Positions 1-52,905 of a DNA stretch of 52,905 nt are shown here, piece after piece. This stretch comes from an uncultured Eubacteriales bacterium (lineage in GTDB: Bacteria; Bacillota; Peptococcia; Peptococcales; SKKY01). Within the stretch, counting starts at the first letter, position 1; every line of letters begins with the position of its first letter. Location: the NCBI GenBank assembly GCA_964622305.1, contig CAZUPR010000003.1, forward strand, positions 1-52,905. The letters are read 5' to 3'. Both the position numbers and the translations under genes were made by a program. The notes under the pieces are model-generated. The model was not told the origin of the DNA. It saw only the letters and a list, made by a program, of their open reading frames with translations, and did not search any database.

Positions 1-34
1 TTTTAATCTTAATATTTAAAATTTAAATATTTGC

Positions 35-72
35 CAAAAAAGTGCTCCTGTGTTTTTACAGGGGCACTTTTC
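35..72 (-). terminator. Rho-independent terminator after cbiN (hairpin readable on both strands)
   Basis: Inverted repeat agtgctcctgt / acaggggcact (41-69). An A-run at 36-40 gives a U-run on the minus strand. It lies directly downstream of the cbiN stop at 99. Confidence 0.6.
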
Positions 73-98
73 TGTGTTTATCTTTATATATTTCTTAT

Positions 99-377
99 TT
101 ACTCTTTAGCCCTGCCTCTTCTTAGGCCAATATAATAGCCCAAGAAACCTGCTCCAAGGGCAGCCTGCAAGGCAAAGAGAAGACCTTCAGTTTCGCCTCC
201 TGGTGGTTCCCAGAAACTTTCAAACCAAGGTTCATAATCAGGATTAATTTCACCAATCATTTCCTCGGCCTCACCGTCAGCCCCTTCAAATTCTGAATCA
301 TTGATTATCATTAAAGGAACTATAGCCAATAAAACAACCAGAAGAAGTAAGATAATGTTAGTTGATCTTATATTCAT
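99..377 (-). CDS. cbiN: Cobalt ECF transporter small subunit CbiN
   Basis: 92 aa with an N-terminal TM helix, an acidic loop and a C-terminal TM ([15 protein letters not shown]). ATGA overlap with the cbiM stop. Sits in a cbiQ-O-M-N context. Confidence 0.8.
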
Positions 378-1144
378 TTCTTATTTCCAGCCCCCTTCTT
401 TAAAATATTTAAAGCAATTAATTCATCACTACTGTATTTTTTAAGGAAGTTAAAAATAACGACAGTCAAAAGACCTTCACTTATTGCTAATGGTATTTGA
501 GTTATTGCAAAAATTGATAAGAATTTTATTGCAGATGCTGTTACTCCGCCAACCTCTGCTGGAAAAGCCAAAGCTAATTGCAAGGATGTTGTAACATAGG
601 TCATAAGGTTACCCAAAGAAGCTGCTGCAAAAATTGCTATAGAGTCGGAAAGGCCCGCCTTTCTGGAAAGCTGGAAAACACCATAAGCTACAAAAGTACC
701 TACAATAGCCATTGAAAAAACATTGGCGCCCAGGGTTGTAATTCCTCCGTGGGCCAATAAAATAGCCTGGAAAAGAAGGACAATCATCCCCAAAACGCTC
801 ATGGCAGCCGGGCCAAAGAGAACTGCACCAAGGCCAGTGCCTGTTGGGTGTGAGCTGCTTCCTGTAACTGAAGGTATCTTTAAGGCAGATAAAACAAAAG
901 CAAAGGCTCCTGCTACCCCAAGAAGCATTTTAAGTTCAGGATTTTCTTTAAGTTTTGCTTTTATTGATAATAAACCTTTAATAATTACTGGCAGGGATAA
1001 AAGTGCCCAGAAAGCTGCCCATTTCATGGGTAAAAAACCTTCCATTATATGCATAGCCAGAGCATTTTCTGGAATAGCAAATAAGAGCAACATTGCCCAA
1101 AGGGCGTAAGTTTTCTTACTAGTCAATTTTAATTTCCTCCTCAA
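374..1144 (-). CDS. cbiM: Cobalt ECF transporter substrate-capture subunit CbiM
   Basis: Signal-like leader followed by the hallmark [10 protein letters not shown]-terminus; multi-TM protein. The start is ambiguous. The track ATG at 1144 is itself part of GAGGAGG, which would serve as an RBS for an in-frame TTG at 1126. Confidence 0.85.
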
Positions 1145-1964
1145 TTAGTGTCATCAGTTGATCCTTTTTTCTGGGTATATTTAATTTTTTCCAGGAAGGT
1201 AGAGAATCTGATATTTTATTAAAAACCTCCAGGACCCAGGGTTTAAAAAGGTTGGCTTTTTTTATAGCCTGATCATTTTTAAAAAGTTCAATTGTCTTGC
1301 CTTGAGCAATTATTTCTCCCTGGCTTAAAACGAAAATATAATCAGCCCAGGCATAAACCTCCTCCATATTATGGCTGGATATTATAATTGTCCTGCCTTT
1401 TTGGTTGAGTTCATCTAAAATTTCCATTATCTGTCTGGTAAATACAGGGTCAAGGCCAGCAGTTGGCTCATCCAAAACTATAATCTCTGGATTCATGGCT
1501 AAAACTCCGGCAATAGAAACCCGCTTTTTTTGCCCATAACTCAAAAAATGTGTGGCCTTATCTTTTAAATCCCAGGTTTCAGTCATTTTCATGGCTATTT
1601 CAATCTCTTCCCTGACCTTTTCTTCACTCCAAGCAAGGTTAACAGGGCCATATGATACATCCTGATAAACGCTGCCGGAGAAAAGTTGATTGTCTGGATC
1701 TTGAAAGACCATTCCCACACTTTTTTTTACTTCTTTAAGAAAAGCAGAGCTGTATTCCATCTCTTTCCCTTTTAGAATCACCCTCCCCTTATCTGGTTTG
1801 TATATCCCATTCAAGTGTAAAAACAAGGTGCTTTTGCCTGAACCATTATTACCAATAATGGCAACTTTTTTTCCAGCTGGAATTTTAAGAGATATATTTT
1901 TTAGGGCTTTGCTTCCATCCATATAAGAAAAATCAAGTTCTTGGATTTCTAAAATATAGTCCAA
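1119..1964 (-). CDS. cbiO: ECF transporter ATPase CbiO
   Basis: Walker [10 protein letters not shown], signature LSYGQKKR, Walker [16 protein letters not shown] start preceded by GAGGGAG. Confidence 0.85.
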
Positions 1965-1983
1965 ATCTCTCCCTCTTTCTTTT

Positions 1984-2763
1984 TTAATAATTGAGTATAA
2001 GAGCTATCAAAATAAGTAAATCAATGGCAATAAATAAGAGTGCGTTTTTTTTGGTAAACTTATAGGGCGGGTTTAATACTTTTATAGTTCCTGCATAAGA
2101 TCTTGCATCCAAACTTTGAAAAAGGGCCTTGGATTTAAAGAAGGCCTTGGACCAAAGATTGGCAAAAAGCATACCAAAAGAATTTATAGATTTTTTAAAA
2201 CTGCTGTGACCATATCTAGATTCCTGGGCATAATAAATGTTCATTGCAGTATTTAAAAAAACAAAAATAAATCTGTAAATAATAACCATTAGCTCAATTA
2301 TTAAATCTGGAAGCTTGAATAGATGAAGAACATAGATTATTTCTACCATGGGGCTTGTAAGTGCCAGGAAATAGAGGCAGCTTAAAGCACTTAAAGAAAC
2401 TGTCATTGTTTGAAAGGCCAAAAGAAGAGATCCTCCTGTTACACCAAGCTTAAAGCCACCAATCTGCCAAAAGTAAAGATATTCTAATTCTTGATTGCTT
2501 ACCTGAACAGCAATTGTAGAAATACCAATAAAGAGAAAACCTAATGGCAGGCTCAGAAGTTTAAGAAGGACGACCGGCTTAATACCAGCCTTAAAAAGGA
2601 GTAAGAGAATGTTTGCAAGAAGAATCAGAGCATGGATTTTCCAGTCCCTGCTTACAAGAGCCAGAAGCATGGTGAAAAGAGCAAAAACAACTCTCTCCAG
2701 CGGATGACTCTCCCTTAATTTATTTGTATAAACAAATTGTTCAATATAAAGCAAAGCAAGCAA
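1984..2763 (-). CDS. cbiQ: ECF transporter transmembrane (T) component CbiQ
   Basis: 259-aa polytopic membrane protein directly upstream of cbiO with CbiQ-like length and topology. The start is a TTG at 2763 or 2754; there is no in-frame ATG downstream of the riboswitch terminator. Confidence 0.7.
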   Translation of the reverse strand: MLALLYIEQFVYTNKLRESHPLERVVFALFTMLLALVSRDWKIHALILLANILLLLFKAGIKPVVLLKLLSLPLGFLFIGISTIAVQVSNQELEYLYFWQIGGFKLGVTGGSLLLAFQTMTVSLSALSCLYFLALTSPMVEIIYVLHLFKLPDLIIELMVIIYRFIFVFLNTAMNIYYAQESRYGHSSFKKSINSFGMLFANLWSKAFFKSKALFQSLDARSYAGTIKVLNPPYKFTKKNALLFIAIDLLILIALILNY

Positions 2764-2778
2764 CCAACCTTTGTTCTA

Positions 2779-2812
2779 ATAAAAAAAAAGTCCCTTGTAA
2801 TACAAGAGACTT
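2779..2812 (-). terminator. Intrinsic terminator forming the expression platform of the cobalamin riboswitch
   Basis: On the minus strand, agtctcttgtattacaagggact is followed by a T9 run, about 15 nt before the cbiQ start. Confidence 0.7.
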
Positions 2813-2829
2813 TCCCATTTTAAGTCAGA

Positions 2830-3035
2830 TGAACGCATTCCTTGGCCCAGGGAATACATTGAACAATCATAAGGCAGGTCTCCTGGCTGGCGTGTCATTC
2901 TCCTCCCGGCCTTCCCAGAATTTCTTCCAGTGGCTAATCGGGTTTCGTCTCCGCTTACAGTGGTGGGTCCGCGCCGGTTTTAACCCGGTCTTCCCTATTC
3001 TCCTCAATTGAGGCACCTTTGACTTCATAATATTC
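2830..3035 (-). promoter_or_regulatory. Cobalamin (B12) riboswitch aptamer
   Basis: The minus strand reads ...aatagggaagaccgggttaaaaccggcgcggacccaccactgtaagcggagacgaaa...gccactggaaga...gggaaggccgggaggagaatgacacGCCAGCCAGGAGACCTGCC. The B12 box lies at 2873-2891. A TTGACA(3075-3070)-17 nt-TAGGAT(3052-3047) promoter lies upstream. Confidence 0.8.
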
Positions 3036-3124
3036 AATTACCATGAATCCTACACTCTATTCTATCTTTTGTCAATCCGTAGTATAATAGTATTGTTATA
3101 AAATTTATTAAGGGGGTGGCTTTA

Positions 3125-4348
3125 ATGAAAGTTGAGATTATCTCAGTAGGAAGTGAACTACTTTTGGGGGATATTTTAAATACTAATAGTCAGTATCTGG
3201 CCAGAAAAATGGCTGAACTGGGTTTCAATCTTCATTACCAAATAACTGTAGGAGATAATGAGGCAAGAATTTTAGATAGTTTAAAAGCCGCCTTTGAAAG
3301 ATCGGATATGGTTATAACTACAGGTGGACTTGGTCCCACAGATGATGATATGACCAAAGAAGTATGTGCCAAATACTTTGGCAGACAATTAAAATCAGAT
3401 CCTCTTGCCCTTGAAAAAATTGAGCAAAGTTTTAAAGACCGGAAAATTTCTATGCCGGCAAACAATAAAAAGCAGGCCCTCTACATAGACGGCAGCCAGA
3501 TTTTACCAAATGATTTTGGCTCTGCCATTGGTTCTTACCTGCAGGATCAGGATAAGCATCTGCTTATTTTACCTGGCCCTCCCTCTGAAATGATCCCTAT
3601 GTTTGAAAACCAGGCCCAGCCACTTTTAAAAAAATTACAAGATAAAACCATACACTCAAATTATATAAACCTTTTTGGTATTGGCGAATCTTCTGTAAAT
3701 GATATTATCAAAGATCTGCTTAGCCTTTCCAACCCTACTGTGGCCCCTTATGCTAAAAATCTATCTGTCAGACTTAGGGTTACAGCTGCATCTGAAACCG
3801 AAAATACTGCCCAGGTTGAAATTAATAAAATCAAAGAAGAAATCTACAAAAGGCTTGGAGATTATATTTTTGCCGAAGGCAATGTTTCCCTGGAGGAAAC
3901 TCTACAAAAAAAATTAGAAGAAAAGAAATTTACCCTGGCCATAGCAGAGTCCTGTACTGGGGGCCTTCTGGCAGCAAAAATGGTAGCCCTGCCTGGTATA
4001 TCCAAAACCTTTCTCCAAGGGCTTGTTGCTTATTCCAACTCAGCCAAGGTAAAGAGTTTAGGAGTTCCAGAAGATATTCTGATTAAGCATGGTGCTGTCA
4101 GCAAGGAAACTGCCCTTTACATGGCCAGAAATGTTGCCCTGATTAATAATGCCGACGTTGGTATTTCTACAACAGGCATAGCCGGCCCAGCAAGTGACAA
4201 GACTGAAAAACCGGTAGGTCTGGTCTATCTTGGCTTTTATGTAAATGGTAAAGAATACTGGCAGGAATTAAACCTTACTGGCGACAGAAACAGAATCAGA
4301 GAAATTACCAGCCTTTATGCTTTGGATTACCTTCGAAAAATACTATAA
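3125..4348 (+). CDS. cinA: CinA-family competence/damage-inducible protein (MoCF-binding domain plus PncC nicotinamide-nucleotide amidase domain)
   Basis: MKVEIISVGSELLLGDI..., GGLGPTDDD, and a C-terminal AESCTGGLLA motif. I prefer ATG 3125 (RBS aaggggg at 3111-3117) over the track GTG at 3116. Confidence 0.85.
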   Translation: MKVEIISVGSELLLGDILNTNSQYLARKMAELGFNLHYQITVGDNEARILDSLKAAFERSDMVITTGGLGPTDDDMTKEVCAKYFGRQLKSDPLALEKIEQSFKDRKISMPANNKKQALYIDGSQILPNDFGSAIGSYLQDQDKHLLILPGPPSEMIPMFENQAQPLLKKLQDKTIHSNYINLFGIGESSVNDIIKDLLSLSNPTVAPYAKNLSVRLRVTAASETENTAQVEINKIKEEIYKRLGDYIFAEGNVSLEETLQKKLEEKKFTLAIAESCTGGLLAAKMVALPGISKTFLQGLVAYSNSAKVKSLGVPEDILIKHGAVSKETALYMARNVALINNADVGISTTGIAGPASDKTEKPVGLVYLGFYVNGKEYWQELNLTGDRNRIREITSLYALDYLRKIL

Positions 4349-4350
4349 AA

Positions 4351-4385
4351 AATAAAACCCTGTCAGAAGACAGGGTTCTTTTTTT
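4351..4385. terminator. Bidirectional terminator between convergent cinA and livF
   Basis: Hairpin aaccctgtcagaagacagggtt (4356-4377) with an A-rich left flank and a T-run at 4378-4385. Confidence 0.7.
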
Positions 4386-4401
4386 GATTTTTATTTAAAT
4401 T

Positions 4402-5106
4402 TTAGCCACCTAAGTAAGCTTTTTGAATTTCATCACTTTGAGCCAAATCCTGGCCACTACCTTCCAAAACTATTCTGCCGGTTTCCAGCACATAGGCATA
4501 GTCAGCAATAGTCAGGGCCATTTTAGCGTTCTGTTCTACCAGTAAGATTGTTATACCGGCATCATTAAGATGTTTGATAATATCAAATATCTCCCTAATT
4601 AAGATAGGAGCCAGTCCCATAGATGGTTCATCTAAAAGAAGTACTTTTGGTCTGGCCATTAAGGCCCTGCCCATAGCCAGCATCTGTTGCTCGCCGCCAC
4701 TTAAGGTTCCAGAAATCTGTTTCTTTCTTTCTTCTAAGCGTGGAAATCTTTTAAAGACCATTTCTAAATCTTCTGCAATGCCTGCCTTATCTTTTCTTAA
4801 AAAAGCTCCTAATTCCAAGTTTTCTAAAACGGTCATGGGGGCAAAAATCCTTCTGCCCTCTGGAACTTGGATAATCCCTAAATTAACAAGTTTTTCAGGA
4901 GAAATTTTCAACAAATCCTGGTCATTAAAAGTTATAGAACCAGATTTTGGCCTGTTTAAACCTGAAATAGTTCTCAAAGTAGAGGTTTTTCCTGCACCAT
5001 TGGCACCTATTAAAGAAATTATTTTTCCTTCAGGAACTTGCAGGCTTACTCCTTTTAAGGCATGGATACCTTCATAATATAAATTTATATCTTTTAACTC
5101 TAACAT
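4402..5106 (-). CDS. livF: Branched-chain amino-acid ABC transporter ATPase LivF
   Basis: Walker A GANGAGKTS, LSGGEQQML, LLLDEPSMGLAP. ATG at 5106 lies 9 nt after GGGGAGG; the track extension to 5136 runs into livG. Confidence 0.85.
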   Translation of the reverse strand: MLELKDINLYYEGIHALKGVSLQVPEGKIISLIGANGAGKTSTLRTISGLNRPKSGSITFNDQDLLKISPEKLVNLGIIQVPEGRRIFAPMTVLENLELGAFLRKDKAGIAEDLEMVFKRFPRLEERKKQISGTLSGGEQQMLAMGRALMARPKVLLLDEPSMGLAPILIREIFDIIKHLNDAGITILLVEQNAKMALTIADYAYVLETGRIVLEGSGQDLAQSDEIQKAYLGG

Positions 5107-5107
5107 A

Positions 5108-5872
5108 TCAGGCATCCTCCCCAAGATAAGCTTCAATAACCCTCTGGTTTGACCTTATTTCTGCAGGAGTACCATTAGCTATAAGCATGCCATGGTCAAG
5201 GACATAAATTCTTTCGCAAACTCCCATAACAAGAGACATATCGTGCTCAATAAGAAGAATAGTCAGATCAAACTTTTCCCTGATCATTGCAATCAGTTCC
5301 ATAAGGTCCAAAGTTTCCTGCGGGTTCATACCAGCAGCCGGCTCATCTAAAAGCAATAGTTTTGGTTGAGCAGCCAAAGCTCTGGCAATCTCCAGCCTCC
5401 TTTGTTCACCATATGGCAAGTTCTTTGCTAATTCATCTTTCTTTTGATCAAGATTAAAGATTTTTAGAAACTCTATTGCCTTCTCTTCAGTTTCTTTTTC
5501 TTCGATAAAGAATTTTTTTAATCTTAACATGGCTGCTAAGACAGAATAATCTACGTGTGAGTGATAAGCAATGCGAACATTATCAAGAACTGTCAAATCT
5601 TTGAATAATCTTATATTTTGAAAGGTCCTTGCCATCCCTTTTTGGTTAATAAGGAAGGGTTTTACGCCAGCAATATTTTCGCCGTCAAAAAGAACCTCAC
5701 CACTTGTTGGTTCATAAACACCAGTTATAAGGTTAAAGGCTGTTGTTTTACCAGCTCCGTTAGGTCCTATTAAGCCAACAAGTTCACCATGATCGATATA
5801 CATATCAAATTTGCTTACGGCAGCAAGGCCACCAAAAAGCTTAACTAATTTATTTATTTCCAGAATTTTCAT
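5108..5872 (-). CDS. livG: Branched-chain amino-acid ABC transporter ATPase LivG
   Basis: Walker A GPNGAGKTT, LPYGEQRRLEIARAL, LLLDEPAAGMNP. ATGA overlap with livM. Confidence 0.85.
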   Translation of the reverse strand: MKILEINKLVKLFGGLAAVSKFDMYIDHGELVGLIGPNGAGKTTAFNLITGVYEPTSGEVLFDGENIAGVKPFLINQKGMARTFQNIRLFKDLTVLDNVRIAYHSHVDYSVLAAMLRLKKFFIEEKETEEKAIEFLKIFNLDQKKDELAKNLPYGEQRRLEIARALAAQPKLLLLDEPAAGMNPQETLDLMELIAMIREKFDLTILLIEHDMSLVMGVCERIYVLDHGMLIANGTPAEIRSNQRVIEAYLGEDA

Positions 5873-6807
5873 TTATCTTTACCCTCCTTTTTATTAAGAA
5901 AAGAGAGTCTTAATTCTTTATTACCCATAAGTCCTGAAGGTTTAAAGAGCATTACAGCAATCAAAACAACAGAATAGGCAATCATCCTGACAGCCCCAAA
6001 CTCTTGTAAAAGAGCTGAAATTATAGTCAGACCTGCAGCTGCCATAATTGAACCTGTGATAGATCCAAGGCCTCCTAGAACAGCCATAACTAAATAGTCA
6101 ATAGATTTTAGGAAGCCAAAAGTTGCAGGAGAAATTATAAAGAAATAGTGAGCATACAGGGCACCAGCTGTGCCGGCAAAAAAGGCAGCAATGGCAAAGG
6201 TCATAACCTTATATTTCGTAAGATTAATCCCCATTGTTTCAGCTGCAATTTCATCTTCTCTTATGGAAAGAACAGCCCTTCCATGGCTTGATTTAATATA
6301 ATTTCTGATTAAAAGAACAACAAATAATGTTATAAAGAATAAAAGAGGCCAGGTTGTATATCTGGGGATACCAGAAAGACCACGGGCTCCACCAACATAA
6401 TCCATATTTACAAATATAATTCTAACAATCTCACCAAAACCTAAGGTTGCTATGGCCAGGTAGTCACCACCCAAACGAAGAATTGGGTAGCCAACAAGAA
6501 GGCCAACCAGACCTGCGGCTAAACTACCAGCTAAAACTGCTGGCAGGAAAGGCAAGTCCATCCTAGTTGTCATAGCAGCAGAAACGTAAGCCCCAACTGC
6601 CATAAAACCGGCATGTCCTAAATGTAATTGTCCTAAAAATCCTGTAACCAGGTTTAAAGAAACAGCCATTATTATATTTATACAAAGAAGATATATATTT
6701 AGCTGATAATAAGAAGTTATCAGCTTGGCTGACATAAGCACTTGAACAATGATAAAAAAGATGAAAGCCAGGGATAAATTAAAAATTAATTGTTTGTCTA
6801 TTTTCAC
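5869..6807 (-). CDS. livM: Branched-chain amino-acid ABC permease LivM
   Basis: Polytopic protein with a GQLHLGHAGFMAVGAY motif typical of LivM-type permeases. Confidence 0.8.
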   Translation of the reverse strand: MKIDKQLIFNLSLAFIFFIIVQVLMSAKLITSYYQLNIYLLCINIIMAVSLNLVTGFLGQLHLGHAGFMAVGAYVSAAMTTRMDLPFLPAVLAGSLAAGLVGLLVGYPILRLGGDYLAIATLGFGEIVRIIFVNMDYVGGARGLSGIPRYTTWPLLFFITLFVVLLIRNYIKSSHGRAVLSIREDEIAAETMGINLTKYKVMTFAIAAFFAGTAGALYAHYFFIISPATFGFLKSIDYLVMAVLGGLGSITGSIMAAAGLTIISALLQEFGAVRMIAYSVVLIAVMLFKPSGLMGNKELRLSFLNKKEGKDK

Positions 6808-6810
6808 AAT

Positions 6811-7695
6811 TTACACCTTCTCTTTCACGTTTTTGCCAAAGATTCCTGTAGGCCTGATTATCAATATAATAATCAGGATAAAAAATGCCACGGCATCCCT
6901 GTAAAGAGAGTTACCATATCCACTAACCATAGCTTCTATCAAGCCCAAAATTATTCCACCAGTAAAGGCTCCGGGGATAATGCCAATTCCTCCTAAAACC
7001 GCCGCAACGAAGGCTTTTAGGCCCGGCATTACACCCATTAAAGGAGAAATAGAACTGTAATAAACCCCTACCATAACTCCAGCTGCTCCAGCCAAGGAAG
7101 AACCTATAGCAAAAGTAGTTGAAATTGTCCTGTTAATATTAATTCCCATAAGAATAGCAGCGTCCTTATCAAAGGCAACTGCTCTCATAGCTTTTCCAGT
7201 TTTAGTAAAATGAACAATGTATTGTAAAAGCAACATAAGTAAAATTGTAACTATCATTATAGTCAGCTGTTGATGACTTATGTAGGCCTTAGTCCCGAAA
7301 AGAGTAATCTTACCTTTAGACAATATTTTTGGAAAAACCCTGGGTTCTGGTCTTAAGAAAAACACACTAGTGTATTGAAGAAAAAAAGATACCCCAATAG
7401 CTGTTATTAAAGCTGCTATTCTGGTTGAATTTCTAAGTGGTTTATAAGCTATTTTTTCAATAGTTACTCCCAAGAGAGCGCAGCCAATCATAGCAATTAA
7501 CATGGCTGGAATAAAACCAACACCAAGAATGGTAATGGCAAAAAAGCCAATGTATCCACCTATCATGTAGATTTCACCATGGGCAAAATTTATCAATTTA
7601 ATAATTCCATAAACCATAGTGTAGCCCAAGGCAATTAAAGCATAAATGCTCCCTAAAGATAAGCCATTTACTACTTGCTGTAAGAAAACTTCCAT
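6811..7695 (-). CDS. livH: Branched-chain amino-acid ABC permease LivH
   Basis: MEVFLQQVVNGLSLGSIYALIALGYTMVYG N-terminus. I prefer ATG 7695 because the track start at 7740 would run through the livJ hairpin. Confidence 0.8.
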   Translation of the reverse strand: MEVFLQQVVNGLSLGSIYALIALGYTMVYGIIKLINFAHGEIYMIGGYIGFFAITILGVGFIPAMLIAMIGCALLGVTIEKIAYKPLRNSTRIAALITAIGVSFFLQYTSVFFLRPEPRVFPKILSKGKITLFGTKAYISHQQLTIMIVTILLMLLLQYIVHFTKTGKAMRAVAFDKDAAILMGININRTISTTFAIGSSLAGAAGVMVGVYYSSISPLMGVMPGLKAFVAAVLGGIGIIPGAFTGGIILGLIEAMVSGYGNSLYRDAVAFFILIIILIIRPTGIFGKNVKEKV

Positions 7696-7724
7696 ACAGA
7701 TACCATTCCTTTCGGAAAAATCAT

Positions 7725-7753
7725 AAAAAAAGGAGGGCACTTGTAGTCCCTCC
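7725..7753 (-). terminator. Intra-operon hairpin / partial terminator between livJ and livH
   Basis: On the minus strand, ggagggactacaagtgccctcc is followed by a T6 run (hairpin at 7732-7753). Confidence 0.45.
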
Positions 7754-7786
7754 TTTAAAATTTCAAGAATTTTGCATAATCAATGC

Positions 7787-8983
7787 TTATTTGGGATCAA
7801 TTGTTGCTACGTAGATTTGCTCACCAGCTTCGTTGTATCCAAGGATAACAGCTGATTTGATTGGGTTGTGTTGAGCGTCAAGAACGATTGTTCCTGTAAC
7901 TCCTTCAACGCCTTCAAGTTTTTCAAGAGCGTCTTTAATAGCTGCTCCATTTGTACCATCAGCAATTTCAATAGCTGCAGCTATCAAGTATGCAGTGTCA
8001 TAACCAAGAGCTGCAAATGATGGTGGCTCAGTACCAAATTTAGCTGTGTAGTTAGCAACAAAGTCAATTACTTTTGGACTTGTGCTTTCTGGTGAATAGT
8101 GGTTAGTAAAGAATGCATTTTCAAGGTTTTCAGGTGTGTTAACTTCTGCAAGTTTTACACCATCCCAGCCATCTGTACCAAGAAGTACGCCAGTGTAACC
8201 TAGTTCTCTAGCTTGGTCGATAATAAGAGAAACTTGCTCTTCGTAAGCTGGGATAAAGATTACTTCTGGGTTTTTGCTGATAATTTTAGTTAAAGTTGAT
8301 TTGAAGTCTTTGTCTTCAACAACAAAACCTTCAACACTAACGATTGATCCACCCATAGCTTCAAATGTTTGTCTGAAGGAAGCTTCAAGACCTTTTGAAT
8401 AGTCACTGTTGTTGTCAACATAGATAGAAGCTTTTGTTAAGCCCAGGTTATCTGCTGCGTATTGAGCTGCAACCTGACCTTGGAATGGGTCGATGAAGCA
8501 AGTTCTGAACATGAATGGACGTGTGTTGCCATTCTTTGGATCAACTGTTACATCAAGAGCTGTACCAGTTGGCGAAATTACAGGAACTTCAAATTCTTCT
8601 GAAACAGGAACTGTAGCAATCGCATTTGTTGAAGTAACAGGTCCTACGATTACTGATACTTTATCTTGTGATGCAAGCTTGGTTGAAATGTTAAGAGCTT
8701 CAGCACTGTCAGATCTGTTGTCATACTTGATAAGCTCAAGCTTCATGCCTTTAACTCCACCAGCAGCGTTAATTTCTTCAACAGCAAGTTCCATTGCGTT
8801 TGCAGCAGTAATACCATACTGTGCAACGTTTCCTGACAATTCAGCGTTTAGGCCAATCTTAATAGTTTCAGCCTTGTCACCGTTGTCTCCAGCGGATGGT
8901 TTGTTACCACCGCCACAGCCAGCAACCATAGTGATAGCAAATAACACTAAAATGAGGCCAGCTATGATTTTTTTACTCTTCAT
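7787..8983 (-). CDS. livJ: Branched-chain amino-acid ABC substrate-binding lipoprotein (LivJ/LivK family)
   Basis: Signal peptide with lipobox MVAGCGG. Type-1 periplasmic-binding-fold length. Heads the livHMGF genes. Confidence 0.8.
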   Translation of the reverse strand: MKSKKIIAGLILVLFAITMVAGCGGGNKPSAGDNGDKAETIKIGLNAELSGNVAQYGITAANAMELAVEEINAAGGVKGMKLELIKYDNRSDSAEALNISTKLASQDKVSVIVGPVTSTNAIATVPVSEEFEVPVISPTGTALDVTVDPKNGNTRPFMFRTCFIDPFQGQVAAQYAADNLGLTKASIYVDNNSDYSKGLEASFRQTFEAMGGSIVSVEGFVVEDKDFKSTLTKIISKNPEVIFIPAYEEQVSLIIDQARELGYTGVLLGTDGWDGVKLAEVNTPENLENAFFTNHYSPESTSPKVIDFVANYTAKFGTEPPSFAALGYDTAYLIAAAIEIADGTNGAAIKDALEKLEGVEGVTGTIVLDAQHNPIKSAVILGYNEAGEQIYVATIDPK

Positions 8984-9058
8984 AAAAATATTTCCTCCCC
9001 TTTTTCTGTTTTATAATACTTGTTATATATCTCAATTATCATATAACAATCAGCTCTT

Positions 9059-10219
9059 TTAGTCAACGGACTTTCTCTGCATTTTTTCTTCGTATTTCCT
9101 GTTAATTACCTTTTTTGACACATTGTAAATGACTGCAAAAACAGGAACCCCCAGCAACATCCCCAAAACCCCAAAAAGAGCTCCGCCAACAATTATTGCT
9201 AAAAGAACCCAAAAAGGCTCTATGCCGGTAGAATCACCCAAAATTTTAGGTCCTAAAATCAAACCATCAAATTGTTGTAAAAGGAATATAAAAAGTGTCA
9301 GCCAAAGTGCCATGACCGGATCATAAATCAAGGTGATGGCAACCCCGGGAACAGCACCTATAAAGGGGCCAAAATATGGAATCATATTGGTTATCCCAAC
9401 AATTACGGCAATTACAATTGAATAGGGGTTTTTCATAATTATCAGACCAATAAAACAAAGGATACCAATAATTATCGAATCCAAAGTTTTACCAATAAAG
9501 AAAGATTTAAAGATATGGTTGCTTTCTGACAAGAAAAGGTTGACCCTGTCCAGGTCTTTCTCTGGAGTAAAAACAGCTACTATTTTTCTGCCCCCTGAAA
9601 TAAACCTCTCTTTATCATAAAGAACATATACTGAGATAATAATTCCCATGACAAACTTAAAAACAGTCGAAGTAAAGGAATAGGCCTTGCTTAAAACAAA
9701 AGGCAGAACCTTGGTAATAACTTCTGTATAGTCAGAGAAATCTATTTCATTAAACATAACTAAATCAAGATAAGTGGCTACACCAAGTGCCTCAGCAACA
9801 TTTTCTATTTCTTCCTGGTACTCAGAGTAACCCCTGGCCAGCTGGTTGAGGAGTTTAAGCAAGCTCTGGTAGAACTGAGGCAAGACGATAATCAGAAACC
9901 AAATTAAAACACCGATAAAAACAAGATAGGTTATGAGCAGAGCCAGCATCCTTTTTATTTTGTTTTTATCTGCAAGAGGCTTTATATACTGACTCATCTT
10001 TTTTTCAAGACTTATCATAGGAGAATTTAATAGAAAGGCTATGGAAAAACCAATAATAAAGGGCATAAGTATAGCTGAAGTAGCCCCTAAAAAGGAAAGC
10101 AGAAAATCTGTTATGGCAAAAAGGTCTGTATAAATAAAAAATAAAGTCAGTAAGGCTGCCAAAACAAAAAATGCCTGAAGACTGATGTTGAGATTACCCC
10201 AGTTAAAAAATTTTTTCAT
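9059..10219 (-). CDS. AI-2E family transporter (PerM/UPF0118)
   Basis: 386-aa polytopic membrane protein. The C-terminal block IPYFGPFIGAVPGV ... LGPKILGDSTGIEPFWVLLAIIVGG is typical of the family. Confidence 0.7.
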   Translation of the reverse strand: MKKFFNWGNLNISLQAFFVLAALLTLFFIYTDLFAITDFLLSFLGATSAILMPFIIGFSIAFLLNSPMISLEKKMSQYIKPLADKNKIKRMLALLITYLVFIGVLIWFLIIVLPQFYQSLLKLLNQLARGYSEYQEEIENVAEALGVATYLDLVMFNEIDFSDYTEVITKVLPFVLSKAYSFTSTVFKFVMGIIISVYVLYDKERFISGGRKIVAVFTPEKDLDRVNLFLSESNHIFKSFFIGKTLDSIIIGILCFIGLIIMKNPYSIVIAVIVGITNMIPYFGPFIGAVPGVAITLIYDPVMALWLTLFIFLLQQFDGLILGPKILGDSTGIEPFWVLLAIIVGGALFGVLGMLLGVPVFAVIYNVSKKVINRKYEEKMQRKSVD

Positions 10220-10310
10220 GAATATCTCCTTGTCTTTAGTCTATAGTAATTATTATATACACTATTAGCAGATTTTAAAATATAATACTTATCAAGGGAG
10301 TTGAATCTTT

Positions 10311-10868
10311 ATGAAGATTAAAGAAATAGAAACTGCTATGACAAATATTATCTTAGCTATGGGGGAAGATCCCCAAAGAGAAGGTCTGCTGGAAACCCCG
10401 GCAAGAATAGCAAAAATGTATGAAGAGATTTTTCATGGTATTGGGAAAAATCCAGAAGATTATCTAGAGGTTTTTACTGAAGAAAAACATGAAGAGCTTG
10501 TTTTGATAAAAGATATACCTTTTTATTCTGTTTGCGAGCATCACTTTCTTCCCTTTTACGGGAAAGCCCACGTAGCCTATATTCCTAAAGATGGCAGGAT
10601 TACAGGCTTTAGCAAGCTGGTTCAGGTTATAGATATAATTGCAGCCAGACCACAATTACAAGAAAGAATTGTCAAGGAGGTTGCCGACACTATTATGAAA
10701 GTTTTGCAACCACACGGGGCTGCCATTGTTATTGAAGCTGAGCAAATGTGTATGTCCATGCGGGGAATAAAAAAACCAGGCTCCATAACCGTCACTTCCG
10801 CTATGAGAGGTGCTTTTATGACCAGCCCTGCCCTCCGCCAAGAGTTTCTTTCACTAATCAGAGGTTAA
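10311..10868 (+). CDS. folE: GTP cyclohydrolase I
   Basis: GLLETPARIAKMY, SVCEHHFLPF, ERIVKEVAD motifs; RBS AAGGGAG. Confidence 0.9.
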   Translation: MKIKEIETAMTNIILAMGEDPQREGLLETPARIAKMYEEIFHGIGKNPEDYLEVFTEEKHEELVLIKDIPFYSVCEHHFLPFYGKAHVAYIPKDGRITGFSKLVQVIDIIAARPQLQERIVKEVADTIMKVLQPHGAAIVIEAEQMCMSMRGIKKPGSITVTSAMRGAFMTSPALRQEFLSLIRG

Positions 10869-10872
10869 AATA

Positions 10873-11742
10873 ATGGAAATTATAAAAAGAAAAGAAAAAA
10901 ATGAAATTCTTAATTTAAATGGTCGCCAGCTTATTTTAGATGGTAAGAGTAAGATTATGGGGATTCTCAACTTAACTCCTGACTCTTTTTCTGATGGAGG
11001 AGATTTTTTCGATTCTCAAAAAGCCCTCGAGCAGGCAAAAAAAATGGCGGCTGAAGGTGCCCACCTTTTGGACCTGGGGGCAGAGTCCTCCCGGGCCGGT
11101 CATAAAATTATCAGTCCTGCTGAAGAAATTGAAAGACTGGCACCAGGCCTGCAAATGATTTTAGAAGCTACCACTCTGCCAATCTCTATAGACACATGGA
11201 AACACCAGGTGGCAGACTTTGCCCTAAAGCAGGGTGCCTCAATTATAAATGATATTTACGGCCTGCAAAAAGATCCCAAGCTGGCCCCCTTAGTGGCCGA
11301 GCACCAGGCTGGTCTGATTATAATGCATAATAAAGAAAATAATCATTATGAAGGCAAGATGCTTGATGAGATGAAAGAATATTTCTTAAAAAGCCTTGAT
11401 TTGGCAGATAAAGCTGGTATTGACCCTAAAAAAATCTTTTTGGATCCTGGGATTGGCTTTGGTAAAAACCCTCAGCAAAATATTGAAGTCCTCAGAAATC
11501 TTCACTTTTTCAAAGAACTGGGCTATCCACTTCTTCTGGCTGCTTCCAGAAAATCAGTGATTGGGTCTGTAGTTAATCTGCCAGCTAAAGAAAGGCTGCC
11601 TGGAACTATCAGTACCACCGTGCTGGGAATCATGCAGGGTGTTGAAATCTTCAGAGTTCATGATGTGGCTGCCAACCTTCAGGCTGCACTTTTTACCGAT
11701 AAAATTATGGAAAATGAATCTCCGGGAGGACAAAATGGATAA
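10873..11742 (+). CDS. folP: Dihydropteroate synthase
   Basis: IMGILNLTPDSFSDGG, DLGAESSR, FLDPGIGFGK motifs. Confidence 0.9.
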   Translation: MEIIKRKEKNEILNLNGRQLILDGKSKIMGILNLTPDSFSDGGDFFDSQKALEQAKKMAAEGAHLLDLGAESSRAGHKIISPAEEIERLAPGLQMILEATTLPISIDTWKHQVADFALKQGASIINDIYGLQKDPKLAPLVAEHQAGLIIMHNKENNHYEGKMLDEMKEYFLKSLDLADKAGIDPKKIFLDPGIGFGKNPQQNIEVLRNLHFFKELGYPLLLAASRKSVIGSVVNLPAKERLPGTISTTVLGIMQGVEIFRVHDVAANLQAALFTDKIMENESPGGQNG

Positions 11743-12112
11743 AATTATTCTTAAAGATTTAAGCTTCAAGGGCAGGCATGGCTGCTTCCCGGAAGAAAAA
11801 ATAGAAGAGCAAGCCTTTAGGGTCAATCTGACCCTCTACACTGATTTAGAGGAGGCCATGGCCAAAGACAAACTGGAAGACACCATAAATTATGGCCTTA
11901 TTTTTGAACTTGTTGCCAATCAGGTAGAAAATAAATCCTATAATTTAATTGAAAAGCTTGCTTGCGAAATTCTCAAAGATATCTTTAAACACTCAGAAAA
12001 AATCAGAGAAATTAAAATAAAAGTAATAAAACCCAATCCTCCAGTCCAGGGTGATTACAAATACTTTGCTGTTGAAATGAGGCGGAAAAGAAAATGGCTA
12101 GAGTCTATTTAA
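11735..12112 (+). CDS. folB: Dihydroneopterin aldolase
   Basis: MDKIILKDLSFKGRHGCFPEEK... (125 aa). ATG 11735 is preceded by GGGAGGA and overlaps the folP end by 8 nt. The track start at 11639 lies inside folP. Confidence 0.8.
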   Translation: MDKIILKDLSFKGRHGCFPEEKIEEQAFRVNLTLYTDLEEAMAKDKLEDTINYGLIFELVANQVENKSYNLIEKLACEILKDIFKHSEKIREIKIKVIKPNPPVQGDYKYFAVEMRRKRKWLESI

Positions 12113-12594
12113 GTCTTGGTTCCAACATAGGCGACCGAAAAAAATATCTCACCCATGCTATCAGCCTTCTGGGAGAAAACCCTAAGATTAAATTAGGTAA
12201 AATCTCCTCTATTTACGAAACCATAGCCCAGGGTTTCACTGATCAGGCTGATTTTCTTAATATAGTCCTTGAAGTGGAAACTCAACTCTCCCCTTTGGAG
12301 CTTCTTGAGCTTGGCCAAAAAATTGAGCAAGAACTCGATCGCAAGAAGCTTTTTCACTGGGGGCCAAGAACTATCGATATTGATATTATTAGCTATGACG
12401 ATTTGCAAATGGACAGTGACCGCCTGATTATCCCCCATAAAGAAGCACTTAACCGGGCATTTGTCCTTTTGCCTCTACTTGAAATTACCGGAGATGATTT
12501 TGAACTAAATGGTGTAAAAATAAAAGAGGCCCTGGAAAGGACCCCTCATGATGAAAATATTATTTGGCTTTACCAAGAGACTGTCCCATTTTAA
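12094..12594 (+). CDS. folK: 2-amino-4-hydroxy-6-hydroxymethyldihydropteridine diphosphokinase (HPPK)
   Basis: VYLSLGSNIGDR, WGPRTIDIDII, IPH motifs. Confidence 0.85.
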   Translation: MARVYLSLGSNIGDRKKYLTHAISLLGENPKIKLGKISSIYETIAQGFTDQADFLNIVLEVETQLSPLELLELGQKIEQELDRKKLFHWGPRTIDIDIISYDDLQMDSDRLIIPHKEALNRAFVLLPLLEITGDDFELNGVKIKEALERTPHDENIIWLYQETVPF

Positions 12595-13450
12595 GGAGAG
12601 TCTCTATTCTTTTTTCTGTATATTCTAGAATATCTGGATCTGGAACAAAGGAATCTTTCTTTAAAAAGAGGATGACTGTTGAGCCACCAAACTTAAAATA
12701 TCCCTTTTCCTCTCCCCTTTCTACCCTCGAATCTGGCTTGAAAGTCTGTACTATAGTTCCCACAAAGGTTGCCCCAACCTCCAGGTAGAGAATGCGGCCA
12801 AAATTATCACTCATAAAATCCGTAACTGTTCTTTTGTTTTTTAGATAAATGTTATCAATTCTATCCAAAACACCAGTGTTAACAGAATAATAAGAGCCTT
12901 TTATCTCTCTGGTTTTGCCGGGCAGGCCTGAATCTGGAAAATGAAAGCGATGGTAGTCGGTGGGGTTTAAACGAACCACAATCATAGTTCCACCATTAAA
13001 TTCTGCGATAACTTCCTCAGACCCTACAAGTTGCCCCAAGTTAAAATTCATTCCCTTAACCTGGACAATTTTATCAGTAACAAGATTTTCATGAATAAAA
13101 ACCCTGCCATCAGCCGGAGAGATTAACAGAGACTTATCCTGATTAATTGGCCTGGCTTCAGGTTTTAACTTCCTGTAAAAAAACTCATTAAAGTTTTTGT
13201 AGTCACTTACCTGATCTAAAAACTCATCCTCGGCAATCTTATTTAATTCAATAAAGTCCCTTATTTTCTTCTTGCTGCCTTTTCTGTCCTTTAAAGCTCC
13301 ATAAATTTTACTGGCTAATTTTCTTTTGACAATTCTTTCCAAAACGAAATTGCCACTGTTTTTGTAATAAAGCCAGTGCATATATTTATGGCCAACAATG
13401 TGCTCATTTTCAACCAGCTTTTTTTCCCTGTTATATATCTTTAACTCCAT
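12560..13450 (-). CDS. psd: Phosphatidylserine decarboxylase proenzyme
   Basis: Self-cleavage motif FKFGGSTVILF near the C-terminus; YHRFH motif; 296 aa. Confidence 0.8.
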   Translation of the reverse strand: MELKIYNREKKLVENEHIVGHKYMHWLYYKNSGNFVLERIVKRKLASKIYGALKDRKGSKKKIRDFIELNKIAEDEFLDQVSDYKNFNEFFYRKLKPEARPINQDKSLLISPADGRVFIHENLVTDKIVQVKGMNFNLGQLVGSEEVIAEFNGGTMIVVRLNPTDYHRFHFPDSGLPGKTREIKGSYYSVNTGVLDRIDNIYLKNKRTVTDFMSDNFGRILYLEVGATFVGTIVQTFKPDSRVERGEEKGYFKFGGSTVILFLKKDSFVPDPDILEYTEKRIETLLKMGQSLGKAK

Positions 13451-13454
13451 AAAG

Positions 13455-13796
13455 TTAATCCTGGGAAATTATTCTGATATTGGTTACCTCAAAGGATTCT
13501 GCCAGCAAGGGCAAATAAAATTTTTCAAGGAAACTCTTATGGCGGTAGTTTTTGGTAGTAATAATCATTCTATGGTCAACTTTTTTGATATCAACCAGCT
13601 GGTTAAAGTAATTTTGAAAGACATCCATTTCAACTGCCTTAAAAATCTTATGGAAACCATCAAGAAGTTCTGGTTTTTCTGCCTCTATTCTGTCCAGCAT
13701 TGGAGTAAAAGGCACTGTATAAAGCAAGTCAGGATATTCCATTTCATATTCCTGGCCCTCTTGGTCTGTACCAATAAACTTAGGTCTATCTTCCAT
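13455..13796 (-). CDS. Hypothetical small acidic protein, possibly DnaA-domain-I-like
   Basis: 113 aa with a strong RBS (GAGGGAGGA). The C-terminal half (FQNYFNQLVDIKKVDHRMIITTKNYRHKSFLEKFYLPLLAESF..IRII) resembles the DnaA N-terminal domain pattern. This is judged by eye only. Confidence 0.5.
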   Translation of the reverse strand: MEDRPKFIGTDQEGQEYEMEYPDLLYTVPFTPMLDRIEAEKPELLDGFHKIFKAVEMDVFQNYFNQLVDIKKVDHRMIITTKNYRHKSFLEKFYLPLLAESFEVTNIRIISQD

Positions 13797-13818
13797 CTAA
13801 TCCTCCCTCTTTCTGCTT

Positions 13819-14286
13819 TTATTTAATTTCTCTTAGCAAGTTTACCATTTCAATGGCTGATACTCCAGCCTCAAAACCTTTGTTGCCGCTCTTGGTCCCT
13901 GCTCTCTCTATTGCCTGTTCAATTGATTCTGTGGTAAGAATGCCAAAAATCACCGGCTTGCCTTCTTTCAGGGAAACTTGAGCAACTCCCTTGGATACTT
14001 CTGCGCAAACATAATCAAAATGCGGTGTAGCTCCTCTGATAACTGCTCCCAGGCAGATTACTGCATCATACTGATCCTGGCTGGCCAGCTTTTGAGCTAC
14101 TAAAGGTATTTCGAAGGCACCTGGCACCCAGGCCAGGTCAATATCTTTTTCTTCCAAACCATGTCTAAGAAGAGCATCCATAGCTCCTGAAACTAATTTT
14201 CCTGTTATAAATTCATTAAATCTGCCTGCAACTATTGCAACCTTAATCTTTTCACCAATTAAATTTCCTTCATAAGTTTTTCCCAT
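13819..14286 (-). CDS. ribH: 6,7-dimethyl-8-ribityllumazine synthase
   Basis: 155 aa; [31 protein letters not shown] motifs. Confidence 0.9.
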
Positions 14287-15503
14287 TATTTTTCCTCCTT
14301 AAATTCTTCCAGCATGTGGCCTAATCTTTCTTTCTTTGTTTTTAGATAGTATTGATTATTACAATTAGAGTGGATTTCCAAAGGCACCCTCTCTACTATT
14401 TCCAGTCCATAACCTTCAAGCCCTTTTACTTTTCTGGGATTATTGGTCATAAGCTTTAGTTTCTCTATACCCAAGTCCAAAAGCATCTGAGCCCCTATCC
14501 CATAGTCACGCAAATCGGCTGGGAAGCCTAAAAGTTCATTGGCTTCAACCGTATCCTTGCCCTGGTCTTGCAAGGCATAGGCTCTTATCTTGTTTAAAAG
14601 TCCAATTCCCCGTCCTTCTTGGCGCATATAAAGAAGTGCCCCTCTGCCCTCTGCCTCTATCTTTTCTAAGGCTTTTGCCAGTTGATCGCCACAATCGCAA
14701 CGAAGAGAGGAAAGTGCATCCCCAGTCAAACATTCTGAGTGAATCCTTACTAAAACTGGTTCTGGGGTAGAAATATCTCCCTTAACCAAAGCAAAGTGCT
14801 CTTTGCCTGTAAGTTTTTCTGAATAGGCGTGGAGCATAAATTCACCATGTTTTGTTGGCATCCTTACAACTGATTCCTTTTGAACAAGCTTTTCTGTTTT
14901 TCTCCTATATTTTATTAAATCAGCAATAGTGATAATTTTTAAATCAAACTTTTTTGCATAGTCCATTAACTCAGGTACTCTGGCCATATCACCGGAATCA
15001 GAGATAATTTCACAAATAACTGCTGATGGGTACAAGCCAGCCATGACAGCTAAATCGATTGAAGCCTCAGTGTGACCAGTTCTTCTCAAAACCCCGCCAG
15101 GCATGTATCTTAGAGGAAAGATATGGCCCGGTCTTCTTAAATCACCTGGCTTTGTATTCTTATCTATCATTTTTAAAATAGTTTGAGACCTTTCAAAGGC
15201 AGAAATACCTGTCTTAGTTTCTGCCGCATCAACTGAGATTGTAAATGCTGTCCCATGTCTGTCTGTATTGTTATCAACCATGTCGCAGATATCCAGCTCC
15301 TGTAATCTTTGGTCAGTGATAGGCTGACAAACCAGTCCTCTGGCATGAGTAACCATAAAGTTGATGGCCTCAGGAGTCACTTTTTCTGCAGCTATTACCA
15401 GGTCACCTTCATTTTCCCTGTCCTCATCATCAACAACAATTACCATTTTCCCTGCTTTAATGTCTTCAATTGCCTCTGGGATTGTATTAAATTTAAATTC
15501 CAT
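14286..15503 (-). CDS. ribBA: Bifunctional DHBP synthase / GTP cyclohydrolase II
   Basis: N-terminal [14 protein letters not shown] and C-terminal [18 protein letters not shown] motifs. ATG 15503 is preceded by GAGGTG, which overlaps the ribE stop. Confidence 0.9.
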
Positions 15504-15511
15504 TTTACACC

Positions 15512-16162
15512 TCATATAAATCCATTTTCTAACAGAAAAGACTCTGTCAGTGCTGGTTTTTCTTTCTCTGTATTTTTTACTTGAAGAAGCCTTTCTATAT
15601 ACCTGGCCAGAATATCTATTTCCAGATTTACTAAATCTTTTTCTCTCTTAAAGCCCAGAGTTGTCATATCAAGGCTGTGGGGAATAAGGGAAATAATAAA
15701 ATAATCGTCCAGGACATCAACCAGGGTAAGGCTGATACCATCAACAGCTACTGATCCCTTTTTAGCCAAATATGGAGCCAACTCTTTGGGGTAGGATATT
15801 TTAAAAACCTGGGCTATACCCTCTTCTTTGACTGAAAGTATCTGCCCTCTGCCATCCACGTGCCCGCTTACAATATGACCTCCAAAACGGCTGTCGGCCC
15901 TGAGAGCCCTCTCCAAGTTTACTCTTTCACCTGCTCTAAGAAGACCCAGGGAACTTTTGTCCAGAGTTTCAGCCATAACTTCTGCTGTCAAATCCTGACT
16001 GCTAAAAGATACTATGGTCAGGCAAACACCATTTACTGCTACTGAATCTCCCAATTTTAAATCCTGAGGAATCAGTTTAGCCGCAATTTTGATTTTTGCT
16101 GATTTATTTTCTTTTTTTATTTCTTTAACCTGCCCCAGCTCTTCAATAATTCCGGTAAACAT
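15512..16162 (-). CDS. ribE: Riboflavin synthase alpha chain
   Basis: [11 protein letters not shown]-terminus; two lumazine-binding repeats ([12 protein letters not shown] / [11 protein letters not shown]). Confidence 0.9.
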
Positions 16163-16166
16163 CCAC

Positions 16167-17273
16167 TCACCCCTTTTCAGGGTAAAGAATCATTTTTATG
16201 TCCTTACCCTTCCTTTCCATACTTGCAAGCTCCAGTCTGGCAGCCTCATTTAACTTTGCAAAACCCTGTCCGGCAAAAAAACTCCCGGCATCCCTGCCAC
16301 CAATCAAAAGTGGTGCAAAATAAAGGTAATATTTATCTGGCACTTTCTTACTAATGAAGCTTTCATGAATTCCTGCCCCACCTTCAACCAGAATGCTGTA
16401 TATTTCTTCTCTAAAAGCCAAATCAAGAATGTCTTCTATTTCAATTTTATTTTTGGGGAGAATGACCAGTCTGGCCTTCTCGCCTACTGTCTTAATCTTT
16501 TCTTTGGGAGCAAGCTGGCTGGTGATAACCATGGTTTTTACCTTTGAATCTGGTAAGTTAAGTAATTTTGCTTCCAGGGGAATCCTTAATTTATTATCAA
16601 GAATAATTCTTATGGGATTTCTGCCATCCTTTAAGCGGCAGGTTAAAAGGGGATCATCCGCCAAAACAGTATTGATTCCTACTAAAATCGAGTCATATTC
16701 CAGCCTTAGAATCTGTGCATCCATGCGAGATTCTTCCCCTGTAATCCATTTTGATTCTCCAGTAGATGTTGATATTTTGCCATCTAAACTGGAAGCAGCC
16801 TTTAGGGCAACATAGGGCTTTTTAGTCAAAGTGTTTTTAAAAAAGATACCATTTAAATCCAAACCTTCTTTTTCTAAAAGTCCCTCAATAATTTCAATCC
16901 CCTGGACCTTAAGCCTCTCCATGCCCTGGCCATTAACCAAAGGATTAGGATCTCTGTTACTTATAAATACTCTTTTTATTCCCTTTTCTATAATTGTATC
17001 TACACAGGGTGGGGTTCTCCCATAATGGCAACAGGGTTCCAGGTTAACATATAAGTCTGCCCCTTTAGCCTCTTTGCCAGCCATTTCAATGGCCACAATT
17101 TCTGCATGGTCCTTTCCAGGTCCCATATGCCATCCCTGGCCTAAAATTATTTGATCTTTTACTACAAGAGCACCAACTAATGGATTAGGTGATACAAAGC
17201 CCCTGCCCTTTTTAGCCAAGTTAAAAACTTCCTGCATATATTTTATATCTTTTTCTGTAAAATCTTTTTCCAT
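16167..17273 (-). CDS. ribD: Bifunctional riboflavin deaminase/reductase
   Basis: Deaminase zinc motifs HAEI and LEPCCHYGRTPPC, plus a C-terminal reductase domain. I prefer ATG 17273; the track start at 17372 runs into the FMN riboswitch. Confidence 0.9.
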   Translation of the reverse strand: MEKDFTEKDIKYMQEVFNLAKKGRGFVSPNPLVGALVVKDQIILGQGWHMGPGKDHAEIVAIEMAGKEAKGADLYVNLEPCCHYGRTPPCVDTIIEKGIKRVFISNRDPNPLVNGQGMERLKVQGIEIIEGLLEKEGLDLNGIFFKNTLTKKPYVALKAASSLDGKISTSTGESKWITGEESRMDAQILRLEYDSILVGINTVLADDPLLTCRLKDGRNPIRIILDNKLRIPLEAKLLNLPDSKVKTMVITSQLAPKEKIKTVGEKARLVILPKNKIEIEDILDLAFREEIYSILVEGGAGIHESFISKKVPDKYYLYFAPLLIGGRDAGSFFAGQGFAKLNEAARLELASMERKGKDIKMILYPEKG

Positions 17274-17280
17274 AAAAAAA

Positions 17281-17472
17281 GTCCCCTCTTTCGGGGACAA
17301 GAAAAGTTTATAGCAAAATGAGCTAGCTGCCCATAGAGACAGCTCTAGCCATAGCTTTACTTCTTCTACCATCCAGACTCTACTGTCGGCACTGGAATTT
17401 CACCAGTTCATGCCTTGCGGCTTGCGGGCTTTACCGCCGGTAGGGAATTTCACCCTGCCCCGAAGAAAATTT
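17281..17472 (-). promoter_or_regulatory. FMN riboswitch (RFN element) with terminator
   Basis: The minus strand reads cttcggggcagggtgaaattccctaccggcggtaaagcccgcaagc...ggtgaaattccagtgccgacagtagagtctggatggtagaagaag. This is followed by the hairpin gtccccgaaagaggggac plus T7 (17281-17305). A TATAAT at 17487-17482 lies upstream. Confidence 0.85.
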
Positions 17473-17505
17473 GTTTTTTTAATTATAGCATGTAGTGCCT
17501 CATCT

Positions 17506-18276
17506 TTAAAGGCTTAGAATGTCCCCTGTTTTTAGGGGTTTTGAACCAAAGACTGTATAGAATTCAGCCAAGGCCGGAAATTGATTGCAGTGAGAAGGGT
17601 AAATTTTTCTTACCTTTTTCTCCCGCAAGTATTTTATGGTTTCTGTAGTAATCTCATCATTTCCTAAAAGATGAAAACCACCTATAACCGAATTGATGTC
17701 ATCATTACCAGTAACCTTAATAGCATAGTTAATGGTATTAATTAAACCTGAATGGGCGCAACCAGTAATAATATTAAGAGCTCCATCCTCTTCAATAACT
17801 ATAGCTGAATCATCCGGAACAAAATCTTGATTGCCTTCTTTATCAGTAAAATATCCGGCAACATTTTGCAGCTTGCTCCCCCTGGGAATTCCACCTAGAA
17901 AGGTAATATTTTCCGTAATTTTTTGTGGCCCATCCTTTAAAATCAGGCTGTTGTTTTCTTCGATAAAGTCTCTGCTAAAGGGCAAGCCTATACTTCTGGA
18001 ACCACTAAAACGTTCCATAAAAATTGCGCTGTGAGCATAGATATTTTTACCCTGTAAATACTGCAAGCCTGTCCCATGATCCCAATGACCGTGGCTTAAG
18101 ACCACCTTTTCAATTACATCCAGGTTTTCATCCAGCTTTGCAGCATTTTTTAAAAATAAATCTGAGGCTCCAGCATCAAAGAGGATTTTTTCATCAGACT
18201 CAACAATATAAGACAGTCCCCATTCTGCCCGCAACTTGCCATTGGCTATGTTTTCAACTAAGACAGTAACCTTCAT
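17506..18276 (-). CDS. MBL-fold metallo-hydrolase
   Basis: HxHxDH motif (LSHGHWDHGTG); 256 aa; beta-lactamase superfamily II layout. Confidence 0.7.
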   Translation of the reverse strand: MKVTVLVENIANGKLRAEWGLSYIVESDEKILFDAGASDLFLKNAAKLDENLDVIEKVVLSHGHWDHGTGLQYLQGKNIYAHSAIFMERFSGSRSIGLPFSRDFIEENNSLILKDGPQKITENITFLGGIPRGSKLQNVAGYFTDKEGNQDFVPDDSAIVIEEDGALNIITGCAHSGLINTINYAIKVTGNDDINSVIGGFHLLGNDEITTETIKYLREKKVRKIYPSHCNQFPALAEFYTVFGSKPLKTGDILSL

Positions 18277-18293
18277 CTTTCCTTCCTCCTTTT

Positions 18294-19313
18294 TTATAAA
18301 AATAAGACATAAACAAATGGAATTATCATTATTGCTGTTATCAACCTTATTATCTGCAAAATAGCCACCAAACCGATATTTACTTCAATTTGATCTGCCA
18401 AGATCATGATGGGGGCAATACCACCCGGCACCACGCCTAAAAAGCAAGTCAGATAATTCCATTTAAAGAGCTTGTTGAAAATCCAGGCCAGTAAAAAACT
18501 TGTAACCACAGTAACTAAAGTAATTAGTACCAGGATAAAAAAAGAATCTAAAATAACCATAAAACTTTCCCGGTTAAAGGAGCAGCCAATTACAGCCCCC
18601 ATTCCTAGCTGGGCAAAGTTATTAACCTGATCTGGTGGTTTCTGAATAAAGTCAGGCAAAAGAATTGAAGCCAGGGCAGCAAAGAAAAGACTGCCAGTAA
18701 GAAAGGCCGCCGGAAGGTTAAAATAATGAAAAATTAAGGCTCCAACTATAGAAAAGACTGCCAAAAAAAGCATTTTTTCTGGTCTTTTTTCTTTTATCTC
18801 ATATCTGACCTGGTCTGCTTTGCTGGTTCTTTTTTCAGCATATCTTTTTACTAAAAAAGGAATCATAACAATGATTGTAAGCATCCGCATAACTTGAAAA
18901 GATGTTACTGTCATTAAATCTGCCTTCATATCGATAGCCATAAGACTTACTTCGCCCAGGCCTCCTGGAATAACTGATAAAAAAGATGTTACCCGGTCAA
19001 AAGACGAGAGTTCCTGAAGGATAGTGCCATTTAGAAGGGTCAGGCCTATATACCAGAAAATGAGAATAATTAAGGGCAGTAAAATCTCCTTGAAATTTAA
19101 AATTAATTTCTTGTCAATTCTCAGCCCAAAAAAGATACCCAGTAAAACAGAAAAAAGAATGTCCCACAAGGGAGATAAGGACAGACTCCCCCCCAGAACA
19201 TTATAGGCCCCTATAGTAAAAACAGGGCCCATAAGTCTTGATCCGGGGAGAAATCTCGCTATAAATTTTGCTCCTAGTAAAGTAAGAATAATTATTAAGA
19301 CAAAGTCAATCAT
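18294..19313 (-). CDS. AbrB-family (AbrB duplication / AmoA-like) membrane protein
   Basis: 339-aa polytopic protein made of two similar halves. Each half starts with an LP..xL.G motif (FLPGSRLMGP; NLPAAFLTGS). Confidence 0.55.
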   Translation of the reverse strand: MIDFVLIIILTLLGAKFIARFLPGSRLMGPVFTIGAYNVLGGSLSLSPLWDILFSVLLGIFFGLRIDKKLILNFKEILLPLIILIFWYIGLTLLNGTILQELSSFDRVTSFLSVIPGGLGEVSLMAIDMKADLMTVTSFQVMRMLTIIVMIPFLVKRYAEKRTSKADQVRYEIKEKRPEKMLFLAVFSIVGALIFHYFNLPAAFLTGSLFFAALASILLPDFIQKPPDQVNNFAQLGMGAVIGCSFNRESFMVILDSFFILVLITLVTVVTSFLLAWIFNKLFKWNYLTCFLGVVPGGIAPIMILADQIEVNIGLVAILQIIRLITAIMIIPFVYVLFL

Positions 19314-20161
19314 TCTAATTTAGTTCCCACCCTTGCTTCTAAAGGTACAGAAAATCTTTCTAGTTTATTATGACTCTTTAGATCATATGTTGCCTTATAA
19401 GTGAATTTTTCAAAAATATCTACTACACCTTCGGGGCTTTCGCCATCATCTTTAAGAAATTGGCCTAACTTCTGAAGGTTGGGAGTAAAATCAAGCTCCA
19501 TTTTTACAATATTCAAGCTGCGGGCATCCACCCAGATTGAAAGAATAAAATCACCCATGGCTTCAAGAGCCTCTGGATTACCCACAAAACTACCCAAACT
19601 TAAATTTAAAACACTTTGGTTTAAAACCCAGGAGTGTATTGAGGGGTCACCATGCAAATCATATTTAATCAGATTAGCTGTGCTTGCCTCCTGATCCTTT
19701 TTAATAAAATCGCTCTTTGCCTGATGGGCAATAAAAAGGGTCAAATTCTGAGTTGGGTTATTTACTATGTCCTCAGGGAAGAGCAAATTCTCTCCATAGT
19801 ACCAGGCTCCTTGCTGGAAAACATAACCAACCAGGTCACCATTTAAATAGTGAATATAACTCTTGTAATCCTCCATACTATCTAAAGAAACATTCTGAAT
19901 AGTATAGGCATTTTCAATAAAAACAGGGTCATTAAAAATTTTGGTCTTTCCATTAACCTGAGCATCTATAGGTTGATTCTCACTGCCACTCTTAAAAATA
20001 AGGGTTGAATCAATTTCCACACTCTCTAAATTTAAAGTGTTATCAATTGCTTTGGCAACCAGCTCGCCATCGCTTAAATCCTTAGAAGCATTGCCCCCGG
20101 AGCATGCTGCACTTAAAAATAAAATTCCTGCTAATGATATTGCTAATAGTGTTTTCTTCAA
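19310..20161 (-). CDS. Hypothetical lipoprotein
   Basis: Signal peptide with lipobox LSAACSG; no recognisable domain. 4-nt overlap with the downstream AbrB-like gene. Confidence 0.6.
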   Translation of the reverse strand: MKKTLLAISLAGILFLSAACSGGNASKDLSDGELVAKAIDNTLNLESVEIDSTLIFKSGSENQPIDAQVNGKTKIFNDPVFIENAYTIQNVSLDSMEDYKSYIHYLNGDLVGYVFQQGAWYYGENLLFPEDIVNNPTQNLTLFIAHQAKSDFIKKDQEASTANLIKYDLHGDPSIHSWVLNQSVLNLSLGSFVGNPEALEAMGDFILSIWVDARSLNIVKMELDFTPNLQKLGQFLKDDGESPEGVVDIFEKFTYKATYDLKSHNKLERFSVPLEARVGTKLE

Positions 20162-20247
20162 AATCTAATCTCCTTCTTTCATATTTCATCCTCTTTAAAT
20201 ATAATGATAGTATAAAACTATTGCTTAGTAAATCTTGGAGGACAATT

Positions 20248-22545
20248 ATGAAAAAACCTTTACTCTTTATTCATCTATTATTCCTTTTTTTTGCCTTAAT
20301 CAGTCTGCCTCTCTTTGCGGCTGATGGCTATAAATTGGTTTTAGAAGGCGACTTATCTGCTGGTTCTGATAATAATAAATTAAGAGCTTTTTTTGTTGAC
20401 CCAACTGATGCAAGAACAGAGGTTACGGCCGATGCAAATATAGTCTGGACCTCATCAAATAAAACTATGGCTGTGATTTACCAGAATGGCGATGTTTTTT
20501 TCTCTGGTGAGACCGGCACAGTTACTTTTACTGCAACCTATAGTAAGGATAACAAGGACTACACAGCCACTAAAAGCTATACTTATGAACCAGCTGAATC
20601 CAGAGTTTACACCCTAATTATAAAAGAAAAGCTGGAACCAGAAAAGGTAACCAACCAGCTTTCCCTCTACAGGAAATATGGAGATGACCGTGAAGAAAAG
20701 GTAGAAAATGACTTTGTAACCTGGGAAACTTCCGATAAGGTTGTGGCCACAGTCGACAAGGAAGGAAATGTTGTATTTACTAAGGAGGCCGGCAAGGTAA
20801 CCATTACTGCCAGGCACCGGGGCCGTTTTGCTTCAGTCACTGCTACCTATCCCACAGAAATTAAAGAACTAATTATTAATGAGTCCTTAACTTTTACTGA
20901 TGCTTTCTTTAATAATCCTCCAAAACTTACTCTGACTGCAATTATAAATGACGGGACTTCAGAAAGGATTTCCTACCCCCAGTGGACTTCCAGTAATCCA
21001 GATGTTGCCGGAATCGACACCTACGGGACCTTAAAGCTTACCGGAAAAGCCGGTACCACAGTAATTACGGCAGCAACTGAGGGAAAAACAACATCCAAAA
21101 GTCTGACTGTTCCAGAAAGCCAGGCCATCAACTTAAGAAATATCTTTTTCACAGAAAATCTATTTTATTCATCAACAGGACAAAAATTGAAGGTTTCAGC
21201 CCTCTATGATAATAACTCTGTTAAAGATATAACTAATGAGGTCACTTTTACTTCATCAAACCCGGATTTAGGCCAGATTTACGGCGACACACTCTATTAT
21301 TCAGGCAGTTCAGGTAATCTTACTCTGACAGCCAGATACGAAAACATGACTGCCTCTATCCAGGGAATTATCTATCCCAGCAGAGGAGCCAGTAAGACCC
21401 TGACGGCTATAAAATTTGAAAAAAACATTTATAGTATCGAAGATAACGGCAAGCCCCTGGTGGTTTACGGAATAAATGCCGATAACAGTCGCTTTAAAAT
21501 TAGCAATCCCCAAATAAATATCCTGCAAAAAAATATTGCTGAGGTAAAAAATGGTATCCTGCAATTTAAGGGAATCCCTGGCAATGCAGTAATTGAAGCC
21601 ACCTATGGCCGCCTCAGAAGTGAGAGTAACCTCTATAACTTCAGGCCTGAAGGAGCTCTAAAACCTAATAAAATATATATTTTGTCAAATTTAAATACAT
21701 CGGCAAAAATTGTTCCCCTTATAGCCGTGGCCCGCTACAGTGACGGTACCCTTAAGGATATAAGCGAACTGGCAGTCTGGAATGTTAGCAATACTGTTAA
21801 TGCTCAAATAAGCGACACCGGCAAGGAAGTGAAGCTCCTTAACAATAAAGACTTCACCCTAACCGTTTACTATGAGGGTTTAAGCGCCACAATTGCCTCC
21901 AGAGCCTACATTATGCCAAACTATACCAATGCCCTTAACACTAACATTGTTCCCGTAAAAAGGATTTACGAGAATGCCAGCCGCATGCTGGAAATAAACA
22001 AGTATCTGCCCTACCCGCCTGATATCCGAGGGCATTGGGCTGAGCCGGTCCTTAGAAAGGGCCAAATGATTGGCTGGGTTAAAGGTTTCCCAGATGGCAG
22101 CTTAAGACCAGACCAGAAAATCACCAGGGCAGAGTTTGCAGCCTTTGCAGACAGAGTCTTTGATCTGACAGCCAGCCAGGATTTATTTTACCAGGACACA
22201 CTTAACCATTGGGCCAGCCCCAGTATTTCAAAATTTAAGGCTCTCAATATTTACAATATGTACGAGACAAGATTCAGACCAGATGACTATCTGACCAGGG
22301 AAGAAATGGCCGATTTTATAGCCAGATTTGCAAATATAAGAAACACCTCTAATAATCCCTATACAGATGTGGATACATCCAACCCCTACTACGCCTCAAT
22401 TCTAAAGGCGGTACAAAGCGGAGTTATGGTTGGTATGGACCAGAACAGATTTGGACCCAAAGAAACCGCCACCAGGGCTCAGGCCTTTGCAGTTCTTAAC
22501 AATCTCTTAAGAACAGATGTCAACATGGCAGAAATATTGAACTAA
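20248..22545 (+). CDS. Cell-surface protein with about six Ig-like (Big_2-type) repeats and three C-terminal SLH domains
   Basis: ATG 20248 follows GGAGGA; signal peptide MKKPLLFIHLLFLFFALISLPLFA. Repeated modules of the form W.SS....A.v...G.v.f....G.vtitA. SLH motifs FPDGSLRPDQKITRAEFAAF, RFRPDDYLTREEMADFIARF and FGPKETATRAQAFAVLNNL. Confidence 0.8.
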   Translation: MKKPLLFIHLLFLFFALISLPLFAADGYKLVLEGDLSAGSDNNKLRAFFVDPTDARTEVTADANIVWTSSNKTMAVIYQNGDVFFSGETGTVTFTATYSKDNKDYTATKSYTYEPAESRVYTLIIKEKLEPEKVTNQLSLYRKYGDDREEKVENDFVTWETSDKVVATVDKEGNVVFTKEAGKVTITARHRGRFASVTATYPTEIKELIINESLTFTDAFFNNPPKLTLTAIINDGTSERISYPQWTSSNPDVAGIDTYGTLKLTGKAGTTVITAATEGKTTSKSLTVPESQAINLRNIFFTENLFYSSTGQKLKVSALYDNNSVKDITNEVTFTSSNPDLGQIYGDTLYYSGSSGNLTLTARYENMTASIQGIIYPSRGASKTLTAIKFEKNIYSIEDNGKPLVVYGINADNSRFKISNPQINILQKNIAEVKNGILQFKGIPGNAVIEATYGRLRSESNLYNFRPEGALKPNKIYILSNLNTSAKIVPLIAVARYSDGTLKDISELAVWNVSNTVNAQISDTGKEVKLLNNKDFTLTVYYEGLSATIASRAYIMPNYTNALNTNIVPVKRIYENASRMLEINKYLPYPPDIRGHWAEPVLRKGQMIGWVKGFPDGSLRPDQKITRAEFAAFADRVFDLTASQDLFYQDTLNHWASPSISKFKALNIYNMYETRFRPDDYLTREEMADFIARFANIRNTSNNPYTDVDTSNPYYASILKAVQSGVMVGMDQNRFGPKETATRAQAFAVLNNLLRTDVNMAEILN

Positions 22546-22588
22546 GGCTAAAGACTAAACTAAATCTAAACTATACAAAAATCAAGAA

Positions 22589-22626
22589 AGCCCGGCTAGC
22601 AGATTTTGATAACCGGGCTCTTTTAT
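22589..22626 (+). terminator. Rho-independent terminator of the SLH-protein gene
   Basis: agcccgg-N17-ccgggct followed by cttttatt. Confidence 0.6.
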
Positions 22627-22628
22627 TC

Positions 22629-23018
22629 TTAGAGAAGAATATATTCAAGTAGAGAGTTGGCTATTTTGCTTGGTTTGCAACCAGGTGACGTTTGATATAT
22701 TTCTCCCTCAGCATTCTGCCAAATCACTATACCATCAATGTTAGCTTCCTCAATTACATACCAGGACAAAGGGATATTAGCAAACAAAGCTCTTTTCTCT
22801 TTTGTTACTGAAATAACATCTAAGCGCTCATCATCGGTTATTCCTGTTAACTCATGGCCATCAAAACACGCAAGACCAATCTGACCTAAGTATTCTTGAT
22901 AATCTTTGGAAAAAAAAAGCTGCAAATTATCTTCTGCATAACCTATTTCATCATCTGTTCTTCCATTAGAACCAATATAATCCTGCATTCCTTTTAATGC
23001 GTCAATTATTGTATTCAT
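22629..23018 (-). CDS. SUKH / SMI1-KNR4 family immunity protein
   Basis: 129 aa. DDEIGYAEDNLQLFFSKDYQEYLGQIG..FDGHELTGI matches the SMI1/KNR4 N-terminal pattern. Lies immediately downstream of a nuclease toxin. ATG 23018 is 8 nt after GGAGGA; the track TTG at 23024 is too close to the RBS. Confidence 0.7.
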   Translation of the reverse strand: MNTIIDALKGMQDYIGSNGRTDDEIGYAEDNLQLFFSKDYQEYLGQIGLACFDGHELTGITDDERLDVISVTKEKRALFANIPLSWYVIEEANIDGIVIWQNAEGEIYQTSPGCKPSKIANSLLEYILL

Positions 23019-23020
23019 AT

Positions 23021-24241
23021 TCAAATTCCTCCATTTGCAAATACCACTTTACCCATATATTCCCAAAATTCTTTTCTTACTGTTGTGAACTCAGATCGAT
23101 TTATTTCTGATGTTTTATCAACAATATTTAATATAGTAGAATTACCCTGATGCTGTGCCTCAGTGAGTATTGCAAGAGTAGCATCTTTTTTTTGCCCAAT
23201 ATGGTGTAACTGATACGCTTTTCCTGTCTTAGGATCTAATGGTGCATATCCTTTTTGCATTCTCACAAGATTGGTTACTTTATTTCCATCAGGAAGTTGG
23301 CTCACATAATTTAAATCAATGTTTTGAACAAGTGCAACTTTATTATTTACAATAATAGGTCTCAAACCAACATCCTTATAAACATAATACTCTTCTAAAC
23401 TGTGTAATTGAGTAATTATTTCCTTAGGCAACATAGAATCTTTCTGAATAATAGCAACCTCGTTCATAGTTAGCCCATTAGCTGTAGCTTGTTTTAATGC
23501 AAAAGTTTCGCCTACTCCACCTACAATTGCCCCAGCTATCGCACCCCATTTAAATGCTTCACTTCCTACTAAGAGAGCTTCTTCCTTAGATTTCTTTAAA
23601 TCCCCTGTCTCTATTCCTGTTACAATACCAGCAGATAAACCACCCAGTGCACCAGATGATAGGGCCATAATTGCACCAGTTTTTGCCGATGTCGCAAATA
23701 TTACGCTTACAGCAGGTGCACCTACTCCTGCTGATACGGCAGAAACTGTAACACAAACTAAAATCACACCAGTCCCGATAGCCACATCCTTAAGCATGGT
23801 TTCTGTAGAAAGATCTTCAATTGCCAGCATTTCCGTTACTGTAGTTTGCCCATTCTCATCTAAAGTGAAGATATAGCGGATGCCTTGGAAAATATCATCC
23901 AGCTCTGCTAATGTATAGCCGTAAAAGATATTTGCTTGTGAGTTAAAGGCTAATTCATCTATATATTCCTTAGAAATATAAACAGCACTAACGTTTTCAA
24001 TGAAATAATCCTCACTATTTAAAGATAAAACCGCTTCTCCATATACCAAATCTTCAATATAAGAAAGAAGTATTTTATCATCTAAGGCAAAATCTCGTGG
24101 CTCTGAATAATCCCATACAAGCCTATCAGTCAAAGTTTTCACTTGAGAATCAACATTACTAGGCTCCATTTGTGACTTAGCAGGTACACAGCCTGTAAGG
24201 AGCATCGTAATGCTCAGAAAAAGAGCAATTATTCGTCTCAT
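23021..24241 (-). CDS. Lipoprotein-type polymorphic toxin with a C-terminal HNH/EndoVII-fold LHH nuclease domain
   Basis: Lipobox MLLTGC (aa 14-18). A Gly/Ala-rich hydrophobic TG-repeat segment spans aa ~155-245. The C-terminus reads GKAYQLHHIGQKKDATLAILTEAQHQGN, with the LHH codons at 23201-23209. ATGA overlap with the upstream gene. Confidence 0.7.
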   Translation of the reverse strand: MRRIIALFLSITMLLTGCVPAKSQMEPSNVDSQVKTLTDRLVWDYSEPRDFALDDKILLSYIEDLVYGEAVLSLNSEDYFIENVSAVYISKEYIDELAFNSQANIFYGYTLAELDDIFQGIRYIFTLDENGQTTVTEMLAIEDLSTETMLKDVAIGTGVILVCVTVSAVSAGVGAPAVSVIFATSAKTGAIMALSSGALGGLSAGIVTGIETGDLKKSKEEALLVGSEAFKWGAIAGAIVGGVGETFALKQATANGLTMNEVAIIQKDSMLPKEIITQLHSLEEYYVYKDVGLRPIIVNNKVALVQNIDLNYVSQLPDGNKVTNLVRMQKGYAPLDPKTGKAYQLHHIGQKKDATLAILTEAQHQGNSTILNIVDKTSEINRSEFTTVRKEFWEYMGKVVFANGGI

Positions 24242-26052
24242 TCTTCTTCATCTCCTTTCATTTGCTTCTCTTTCTTTTTTCTATCTTTTGCTAGAAAGAA
24301 AAAAATGAGGCCTGCCCCAATAATAATAGCAGCTATAAAGAAAATTTTTACCCATGAATTTGATTGATTAGCTTTTTCTGTTTGCCCAGGCAGGGGAATA
24401 TTAATTTTTATATCGTCTAGTTGAATAGCACCACTCTCTGATATTTTAGCTCCCTGGCTAATCAAATCATTTATTTCTGAAATTGCTAGCCCACTTGTCA
24501 TATGAGCACGAAGAAGACTGTCTTTACCAACATATATTTTTTTAACAGTCGACTGATTGGTATACTCATTACTGACTGTTATGGAGTAAATACCTTCATC
24601 TGTGTATTTTGCCCCATCCCTGGCTGGACCATTAGAGCGTGTATCCTCTATTAAACCGTCAGCCCCTTCTTTCATCACTTCACGTTTAATATTAATTTTT
24701 AAATATCGTGATTTTGCTAGGTCCAGACGGAAACCATTTTCCGTCATTGAGCTATTAGTTAACTCACTGTTTGTTACAATATCAAAAGGGTAAACCATGC
24801 AGTTGCCATTCCTAACGGAAAATTTAAAGAAGATGCGATAATGCCCAATCTTGTCTATTAACTCATCTTTTGTAACCTCATAGTTAAGGGTAATTTCATA
24901 ATCGCCTTCCTCAAAAAGTTGAACTTTTGTATCAGCCCCAACACTAGCATTTGCCTCTAAGTAATTAGTATAAATTATTGGTTCTGCTTTAATATTATTA
25001 TGATCTGTATAACGAATTATTAAAACACCACGACCAAAGTTCATTTTAGGTGTCTCAAAATACTGATCATAGCCCTCTGTATCGGCAGTGATAGATAGAT
25101 TGTTTTTCCCATCAATAGCGTTAATGTTTTCATTCAGTCTAAACCATAATGCTACCTTATCGCCAACGTTCTTTAAAAAGACAATATCTCCTTTTGAGTC
25201 AACGGCTTTGTCTGTATATCCGCTGACAAAAAAATCGCCAAGATTCCAGCCATAATGTATATCATTTTTATTAATAGTTTCTTCCCCAAAATAACCATCA
25301 AAGTTTTTAACACGAACTTTAGAGCCTAAACTATATGTTTGGTTATTATCAACTGTTTCTATCTTGTTTTTATCTGTATGTGCATATAATTCATATACCT
25401 CTGCATATCTTTTATATTCATATTTGTCCATATTAACTAGAGGCAGATTACTTTCTTTAACCATATTTCGAAGTTCATATACAATAATTACTCGATAATA
25501 ACAACCATTCATCAATTGAACATCATTAGAAGAAAAAAATGATTCTGTCCTAATAGGAGTGTCACTAAAAGCATTATAAATAACGCTATCATTAATCCAA
25601 TTTATTCTATCCTTAGATGTCTGTAAAATCATTGTTCCTTTCATGATACTAGAGTCAAGCTTAACATCTGCTACTTTTTTACTCTTGTCATTAGTTAAAA
25701 GCCATGATTCTTCATCACTATTAAATTTGAAATCTCCATAGTTATAAAAAAATTCCAAATTCCCCTCTGTAACTTCATAAGAGGGAATGCCCTTTACCTC
25801 TGTAACATTCGAAATGTCTCCTCTGACAAAAAAAGATCCATATGTATTACCCTCATCAGATATTGAAAAAATGTCACTCTTATTAAATTCGTAATTGTTT
25901 TTCTTATCGAACTCATAAACCTTTCCGGCTACCTCGGCCTTACCAACATCAGCAAACCCGTAAAAAGGCAGGAAGCAAAATAAGATCGAAAAAACAAAAA
26001 TACCCAAAATCATTATTTTTCTTTCCCGTAACCCAAACTCACTCTCTTTCAT
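24238..26052 (-). CDS. Uncharacterised secreted protein with a C-terminal membrane anchor
   Basis: 604 aa from ATG 26052 (GGGAGATGGG lies upstream; the track TTG is at 26070). N-terminal signal/TM IMILGIFVFSILFCFLPFYGFA. A beta-rich, Asn/Tyr-rich body. C-terminal TM WVKIFFIAAIIIGAGLIFFFLA followed by a KDRKKKEK tail. I recognise no known motif. Confidence 0.75.
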   Translation of the reverse strand: MKESEFGLRERKIMILGIFVFSILFCFLPFYGFADVGKAEVAGKVYEFDKKNNYEFNKSDIFSISDEGNTYGSFFVRGDISNVTEVKGIPSYEVTEGNLEFFYNYGDFKFNSDEESWLLTNDKSKKVADVKLDSSIMKGTMILQTSKDRINWINDSVIYNAFSDTPIRTESFFSSNDVQLMNGCYYRVIIVYELRNMVKESNLPLVNMDKYEYKRYAEVYELYAHTDKNKIETVDNNQTYSLGSKVRVKNFDGYFGEETINKNDIHYGWNLGDFFVSGYTDKAVDSKGDIVFLKNVGDKVALWFRLNENINAIDGKNNLSITADTEGYDQYFETPKMNFGRGVLIIRYTDHNNIKAEPIIYTNYLEANASVGADTKVQLFEEGDYEITLNYEVTKDELIDKIGHYRIFFKFSVRNGNCMVYPFDIVTNSELTNSSMTENGFRLDLAKSRYLKINIKREVMKEGADGLIEDTRSNGPARDGAKYTDEGIYSITVSNEYTNQSTVKKIYVGKDSLLRAHMTSGLAISEINDLISQGAKISESGAIQLDDIKINIPLPGQTEKANQSNSWVKIFFIAAIIIGAGLIFFFLAKDRKKKEKQMKGDEEE

Positions 26053-26144
26053 TCTCGTCCCATCTCCCAACTTTAGTTAATTGTAGTAAATTTGTCCTAT
26101 TTAATAATATCAAAAATTTTAGAATTAATCGATTATTCTTATCT

Positions 26145-26188
26145 AAAAAGAAAAAATGCTGCTACAGTTTCTATAACTGTAGCAGCAT
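26145..26188 (-). terminator. Rho-independent terminator of the chemoreceptor gene
   Basis: 14-bp stem atgctgctacagtt / aactgtagcagcat (26156-26188), followed on the minus strand by a T-rich run. Confidence 0.75.
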
Positions 26189-26217
26189 CCTGCTTAAAAA
26201 TTCTTATTTATTTTATT

Positions 26218-28224
26218 TTACACTCTGAAGTGGCTGATTAATCTGGTCAATTCTTGGCTCATGTTTGCCAATCTCAGGGAAGCATCGTTGATATCCATCA
26301 TTGATCTGGAAGTCTCTTCTGTTCCTTTAGCAATTTGGTTGGAGCCTTCTGCACTTTGAGTAATGGTAGCGGTAACTTCTGTAATTGAACGTGTTACCTC
26401 TTCTACTGCGTGTAGAACCTGTTCTCCCATTTGAGCTGCAGAGCCAGTTATTTGGTTAAAGTTACCAGCATCATTTCTATATTGAGTTGCTGTGTCCATA
26501 AATCTCTTGTAGTCCTCAGTAACATCAGTGCTCATAAACTTAAGCAGTTCATTAGCATCATTTATAAGCTCTTCGATGTTTTGTTGCACCTGACCAGTCA
26601 GATTTTGAATATTTGCAACTGTTTCAGTTGAGTCTGAAGCAAGTTTTCTTACTTCTTCAGCTACTACAGCAAAGCCTCTGCCTTGTTCGCCTGCTCTGGC
26701 TGCTTCAATAGCTGCGTTAAGGGCCAGAAGGTTAGTTTGATCTGCAATAGCGGCGATTTGATCAGCCATATTGGAAATTTCATTAACAATCTTAGCCTTT
26801 TCAATGCCTTCCTTCATTCTGGCATCAAGGTCATTATATATATTAAGTGCTCTTTGTTGACTGTTTTGAACATCTTCTTGAATTCTTCTGGCCTGTTCTT
26901 CCGTTTCTTTAGCAGTTTTGTTACCTTCATTCATATTTCTAACAAGTTCATCACCTGCGGCGCTCATTTGTTCACTAGAGGCTGCAATTTGCTGTGCTGC
27001 TGCAGAAACTTCTTGTAAGCTGGCTGAAATTTCTTCTGTCGAAGCAGAAACTTCTTCCATGTTTGCTGAGGAACTTTCAGCAGTTGCGCTCATTTCCTCA
27101 CTGGAAGCAGCTAAGTCCTGAGCTGAACTTTGAATTTCGGAAATGGTCTGCCTGAAACTTTCGCCTAAGGTTGCAAAAGCTCTGGCCAAATCTCCTACTT
27201 CGTCAGTCATTTGCAAGAACCTGTCATCCAGGGTTTCAGTTAAATCTCCACCAGCCATGGTAACTGCAAATTCGCTGGCTCTTACAATTGGTCTTGAGAT
27301 CAGGCGACCAATAAAGAGTGCTACAGCAATACCTAAAAGAACAAAAACTATACCTGAAATTATAATAATTTTTCTAAGAGCATCTACTCTTGCCAAAACA
27401 TCATCTTCCAGTGCACCCACTGCAAAGGTCCAGCCTGTAAGTTCCATAGGAGCAGTTCCGACCATTCTTGTAACACCATCAACATTGTATTTTACAATGC
27501 CAGCTGTTCCTTGTCCCAGAGCGGACATTTCTTGACCAAGTCCCATGTATTTGCCTTTTTCTGTCAAATCAGTATAAATATTTACCTGTTCCATAATTTC
27601 TTCCTTGTTTGGTTGAGCATAAAAAGTTCCATCTGCTCCTAAAATAAGAGCAAAACCATTATCTCCAAAACCCATACTATCTGTAATCTCAGTAAGTGCA
27701 TCACCAGGTCTTCTGGCAATTAATACCCCGCCTATTTTTCCACTTTCATCATAAATTGGAGCGGCATACATAAGAACAACTGAGTTTGTAACCTTACTTA
27801 CAATGGGATCGGAAACGTTTGTTTGACCAGCAAAAGCTTTTTTAACATAATCCCTCTCACCCAGGTTGGCTTCACTGCCATCAATATAAAGGGTGGTCCC
27901 ATCAGGATAAACAATACCAAAGGCTAAATATCCCTCATTTTGTAAAACATTAAAATGATTATCCAGGGCTCTCTTTTGAGTTGCCCAATCCATGGTTCTA
28001 ACTTGACCGTCTCTGGCAATAGCTTCCATTACATTAATGTTGCCATGTATTGCTGCTTCAACCAAATCTTTTCCTTCATCCGCCAATAAGATCAAGGTTT
28101 CATTGGCACTTTCTTCAACAGCCGACGAACCTAATTTAATGGCTGTAAGGCTGAAGGCAAGAGAAAACACTAAAGTCAACAGACCGACATATAGTGCTAT
28201 CTTCCTTGACAGGTTCAATTTCAT
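26218..28224 (-). CDS. Methyl-accepting chemotaxis protein (dCache-type sensor, HAMP, MA domain)
   Basis: Two TM helices flank a periplasmic region of about 250 aa, followed by a HAMP domain. Conserved signalling hairpin [31 protein letters not shown]. Confidence 0.9.
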
Positions 28225-28261
28225 TTTTTCTTTCCCCCTTATAATTTTTCAGATCTAAACA

Positions 28262-28400
28262 GGCAAAAAAAAGACAATCACAAAGGATTGCCATTTGCAT
28301 CTTAATTAATAAGCTGCAGTCTGGCGATCTTAGAAAAATTCCTTAGACCCATGACTTTGCGTCCTGCCCTTTCAGACAGTTTGCCTGGTTCGTTTGAACT
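28262..28400 (-). promoter_or_regulatory. c-di-GMP-I (GEMM-I) riboswitch with terminator hairpin, in the MCP leader
   Basis: The minus strand reads accaGGCAAACtgtctGAAAgggcagGACGCAAAGtcatggGtCTAAgg...gccagact, followed by the hairpin ggcaatcctttgtgattgtc plus T8 (28265-28292). A TATAAT at 28412-28407 lies upstream and the MCP RBS AAGGGGGA lies downstream. Confidence 0.7.
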
Positions 28401-28407
28401 ATTTTTA

Positions 28408-28578
28408 TTATAGCCGATTAGTCCCACCATTTAAAGCCCTTTTTCTCATTGGGATTTGAATTCTTTTTTCTTTAAAACAGACTGGGCAAAATCTTGTCTG
28501 ACTTTGCCTGTATTTAGAGGGTGCCTCTTTGTAAGTGCAAGAAGGACAAAACCACATTTCTCTTTTAGCTGATTGCAT
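28408..28578 (-). CDS. Small zinc-ribbon protein (56 aa, below the ORF-track cutoff)
   Basis: My own translation: MQSAKREMWFCPSCTYKEAPSKYRQSQTRFCPVCFKEKRIQIPMRKRALNGGTNRL. Two CxxC pairs are spaced 16 residues apart. GAGGTGG lies 7 nt upstream of the ATG. Confidence 0.35.
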   Translation of the reverse strand: MQSAKREMWFCPSCTYKEAPSKYRQSQTRFCPVCFKEKRIQIPMRKRALNGGTNRL

Positions 28579-28645
28579 ATAATCCACCTCAACTTATATA
28601 ATAAAACATATTCAATATATTAACAGCAAGAGAGGAGAAAGTATA

Positions 28646-30427
28646 ATGGAAGATTTAAAAAATTATGATTGGGATCTCACGGCCATATATGACCAGATAA
28701 CCTCCTGGCAGGAAGATTTTAGTAAGGTTGAAGCAATTCTAACTAATCTGGAAAATAAAAAAGAAGATTTTATTACCTCTGCAAGCAAACTTTTGAATTT
28801 TTTGGAAGAAGAGGAAAAAATGAATATCATCCTCAGCAAGCTCTATACCTATGCCAAAATTTCTTTTGATACAAATATGAAAGATCAGGAAAAAAAAGAG
28901 CTCTTTGAAAGGGTTGACACCTTAAGCTATAAGGTTAGTGACAAACTGGCTTTTTTTGAGCCTCAACTCTTAAAATTATCAGAGGATATTTTTGCCAGTT
29001 TTAGGGAGGAAGAGCCCGACTTAAACAAGTATAATTTTTTCTTTGAGAAACTGTTTTTGCAGAAGGAGCATATTCTTGATCCGTCTACAGAAGAACTTCT
29101 GTCAGGCCTTGATTCAATTGCCTCTTTTTTTGAAAAAGCCTATGACGATTTAACAGTTAATGATATTTCCTACCATAAAACTGCTGACCCTGTTTCAAAA
29201 GAGGAGATCAGAGCCGATAATATCAACTATTATCTGGCACTTTTAAACCCTGACCGTTCCTTTAGAGAGGATTTTTTCAAAAAGCTTTTGGGTATCTACA
29301 AGCAACATGCCAACAGTCTGACCTCCCTCTATTATGGATCTGTTAAAAAAAATGTTTTAGAAGCTAAAAAAAGAAATTATTCTTCAGCCCTCTCCATGGC
29401 CCTAAAAAGCGATTTTATCGATGAAAAAATTTACTCTAACCTGGTTGACACCGTCAGGGAAAATACTCAAGTTTTGCAGGATTATCTAAGTTGGCGAAAA
29501 AAAGAACTGGCCTATGATGATTTGCATTTCTATGATCTCTTTTTGCCTCTAACCCAGGATTTTGAAAAAACATACAGCTTTGATGAGGCAAGGAAAATAA
29601 TTTTAGAAGCACTTGCTGTCTTAGGGCCTGACTACCAGGAAGTTCTTAAAAGAGCTTTTGATGAGAGATGGCTGGATGTTTTCCCTAAAGAAAACAAGGT
29701 CTCCGGAGCCTATGCAACCGGCGTCTATGGAGTCCACCCCTATTCACTTTTGAATTTCAAGGGAAGCCTTAACGATATCTTTACCATAGCCCATGAGCTT
29801 GGCCATGTCATGCACAGCTATTACAGCAATTTGGAGCAAGATTATGTAAATTCTGGCTACACTATCTTCTGTGCCGAGGTAGCCTCAACAGTTAATGAGC
29901 AGCTCCTCTATCATCATCTTCTGAAAAAGTCAGATTCTCTGGAAATGAAAAAATATTTGCTTAATGACCATTTGGACAGTCTGCGTTCCACCTTCTTTAG
30001 ACAGACTCTTTTTGCTGAGTTTGAAAAAGAAGCTCATGAACTGGTTGAAAATGATCAGCCATTAACAGAGTCAGTTCTGGCTGCCCTTTATGAAGGGTTA
30101 TATAAGACCTACTACGGAAAAGATTTTGTTATTGATGAAGAGTTAAAGTATGAATGGGCCAGAATCCCACATTTTTATTCAGCCTTCTATGTATATCAAT
30201 ATGCTACAGGTATCTCGGCTGCGATTTGTCTGGCTGACAAGATTTTAAATGATCCTGACTATCAAATTGATGATTATCTCTCTTTCTTAAAGAGTGGAGA
30301 TTCTGATTATTCAGTCCAGCTATTAAAAAAGGCCGGGGTGGATATGTCCCAGCCCGGTCCTGTTAAAACTACTATTAAAGATTTTCAAGAAACATTAAAA
30401 AGCTTAAGTTCAGATACTGCCAATTAA
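28646..30427 (+). CDS. pepF: Oligoendopeptidase F (M3B family)
   Basis: 593 aa; zinc motif HELGHVMH; RBS GAGAGGAG. A likely promoter is TTGCAT (28573-28578), then 18 nt, then TATAAT (28597-28602). Confidence 0.85.
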   Translation: MEDLKNYDWDLTAIYDQITSWQEDFSKVEAILTNLENKKEDFITSASKLLNFLEEEEKMNIILSKLYTYAKISFDTNMKDQEKKELFERVDTLSYKVSDKLAFFEPQLLKLSEDIFASFREEEPDLNKYNFFFEKLFLQKEHILDPSTEELLSGLDSIASFFEKAYDDLTVNDISYHKTADPVSKEEIRADNINYYLALLNPDRSFREDFFKKLLGIYKQHANSLTSLYYGSVKKNVLEAKKRNYSSALSMALKSDFIDEKIYSNLVDTVRENTQVLQDYLSWRKKELAYDDLHFYDLFLPLTQDFEKTYSFDEARKIILEALAVLGPDYQEVLKRAFDERWLDVFPKENKVSGAYATGVYGVHPYSLLNFKGSLNDIFTIAHELGHVMHSYYSNLEQDYVNSGYTIFCAEVASTVNEQLLYHHLLKKSDSLEMKKYLLNDHLDSLRSTFFRQTLFAEFEKEAHELVENDQPLTESVLAALYEGLYKTYYGKDFVIDEELKYEWARIPHFYSAFYVYQYATGISAAICLADKILNDPDYQIDDYLSFLKSGDSDYSVQLLKKAGVDMSQPGPVKTTIKDFQETLKSLSSDTAN

Positions 30428-31131
30428 ACGAAGGCCGGAAAAAAAGCCAGGGCAAACATGGTTACAAAGACGGCTAAAAAGATAGCTGGCAGAAGATTAG
30501 CTACATTTATTTCTTTTATCTCCAGGATGTTTACGCCAATTCCTACAATTAAGAGCCCTCCGGTGGCTGTCATGTAAAGAGTAACTGTATCAGTTAAAAA
30601 TTTATCCAGGCCCGATGCTAAAAGGGTAATCAGTCCCTGGTATATAAGCAGGGGCAGGGCGGAAAAAAGAACCCCAATACCAAGGCTTGAGGCCAGAATC
30701 ATGGATGTCACGAAGTCCAGGGCGGACTTTACGTAGAGTATTTTATATGTACCGGTAAGTCCGCCCTCAAGTGGCCCCATGATTGCCATGGCTCCTACAC
30801 AGAAGATGAGACTGGCGGAAACAAAACCCTGAACAAAGTTTCCCTGGCCTCCCTTGCTTTTTCCGGCAAGCCCTTCAAGCTTTTGGGCAAATACTTCCAA
30901 ATAATAATCTATCCTCATAAATTCCCCTAGAAGGCCACCCAGGGCAAGACTGACTATTACAATAAGTTCATTGTCTGCCTTTAGAGCCATTTTAAGTCCA
31001 ACCATCAGCACAGCAAGCCCAATCCCCTGCATTATGGTTTTTTTAGATCTTTCAGGTATCCCTTTTCTAAAAGCAATGCCCAGACCGGCGCCAACAACGA
31101 CAGCCAGGGCATTAACTATAGTTCCAAACAT
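30424..31131 (-). CDS. DUF554-family membrane protein (YdfK/YqgA-like)
   Basis: MFGTIVNALAVVVGAGLGIAFRKGIPERSKKTIMQGIGLAVLMVG N-terminus is typical of DUF554. TAATG overlap with the radical-SAM gene. Confidence 0.65.
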   Translation of the reverse strand: MFGTIVNALAVVVGAGLGIAFRKGIPERSKKTIMQGIGLAVLMVGLKMALKADNELIVIVSLALGGLLGEFMRIDYYLEVFAQKLEGLAGKSKGGQGNFVQGFVSASLIFCVGAMAIMGPLEGGLTGTYKILYVKSALDFVTSMILASSLGIGVLFSALPLLIYQGLITLLASGLDKFLTDTVTLYMTATGGLLIVGIGVNILEIKEINVANLLPAIFLAVFVTMFALAFFPAFV

Positions 31132-32048
31132 TAATTATCTCCTTTCCCCTTATATCTGAATGTCAGATATCCCTTATATTCCTTGTGTTCCAGGCGGGGA
31201 TCATTTTTTAATTCTTCTATGAGTTCCTCAGGAAAGAATGAAGCAAGCTCCTTTTGATTCATAGGATGTCTTTTTATAATATTAATGACTGTCTCTTTGG
31301 GATCATCCATTTGGCCAAAAAAGTTGCCAGTGTTTAAAAATTCAATGGAAATACCCCCCAGTTCTTTAACGGCCAATTCTATAGTCTCAGGGCTTACTTC
31401 CTGGACCTCTGCTTCGGCTGGTGGTCTGACTGGTGTGTTAATATAAAGACGATCATAATCTATATCTTGCAGCATTTTTTTATAAGAAGCAATATCTTCT
31501 GGCCTGTCATTAATATCTTTCATAAGCATAATCTCCAGCCAGAGCTGTCCCTTATAACTTTTTGAAAAGTCCTTAAGTCCTTGTAAGACTTTATCGTAAA
31601 CAAGTTGTCCATGGGGACGATTTATTTTTTTAAAGGAAGCCTGGTCCCAGCCATCAAGAGATGGCAATACTATATCTGCTTGAGACAATGCTTTGAGAAC
31701 CCTCTCCTCCGACAGAAAAGAGCCATTTGTGATAACCGCAACCGGTTTTTGAGTCAGTTTTTTTATCTCTTTAATTAAGTTTTCCAAATCAGCATAAAGG
31801 GTTGGCTCTCCCTCTCCAACTATGGAAACCACATCAAAATTTGCCTCGCTTTTGAGGAAATCTTTAAATTCATCAATTATATCTTCCAAGGGGAAAAAGT
31901 CTTTTATCTTGTTGGTCATATTCCTGGTTCTGCCCAGCTGACAGTATATGCAGGAATAGTTGCAGGTACTGTAGGGGATAGGACTTATGCCAAGAGACTG
32001 GCCCAGCCTCCTAGATGGGACCGGGCCAAAGATATATTCGTAAGTCAT
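31131..32048 (-). CDS. Radical SAM protein (unknown substrate)
   Basis: GPVPSRRLGQSLGISPIP followed by the CxxxCxxC cluster CNYSCIYC; 305 aa. Confidence 0.75.
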   Translation of the reverse strand: MTYEYIFGPVPSRRLGQSLGISPIPYSTCNYSCIYCQLGRTRNMTNKIKDFFPLEDIIDEFKDFLKSEANFDVVSIVGEGEPTLYADLENLIKEIKKLTQKPVAVITNGSFLSEERVLKALSQADIVLPSLDGWDQASFKKINRPHGQLVYDKVLQGLKDFSKSYKGQLWLEIMLMKDINDRPEDIASYKKMLQDIDYDRLYINTPVRPPAEAEVQEVSPETIELAVKELGGISIEFLNTGNFFGQMDDPKETVINIIKRHPMNQKELASFFPEELIEELKNDPRLEHKEYKGYLTFRYKGKGDN

Positions 32049-32050
32049 CT

Positions 32051-32911
32051 TTAATAAACCTCCATATCAATTACTGGATAATTTCCTTTGTTTATTAGAA
32101 AGCCTGTATAAATTTCTCTTTGATCGTCGAAGACCGGCAAATGAAAGTCATCAAAGAGAAGATAATTATCAATATAACCAGATATTTGATTGCCTTTGTT
32201 AACTTCCAGGGTAATCTTGTGAGGGCTGGACCACCACTCCTGGCCACTGGTGGAACTTTTATCGGGTATCACATAGGTGTTATTGTGGTTAAAGGTGTAG
32301 CCAATAAGTGCATCCCCGGGCTGATCATCTATTATCCTTCTTAAGACCACTGCCCCCTGGCCCTTGTCCTTTTCAATCTGCAGAATAAAACCCTTCCATT
32401 GCCCATTTTCATCCGGGCTGTAGTCAAAAAGCAGGCCTGCTTCTGTATCACCCTCATGGAGAGCAATATTAGCATTTACTGTAAAAGTGGCCCCTGGTAT
32501 AGGGTGTATAAATTTTAAGAGATCCTTAGCAAATTGGTAAAAGTCGTAATCTTCTCTTTCTTCGTCTGCTATAATCCATTTTTCTTTGTTCTTGTCCCAA
32601 AAGAAGATTTTATTTTTTTCTCTGGGGCTGGGCAAATTATCCAAAAAATCCTTTTCCTTAAGCAGGCTAAGCCTTTTCTGATTGCTTTTAGCCGGCAAGA
32701 AGGATTCCTGGTAGCTTTTGGCATCCAGTTCTCTATAAAGCCAGGTGGCAGAATTAAGATTTTTTAAATTGGCAGTATCAGTTGCCTGCCAGGCCCTGTC
32801 AAAAACTTTAAAATAGTTGGGCACAGTTGCAGCAACCAATATACTTATGATTAAAATTACAAAGACCAATTCAGTTAAAGTAAAACCTTGATTTCCCTTA
32901 GACTTTGCCAC
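32051..32911 (-). CDS. Prepilin-type N-terminal cleavage/methylation-domain protein with a large C-terminal globular domain
   Basis: GTG start after GAGGGTG. The N-terminus MAKSKGNQG/FTLTELVFVILIISILVAA is a class III signal (G-F-T-L-x-E plus a hydrophobic helix). The C-terminal ~150 aa look beta-rich and jelly-roll-like. Confidence 0.7.
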   Translation of the reverse strand: MAKSKGNQGFTLTELVFVILIISILVAATVPNYFKVFDRAWQATDTANLKNLNSATWLYRELDAKSYQESFLPAKSNQKRLSLLKEKDFLDNLPSPREKNKIFFWDKNKEKWIIADEEREDYDFYQFAKDLLKFIHPIPGATFTVNANIALHEGDTEAGLLFDYSPDENGQWKGFILQIEKDKGQGAVVLRRIIDDQPGDALIGYTFNHNNTYVIPDKSSTSGQEWWSSPHKITLEVNKGNQISGYIDNYLLFDDFHLPVFDDQREIYTGFLINKGNYPVIDMEVY

Positions 32912-32917
32912 TTAAAT

Positions 32918-34246
32918 TCACCCTCGGCTGAATTTCCTAAATAAAAAAATTGCCATAATTACTGCAACAATGTCTGACAGAGGCTGAGCGTAAACCAGGC
33001 CATTCATTCCAAATAAATAATTACCAATGATTAAGACCGGAAGGAAAACAAAACCCTGCCTGGAAATGGAAAGAATAAGCGATGGTCTGGCTGCGCCAAC
33101 AGCCTGAAAGGTAACAGTAATCAGCATCAAAATACCTAAAACTGGTAGAGACATAATTATAACTTTCATAAATTGTTCTCCCAAGACTATTACACCAGAA
33201 TCATCAATAAATAACCTGACCAGGTGCTTTCCTGTAGAAAAAAAGAAAAGGGCAAAAAATGAACCGATTATGGCAGCTGCCCCACCAGTAAATTTCATGG
33301 TTGCATTCATTCTTTCTCTGTTGCCCGAGGCGTAATTATAACCAATAAGTGGCTGAACCCCTTGAGCAAGACCAATCATAATAAAGACTGGCAGCATGAT
33401 AACCCTGCCGCTGACTCCCAGAGCTGCAACGACATCGTCGCCATAGGAGGAGGCGAAATTATTTAAAACAATATTTGAAGAGCTCATGAGAACAGAGTTT
33501 AAAGAAGCCGGAATGCCGATGGTAAAAATCTCCATAATAATATTTCTTTCCAGGGTAAAATATTTCCAGGCAATAGAGAGGATACTTTGCCCGCTAATTA
33601 GATATCTTATATAGTAGCCAACGGATAAAATATTAGAAATTATGGTGGCAATAGCTGCCCCTTTTACTCCCAAGCCCAGCCAAAGAATAAAAATTGGGTC
33701 CAGAATTATATTTATAATTGTGCCCAGCATCATGCCGAACATGGCAACCTTAGCTGCCCCCTCGGCTCTTATGGTCTGACCCAGAGAAAAACTAAGAATA
33801 ACCGCCGGAGCCCCAAGAGCTATAATAAAGAGGTAGTCATGGGCAAAAGTCCATGTGTTTTCACTGGCGCCAGAAATTTTTAAAAGTCCGGGCATGAAGA
33901 GCAAGGCAAGAATAGTGCAGATGATGCCTGTGAAAATAGCTGCATAAAAAGAAAAGGATGAGGTCATCTTAACCTTATCGTAATCTTTCATCCCTAAAAG
34001 CCTGGAGATGTAGGCCCCGCCACCAATGCCAAAAACACTGCCAAAGGCCATGAGGAAAAGAAAGATAGGCATGGTAATTGTTACGGCGGCAACCTGGTAA
34101 GGATCATTAAGCTGGCCAACAAAAAAAGTGTCTGCCAAGTTATAAGCTACAGACACCAGCATCCCCATTATGGTTGGGATAGCTAAAGTAAAAACTGCCT
34201 TGGGAACAGGCAGGTTTTCAAAGATTTCATTTCTATTTAAACTCAT
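32918..34246 (-). CDS. MATE-family efflux transporter
   Basis: 442 aa with 12 predicted TM helices. The N-terminus LPVPKAVFTLAIPTIMGMLVSVAYNLADTFFVGQL is typical of MATE/NorM. Confidence 0.8.
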   Translation of the reverse strand: MSLNRNEIFENLPVPKAVFTLAIPTIMGMLVSVAYNLADTFFVGQLNDPYQVAAVTITMPIFLFLMAFGSVFGIGGGAYISRLLGMKDYDKVKMTSSFSFYAAIFTGIICTILALLFMPGLLKISGASENTWTFAHDYLFIIALGAPAVILSFSLGQTIRAEGAAKVAMFGMMLGTIINIILDPIFILWLGLGVKGAAIATIISNILSVGYYIRYLISGQSILSIAWKYFTLERNIIMEIFTIGIPASLNSVLMSSSNIVLNNFASSYGDDVVAALGVSGRVIMLPVFIMIGLAQGVQPLIGYNYASGNRERMNATMKFTGGAAAIIGSFFALFFFSTGKHLVRLFIDDSGVIVLGEQFMKVIIMSLPVLGILMLITVTFQAVGAARPSLILSISRQGFVFLPVLIIGNYLFGMNGLVYAQPLSDIVAVIMAIFLFRKFSRG

Positions 34247-34382
34247 TTCTGTCCTTCTTTCGAAAAAATATAAGTTGGATGAACAATTATACCATAAATA
34301 AAAAGAATGTGTCGTGAATAGACTTGGAATAAATTGGGTATTTTATTTAAGAGAAAGTATTTTGATTTTGGGAGGTTATAAT

Positions 34383-35135
34383 ATGAAATTATTAAACAGA
34401 ACGGCTTTTATCACCGGAGCTGGCTCAGGAATTGGCCGGGAAATTGCCCTTGCCTTTGCTCAGGCGGGTGCCCTGATTATTTCAGCAGATATAAATAAGG
34501 AAGCTGCGGAAGAGACAATGAATATTATTCAGGATTATGGCGGCAAGGCCATTGCTGTTGAGGTTGATGTTGGCGATTTTACCAGTTTTGAAAATGCTAT
34601 GAAAGAGGGCATGAAAGATTACGGTAAAATTGATATACTTGTAAACAATGCCGGTATTTTTGACGGAGATAATGATTTACTCTCAACCGATCCCGATGTT
34701 TTTTCCCGGGTGGTTGATGTAAACTTAAAGAGTGTCTATTATGGAATGAAACTTGTTTTAAGAAATATGGTCCGGACCCAAAGAGGAGTTATCATAAATA
34801 TATCTTCTATTGCAGGAATCAGGGGTGCTTTAGCAAGCCCGGCCTACACGGCTACTAAACATGGGGTAATTGGTTTAACCAAGGATGTGGCTGCCAAATA
34901 CGGACAATATGGAATCAGAGCCATTGCAGTCTGTCCTGGAACCATTGAGACTTCTATGACTAAAGATATTCTAAGCTTTCAGAATGAAGAAACTAAGGCT
35001 TTAATGAACTCTATCCCGCTAAAAAGAGCAGGTAAGGCCGAAGAAGTTGCTAAGCTGGTGGCCTTTTTAGCATCAGAAGATGCCAGCTATATAACAGGAA
35101 CAGAAATAATTATCGATGGTGGTATGACCATTTAA
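34383..35135 (+). CDS. Short-chain dehydrogenase/reductase (FabG-like)
   Basis: TGAGSGIG cofactor motif, NNAG, and catalytic YTATKHG (YxxxK). ATG 34383 follows GGGAGG. Confidence 0.8.
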   Translation: MKLLNRTAFITGAGSGIGREIALAFAQAGALIISADINKEAAEETMNIIQDYGGKAIAVEVDVGDFTSFENAMKEGMKDYGKIDILVNNAGIFDGDNDLLSTDPDVFSRVVDVNLKSVYYGMKLVLRNMVRTQRGVIINISSIAGIRGALASPAYTATKHGVIGLTKDVAAKYGQYGIRAIAVCPGTIETSMTKDILSFQNEETKALMNSIPLKRAGKAEEVAKLVAFLASEDASYITGTEIIIDGGMTI

Positions 35136-35208
35136 CATTTGGGGACGCAACATTTTATCTGATTTTAGAATGAGTGTAAAATCAGATAAAATGTTGCGTC
35201 CCCAAATG
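35136..35208. repeat. Palindromic intergenic element, copy 1 (long variant)
   Basis: Perfect 32-bp arms catttGGGGACGCAACATTTTatctgatttta / taaaatcagatAAAATGTTGCGTCCCCaaatg around the 9-nt loop gaatgagtg. Confidence 0.9.
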
Positions 35209-35221
35209 CAGAGGAGATTTT

Positions 35222-36265
35222 ATGGATAAGACAAAAAGAAAAAGAAATCTTTTTATTATAGGCTCCCTCCTCCTGGCCTTGACTGTGGTCGTTATTTTTT
35301 CAGTCAGCATAGGCCAGGCTGATGTGAGCTTTATGAAAGCCGCAAATATAATTGGCAGCAAGATTCCTTTTTTAAAAAGTATAAGTGACATCAGTGACGT
35401 CAAAGAAAGTCAGGAAACTATAATCTTAAAAATTCGACTGCCCAGAATTATTCTGGCTGCTTTAATAGGCATGGCACTGGCTGCAGTTGGGACTACCTTC
35501 CAGGGACTTTTAAAAAACCCCATGGCTGATCCATACATAATTGGTGTTTCTTCCGGTTCTGCCTTGGGCGCTGCCCTGGCTATCGTCTCAGGAATAAGCC
35601 TTACTTTTGGCTATTTTATGGTCCCTCTGTCTGCTTTTGCCGGAGCCCTGGTGAGTATTTTTACAGTTTATAATATTGCCAGAGTGGGCAATAAAATCCC
35701 CGTCTATAATTTACTTTTGTCGGGAGTGGCCCTCTCTTCTTTTTTATCGGCCTTGACCTCCCTGCTTATGATTTTAAATTCTAAAGAAACCAGCCAGATT
35801 CTTTACTGGATGTTGGGCAGCTTTTCTGGCAAAACCTGGGAGCACGTCCGTATAGCCCTGCCACTGATTGCCCTTGGGATTATCTCCCTCTATTTTTTTA
35901 CCCGGGAATTAAACCTTCTCCTCTTTGGCGAAGCAACAGCGCAGAACCTGGGAGTTAACGTAGAAAAAACAAAGAAAATTTTGCTTATCCTGGGTTCCTT
36001 TACTGTAGCCTCAGCTGTAGCCGTAAGTGGAACTATCGGTTTCGTTGGCCTCATTGTACCCCATGCCGTCCGCCTGGTAACTGGATCTGACCACAGAATT
36101 CTTCTGCCTGCTGCCAGCCTTGCTGGTGGCGTTTTTATGGTTTTTGCCGATACTATAGCCAGGACAATTTTAAGCCCGGCAGAAATCCCCGTTGGCATCA
36201 TAACTGCCCTTTTTGGTGGCCCCTTCTTTATCTATCTCTTAAAATCCAAAAAAACCATTGCTTAA
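35222..36265 (+). CDS. btuC: FecCD-family ABC permease (BtuC-like corrinoid/iron-chelate importer)
   Basis: 347 aa, about 10 TM helices. FecCD-type blocks RLPRIILAALIGMALA and GTIGFVGLIVPH. Confidence 0.75.
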   Translation: MDKTKRKRNLFIIGSLLLALTVVVIFSVSIGQADVSFMKAANIIGSKIPFLKSISDISDVKESQETIILKIRLPRIILAALIGMALAAVGTTFQGLLKNPMADPYIIGVSSGSALGAALAIVSGISLTFGYFMVPLSAFAGALVSIFTVYNIARVGNKIPVYNLLLSGVALSSFLSALTSLLMILNSKETSQILYWMLGSFSGKTWEHVRIALPLIALGIISLYFFTRELNLLLFGEATAQNLGVNVEKTKKILLILGSFTVASAVAVSGTIGFVGLIVPHAVRLVTGSDHRILLPAASLAGGVFMVFADTIARTILSPAEIPVGIITALFGGPFFIYLLKSKKTIA

Positions 36266-36280
36266 AAGGAGCCTTTACTT

Positions 36281-37558
36281 ATGACTGATCATCTGAATAT
36301 TAAAGAGCTTTATTTTTCTTATTCTCAGGATAATATTCTGCAAAATATAAATATTTCTATCAAAAGAGGCAGCTTTATAAGCATTGTTGGTCCCAATGGA
36401 TCTGGTAAATCTACCCTGCTTAAAAATATTGCTAAAAATCTCCGGCCAAATTCCGGGGAGATTTGGTTTGAAACCCTTGACCTTCTGAAGATGACCCCCT
36501 TGGAACTGGCAAAAAAAATGGCAGTTGTCCCCCAAACCTTTAATATCGATTTTCCTTTTTCTGGCCTGGATACCGTCCTAATGGGGCGGACCCCTTTTCT
36601 GAAGCGCTTTCAAGCAGAGACAGATAAAGACTATGCCCTGGCAGAATGGGCAATGAAACTAACTAATACCTGGCATTTTCGTGACAGGTCTGTAACCCAG
36701 CTATCAGGTGGCGAGCTGCAAAGGGTTATCCTGGCCCGGGCTCTGGTTCAGGAGCCAGAAATTATTCTTTTGGATGAACCCACTGCCCACCTGGATATCC
36801 AGCACCAAATGGAGCTTCTAGAACTTTTAGAAAGCCTCAACAAGACCAGTAACCTAACTGTGATTGCTGTCCTCCACGATCTTAACCTGGCCAGCCAATT
36901 TTCAGATGAAATTATTATGCTTAAAAATGGGCAGATTTTTGCCCAGGGTCCAACAGATCAGGTTCTAACTGCCGGAAATATCAGAGAAGTTTATGGCATG
37001 GAGGTTCTTCTGGCCGAAAATCCTCTTAATCAAAAATTAAATATCATCCCTCTGGCCCGCAGTAAGGAAGCCGAGAGTCAAAAGAAAAATTTTAAAATAC
37101 ATATAATTTGTGGTGGCGATAGTGGTGCCTACCTGATGGACCGGCTTTTGCAGATGGGCTACCAGCTTTCTACTGGAGTTCTTAATATTGGGGACACCGA
37201 CTGGACCAAAGCAAAAAAGGCCGGGATAGAGCTTGTTGAAGAGGCTCCCTTTGCCGGCATAAGTCAGGCAAGCAAGGAAAAAAATTTAGCCGCCATTTTA
37301 ACTGCCGATTTGCAGGTAATTACTCCTGTCCCCTTTGGTCTGGGAAATCTGGCCAATCTGGAAGCAGCTCTGGAGGGTGCGCAAAAAGGAATAAAAACTG
37401 TTATTATAAAAAACAATGACCCACTTTTAAACCAGGATTTCACCCATGGGAAAACCGAAGAAATTTTAGCAGCTTTAAAGGATGCTGGCGCTATTTTTGC
37501 TGACGATTATGCCCATTTCTTTGATCTCCTTAAGGAGGAAGCTGATGATGGAGAATAA
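36281..37558 (+). CDS. btuD: ABC ATPase (BtuD/FepC-like) fused to an uncharacterised C-terminal domain of about 165 aa
   Basis: Walker [28 protein letters not shown] and H-loop LHDLN lie within aa 1-255. The extra region is aa ~262-425 (KIHIICGGDSGAYL...). Confidence 0.75.
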   Translation: MTDHLNIKELYFSYSQDNILQNINISIKRGSFISIVGPNGSGKSTLLKNIAKNLRPNSGEIWFETLDLLKMTPLELAKKMAVVPQTFNIDFPFSGLDTVLMGRTPFLKRFQAETDKDYALAEWAMKLTNTWHFRDRSVTQLSGGELQRVILARALVQEPEIILLDEPTAHLDIQHQMELLELLESLNKTSNLTVIAVLHDLNLASQFSDEIIMLKNGQIFAQGPTDQVLTAGNIREVYGMEVLLAENPLNQKLNIIPLARSKEAESQKKNFKIHIICGGDSGAYLMDRLLQMGYQLSTGVLNIGDTDWTKAKKAGIELVEEAPFAGISQASKEKNLAAILTADLQVITPVPFGLGNLANLEAALEGAQKGIKTVIIKNNDPLLNQDFTHGKTEEILAALKDAGAIFADDYAHFFDLLKEEADDGE

Positions 37559-38318
37559 AATAAGCAGCCCCAAAGGCCACATCCTGATTCGAAATGAAAA
37601 TAATATGGCCCTGCTTTTTTCCAGAGAGATGCTGACTCTCTCCACTTCACAACTAAATGGCGGCATGAGTAAAAATCTTAAGAGCATTTTTAATCACCAG
37701 CTGACTGATTGGATTGAAAGTGTTGATCAGCTGCCGGAAAAAAGTGTGACTTCTTTTTTGGCTGGAAAAGCGAGGGATCTGGGCCTGGTGGCAGTCGAAA
37801 GCTCAGGTCTTATGACCACAGCATCTATGAAAAATGCCTCAGTGAAATTTTATGAGGATCAGGATTTTTCTTTCATCCTGGTGATTTCAGGCGGGGCAGG
37901 GGTTAATGCCCTTCGTTCCGGCGATCCTCCAACCTACAGAGAGACTGGCCCAAATGATTTTCAAGCTTTGGGAGGGACCATCAACATCATCCTCCTCCTG
38001 GAATTTGCCCTTCCACCAGAGGCCCTGGCAAGACTTGCAATTATTATAACCGAGGCAAAAACTGCAGCCCTCCTTGATTTGGGAATAAAAAGTTCTGTCA
38101 GTCTGGAGCCGGCTACCGGAACAGGCACTGATGGTTTTATTTTGACCTGTCACCAGGAAGATGATAAAGTTTTTACAGATGTTGGCAACCATTCTTTTTT
38201 GGGCAGCACTATCAGCTCTTATATTAAAGAAGGAGTTGCCTCTACCTTAATTAAGGAAAAAAATGACTATATAGAAAGAGAAAGGAAAAAAAATCATGCA
38301 AATAATGAAGGAAAATAA
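37545..38318 (+). CDS. cbiZ: Probable adenosylcobinamide amidohydrolase CbiZ
   Basis: 257 aa from ATG 37545 (RBS AAGGAGGA). LTLSTSQLNGGMSKNLKSIFNHQL and LLLEFALPPEALARLAIIITEAKTAALLDLGI resemble CbiZ-family blocks. Embedded in btuCD...btuF. Confidence 0.55.
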   Translation: MMENKISSPKGHILIRNENNMALLFSREMLTLSTSQLNGGMSKNLKSIFNHQLTDWIESVDQLPEKSVTSFLAGKARDLGLVAVESSGLMTTASMKNASVKFYEDQDFSFILVISGGAGVNALRSGDPPTYRETGPNDFQALGGTINIILLLEFALPPEALARLAIIITEAKTAALLDLGIKSSVSLEPATGTGTDGFILTCHQEDDKVFTDVGNHSFLGSTISSYIKEGVASTLIKEKNDYIERERKKNHANNEGK

Positions 38319-39255
38319 AGTGAAAGAAAATAAAGGCAAAAAAATCCAGGCCAGCCAAAGGAAAATTTTTGCAATCGGCCTCCTCCTCACCCTGCTTATC
38401 TTTTTGTTGGCCGGATGTTCCGGTAAGCAAAAGGAAGCAATTGAAGGAGAGCGAGTCTTTACCGACTTTTTTGGCCAGCAGGTTGAAATAAAAGAAGCTC
38501 CCCAGAGGATTCTTTCCCTCTCTCCTGCCGCAACTGAAATTCTTTTTGCCCTGGGCCTTGATGAAGAAATTGTAGGCACCACGGACTATTGCAGTTACCC
38601 AGAAGCCGCCCTTAGCAAGCCTAAAGTTGGTGGTTTTACAAATCCCAATATGGAAATAATTGTGCAGGCAGAGCCGGATTTGATTCTTCTTGCCTCCGGA
38701 GTCCAGACCGAATATATTGAGGCTTTTAAGAAATATGGCCTGACAACCTTTGCTCTTGATGCTCAAACCATCGACCAGGTTATAGAAAATATCTTGCTGG
38801 TGGGAGATATTACGCTCAGACAAGATGAGGCCAAAATAATTACTGATGATATGCTTAGCCGCATCAACTTTGTCAAAGAAAAAACCCAAGGTCTGGAAAA
38901 GCCCCTGGTCTTTTTTGAAGTTTGGGATGATCCCCTGCTTTCAGCCGGGCCCGAAACATTTATTGCCGATATTTTAGAAATTTCTTCAGCAGAAAACTTT
39001 GCTGCTGATGCAAAATCTGATTATCCTCAAATTAGCCTGGAGCTCCTTTTAGAGAGAGATCCAGATATTTATATGGCCATAGACCATAAAAACAATCTGC
39101 CCGCCGGCGAAAGACCAGGTTTTCAAAATTTACAGGCAGTACAAAATGGTAAATACTTTCGTATTGAAGACGACCTGGTAACCAAGCCAGGCCCCAGAGT
39201 TATTTTAGGCCTTGAAGAAATAGCCAGGAACATCCACCCCGACATCTTCAACTAA
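38296..39255 (+). CDS. btuF: Periplasmic-binding-protein lipoprotein (BtuF-like, class 8 SBP)
   Basis: Lipobox LLAGCSG; ILSLSPAATEILFALGLDEEIVGTTDYC and PDLILL blocks typical of BtuF/FhuD-type SBPs. The start is 38296 or 38305. Confidence 0.75.
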   Translation: MQIMKENKVKENKGKKIQASQRKIFAIGLLLTLLIFLLAGCSGKQKEAIEGERVFTDFFGQQVEIKEAPQRILSLSPAATEILFALGLDEEIVGTTDYCSYPEAALSKPKVGGFTNPNMEIIVQAEPDLILLASGVQTEYIEAFKKYGLTTFALDAQTIDQVIENILLVGDITLRQDEAKIITDDMLSRINFVKEKTQGLEKPLVFFEVWDDPLLSAGPETFIADILEISSAENFAADAKSDYPQISLELLLERDPDIYMAIDHKNNLPAGERPGFQNLQAVQNGKYFRIEDDLVTKPGPRVILGLEEIARNIHPDIFN

Positions 39256-39260
39256 CACCC

Positions 39261-39300
39261 GGGGACGCAACATTTTGTCCGGACAGAATGTTGCGTCCCC
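39261..39300. repeat. Palindromic intergenic element, copy 2
   Basis: GGGGACGCAACATTTTGTCC GGACAGAATGTTGCGTCCCC has one T/C difference giving a G-U pair. The right flank aaatgca is shared with copy 1. Confidence 0.9.
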
Positions 39301-39330
39301 AAATGCAAATAAAAAGGAGAGATTCATCTT

Positions 39331-39885
39331 ATGCTAAACCGTGAAAAAGCAATGGAACTTTTACTTAAATACAATCAAAACCAGGCTCTTATTAACCACG
39401 CCCTGGCTGTAGAAGCTGTCATGAAATATTTTGCCCAAAAATTTGACCAGGATGAAGAATATTGGGGTTCAATAGGACTCATCCATGACCTGGACTATGA
39501 GCAGTATCCTGAAGAACACTGTCAAAAAACCAAAGAAATCCTGGAAGCTGAGGGCATAAGCCAGGAAGTTATCAGGGCAATTATGTCCCATGGCTGGAAG
39601 CTTTGCACAGATGTAAAACCTGAACATATTATGGAAAAGGCTCTTTATGCTACTGATGAATTAACCGGCCTTATTAATGCAACTGTTCTAATGAGGCCAG
39701 AAAAAAGTATCGAGGGCTTGGAAGTAAAATCCGTGAAGAAAAAATTTAAATCCAAAGGCTTTGCAGCTGGAGTTAACAGAGATGTAATTTTAGAAGGTTG
39801 CCAAATGCTGGATATGGATCTTGATGAAGTTATTCAGTGGGCCATTGATGGTATGAAAGAAGAAGCCCAGGCCCTGGGCCTCTAA
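39331..39885 (+). CDS. HD-domain phosphohydrolase (COG2316-like)
   Basis: 184 aa; H..A and IGLIHDLDYEQYPEEH metal-binding motifs. Confidence 0.7.
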   Translation: MLNREKAMELLLKYNQNQALINHALAVEAVMKYFAQKFDQDEEYWGSIGLIHDLDYEQYPEEHCQKTKEILEAEGISQEVIRAIMSHGWKLCTDVKPEHIMEKALYATDELTGLINATVLMRPEKSIEGLEVKSVKKKFKSKGFAAGVNRDVILEGCQMLDMDLDEVIQWAIDGMKEEAQALGL

Positions 39886-39897
39886 TCTGCATCCGGG

Positions 39898-39959
39898 CAC
39901 TAACATCCGGGGACGCAACATTCTGTTCGGACAGAATGTTGCGTCCCCGGATGTTAGTG
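39898..39959. repeat. Palindromic intergenic element, copy 3 (extended arms)
   Basis: cactaacatccGGGGACGCAACATTCTGTtcggACAGAATGTTGCGTCCCCggatgttagtg. The arms are about 29 bp with a tcgg loop. Confidence 0.9.
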
Positions 39960-40005
39960 TTGAGCTGGGCTTATTTGGGTAATAGTTTTCCGGAGGGTGA
40001 TTTGC

Positions 40006-43000
40006 ATGGAAACTATTTTTAAATCTGAGGCTTTAAGGGCTAATCTGGAGCAAACCCGTGAGGACCCCACCCAGCTTGACCAGGATTTTATTTGCTTCAT
40101 TAATCTGTCGGAAGATTTTTATGGCATCAATTCCCGGGCTAAAGAATTTGCCCAGGAGTATCACCACAAGTATGCCAATTTTGATTTCATCCTGGAAACA
40201 CTCCACCACATAACTGTATCAGATATCTGGTTTTACAAGGATCTCCCTCAAAGCAGGCAGGCCCTTCTTTTTATGGTCAAAATTTTTGAAGACCTCTTTC
40301 TCAAAAATCTTTCCTCTCCCCAAAGAGAATTTCTCATTAAAATGATTTTTAAATTCATAGACAAACTGGCTAAGGATCAGGAAAAAGCTGACCTTGAGAC
40401 AATCACCCTTGCTCTTAATCTTTTAAAAAAGCAAGCGGAAGCTGACCCCCAACTTTTTATTTATAATAACAACTATCTTAAAACCTACCTCTATCAGGCC
40501 CAAATCTTGCCCGAAATCAAGGATGAAATCCTGGAATTTACCCGTAAAATCATGCTTATGAGCCTGGACTACTGGCAAGATAGTCTGGATTTACAAAAAA
40601 TACCCAAAATTAAGCCAAACTTTTTCACTTCTATTAAAGAAAATATCCAAGAGGCTTCCGACTGGAAGCAACTTATTAAAAATCCATTTTTTCCTGATAT
40701 TGCCAACTATTTAAGAAAAGTTGCCGATGAACCCAGCCAGCCAATCGACAAATTCAACTACCTTTTTTACATAATGCACCTGCCCGGCATGAGACAGCTG
40801 GAAAACCACCTCCTCTATGACATCAACCGCCTGCTTAAAGACATCATTAAAGACATGGACCAGGAGGAAGTCGCCCGCTTTATCGATGTAACCTTTCGCC
40901 TCTTTAAAGAATTTAAAGACCAGCACACATCCACCATTTTGGACTGCATTCAAACCCTGGGCCGGGAAATTTCTGCCAGCGGCGATTTGGCACTAATTAA
41001 TCACCTAATAGCCAACATCATTAGCTTTGGCTTTATTTATCCTGGGCAAATTACCATTTCCAGTGACTGGCAGGTAGAAAACAATAAGAATCATGTCAAA
41101 AATATCCGGGTCTGGCTTGATCTGATTGAAAGCTCACCAAAAAAATTTAAAACCCTTCTGGCCGCCCTGATTGTCAATTTGAAAATGGCCGGTATTTTTA
41201 TTTCTGATACCGATCTTTTCCAAAGAGATATAAGCAAACTTTTAAACTCAGAAATTACACCCATGTACAAGCAAATAAAAAAACTTGCCCGGATTTTTCC
41301 TGTTTATTTCAAGGAAGTTGGAGCCGAGGGCAGGCTGCGTGAGGTCACCACTGCTATGGACGAAATCTGTGGCAGACGGGATATTCTTATGCATTTTATC
41401 AGAAAGCAGGTTCATGCTGAGAGCAATAATACACAAATTTCCCTGGCTGAAAAAACTGCCGATTTCTGGCTTAATGCCGATGCAAAGAATCTTCTTCCTT
41501 TTCTACCAGCCGATGTGCAAAAAACCATCAATCCTAACTCAAAATATTTTAAGGGGCTCCACAAAATCTTGCAGGATGCTTCTTTTCACTTCCAGACTAA
41601 TCATCTGGGCCTTTTAAAACTGCCCGAAAAAGAAATTACAGATTTTATAAGTAATCACCCACTCGATAATAAGGCCGACAAAAAAAGGCTGCTCAACTTT
41701 TTTGAGCTCTACAAGCTTTTAGTGGAAAAATATTCCCTGGAATCCGCCGATCTTCTGACCACCATGGAAGAAGCAGGCTTTTTCTCTGAGGAAGATATGC
41801 ATAAAAGCCGGGAACTTTTCGCCCAGCCCAGCCCAAAAAATCAATTAAGACATCTCTTCAAACTTATGGGTCAGCTCAAAGAAGTTATTTGCGACCCCAA
41901 AGAATCCCAAGCCTTTGAAAGCATCTACTATAAAAGGCACATTGCCGTAGGAATTCCTTCTATGTATGGACAATATTCCGAGAAAAAATTTGAAGCTCTG
42001 GGCTTAACCTATCGAATGGAGAGAGCCTCCTCCCAGTTAATGGCCGAGATTCTTGCCGATTTGAAATTGGACTACATCACAGCAAAAACTTTGCGCTCGA
42101 TTTATGAAATCCTGGAACTATTTAAAGAGGGACTTCTTTTGGACGGAGTGGAGAATCAAGACTTTAACTCCAATCTTGACATGTTTTATTTTAGCCTCAA
42201 CTCAACAAGCTTCACCCTAAATCAGTACATGAACATCTTCCGATTTATGGCCCTCAACATCAAAGAAATTATTAATGAGTACTTCATGCGCTTTTACGAC
42301 GAAGCTCTGGAGCAAATTATCCCCCACCTCTTTGGGCCGGGCCAGGAAATTCTTTTAAAAAAATCTGAAGAGTTTTACCGGGAAGTCCTCTCTCTCTCCT
42401 TTCTCATTCAGGAGCTGGATTTCTTTGTCACCCATTGCATAAATAAATTATCAGCCCTTTTAGAAAATTATCCCGAGGATTACATCAGCAGAATGATGAC
42501 CTATAATCCAGACTTGGCCATTACCTCTTTTAATGAGGACTGCCCGCAAATGGACAACAGGGTTTTTCTTGGGGCCAAGGCCTATTACCTAAAGAAGCTG
42601 ACCTCCTATGGTCTGCCCGTTCCACCCGGTTTTATTATTACCACAGAGGTTTTTCGCCACAGGGATATTGTGCTCGGCCATCCTCACATGAGCTTGGAGT
42701 TAGATAAGTCAATTAAGAGGGAGATAGAAAAGCTCCAGGAGCTTTCCGGCAAAAAGTTTGGCAGCCCGGTGGACCCCCTCTTTTTGTCGGTCCGTTCTGG
42801 AACGGCTATCTCCCTGCCCGGGGCTATGAATACTGTTCTCAACGTAGGTATTAATGACGAAATCGCAAAAAAAGTCAGCAAAAATCCCCAGGAAGCCTGG
42901 ATGATCTGGGATTCTTACCGGCGGTTTATTCAAAGTTGGGGTATGATTAATGGTATCGAAAGGTCAGTTTTTGACAGGCTGATTAATGATTTTAAAACCC

Positions 43001-44031
43001 AGCACCATATTGATAAAAAAGCAGAGTTTTCTGCCAGCCAAATGGAAAATCTGGTAGGAGAATACAAAAAGATTCTGGAAAAAGAAGGAATTGAAATCCA
43101 CCAGGATCCTTATCAGCAGCTGAAGATGTCCATCAATATTGTTCTTGATTCCTGGGATACAGAAAGAGCCAAGGCCTACCGGAAACACTTGCACATAGCC
43201 AAAGAATGGGGAACAGCTATTATTGTCCAAAAAATGGTCATGGGTAACAGGTCCGACAAGTCGGGCTCCGGGGTTGTATTCACCCACAATCCCAAGCTCA
43301 GCAAAGCCGGCATCAACCTCTATGGTGACTACACCCCCCGCAGTCAGGGCGAGGACATCGTAGCCGGTCTGGTCCACCCCCTGCCTGTATCTGACAGCCA
43401 GCTCCTGGAGTCCACAAGTAAGCTGGCTGATCAGGGAGCCCTGCAATCCAGCTTCCCGGAAATCTACGGCCAGCTCATGGAATACGCCAAAGAGCTCATC
43501 TATGACCACGGTTTCAGTAATCAGGAAATCGAGTTCACCTTTGAGTCAGAGAAGGCTAAGGACCTCTACATCCTGCAAACCAGAGAGCAAATCATCAGTG
43601 GCAAGGAAAAAACTCCTGTTTTTTGTGAGATTCCAGACCAGATGAGTCTCCTTGCTCAGGGCATCGGCATCGGCAACGATTGCCTGAGTGGCAGAATTGC
43701 CTTTGACAGGGAGGGTCTTTTGGAGCTTAAAAAAATCTACCCTGAGGATAAGCAGATTCTAGTCAGACCAGATACCATCCCCGATGATATTCCCGATATC
43801 CTCATATGTGACGGACTCATCACCAGCCGTGGAGGGGTAACTTCGCATGCGGCAGTAACCGCCGCCAAACTTAATAAGGTTTGCATAGTCAACTGTAAGG
43901 AACTGCTTGTCAATGATCAGGAAAAAACCTGTAAAATTGGGGAGCATAATCTTCAATATGGTAGTATAATTTCTTTAGACGCTAAAAGTGGCTCTATTTA
44001 TCTTGGCGATTACAAAATAATCTATATCTAA
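40006..44031 (+). CDS. Large PPDK-related phosphotransferase: unknown N-terminal ~850 aa, PPDK ATP-grasp domain and phosphohistidine swivel domain, with no PEP/pyruvate TIM barrel
   Basis: From about nt 42560, the blocks GLPVPPGFIITTEVF, DPLFLSVRSGTAISLPGAMNTVLNVG, WDSYRRFIQSWG, WGTAIIVQKMVMGN, GSGVVFTHNP, QGEDIVAG and EIEFTFE..LYILQTR align by eye with pyruvate phosphate dikinase. The catalytic-His block is TSRGGVTSHAAV (His codon 43846-43848). The ORF stops right after the swivel domain. Confidence 0.8.
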   Translation: METIFKSEALRANLEQTREDPTQLDQDFICFINLSEDFYGINSRAKEFAQEYHHKYANFDFILETLHHITVSDIWFYKDLPQSRQALLFMVKIFEDLFLKNLSSPQREFLIKMIFKFIDKLAKDQEKADLETITLALNLLKKQAEADPQLFIYNNNYLKTYLYQAQILPEIKDEILEFTRKIMLMSLDYWQDSLDLQKIPKIKPNFFTSIKENIQEASDWKQLIKNPFFPDIANYLRKVADEPSQPIDKFNYLFYIMHLPGMRQLENHLLYDINRLLKDIIKDMDQEEVARFIDVTFRLFKEFKDQHTSTILDCIQTLGREISASGDLALINHLIANIISFGFIYPGQITISSDWQVENNKNHVKNIRVWLDLIESSPKKFKTLLAALIVNLKMAGIFISDTDLFQRDISKLLNSEITPMYKQIKKLARIFPVYFKEVGAEGRLREVTTAMDEICGRRDILMHFIRKQVHAESNNTQISLAEKTADFWLNADAKNLLPFLPADVQKTINPNSKYFKGLHKILQDASFHFQTNHLGLLKLPEKEITDFISNHPLDNKADKKRLLNFFELYKLLVEKYSLESADLLTTMEEAGFFSEEDMHKSRELFAQPSPKNQLRHLFKLMGQLKEVICDPKESQAFESIYYKRHIAVGIPSMYGQYSEKKFEALGLTYRMERASSQLMAEILADLKLDYITAKTLRSIYEILELFKEGLLLDGVENQDFNSNLDMFYFSLNSTSFTLNQYMNIFRFMALNIKEIINEYFMRFYDEALEQIIPHLFGPGQEILLKKSEEFYREVLSLSFLIQELDFFVTHCINKLSALLENYPEDYISRMMTYNPDLAITSFNEDCPQMDNRVFLGAKAYYLKKLTSYGLPVPPGFIITTEVFRHRDIVLGHPHMSLELDKSIKREIEKLQELSGKKFGSPVDPLFLSVRSGTAISLPGAMNTVLNVGINDEIAKKVSKNPQEAWMIWDSYRRFIQSWGMINGIERSVFDRLINDFKTQHHIDKKAEFSASQMENLVGEYKKILEKEGIEIHQDPYQQLKMSINIVLDSWDTERAKAYRKHLHIAKEWGTAIIVQKMVMGNRSDKSGSGVVFTHNPKLSKAGINLYGDYTPRSQGEDIVAGLVHPLPVSDSQLLESTSKLADQGALQSSFPEIYGQLMEYAKELIYDHGFSNQEIEFTFESEKAKDLYILQTREQIISGKEKTPVFCEIPDQMSLLAQGIGIGNDCLSGRIAFDREGLLELKKIYPEDKQILVRPDTIPDDIPDILICDGLITSRGGVTSHAAVTAAKLNKVCIVNCKELLVNDQEKTCKIGEHNLQYGSIISLDAKSGSIYLGDYKIIYI

Positions 44032-44053
44032 AAATTTAAAGGAGGCTTTTGTT

Positions 44054-45304
44054 GTGGAAGAAATACTAAAAAGAAAAAACATCCTGGGTATTAACGGGGC
44101 AGGAAGGATTGGCAAACTCACCCTCTGGCACCATCTAAATATCAAACACTTTGATTCTTTTGTTTTAAATGCTGGCCGTAAGGTGGGGAATTCTTTTGAA
44201 GATATGGTAAATTACCTGTTGACCGACTCAACCTATGGAAACCTGGATACTTTTTTGTATGGCTATTCAGGGAAAAAAGCTCAGGTGGAAATCCTCAGTC
44301 AGGAAGAAGGGATTTTTTCTGTGGATGGAAGGGAAATTAAAATTCTATCTACGGCCAGAAATCCTAAGGATATCAACTGGCTCAAGGAAGATGTTAAACT
44401 AGTTGTCGACTGTACAGGTGCTTTCTTAGATCCAACCCTGCCTGCCGATGCTCCCAAAGGAAGTTTGCGTGGGCACATTGAAGCTGGGGCTGAGAAAGTT
44501 GTTGTCAGTGCGCCCTTTAAAATTAAGGATAAAACTCTTAAGATTCCTGAAGATGCCGGTATGTTTGTCTACGGCGTCAACCATAACAAGTATAATCCTC
44601 ATAAGCACCACATAATTTCTGCTGCCAGCTGCACCACCACTGGCCTGGCCCATATGGTTATGCCTCTTTTAGAAGATGGGCTGACCAAGGAAATTCTTAC
44701 TGCTTCCATGTCTACAGTTCACGCAGCTACCAACAACCAAAATATTTTGGATGCTGTTCCTGGCGAGGGAAAAAGTGATTTGCGGCGAAACAGGTCTACC
44801 TTTAATAATATTATTCCAACCAGCACCGGAGCTGCAGTTGCTTTAGAGGAAATTCTTCCGGAAATAAAAAAGATCGGCTTTATGGCCGATTCAGTGCGGA
44901 TTCCAACAACTACTTCTTCTTTGATTGCCCTTAACGTTACCTTTAAAACTAAAATTGATCCCGATACTGGCGAGCCAGAAATCAACAGAACTTATATCAA
45001 CGATATTTACCAAAGGGCAGGGCAGGGAGCCCAAAAGGATATGCTGGTCTTTAGCCAAAAGCAAAATGTTTCTGCTGATATTATTGGCTACCAGGCAGCT
45101 GTGGTTATTGAAGGCGTGGAGACCCACACCCGGACAGGCTTTATTCCTATTCAGGCTCATGTCCTAAAAGAACTCGGCCTGGACAGCCAGCTGGATATAA
45201 ATATCCCAGTAACACACGCCAAGATTTTTGGCTGGTATGATAACGAGTTCGGCAGCTATGTAAACTTTATGACCAAGCTTGTCACCTACATCGACGCCAA
45301 CTAA
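44054..45304 (+). CDS. Glyceraldehyde-3-phosphate dehydrogenase-family protein (long, 416-aa paralogue)
   Basis: GTG start 8 nt after GGAGG. GINGAGRIGK NAD motif, catalytic SAASCTTTGLA (Cys codon 44630-44632), STVHAATNNQ, NIIPTSTGAA and WYDNEFGS. Confidence 0.75.
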   Translation: MEEILKRKNILGINGAGRIGKLTLWHHLNIKHFDSFVLNAGRKVGNSFEDMVNYLLTDSTYGNLDTFLYGYSGKKAQVEILSQEEGIFSVDGREIKILSTARNPKDINWLKEDVKLVVDCTGAFLDPTLPADAPKGSLRGHIEAGAEKVVVSAPFKIKDKTLKIPEDAGMFVYGVNHNKYNPHKHHIISAASCTTTGLAHMVMPLLEDGLTKEILTASMSTVHAATNNQNILDAVPGEGKSDLRRNRSTFNNIIPTSTGAAVALEEILPEIKKIGFMADSVRIPTTTSSLIALNVTFKTKIDPDTGEPEINRTYINDIYQRAGQGAQKDMLVFSQKQNVSADIIGYQAAVVIEGVETHTRTGFIPIQAHVLKELGLDSQLDINIPVTHAKIFGWYDNEFGSYVNFMTKLVTYIDAN

Positions 45305-45306
45305 TT

Positions 45307-45353
45307 TGCATTTGGGGACGCAACATTCTGTCCGGACAGAATGTTGCGTCCCC
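45307..45353. repeat. Palindromic intergenic element, copy 4 (between convergent genes)
   Basis: tgcatttGGGGACGCAACATTCTGTCCGGACAGAATGTTGCGTCCCC followed by tttgttt. This is a perfect 40-nt palindrome. The left flank is the reverse complement of the aaatgca flank of copies 1 and 2. Confidence 0.9.
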
Positions 45354-45364
45354 TTTGTTTGATG

Positions 45365-46174
45365 TTAGCTGGAGAAGGAGCTGTGGACCAGCTTCTTGGT
45401 GTATTCTTCTTGTGGATTTTTAAATACCTGGTCAGCTGTCCCTTTTTCGACAATTTGTCCCCGGTTCATTACTATAATCCGGTCAGCCATATAATTTACC
45501 ACCCCAATATCATGGGAAATAAAAATATAGGCTGTATTAAACTGGTCCTGCAAATCTCTCAGCAAGTTTAAAATCTGGGCCTGAACTGACACATCCAGGG
45601 CTGATACCGCCTCATCACAAATAATAACCTTGGGATTTACAATCAAAGCCCGGGCAATAGCCACCCTCTGACACTGGCCTCCACTGATTTCCCCAGGATA
45701 TTTTTCAATAGAGTCTGCCTCCAGGCCAACCTTTTTGATCATCTCAATTACTTTTTCCTGGATTTCTTCCTTATCCTTGGAAATCTTAAGAGTAATAAGA
45801 GGCTCGGCCACCACATCCTTAATCTTAAAATGCGGATTCATTGAGCCCTTGGGATCCTGAAAAATAAATTGCACATCCTTGCGGTAATCGTGATATTCCA
45901 CCTTGCTCATCTTGGAAATATCCTTGCCCTTGTAGAGAACCTGCCCAGAGCTGGCCTCCCGTAAGCCCCCCAATATCTCACCCAAGGTCGATTTACCACT
46001 GCCAGACTCGCCCACCAGACCAACTGTCTCCCCCTCCATAATCTCAAAGGAAACATCATCCAGGGCCCTGAAAAACCTTTTGGGAGTCCCAATTATAGCC
46101 TTGCGTTCGGCAATAAATTCTTTAACTATATTTTCACCCCGCAAAAAGCAGAGTTTTTTCTCATCAGTCATCAT
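45365..46174 (-). CDS. Peptide ABC transporter ATPase (OppF/DppF type)
   Basis: Walker A GESGSGKST, ISGGQCQRVAIARAL, ICDEAVSALD. Confidence 0.85.
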   Translation of the reverse strand: MMTDEKKLCFLRGENIVKEFIAERKAIIGTPKRFFRALDDVSFEIMEGETVGLVGESGSGKSTLGEILGGLREASSGQVLYKGKDISKMSKVEYHDYRKDVQFIFQDPKGSMNPHFKIKDVVAEPLITLKISKDKEEIQEKVIEMIKKVGLEADSIEKYPGEISGGQCQRVAIARALIVNPKVIICDEAVSALDVSVQAQILNLLRDLQDQFNTAYIFISHDIGVVNYMADRIIVMNRGQIVEKGTADQVFKNPQEEYTKKLVHSSFSS

Positions 46175-46183
46175 AAAGGACTC

Positions 46184-47140
46184 CTATAAATCAAAATGGC
46201 ACCTGTAAACATGGTTTTCACTCTCATATCTGTTTTCAACCGGACTGTCACAAATAGGCTGCCTGTAAGGACAACGATTCTTAAAAACACATCCCTCAAC
46301 CGGCACCCTCATATCGGGCACATTGCCTTTAATTTCCTGCAGGCGCTCATCCTTACGAATATTAAGTGAAGGGATAACATTTATCAGAGCCTTGGTATAT
46401 GGATGCTTGGGGTTTTCAAAAAGTGAATCCCTGTCGGCCTCCTCCATAATCTGTCCGGCGTAAACCACCACAATTCGCTCACAATAATACCTGATCAGGC
46501 CAAAATCATGAGAAATCATAATTACTGAGGTATTGTGGTTGTCATTAACAATAGTAAAAAGATCCACCACCTGCCTCTGAATTGTACTGTCCAGAGCTGC
46601 GGTAGGTTCATCTGCAATAATCAATCTGGGCTTATTCATAAAAGCCATGGCGATATTGACCCTCTGTCTCATACCTCCGCTAAGCTGCCAGGACCATGAA
46701 TTAAGAAGCCTGTCTGTATCTCTGATACCAACGGCTGCGACAAGCTTTGCAGCCCTCTCCAGGGCTTCCTTCTCGCCTGCCCCTGTGTGAAGCATATAGC
46801 CATCAGCAATCTGATTTTTTATTTTTATCATGGGGTGAAGATAATTGCCAGTATTCTGCGGAATATAACCAATCTTCTCTCCAGTCTGGGCCCGGATGGT
46901 CTGGTCATCTTCTTTCAGATAATCCATACCCATAACCTCAAACTTCTCAGCCTCCCAGTTAAGTGATTCTGGCAAAAGGTTCATTATAGCCTTGGCAGTC
47001 AGACTCTTACCACTGCTGGACTCGCCAACAAGGCCTAAAATCTCACCTTTCTCCATATTAAGAGAGATATTATTTAAGAGCACCATACCCGAATTAGTTT
47101 TTACAGTCAGGTTTTTAATTTCTATCAATTTTTCCATCAA
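46184..47140 (-). CDS. Peptide ABC transporter ATPase (OppD/DppD type)
   Basis: Walker A GESSSGKS, LSGGMRQRV, IADEPTAALD, plus the C-terminal oligopeptide-ATPase extension (CVFKNRCPY). Confidence 0.85.
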   Translation of the reverse strand: MMEKLIEIKNLTVKTNSGMVLLNNISLNMEKGEILGLVGESSSGKSLTAKAIMNLLPESLNWEAEKFEVMGMDYLKEDDQTIRAQTGEKIGYIPQNTGNYLHPMIKIKNQIADGYMLHTGAGEKEALERAAKLVAAVGIRDTDRLLNSWSWQLSGGMRQRVNIAMAFMNKPRLIIADEPTAALDSTIQRQVVDLFTIVNDNHNTSVIMISHDFGLIRYYCERIVVVYAGQIMEEADRDSLFENPKHPYTKALINVIPSLNIRKDERLQEIKGNVPDMRVPVEGCVFKNRCPYRQPICDSPVENRYESENHVYRCHFDL

Positions 47141-47998
47141 TTAAGACCTCCTGCGAGTGAAAAGATCGTTAAGACCATCACCCAAAAGGTTAAAGCCTAA
47201 AACTGCCAGGGAAATGGCGATACCCGATGGAATAGCCAAATATGGGTACTGCAAAAAGTTTTGCCTGGCTTCGTTAAGCATCAGACCCCAGCTGGCATTT
47301 GGCGGCTGAACACCCAGGCCTAAAAATGAAAGCGAAGTTTCTATCATAATGGCCGATCCAATACAAGCTGTGAAAAGCGTGATCAGTCTGGGCAAAATTA
47401 CCGGCAAATAGTGCTTTAAAAGTAAGCGTCTCTTGCCAATTTCATAACTCCTGGCTGCCTTGATATAAAGGTTAGTCTCTGTATCCAAAATCAGTGAATA
47501 AACCAGTCTGGCAAAAGAAGGTATCATGAAAATACTGATAGCCACAATGGCCCCATCTCTGCCCTTACCAACAACAACAACCATCATCATGGCCAGCAAA
47601 ATACCCGGGAAAGCCATAAGTCCGTCAATAGCCCTCATTATTACAGAGGAGACCCTGCCCTTTAAAATGCCTGCCATCCCACCAAGAAGAGAGCCCGCAA
47701 AGCCCCCTGCTGCAACAGCAAAAAGGCAAACAATAACAATACTCTGCGAACCGTACATAATCCTGCTTAAAATATCCCTGCCAAAATGATCCGTTCCCAA
47801 AAGATACTTTTGATTTAAGCCGGGCGAAATAAATTTTTCATCCAGGTGCATCTCATTGGGTGGATAAGGCATATAAAAGAAAGAAAGCAGACAAACAAAC
47901 AGTACCAGCCCTGTCAAAAGAGAGCCAAGGATCAAATTTACCCTTCTGTTTTTCTTCTTATTAAATTTTTTATTGTTTTTTATGTTAATAGAATCCAT
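47141..47998 (-). CDS. Peptide ABC transporter permease (OppC/DppC type)
   Basis: 285 aa, 6 TM helices, BPD-transporter EAA-like loop (AARSYEIGKRRLLLKHYLP). Confidence 0.8.
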   Translation of the reverse strand: MDSINIKNNKKFNKKKNRRVNLILGSLLTGLVLFVCLLSFFYMPYPPNEMHLDEKFISPGLNQKYLLGTDHFGRDILSRIMYGSQSIVIVCLFAVAAGGFAGSLLGGMAGILKGRVSSVIMRAIDGLMAFPGILLAMMMVVVVGKGRDGAIVAISIFMIPSFARLVYSLILDTETNLYIKAARSYEIGKRRLLLKHYLPVILPRLITLFTACIGSAIMIETSLSFLGLGVQPPNASWGLMLNEARQNFLQYPYLAIPSGIAISLAVLGFNLLGDGLNDLFTRRRS

Positions 47999-48002
47999 GA
48001 GC

Positions 48003-48959
48003 TTATTCCCCCTCCATTTGTGCCCGGATACGGGGATTTAAAAACATGACACCGATATCAACAATTAAAGAAATGATGATAACTAAAAAAGTGACGAAAA
48101 TAACCAGTCCCTGGAGCAGCATAAGGTCTCTCTGTTCAACTGCAATCAACAAAAGCCTGCCCAAACCTGGCAGAGAAAAGATAGACTCTACAACAACAGT
48201 TCCACCCACCAGTTTGGCAAATTGAATACCCATAACATTTATGGGGGCAATAAGGGCGCTTCTTAAGGCATACTTCATATAAATTGTAACCTTAGGCAGA
48301 CCTTTGGCCTTGGCCATATCCATATAATCTTGTCCTAAGGAGTCCAGCATCGACGTCCTGACAGTCCTTAAGAGCATGCCAATTTCCCCAATAGCCAAAA
48401 CCAGACTGGGGAGAAAAATACTATGTATAAAAGGTAAGAATCCTTTTTCAAGAGGCACATAGCCAGTGATAGGAAACCATCTAAGCTTAAGGCCAAAATA
48501 AACTATGCAAAGCATACCAACCCAAAAAGCCGGCACTGATGAGCCAAGCTGCATGAGTCCGGTTATAAAATAGTCAGTCTTGGAATTTTTTTTAATGGCC
48601 GCCAAGGAGCCCAAAAGCAGGGACAAGAAGGAGGCAATAAACATAGAGAAGACTGCAATGGACATAGTAAGAGGCAGTCTCTGTTTAATAAGACTGGTTA
48701 CTCCCTGCCCAAAAAGGTAGGACTGGCCTAAATCAAAATGAAAAAGACCCCTTAACCAATCCCAATACTGTAAGTACCAGGCCCTGTCCAGGCCCAGGGA
48801 TACCCTTAAAGCTTCCAGTTTTTCTGGTGTAGCGTCCGAGCCAAGAATCAGCTGGGCTACATCTCCAGGTATCCATAAAAGTACTGCAAAGGTAATGATC
48901 GAAACAACGAACAATACCTCTGCAGCATGAAAAAAACGTTTGAAAATATAATTTAACAC
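48003..48959 (-). CDS. Peptide ABC transporter permease (OppB/DppB type)
   Basis: 318 aa; GTG start; MLNYIFKRF N-terminus and MAKAKGLP loop typical of OppB/DppB. Confidence 0.8.
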   Translation of the reverse strand: MLNYIFKRFFHAAEVLFVVSIITFAVLLWIPGDVAQLILGSDATPEKLEALRVSLGLDRAWYLQYWDWLRGLFHFDLGQSYLFGQGVTSLIKQRLPLTMSIAVFSMFIASFLSLLLGSLAAIKKNSKTDYFITGLMQLGSSVPAFWVGMLCIVYFGLKLRWFPITGYVPLEKGFLPFIHSIFLPSLVLAIGEIGMLLRTVRTSMLDSLGQDYMDMAKAKGLPKVTIYMKYALRSALIAPINVMGIQFAKLVGGTVVVESIFSLPGLGRLLLIAVEQRDLMLLQGLVIFVTFLVIIISLIVDIGVMFLNPRIRAQMEGE

Positions 48960-48972
48960 TCAAATAGCACCA

Positions 48973-50481
48973 TTATTTAAAATATACATCCTTGTATTCG
49001 TAAATATCAATTGGATATATTCTAAATCCTTCAATATTCTTTGCTAATCCGAAAATTCTATCTGGTGTCTGCAAATAAACAACAGGAACATTTTCAGCCA
49101 GAATAATTTGAATCTCTTCAAAATATTCCTTTTTAAGATCTTGATCAAGCTCTACGGCGGATTTATCTAAAAGTTCATCTACTTCTCCAGTAATATAACT
49201 GATAAAGTCACCACTTTGAGAATGATATCTCTTTAAGAAATAGTGAGAATCAAGTCTGCCGGAAAGACCAACAACACTCATATCGTAGTCCTTGTTAGTA
49301 TAAACATCACTTAACCATTGGCCCCACTCAACTATCTTAACATCAGCTTTGATACCAATTTTGCTAAGTTGATCGGCAATAACCTGGCCAGCATCAACGT
49401 GAAGCTGATAGTTCTTTGGCAGAACCAGCTCTACTTCAAAACCATCTGGATAGCCAGCCTCGGCCAACAAGATTTTTGCCTCTTCAGGATCATAAGGAAT
49501 TACATCATTGGTGTCATAATAGTCAGGATAGTTTACAGGCAAATGAGCTCCCACGCTTGAACCAAAGCCATAAACAACGGCAGAGTTAATGTCATCCTTA
49601 TTAATAGCCATAGCAATAGCTCTTCTTACATTTACATCTTTAAAGATATCTCTGTCTAAGTTCAAAGCCAAAAGTTGAACAGCGTTCATAGGCTCTGAAT
49701 AAATTTTTAAGTTAGCATCTTTTTTTAGTATTTCTACCTGATTGCCCTGGATTTCAACAATGTGAACATCTCCAGTTTGCAAGGCAGCTATTTGTGATGT
49801 TGCATCAGGAATAAGTTTAAATTCAAGCCTATCAACCATTGGAGGGTTGTCGTGATAATCATTATTGGCTGTCAAAATGATATGCTCCTGAGGCATCCAC
49901 TCAACAAACTTATAGGCTCCAGTTCCAACTGGCTTTGATTTTAAATTATCAGCTTCTTCAATAGGAATAATGGCTGTCCATGGATAGCAGAAAGATTTAA
50001 CAAGTTCTGAGTCAAGCTTGGCTGTTCTAAAAACGATTTCATAGTCACCCAGGACTTCGATTTCCTTAATATTAGCATAGTCTTTTGCCTTAGGGCTTTC
50101 ATCTCCCATAAGTCTTTCAAAGCTAAGCTTAACGTCTTGGGCAGTCATCTCACGATTATTATGGAAAAGGACTCCCTCTTTTAATTGGAAAGTAATTTCC
50201 ATACCATCTTCGGAAACTTGATAGTCTTCAACCAAACGTTTTTCAACTTTCCAGTCTGGTGTAACAGTTAAAAGCGTATCATAGATATTTGCACTTACGT
50301 TAAAAGTTGATATTGCTGCTGTTCTGTGTGGATCCAGTCCCTGAGGGTCAGTTGTATAAGCAATCTTAAGAACATCTTCTCTAGGCTCTGAGCTATCTCC
50401 CTTGGAGCAGGCAGTGAAAACCAAAAGCAGACTGACTGTCAAAAACAAAATAGCTAAGTGTTTCTTCTTCATTGGATTCAT
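48973..50481 (-). CDS. Family-5 peptide/nickel substrate-binding lipoprotein (OppA/DppA type)
   Basis: Lipobox VFTACSKG; 502 aa; heads the four downstream ABC genes. Confidence 0.8.
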   Translation of the reverse strand: MNPMKKKHLAILFLTVSLLLVFTACSKGDSSEPREDVLKIAYTTDPQGLDPHRTAAISTFNVSANIYDTLLTVTPDWKVEKRLVEDYQVSEDGMEITFQLKEGVLFHNNREMTAQDVKLSFERLMGDESPKAKDYANIKEIEVLGDYEIVFRTAKLDSELVKSFCYPWTAIIPIEEADNLKSKPVGTGAYKFVEWMPQEHIILTANNDYHDNPPMVDRLEFKLIPDATSQIAALQTGDVHIVEIQGNQVEILKKDANLKIYSEPMNAVQLLALNLDRDIFKDVNVRRAIAMAINKDDINSAVVYGFGSSVGAHLPVNYPDYYDTNDVIPYDPEEAKILLAEAGYPDGFEVELVLPKNYQLHVDAGQVIADQLSKIGIKADVKIVEWGQWLSDVYTNKDYDMSVVGLSGRLDSHYFLKRYHSQSGDFISYITGEVDELLDKSAVELDQDLKKEYFEEIQIILAENVPVVYLQTPDRIFGLAKNIEGFRIYPIDIYEYKDVYFK

Positions 50482-50502
50482 CTCCTAAAACTGAAAATTA
50501 AA

Positions 50503-50534
50503 TAAAAAATAAGCATAGATCATACCATGCTTAT
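50503..50534 (-). terminator. Rho-independent terminator after azlD
   Basis: On the minus strand, ataagcatggtatgatctatgcttat is followed by a T6 run. Confidence 0.6.
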
Positions 50535-50584
50535 TTTAATACATTAAAACACATTTTAATGGCTAAGTCCATTAATTACAAGTC

Positions 50585-50917
50585 TTAAAAAGACAGGGGC
50601 AACCTTAGTAAAACCATGTAAATTACTGTCCCCAAAAGAATGCTTAAAAAAGTATTCTTAAAGCGTAAGTGGAATAAGACTAACAGAAAAACCGTTAAAA
50701 ATTCTGGCAAACCGTATGGGGATATGGTCACCTTGGTATTCCTCAGATTGTAGACTACCAAAGTTATCATAATGGCTGAAGGCAGTACCTGGCCCAGATA
50801 CCTCATGTTTTCAGGTAAATCTCCCTCACCTTTAAAAACAAGAAAGGGGAAGATTCTAATGAGACCGGTTACCAGGGCAATTAAAGCAATGGCTGCATAA
50901 TAGTAATAGGCTGGCAT
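50585..50917 (-). CDS. azlD: Branched-chain amino-acid exporter small subunit AzlD
   Basis: 110 aa, 3-4 TM helices. 1-nt overlap with azlC. Confidence 0.7.
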   Translation of the reverse strand: MPAYYYYAAIALIALVTGLIRIFPFLVFKGEGDLPENMRYLGQVLPSAIMITLVVYNLRNTKVTISPYGLPEFLTVFLLVLFHLRFKNTFLSILLGTVIYMVLLRLPLSF

Positions 50918-51612
50918 CAGGGGCTGACCCTCCCCTCAGAATAAATAATCCTGTCTCTTAAAAAGATAAGGCTAATAAAGCTGACTGACAGGGCTGGCAG
51001 TAGAAATTTGTCCGGCCCTAAAATTACCAAGAAAATTAAGGCACTGACCAAACCAGTTATTGCAGGTAATTTACTCTTGGCCTCCATCCATTGATTAACC
51101 ACTACCACAGTAAAGAAGGCTGTAGCTGAAAATTCTATTCCAGTCATATCCCAGGGAATAAGCTGGCCTGCTAAAGCGCCCAGGCTGGCGCTAAGAACCC
51201 AAAGCATATGGGCAAAAAATGAGATTAAAAAATCAGCCCTCTTAGGATTGACCCTTGGAGGATATTTTGTTGAACAAAGAACTGAAAAAACCTCATCTGT
51301 TAATGTTAAAGCCATATAAGGATAAAATTTTCCCATGCTTTTAAATCTTTCAATAAAGCCTATGCCGTAAAAAATATGCCTGGCATTGATTAAAAAGGTC
51401 ATTATTGCCAATGTGTAAAAAGGAACACCAGCTACCAAAAGTGGAACCATGATTAATTGCATGGATCCGGCATAAACAAAGACAGAAGAAAAAAATGCCC
51501 AGGCCGGGCTAAAACCCTGATCTACCATAAGAACACCAAAAGCTATGCCTACAAAAATATAGGCAAAGCTTATGGGAATAATTTGTTTTATTGCATATTT
51601 TATATCAGTCAA
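50917..51612 (-). CDS. azlC: Branched-chain amino-acid exporter AzlC
   Basis: 231-aa polytopic protein; N-terminus IPISFAYIFVGIAFGVL is typical of AzlC. Confidence 0.75.
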   Translation of the reverse strand: MTDIKYAIKQIIPISFAYIFVGIAFGVLMVDQGFSPAWAFFSSVFVYAGSMQLIMVPLLVAGVPFYTLAIMTFLINARHIFYGIGFIERFKSMGKFYPYMALTLTDEVFSVLCSTKYPPRVNPKRADFLISFFAHMLWVLSASLGALAGQLIPWDMTGIEFSATAFFTVVVVNQWMEAKSKLPAITGLVSALIFLVILGPDKFLLPALSVSFISLIFLRDRIIYSEGRVSP

Positions 51613-51638
51613 AGCCCTGCTCCTTAAGAATGTTTTAA

Positions 51639-52733
51639 CTAATATAATAACTCAATTAGTTTAACTTTTAAAGTTAATATTTTACCATCTCTTTGGACAA
51701 CCACCTCAACGGACTGACCCACCTCTGATTGATCTAGTACTTTTCTTAATTCAGATATCTTATTAATTGCCTGACCCTCAAAGGAAATAATCTTATCTCC
51801 CTGGCGGAAGTAACGACCTTCATTAACTTCTTCAACATAAAGTCCCGTTCCAGGCAAACGATAAATTTCTGCCGTTCTAATATCAGAAATTTCTCTGACA
51901 ACTATACCTAAACCAGGTCTGCCTTTAACATGACCATAATCTGCTAATTGCTCAACAACTTCTTTTACTATATTAGAAGGGATAGCAAAACCCAAGCCTT
52001 CAATATTTGAACCACTGGTCTTTGCATTAACCAGGCCAATTAAGTGTCCCTGGGCATCGAAAAGACCACCACCAGAGTTACCAGGGTTTATTGCAGCAGT
52101 TGTCTGCAAAAGAGTCATAGTCTCATTATCAATCACAATCTCCCTGTCCAGGGCTGAAATAATTCCTTCAGTTATGGTGCCACCAAGCTCGCCCAGTGGA
52201 TTACCCATAGCCACAGCCAGCTGCCCTGTAATAATTTGATCAGAATCACCAAAACTAATTGGTTTTAGGCCTGTCTTTTCTATCTTAAGGAGGGCTATAT
52301 CAGACCGGCTGTCCTTGGCCATCAGTTCTGCCTCAAATTTCTCACCATTTTTAAGTCTGACCGTAATTTTATTTGCCCCATCAATAACGTGATTGTTGGT
52401 AATCAAGTAACCATCTTCAGAATAGACAACCCCACTGCCAGCACCTGAGGAAATATATTGGCCCATAAAGCCACCACGTTCAACGCTTTCGGTAGTTATT
52501 TCTACTACACTTTCAGAAACCTCTTCATAAATTTTAGGAATTTGCCCTAAGTCCTCATTATACTTTTGCGGCAGAAAAGTTTTTTGGCCGCCTTCCTCTA
52601 AAATGCTTTCCTCAAGAGGCAGAGAGTGAGAGTTCATATATAAAAAGGCCCCGCCAAAACCAGCTAAAATTGAAAGCATAATCAGCATAAATATTATCAG
52701 AAAAGAAGAAAATCTTTTTTCACCTAAAAACAT
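51639..52733 (-). CDS. htrA: HtrA/DegP-family serine protease with a PDZ domain
   Basis: N-terminal TM anchor; catalytic blocks TNNHVI, DIALLKI and GNSGGGLF; C-terminal PDZ domain. Confidence 0.85.
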   Translation of the reverse strand: MFLGEKRFSSFLIIFMLIMLSILAGFGGAFLYMNSHSLPLEESILEEGGQKTFLPQKYNEDLGQIPKIYEEVSESVVEITTESVERGGFMGQYISSGAGSGVVYSEDGYLITNNHVIDGANKITVRLKNGEKFEAELMAKDSRSDIALLKIEKTGLKPISFGDSDQIITGQLAVAMGNPLGELGGTITEGIISALDREIVIDNETMTLLQTTAAINPGNSGGGLFDAQGHLIGLVNAKTSGSNIEGLGFAIPSNIVKEVVEQLADYGHVKGRPGLGIVVREISDIRTAEIYRLPGTGLYVEEVNEGRYFRQGDKIISFEGQAINKISELRKVLDQSEVGQSVEVVVQRDGKILTLKVKLIELLY

Positions 52734-52905
52734 ATTCTACCTCCTAAATTTTTCTTTAATTTTAATTAAGAATTATTATCAATTTGTTACAAATATCTTA
52801 AAAGAATGTGTATTTTATTCTTGTTAATTATTATATAATCAATGCGATATGAAATTATTAGAAAGGATTTGAAAATTAATGCAAAGCCAGTTAACAAAAA
52901 AATAT

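What the first reader, a model, noticed from the sequence alone, without database searches (positions are those of the whole stretch)
40006..44031. PPDK-like enzyme missing its PEP/pyruvate domain and carrying an uncharacterised N-terminal region of about 850 aa
From about nt 42560 to the stop, the protein is collinear by eye with two parts of pyruvate phosphate dikinase: the ATP-grasp nucleotide-binding domain and the swivelling phosphohistidine domain. The catalytic His lies in GGVTSHAAV.

The ORF then ends exactly where the PEP/pyruvate-binding TIM barrel should begin (...ISLDAKSGSIYLGDYKIIYI*). No such domain is encoded nearby.

Upstream is a region of about 850 aa that is Leu/Lys/Phe/Glu-rich and probably all-helical. 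I recognise no motif in it.

By analogy with other two-domain PEP-utiliser relatives, it could load His~P from ATP and pass the phosphoryl group to a non-pyruvate acceptor defined by the N-terminal region or by a partner protein.

The gene is 22 nt upstream of a GAPDH paralogue. The pair is bracketed by copies 3 and 4 of the palindromic element.
Basis: partly seen in the sequence, partly recalled or inferred. Interest (0 to 1): 0.75.

Follow-up and report, generated by a model that had tools for sequence, protein, structure and literature searches.

The report
Barrel-less PPDK-like dikinase with GAPDH partner
This is a real, widely conserved but uncharacterised two-gene unit in anaerobic bacteria: a pyruvate-phosphate-dikinase relative that has swapped its pyruvate-binding domain for a large new helical domain, always paired with an unusual glyceraldehyde-3-phosphate dehydrogenase, which suggests an undescribed step in central sugar metabolism.

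Summary
ORF 40006-44031 encodes a 1341-aa protein. Residues 849-1336 are a bona fide PPDK ATP-grasp plus swivelling-His module (catalytic His1281). It stops where the PEP/pyruvate TIM barrel would begin. Residues 1-846 are an all-helical domain with no Pfam, PDB-sequence or PDB-fold relative.

This is not an assembly artefact. More than 1,600 protein clusters share the architecture, with about 590 hits in a one-genome-per-species collection spanning seven phyla of anaerobes. None of 33 divergent representatives has a TIM barrel. The catalytic His, the ATP-grasp residues and about 20 charged N-domain residues are ≥95% conserved.

A 416-aa GAPDH paralogue lies 22 nt downstream. Synteny holds in both directions (about 48/62 and 71/77 loci), and the two proteins co-evolve (r = 0.93). 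The paralogue keeps all catalytic and phosphate-site residues. It never has the NAD-specifying Asp; an invariant Gly-Arg follows that position instead. Other recurrent neighbours are canonical GAPDH, SerA and glycerate kinase.

My best guess, not demonstrated, is an ATP-driven dikinase acting at the 3-phosphoglycerate/1,3-bisphosphoglycerate node and feeding an NADP-type GAPDH, i.e. a phosphoglycerate-kinase bypass. The main rival is a VadK-like regulatory kinase. I found no literature on the family.

The parts
39906..39951 (.). Copy 3 of a ~40-bp perfect palindrome (GGGGACGCAACATTCTGT / ACAGAATGTTGCGTCCCC). It marks the upstream boundary of the two-gene unit and probably acts as the terminator hairpin of the preceding HD-domain gene.
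40006..44031 (+). Dikinase-like gene, 1341 aa plus stop: a novel N-domain followed by a PPDK-type ATP-grasp domain and a swivelling His domain, with no PEP/pyruvate TIM barrel.
40006..40695 (+). Variable helical head, aa 1-230. A ~1400-aa subfamily does not share it, and some members have a hemerythrin domain in front of the region shared with the window protein.
40696..42543 (+). Conserved core of the novel helical N-domain, aa 231-846, the putative acceptor/partner-binding domain. Residues conserved at >=95% include W355 H363 D401 R445 D452 D459 R466 K467 H470 K575 Y576 E638 K643 R644 H645 S652 Y657 E659 R792 D805.
41308..41340 (+). GAEGxLR loop, aa 435-445. The sequence is invariant, but it is predicted flexible in both models (low pLDDT at ~436-440).
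41914..41979 (+). The only beta-hairpin of the N-domain, aa 637-658, carrying ExIYYKRHxAxGIPSxYGxY. Its invariant tip (641-654) has pLDDT < 50 in both models, which makes it a candidate substrate-gating or docking loop.
42550..43641 (+). PPDK-type ATP-grasp nucleotide-binding domain, aa 849-1212, aligned to PPDK residues 15-356. K858=K22, R930=R92, E1174=D321, E1176=E323, Q1191=Q335, R1193=R337.
43747..44013 (+). Swivelling phosphohistidine domain, aa 1248-1336, aligned to PPDK residues 422-510. The catalytic His1281 (codon 43846-43848) lies in GGVTSHAAV. The protein ends 5 residues later.
44054..45304 (+). Long GAPDH paralogue, 416 aa, GTG start 7 nt after AAGGAGG. The catalytic Cys and His and the Ps/Pi anion sites are intact. 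The NAD-specifying Asp is replaced by Ala and followed by an invariant Gly-Arg. It carries about 8 family-specific insertions.
45314..45353 (.). Copy 4 of the palindrome. It marks the downstream boundary, a probable bidirectional terminator between the GAPDH paralogue and a convergent ABC ATPase gene.

Best explanation
The two genes form one operon encoding a two-enzyme module of lower glycolysis/gluconeogenesis.

Shown by homology and conservation: the large protein is a PPDK-derived swivelling-histidine dikinase. Its ATP-grasp domain takes ATP and loads His1281 with phosphate, presumably also using Pi and releasing PPi, as in its PPDK ancestor.

Inferred: the His domain, tethered by a single linker, then swings to an acceptor site formed by the conserved core of the novel N-terminal helical domain (aa ~231-846). 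The invariant Arg/Lys/His/Asp/Glu cluster and two invariant but flexible loops suggest a small anionic substrate.

My specific guess: the acceptor is 3-phosphoglycerate, giving 1,3-bisphosphoglycerate (3-PG + ATP + Pi -> 1,3-BPG + AMP + PPi). This is a dikinase-type bypass of phosphoglycerate kinase. The labile product is handed to the co-translated GAPDH paralogue. That paralogue keeps the full phosphorylating-GAPDH active site but has an NADP-type cofactor pocket, and would reduce 1,3-BPG to glyceraldehyde-3-phosphate.

The same module run backwards would make ATP from AMP + PPi. By my own rough estimate from textbook standard free energies, the dikinase step is near equilibrium (about +5 kJ/mol forward, against about +19 kJ/mol for PGK in the same direction).

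The helical solenoid may also clamp the GAPDH tetramer through its family-specific insertions to channel 1,3-BPG.

The stated confidence is for the specific 3-PG/1,3-BPG reading. The general statement (a functional non-pyruvate swivelling-His dikinase working with a dedicated GAPDH) I would put at about 0.85.
For: Architecture and intact catalytic machinery:
- 3.4 A rmsd and 31% identity to PPDK 1kbl over ~540 columns.
- His1281 and the K22/R92/D321/E323/Q335/R337 equivalents are >=95% conserved.

The N-domain looks catalytic rather than merely structural:
- 17 invariant positions are shared by 49 sequences at a mean 32% column identity, mostly charged: D401 R445 D452 R466 K467 H470 K575 K643 H645 R792 D805.
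- The two most conserved motifs are the only low-confidence loops in an otherwise confident domain.

Obligate pairing with a GAPDH:
- About 48 of 62 species loci with room have the long paralogue 19-270 nt downstream.
- 71 of 77 metagenome loci found with the GAPDH as bait have the dikinase upstream.
- The divergent 1405-aa subfamily is also followed by a GAPDH.
- Mirror-tree r = 0.93.

The paralogue is catalytically complete:
- Cys, His, Thr179, Arg195/197, Thr208 and Arg231 are present in 117/117 sequences.
- The Asp32 position is never acidic and is followed by an invariant Gly-Arg. That is the classical NADP-type change, which suggests the reductive direction.

Every other recurrent neighbour touches the same metabolic node:
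- Canonical GAPDH upstream in 14 loci, six of them ordered canonical GAPDH, dikinase, long GAPDH, and once with its stop 3 nt before the dikinase start.
- SerA or PGDH-like downstream in 18 loci, and glycerate kinase immediately upstream in 4.

Precedent for modular acceptor swapping in this superfamily: PMC4844700, PMC12167813, PMC13553574.
Against: - No biochemical data exist. The acceptor is inferred only from gene context.
- An 850-aa helical solenoid is far larger than needed to bind 3-PG. Its only structural resemblances are to protein-binding scaffolds such as karyopherins, CAND1 and SF3B1.
- His~P transfer to a carboxylate, forming an acyl phosphate, has no precedent that I know of in this superfamily. 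Known acceptors are enolate or hydroxyl oxygens.
- Acetobacterium, a Dehalococcoidia genome and some Bacteroidales carry the dikinase without an adjacent GAPDH.
- Hemerythrin-fused members suggest sensing or regulation.
- SerA and glycerate-kinase adjacency is confined to a few lineages.
- NADP preference is inferred from one sequence position only.
- I could not test whether host genomes lack pgk.
Confidence: 0.38

Rival explanations
1. VadK-like regulatory kinase. The protein autophosphorylates on His1281, and its helical solenoid binds the GAPDH paralogue (or canonical GAPDH). It then controls that enzyme's activity or assembly, either by phosphotransfer to the protein or by phosphorylation-dependent binding. 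No small molecule is phosphorylated.
For: - VadK (Rv1127c) is a PPDK that lost its TIM barrel. It autophosphorylates on the catalytic His and interacts physically with two metabolic enzymes whose flux it tunes (PMC13400623).
- The N-domain's only fold resemblances are to protein-binding alpha-solenoids.
- The GAPDH paralogue has about 8 conserved insertions that could be docking surfaces.
- Hemerythrin sensor domains are fused to some members.
- The pair co-evolves tightly.
Against: - Invariance is concentrated in charged residues (several Arg, Lys, His and Asp positions, plus Glu at >=90%) and in flexible loops. That pattern is more typical of a catalytic or ligand site than of a protein interface.
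- The PPDK-like half is closer to canonical PPDK (372.7 bits to TIGR01828) than to the truncated 534-aa type (281.2 bits to NF004531, cutoff 456). Any similarity to VadK would therefore be convergent.
- A dedicated 1341-aa regulator in 1:1 operonic arrangement with a specialised paralogue is unusual.
- Some lineages keep the dikinase without an adjacent GAPDH.
Confidence: 0.25
2. A dikinase for another acceptor. The N-domain phosphorylates a different small molecule or polymer, for example glyceraldehyde, glycerate, another phospho-sugar acid, or a non-glycolytic acid. The GAPDH paralogue acts on the corresponding phospho-aldehyde or acyl phosphate, so the module is a new pathway rather than a PGK bypass.
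For: - Acceptor domains are freely exchanged in this superfamily: rifampin, phenols, glucans, prodiginine precursors (PMC4844700, PMC12167813, PMC13553574, PMC13534948).
- The GAPDH paralogue scores below the curated type-I GAPDH cutoff (300.4 against 367.2). It has many insertions, including one in the S-loop, so its substrate could differ.
- The N-domain is large, as in GWD.
Against: - Both anion sites (Ps: Thr179, Arg195, Arg231; Pi: Ser-Cys-Thr, Thr208-Gly) are 100% conserved in the paralogue, which argues for a C3 phospho-substrate like G3P/1,3-BPG.
- All recurrent neighbours (canonical GAPDH, SerA, glycerate kinase) act on G3P, 3-PG or glycerate.
- No biosynthetic-cluster, transporter or polymer-related gene is consistently adjacent.
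Confidence: 0.25
3. Artefact or decaying gene. The ORF is a PPDK truncated by an assembly or sequencing error, or a pseudogene fused to unrelated upstream sequence.
For: Public annotation calls members 'pyruvate phosphate dikinase' or 'PEP/pyruvate-binding domain-containing protein', which could suggest a damaged PPDK.
Against: - More than 1,600 clusters at 90% identity and 451 at 50% share the same length and domains.
- None of 33 representatives has a TIM barrel.
- Active-site residues are invariant.
- The stop is followed 22 nt later by a conserved partner gene.
- No TIM-barrel signature occurs anywhere in the window.
Confidence: 0.01

Closest known systems
Pyruvate, phosphate dikinase (PPDK; e.g. 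Clostridium symbiosum 1KBL/1DIK; TIGR01828)
   Same: The ATP-grasp domain, including the PPDK-specific helical subdomain, and the swivelling His domain are clearly homologous: E = 6e-78, 31% identity, 3.4 A rmsd over ~540 columns. The K22, R92, D321/E323, Q335, R337 and His455 equivalents are all kept. It probably shares the first two partial reactions (ATP + Pi -> His~P + AMP + PPi).
   Different: It has no PEP/pyruvate TIM barrel and no second linker. An 846-aa novel helical domain is added at the N-terminus, so the order is acceptor module, ATP-grasp, His, whereas PPDK runs ATP-grasp, His, acceptor. It scores 372.7 bits against a curated cutoff of 843.45. It cannot make PEP by the known mechanism.
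VadK / Rv1127c of Mycobacterium tuberculosis (truncated PPDK, PMC13400623)
   Same: A PPDK derivative lacking the PEP/pyruvate domain but retaining the ATP-grasp and catalytic His. VadK is shown to autophosphorylate with ATP/Mg2+ and to associate with central-metabolism enzymes.
   Different: VadK is about 490 aa with no extra domain and is confined to Actinomycetes. Its partners are methylcitrate-cycle enzymes. The window protein has a large conserved N-domain, a GAPDH partner, and a distribution across anaerobic Bacillota, Desulfobacterota, Bacteroidota and other phyla. It scores below the cutoff of the 534-aa truncated-PPDK model NF004531 (281.2 against 456). That NF004531 represents the VadK type is my inference.
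Rifampin phosphotransferase, PigC/HapC and two-component HpeHI/phenylphosphate-synthase-type small-molecule dikinases (PMC4844700, PMC12167813, PMC13534948)
   Same: The same logic: ATP-grasp plus swivelling His, with a non-pyruvate acceptor domain, often misannotated as PEPS/PPDK. In RPH the acceptor-domain fold likewise had no structural homologue.
   Different: Those ATP-grasp domains are PEPS-like. Here RPH and HpeI match only weakly (Foldseek E 5e-5 to 1.5e-4, TM ~0.2; NF041857 25 bits against a 999 cutoff). Their acceptor domains are alpha/beta, not helical solenoids. The domain order differs. None of them is paired with a GAPDH.
Glucan, water dikinase (GWD; PMC13553574)
   Same: A very large dikinase (~1,400 aa) whose N-terminal ~1,000 residues define the acceptor and whose His domain pivots between sites. 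It shows that domain order is freely permuted in this superfamily.
   Different: GWD's N-terminal part consists of carbohydrate-binding modules and a central domain. The order is acceptor, His, ATP-binding. It is a plant/algal enzyme acting on starch.
Phosphoglycerate kinase plus NADP-dependent gluconeogenic GAPDH (e.g. Bacillus subtilis GapB; from my own knowledge)
   Same: A functional analogy only. The proposed module would perform 3-PG -> 1,3-BPG -> G3P with a GAPDH that lacks the NAD-specifying Asp.
   Different: There is no homology to PGK. The proposed energy coupling is ATP -> AMP + PPi, not ATP -> ADP. The GAPDH paralogue is 416 aa with about 8 insertions and falls below the TIGR01534 cutoff. 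None of this is demonstrated.

Membership tests
Pyruvate, phosphate dikinase (TIGR01828 / EC 2.7.9.1) | PPDK-type ATP-grasp nucleotide-binding domain with the catalytic residues K22, R92, D321, E323, Q335 and R337 | tested here: met
   PF01326 hit. Aligned to PPDK 15-356. K858, R930, E1174, E1176, Q1191 and R1193 are >=95% conserved. Foldseek gives 3.4 A rmsd to 1kbl.
Pyruvate, phosphate dikinase (TIGR01828 / EC 2.7.9.1) | Central swivelling domain with the catalytic His in GGxTSHAA | tested here: met
   PF00391 hit. His1281 aligns to His455. It is >=95% conserved in 49 sequences and nearly invariant in A4.
Pyruvate, phosphate dikinase (TIGR01828 / EC 2.7.9.1) | C-terminal PEP/pyruvate-binding TIM barrel (PF02896) | tested here: not met
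   Absent from the protein, from all six frames of the window by signature scan, and from 33/33 divergent family members.
Pyruvate, phosphate dikinase (TIGR01828 / EC 2.7.9.1) | Score above the curated equivalog cutoff | tested here: not met
   372.7 bits against a cutoff of 843.45.
VadK-type truncated PPDK (Rv1127c; presumably NF004531) | Two-domain protein of ~490-534 aa (ATP-grasp plus His domain only) scoring above the model cutoff | tested here: not met
   1341 aa with an 846-aa extra domain. 281.2 bits against a cutoff of 456.
VadK-type truncated PPDK (Rv1127c; presumably NF004531) | ATP/Mg2+-dependent autophosphorylation of the catalytic His and binding to metabolic enzymes | not testable with these tools
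   Requires purified protein. The precedent is in PMC13400623.
Rifampin-phosphotransferase-type small-molecule dikinases (RPH, PigC, HpeHI) | Acceptor domain homologous to the RIF-binding domain, and a PEPS-like ATP-grasp domain | tested here: not met
   NF041857 scores 25 bits against a 999 cutoff, and PigC/RedH models 21-30 bits. The N-domain model has no RPH hit. RPH and HpeI match only through the ATP-grasp/His part at TM ~0.2.
Swivelling-histidine dikinase superfamily (ATP-grasp + mobile His + separate acceptor module) | ATP-grasp and mobile His domains on one chain, plus a distinct conserved module that could hold the acceptor | tested here: met
   The acceptor role of the N-domain is inferred, not shown.
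Type I phosphorylating GAPDH (TIGR01534), for the partner gene 44054-45304 | Rossmann GxGxxG, catalytic Cys149/His176, and Ps/Pi anion sites (Thr179, Arg195, Thr208, Arg231) | tested here: met
   All are conserved in 117/117 long paralogues.
Type I phosphorylating GAPDH (TIGR01534), for the partner gene 44054-45304 | Score above the curated cutoff, and the NAD-specifying Asp32 at the end of beta-2 | tested here: not met
   300.4 bits against a cutoff of 367.2. The Asp32 column is A/V/T/I/L in the long paralogues, never Asp or Glu (0 of 117), and is followed by an invariant Gly-Arg.

The most novel reading that the evidence does not exclude
The pair is a previously unrecognised central-metabolic step: a '3-phosphoglycerate, phosphate dikinase' that replaces or supplements phosphoglycerate kinase. 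It would couple the 3-PG/1,3-BPG interconversion to ATP <-> AMP + PPi and channel 1,3-BPG to a dedicated NADP-type GAPDH. That would add a new energy-coupling option to gluconeogenesis, or to PPi-dependent glycolysis, in hundreds of anaerobic species (syntrophs, acetogens, sulfate and metal reducers, Bacteroidales, Cloacimonadota).
Probability: 0.3. Interest if true: 0.9.

Novelty: new variant of a known kind. Interest (0 to 1): 0.72.

Why it matters
The lower half of glycolysis is regarded as fully mapped. Finding a conserved, apparently enzymatic two-gene module wedged into the GAPDH step in roughly 600 or more species of energy-limited anaerobes would mean one of two things. Either there is an unrecognised reaction, a PGK bypass with AMP/PPi coupling analogous to PPDK against pyruvate kinase, or there is a new class of phosphohistidine regulator of GAPDH.

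Either outcome would change flux and ATP-yield models for syntrophs, acetogens and anaerobic-digester communities. It would also correct a widespread misannotation: the protein is labelled 'pyruvate phosphate dikinase' or 'PEP/pyruvate-binding domain-containing protein' although it lacks exactly that domain. This can create false PPDK calls in metabolic reconstructions.

The work also defines a new ~620-aa conserved helical domain that has no Pfam family and no relative found among the solved structures searched.

Tried and rejected
- **N-domain against family libraries.** Pfam at E<=10 gave nothing. NCBIfam gave only PPDK/PEPS-type partial hits from the C-terminal half. PADLOC defence models gave nothing for either gene or for the upstream HD gene.
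- **N-domain against structures.** Foldseek of the N-domain model against PDB gave only generic HEAT/ARM-like solenoids at TM 0.14-0.20, which I reject as evidence of homology. A profile of 30 N-domains against PDB sequences gave no meaningful hit; the best was a designed binder at E = 0.027.
- **Second model (aa 331-1341).** I hoped to see the His domain docked on the N-domain. It was instead modelled in the ATP-grasp-engaged PPDK conformer (best fit 1kbl/1dik at 3.4-3.9 A, against 13-14 A for 2r82/1vbg). It therefore says nothing about the acceptor site. Model coordinates are not exposed to scripts, so I could not map the conserved residues in 3D.
- **Wider conserved neighbourhood.** Clustering all ORFs of 82 loci shows that only the GAPDH paralogue is broadly conserved. 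The other large 'clusters' were antisense ORFs inside the two genes.
- **Loci without an adjacent GAPDH** (Acetobacterium, Dehalococcoidia): the neighbours are unrelated ABC transporters, an HTH protein, CAT and a metallo-beta-lactamase, so they are uninformative.
- **Possible split-gene version.** P0111 (827 aa) ends 92 nt from a contig end, so it is uninformative.
- **Literature.** Six successful full-text searches ('ppdk2', 'phosphoglycerate dikinase', 'PPDK-like' + GAPDH, 'pyruvate-binding domain-containing protein', swivel/dikinase terms, 3-PG/dikinase/gluconeogenesis) found nothing on this family. The VadK paper does not mention it.

Full report
**1.

The window contains an uninterrupted ORF on the + strand from 39997/40006 to 44031. 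The ATG at 40006 sits 8 nt after a GGAGGG ribosome-binding site, and the product, METIFKSEALRANL..., aligns from residue 1 with its homologues. I therefore take 40006-44031 (1341 aa) as the gene.

Pfam finds only two domains: PPDK_N (aa 896-1125) and the PEP-utiliser mobile domain (aa 1247-1329). NCBIfam's PPDK equivalog TIGR01828 matches at 372.7 bits, far below its 843-bit cutoff, because only profile positions ~10-340 plus the His domain are present.

Against PDB sequences, aa 849-1212 align with C. symbiosum PPDK residues 15-356 and aa 1248-1336 with residues 422-510 (E = 6e-78). By that alignment K858 = Lys22, R930 = Arg92, E1174/E1176 = Asp321/Glu323, Q1191 = Gln335, R1193 = Arg337 and His1281 = His455. 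The protein ends five residues after the His domain, before PPDK's second linker and TIM barrel.

The stop is followed 22 nt later by a GTG start behind AAGGAGG, so there is no room for a hidden barrel. A six-frame scan of the whole window finds no PEP-utiliser TIM-barrel signature (the pattern is recalled from PROSITE PS00742). The neighbouring ORFs are ABC-transporter, HD-domain and peptide-transporter genes.

The first 846 residues are Leu/Ile/Lys/Glu/Phe-rich. AlphaFold2 models them confidently (pLDDT 84, pTM 0.74) as about 40 helices plus one beta-hairpin.

Four copies of a ~40-bp perfect hairpin occur in the window, all just after stop codons: 8 half-sites against 0.05 expected by chance. 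Copies 3 and 4 bracket exactly the two genes.

**2. It is a conserved family, not an artefact**

- Using only the N-terminal 846 aa as query, 1,641 protein clusters (at 90% identity) were found. Almost all of the 120 best hits are 1,338-1,369 aa and carry the same two Pfam domains.
- An exhaustive HMMER search of 1.8 billion representatives at 50% identity found 451 clusters. The full-length ones measure 1,335-1,540 aa. A ~1,400-aa subfamily shares only query residues ~230-844, which defines a variable head (1-230) and a conserved core (231-846).
- In a one-genome-per-species collection at least 587 stretches encode a relative. They come from Bacillota (Syntrophomonadaceae, Peptococcaceae, Anaerovoracaceae, Acetobacterium, Alkalibacter, Sinanaerobacter, Oscillospiraceae), Desulfobacterota (NaphS2, Desulfobacteraceae, Geobacteraceae), Bacteroidota (Bacteroidales, Lentimicrobiaceae, Marinilabiliales), Cloacimonadota, Sumerlaeota, Calditrichales and Dehalococcoidia. 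All are anaerobes.
- A Pfam census of 33 divergent representatives gave PPDK_N in 33, the mobile His domain in 32, the PEP/pyruvate TIM barrel in 0, and hemerythrin in 2.
- Sources label these proteins 'pyruvate phosphate dikinase', 'PEP/pyruvate-binding domain-containing protein' or 'hypothetical'. The first two labels are misleading, because that domain is the one that is missing.

**3. The catalytic machinery is under selection**

Across 48 full-length representatives (down to ~25% identity), His1281 and the ATP-grasp residues listed above are >=95% conserved.

The second model (aa 331-1341; pLDDT 83, pTM 0.69) superimposes on PPDK 1kbl/1dik at 3.4-3.9 A over ~540 columns with 31% identity. 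It matches the conformer with the His domain docked on the ATP-grasp domain. RPH and HpeI match only remotely. The C-terminal 490 residues are therefore a functional-looking PPDK front end, clearly descended from PPDK and not from PEPS (E = 3e-111 against 3e-19 to 6e-23).

**4. The N-terminal domain is new and looks like more than a scaffold**

It has no Pfam hit even at E<=10, no PDB relative by sequence profile, and only generic alpha-solenoid resemblance by fold, at TM 0.14-0.20.

Yet it contains the family's most striking conservation outside the ATP site. Strictly invariant are D401, R445, D452, R466, K467, H470, K575, Y576, K643, H645, S652, R792 and D805. Near-invariant are W355, H363, D459, E638, R644, Y657 and E659.

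The two best-conserved motifs are the GAEGxLR loop (~435-445) and the tip of the only hairpin (ExIYYKRHxAxGIPSxYGxY, 637-658). In both models they are the only low-confidence stretches inside the otherwise confident core of the domain. Invariant sequence with predicted mobility is what substrate-gating loops look like. This is an inference.

**5. The partner**

Gene 44054-45304 encodes a 416-aa GAPDH homologue (Pfam Gp_dh_N plus Gp_dh_C; TIGR01534 at 300 bits against a 367 cutoff).

Synteny:
- In species genomes found with the dikinase as bait, about 48 of the 62 loci with room have this long paralogue (58-71% identity) 19-270 nt downstream.
- In the reverse experiment, 71 of 77 metagenomic loci found with the GAPDH as bait have the dikinase gene immediately upstream on the same strand.
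- The divergent 1,405-aa subfamily is also followed by a GAPDH-type gene.
- Pairwise identities of the two proteins correlate at r = 0.93 over 87 unique pairs, against a permutation maximum of 0.13. They are inherited and transferred as a unit.

Residues, from an alignment of 117 unique long paralogues with canonical GAPDHs:
- The catalytic Cys and His, Thr179, Arg195/197, Thr208 and Arg231 are 100% conserved.
- The NAD-specifying Asp at the end of beta-2 is never acidic (Ala/Val/Thr/Ile/Leu) and is followed by an invariant Gly-Arg.
- About eight insertions, including a 24-residue HTRTGF... segment, are conserved.

By established Rossmann-fold rules this points to NADP(H) acceptance and hence a reductive role. 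That rests on my own knowledge and was not tested here.

**6. Other context all points to one metabolic node**

- Beyond the paralogue, no neighbour is broadly conserved.
- Canonical ~336-aa GAPDH lies directly upstream in 14 loci. In L058 its stop is 3 nt before the dikinase start. Six loci read canonical GAPDH, dikinase, long GAPDH. In two loci without the dikinase, the canonical and long GAPDHs are in tandem.
- A bona fide SerA or a PGDH-like dehydrogenase lies just downstream in 18 loci from two lineages. Glycerate kinase ends about 30 nt upstream in 4 loci.
- All of these act on G3P, 3-PG or glycerate. No defence, mobile-element or biosynthetic-cluster signal was found.

**7. Mechanism**

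Shown by homology and conservation: an ATP-grasp domain that can load His1281, and a phosphorylating GAPDH with an altered cofactor pocket.

Inferred: the singly tethered His domain delivers phosphate to a site in the N-domain core.

My committed guess is that the acceptor is 3-phosphoglycerate, giving 1,3-BPG that the paralogue reduces with NADPH. This would be a dikinase-type bypass of PGK, as PPDK/PEPS bypass pyruvate kinase. From textbook standard free energies I estimate about +5 kJ/mol for 3-PG + ATP + Pi -> 1,3-BPG + AMP + PPi, against about +19 kJ/mol for PGK in that direction. The step would be near equilibrium, and run in reverse it could yield ATP from AMP + PPi. That would suit PPi-economising anaerobes. 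The solenoid may also hold the GAPDH tetramer for channelling.

Weak points: no precedent for His~P-to-carboxylate transfer in this superfamily, the very large acceptor domain, lineages without an adjacent GAPDH, and hemerythrin-fused variants.

The strongest rival is a VadK-like regulator. M. tuberculosis VadK is a barrel-less PPDK that autophosphorylates and binds methylcitrate-cycle enzymes (PMC13400623).

A third possibility is a different small-molecule acceptor, as in RPH, HpeHI, PigC and GWD.

**8. Comparison and novelty**

The protein belongs to the swivelling-histidine dikinase superfamily. It fails the membership tests for PPDK (no barrel, below cutoff), for VadK-type truncated PPDK (extra 846-aa domain, below cutoff) and for RPH-type enzymes (a different acceptor domain). 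Its domain order (acceptor module, ATP-grasp, His) differs from PPDK, RPH and GWD.

I found no paper on it in six full-text searches. I classify it as a new variant of a known kind: known phosphotransfer hardware, with a new acceptor domain, a new obligate partner and an unknown reaction.

**9. Verdict**

The function is unproven but now sharply testable.

Noticed in passing
window 35142-35202, 39262-39299, 39906-39951, 45314-45353: A family of ~40-bp perfect palindromes (GGGGACGCAACATTCTGT-loop-ACAGAATGTTGCGTCCCC). All copies are intergenic and lie directly after stop codons. There are 8 half-site matches against 0.05 expected. The first copy is diverged and has a longer loop. They look like REP-like/terminator hairpins reused at operon boundaries.
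   Followed up: partly
P0182 (1540 aa) and P0178 (1455 aa); locus L164:1166-5788: Some family members carry an N-terminal hemerythrin (PF01814) domain in front of the helical domain. In L164 no GAPDH follows; an SH3-domain protein does. This suggests O2/iron/redox sensing in one branch of the family.
   Followed up: partly
L058:6978-7994; L143, L144, L135, L146 (~860-1861); L148:4877-5887; L155:2156-3166: Canonical 336-338-aa GAPDH genes lie directly next to the module. In L058 the stop is 3 nt before the dikinase start. Six loci (L058, L070, L135, L143, L144, L146) read canonical GAPDH, dikinase, long GAPDH. In L148 and L155 the canonical and long GAPDHs are in tandem without the dikinase.
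   Followed up: yes
L014:6814-7968 and 13769-14932; L008:14345-15943 and 16 further loci: Glycerate kinase lies immediately upstream in 4 loci. SerA or a 387-aa PGDH-like dehydrogenase lies just downstream of the long GAPDH in 18 loci from two lineages. In L014 the gene order reads like a glycerate-to-triose-phosphate route.
   Followed up: partly
L006-L011, L017, L018, L032, L040 (Syntrophomonadaceae loci): There is a lineage-specific conserved block around the module. NagB-like glucosamine-6-P deaminase and two uncharacterised genes lie upstream. A Npun_F2552/DUF362-like Fe-S protein sits between the long GAPDH and SerA.
   Followed up: no
L044, L046, L047, L060 (Acetobacterium and a related MAG); L069 (Dehalococcoidia): Cultured Acetobacterium species (wieringae, carbinolicum, bakii, malicum) have the dikinase-like gene without an adjacent GAPDH. 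It follows an amino-acid-type ABC transporter. These are candidate experimental hosts. Whether the long GAPDH lies elsewhere in those genomes was not checked.
   Followed up: partly
window 34314-39255: A corrinoid/haem-type ABC importer lies upstream: a 425-aa ATPase at 36281-37558 and a BtuF-like binding protein at 38296-39255. It is followed by an HD/HDIG protein at 39331-39885. None of these is a conserved neighbour of the module in other genomes.
   Followed up: partly
L165:6001-8484 (P0111, 827 aa): An N-domain-only gene call ends 92 nt before a contig end. It could be a split-gene variant or a sequencing error, and this cannot be decided from the contig.
   Followed up: partly
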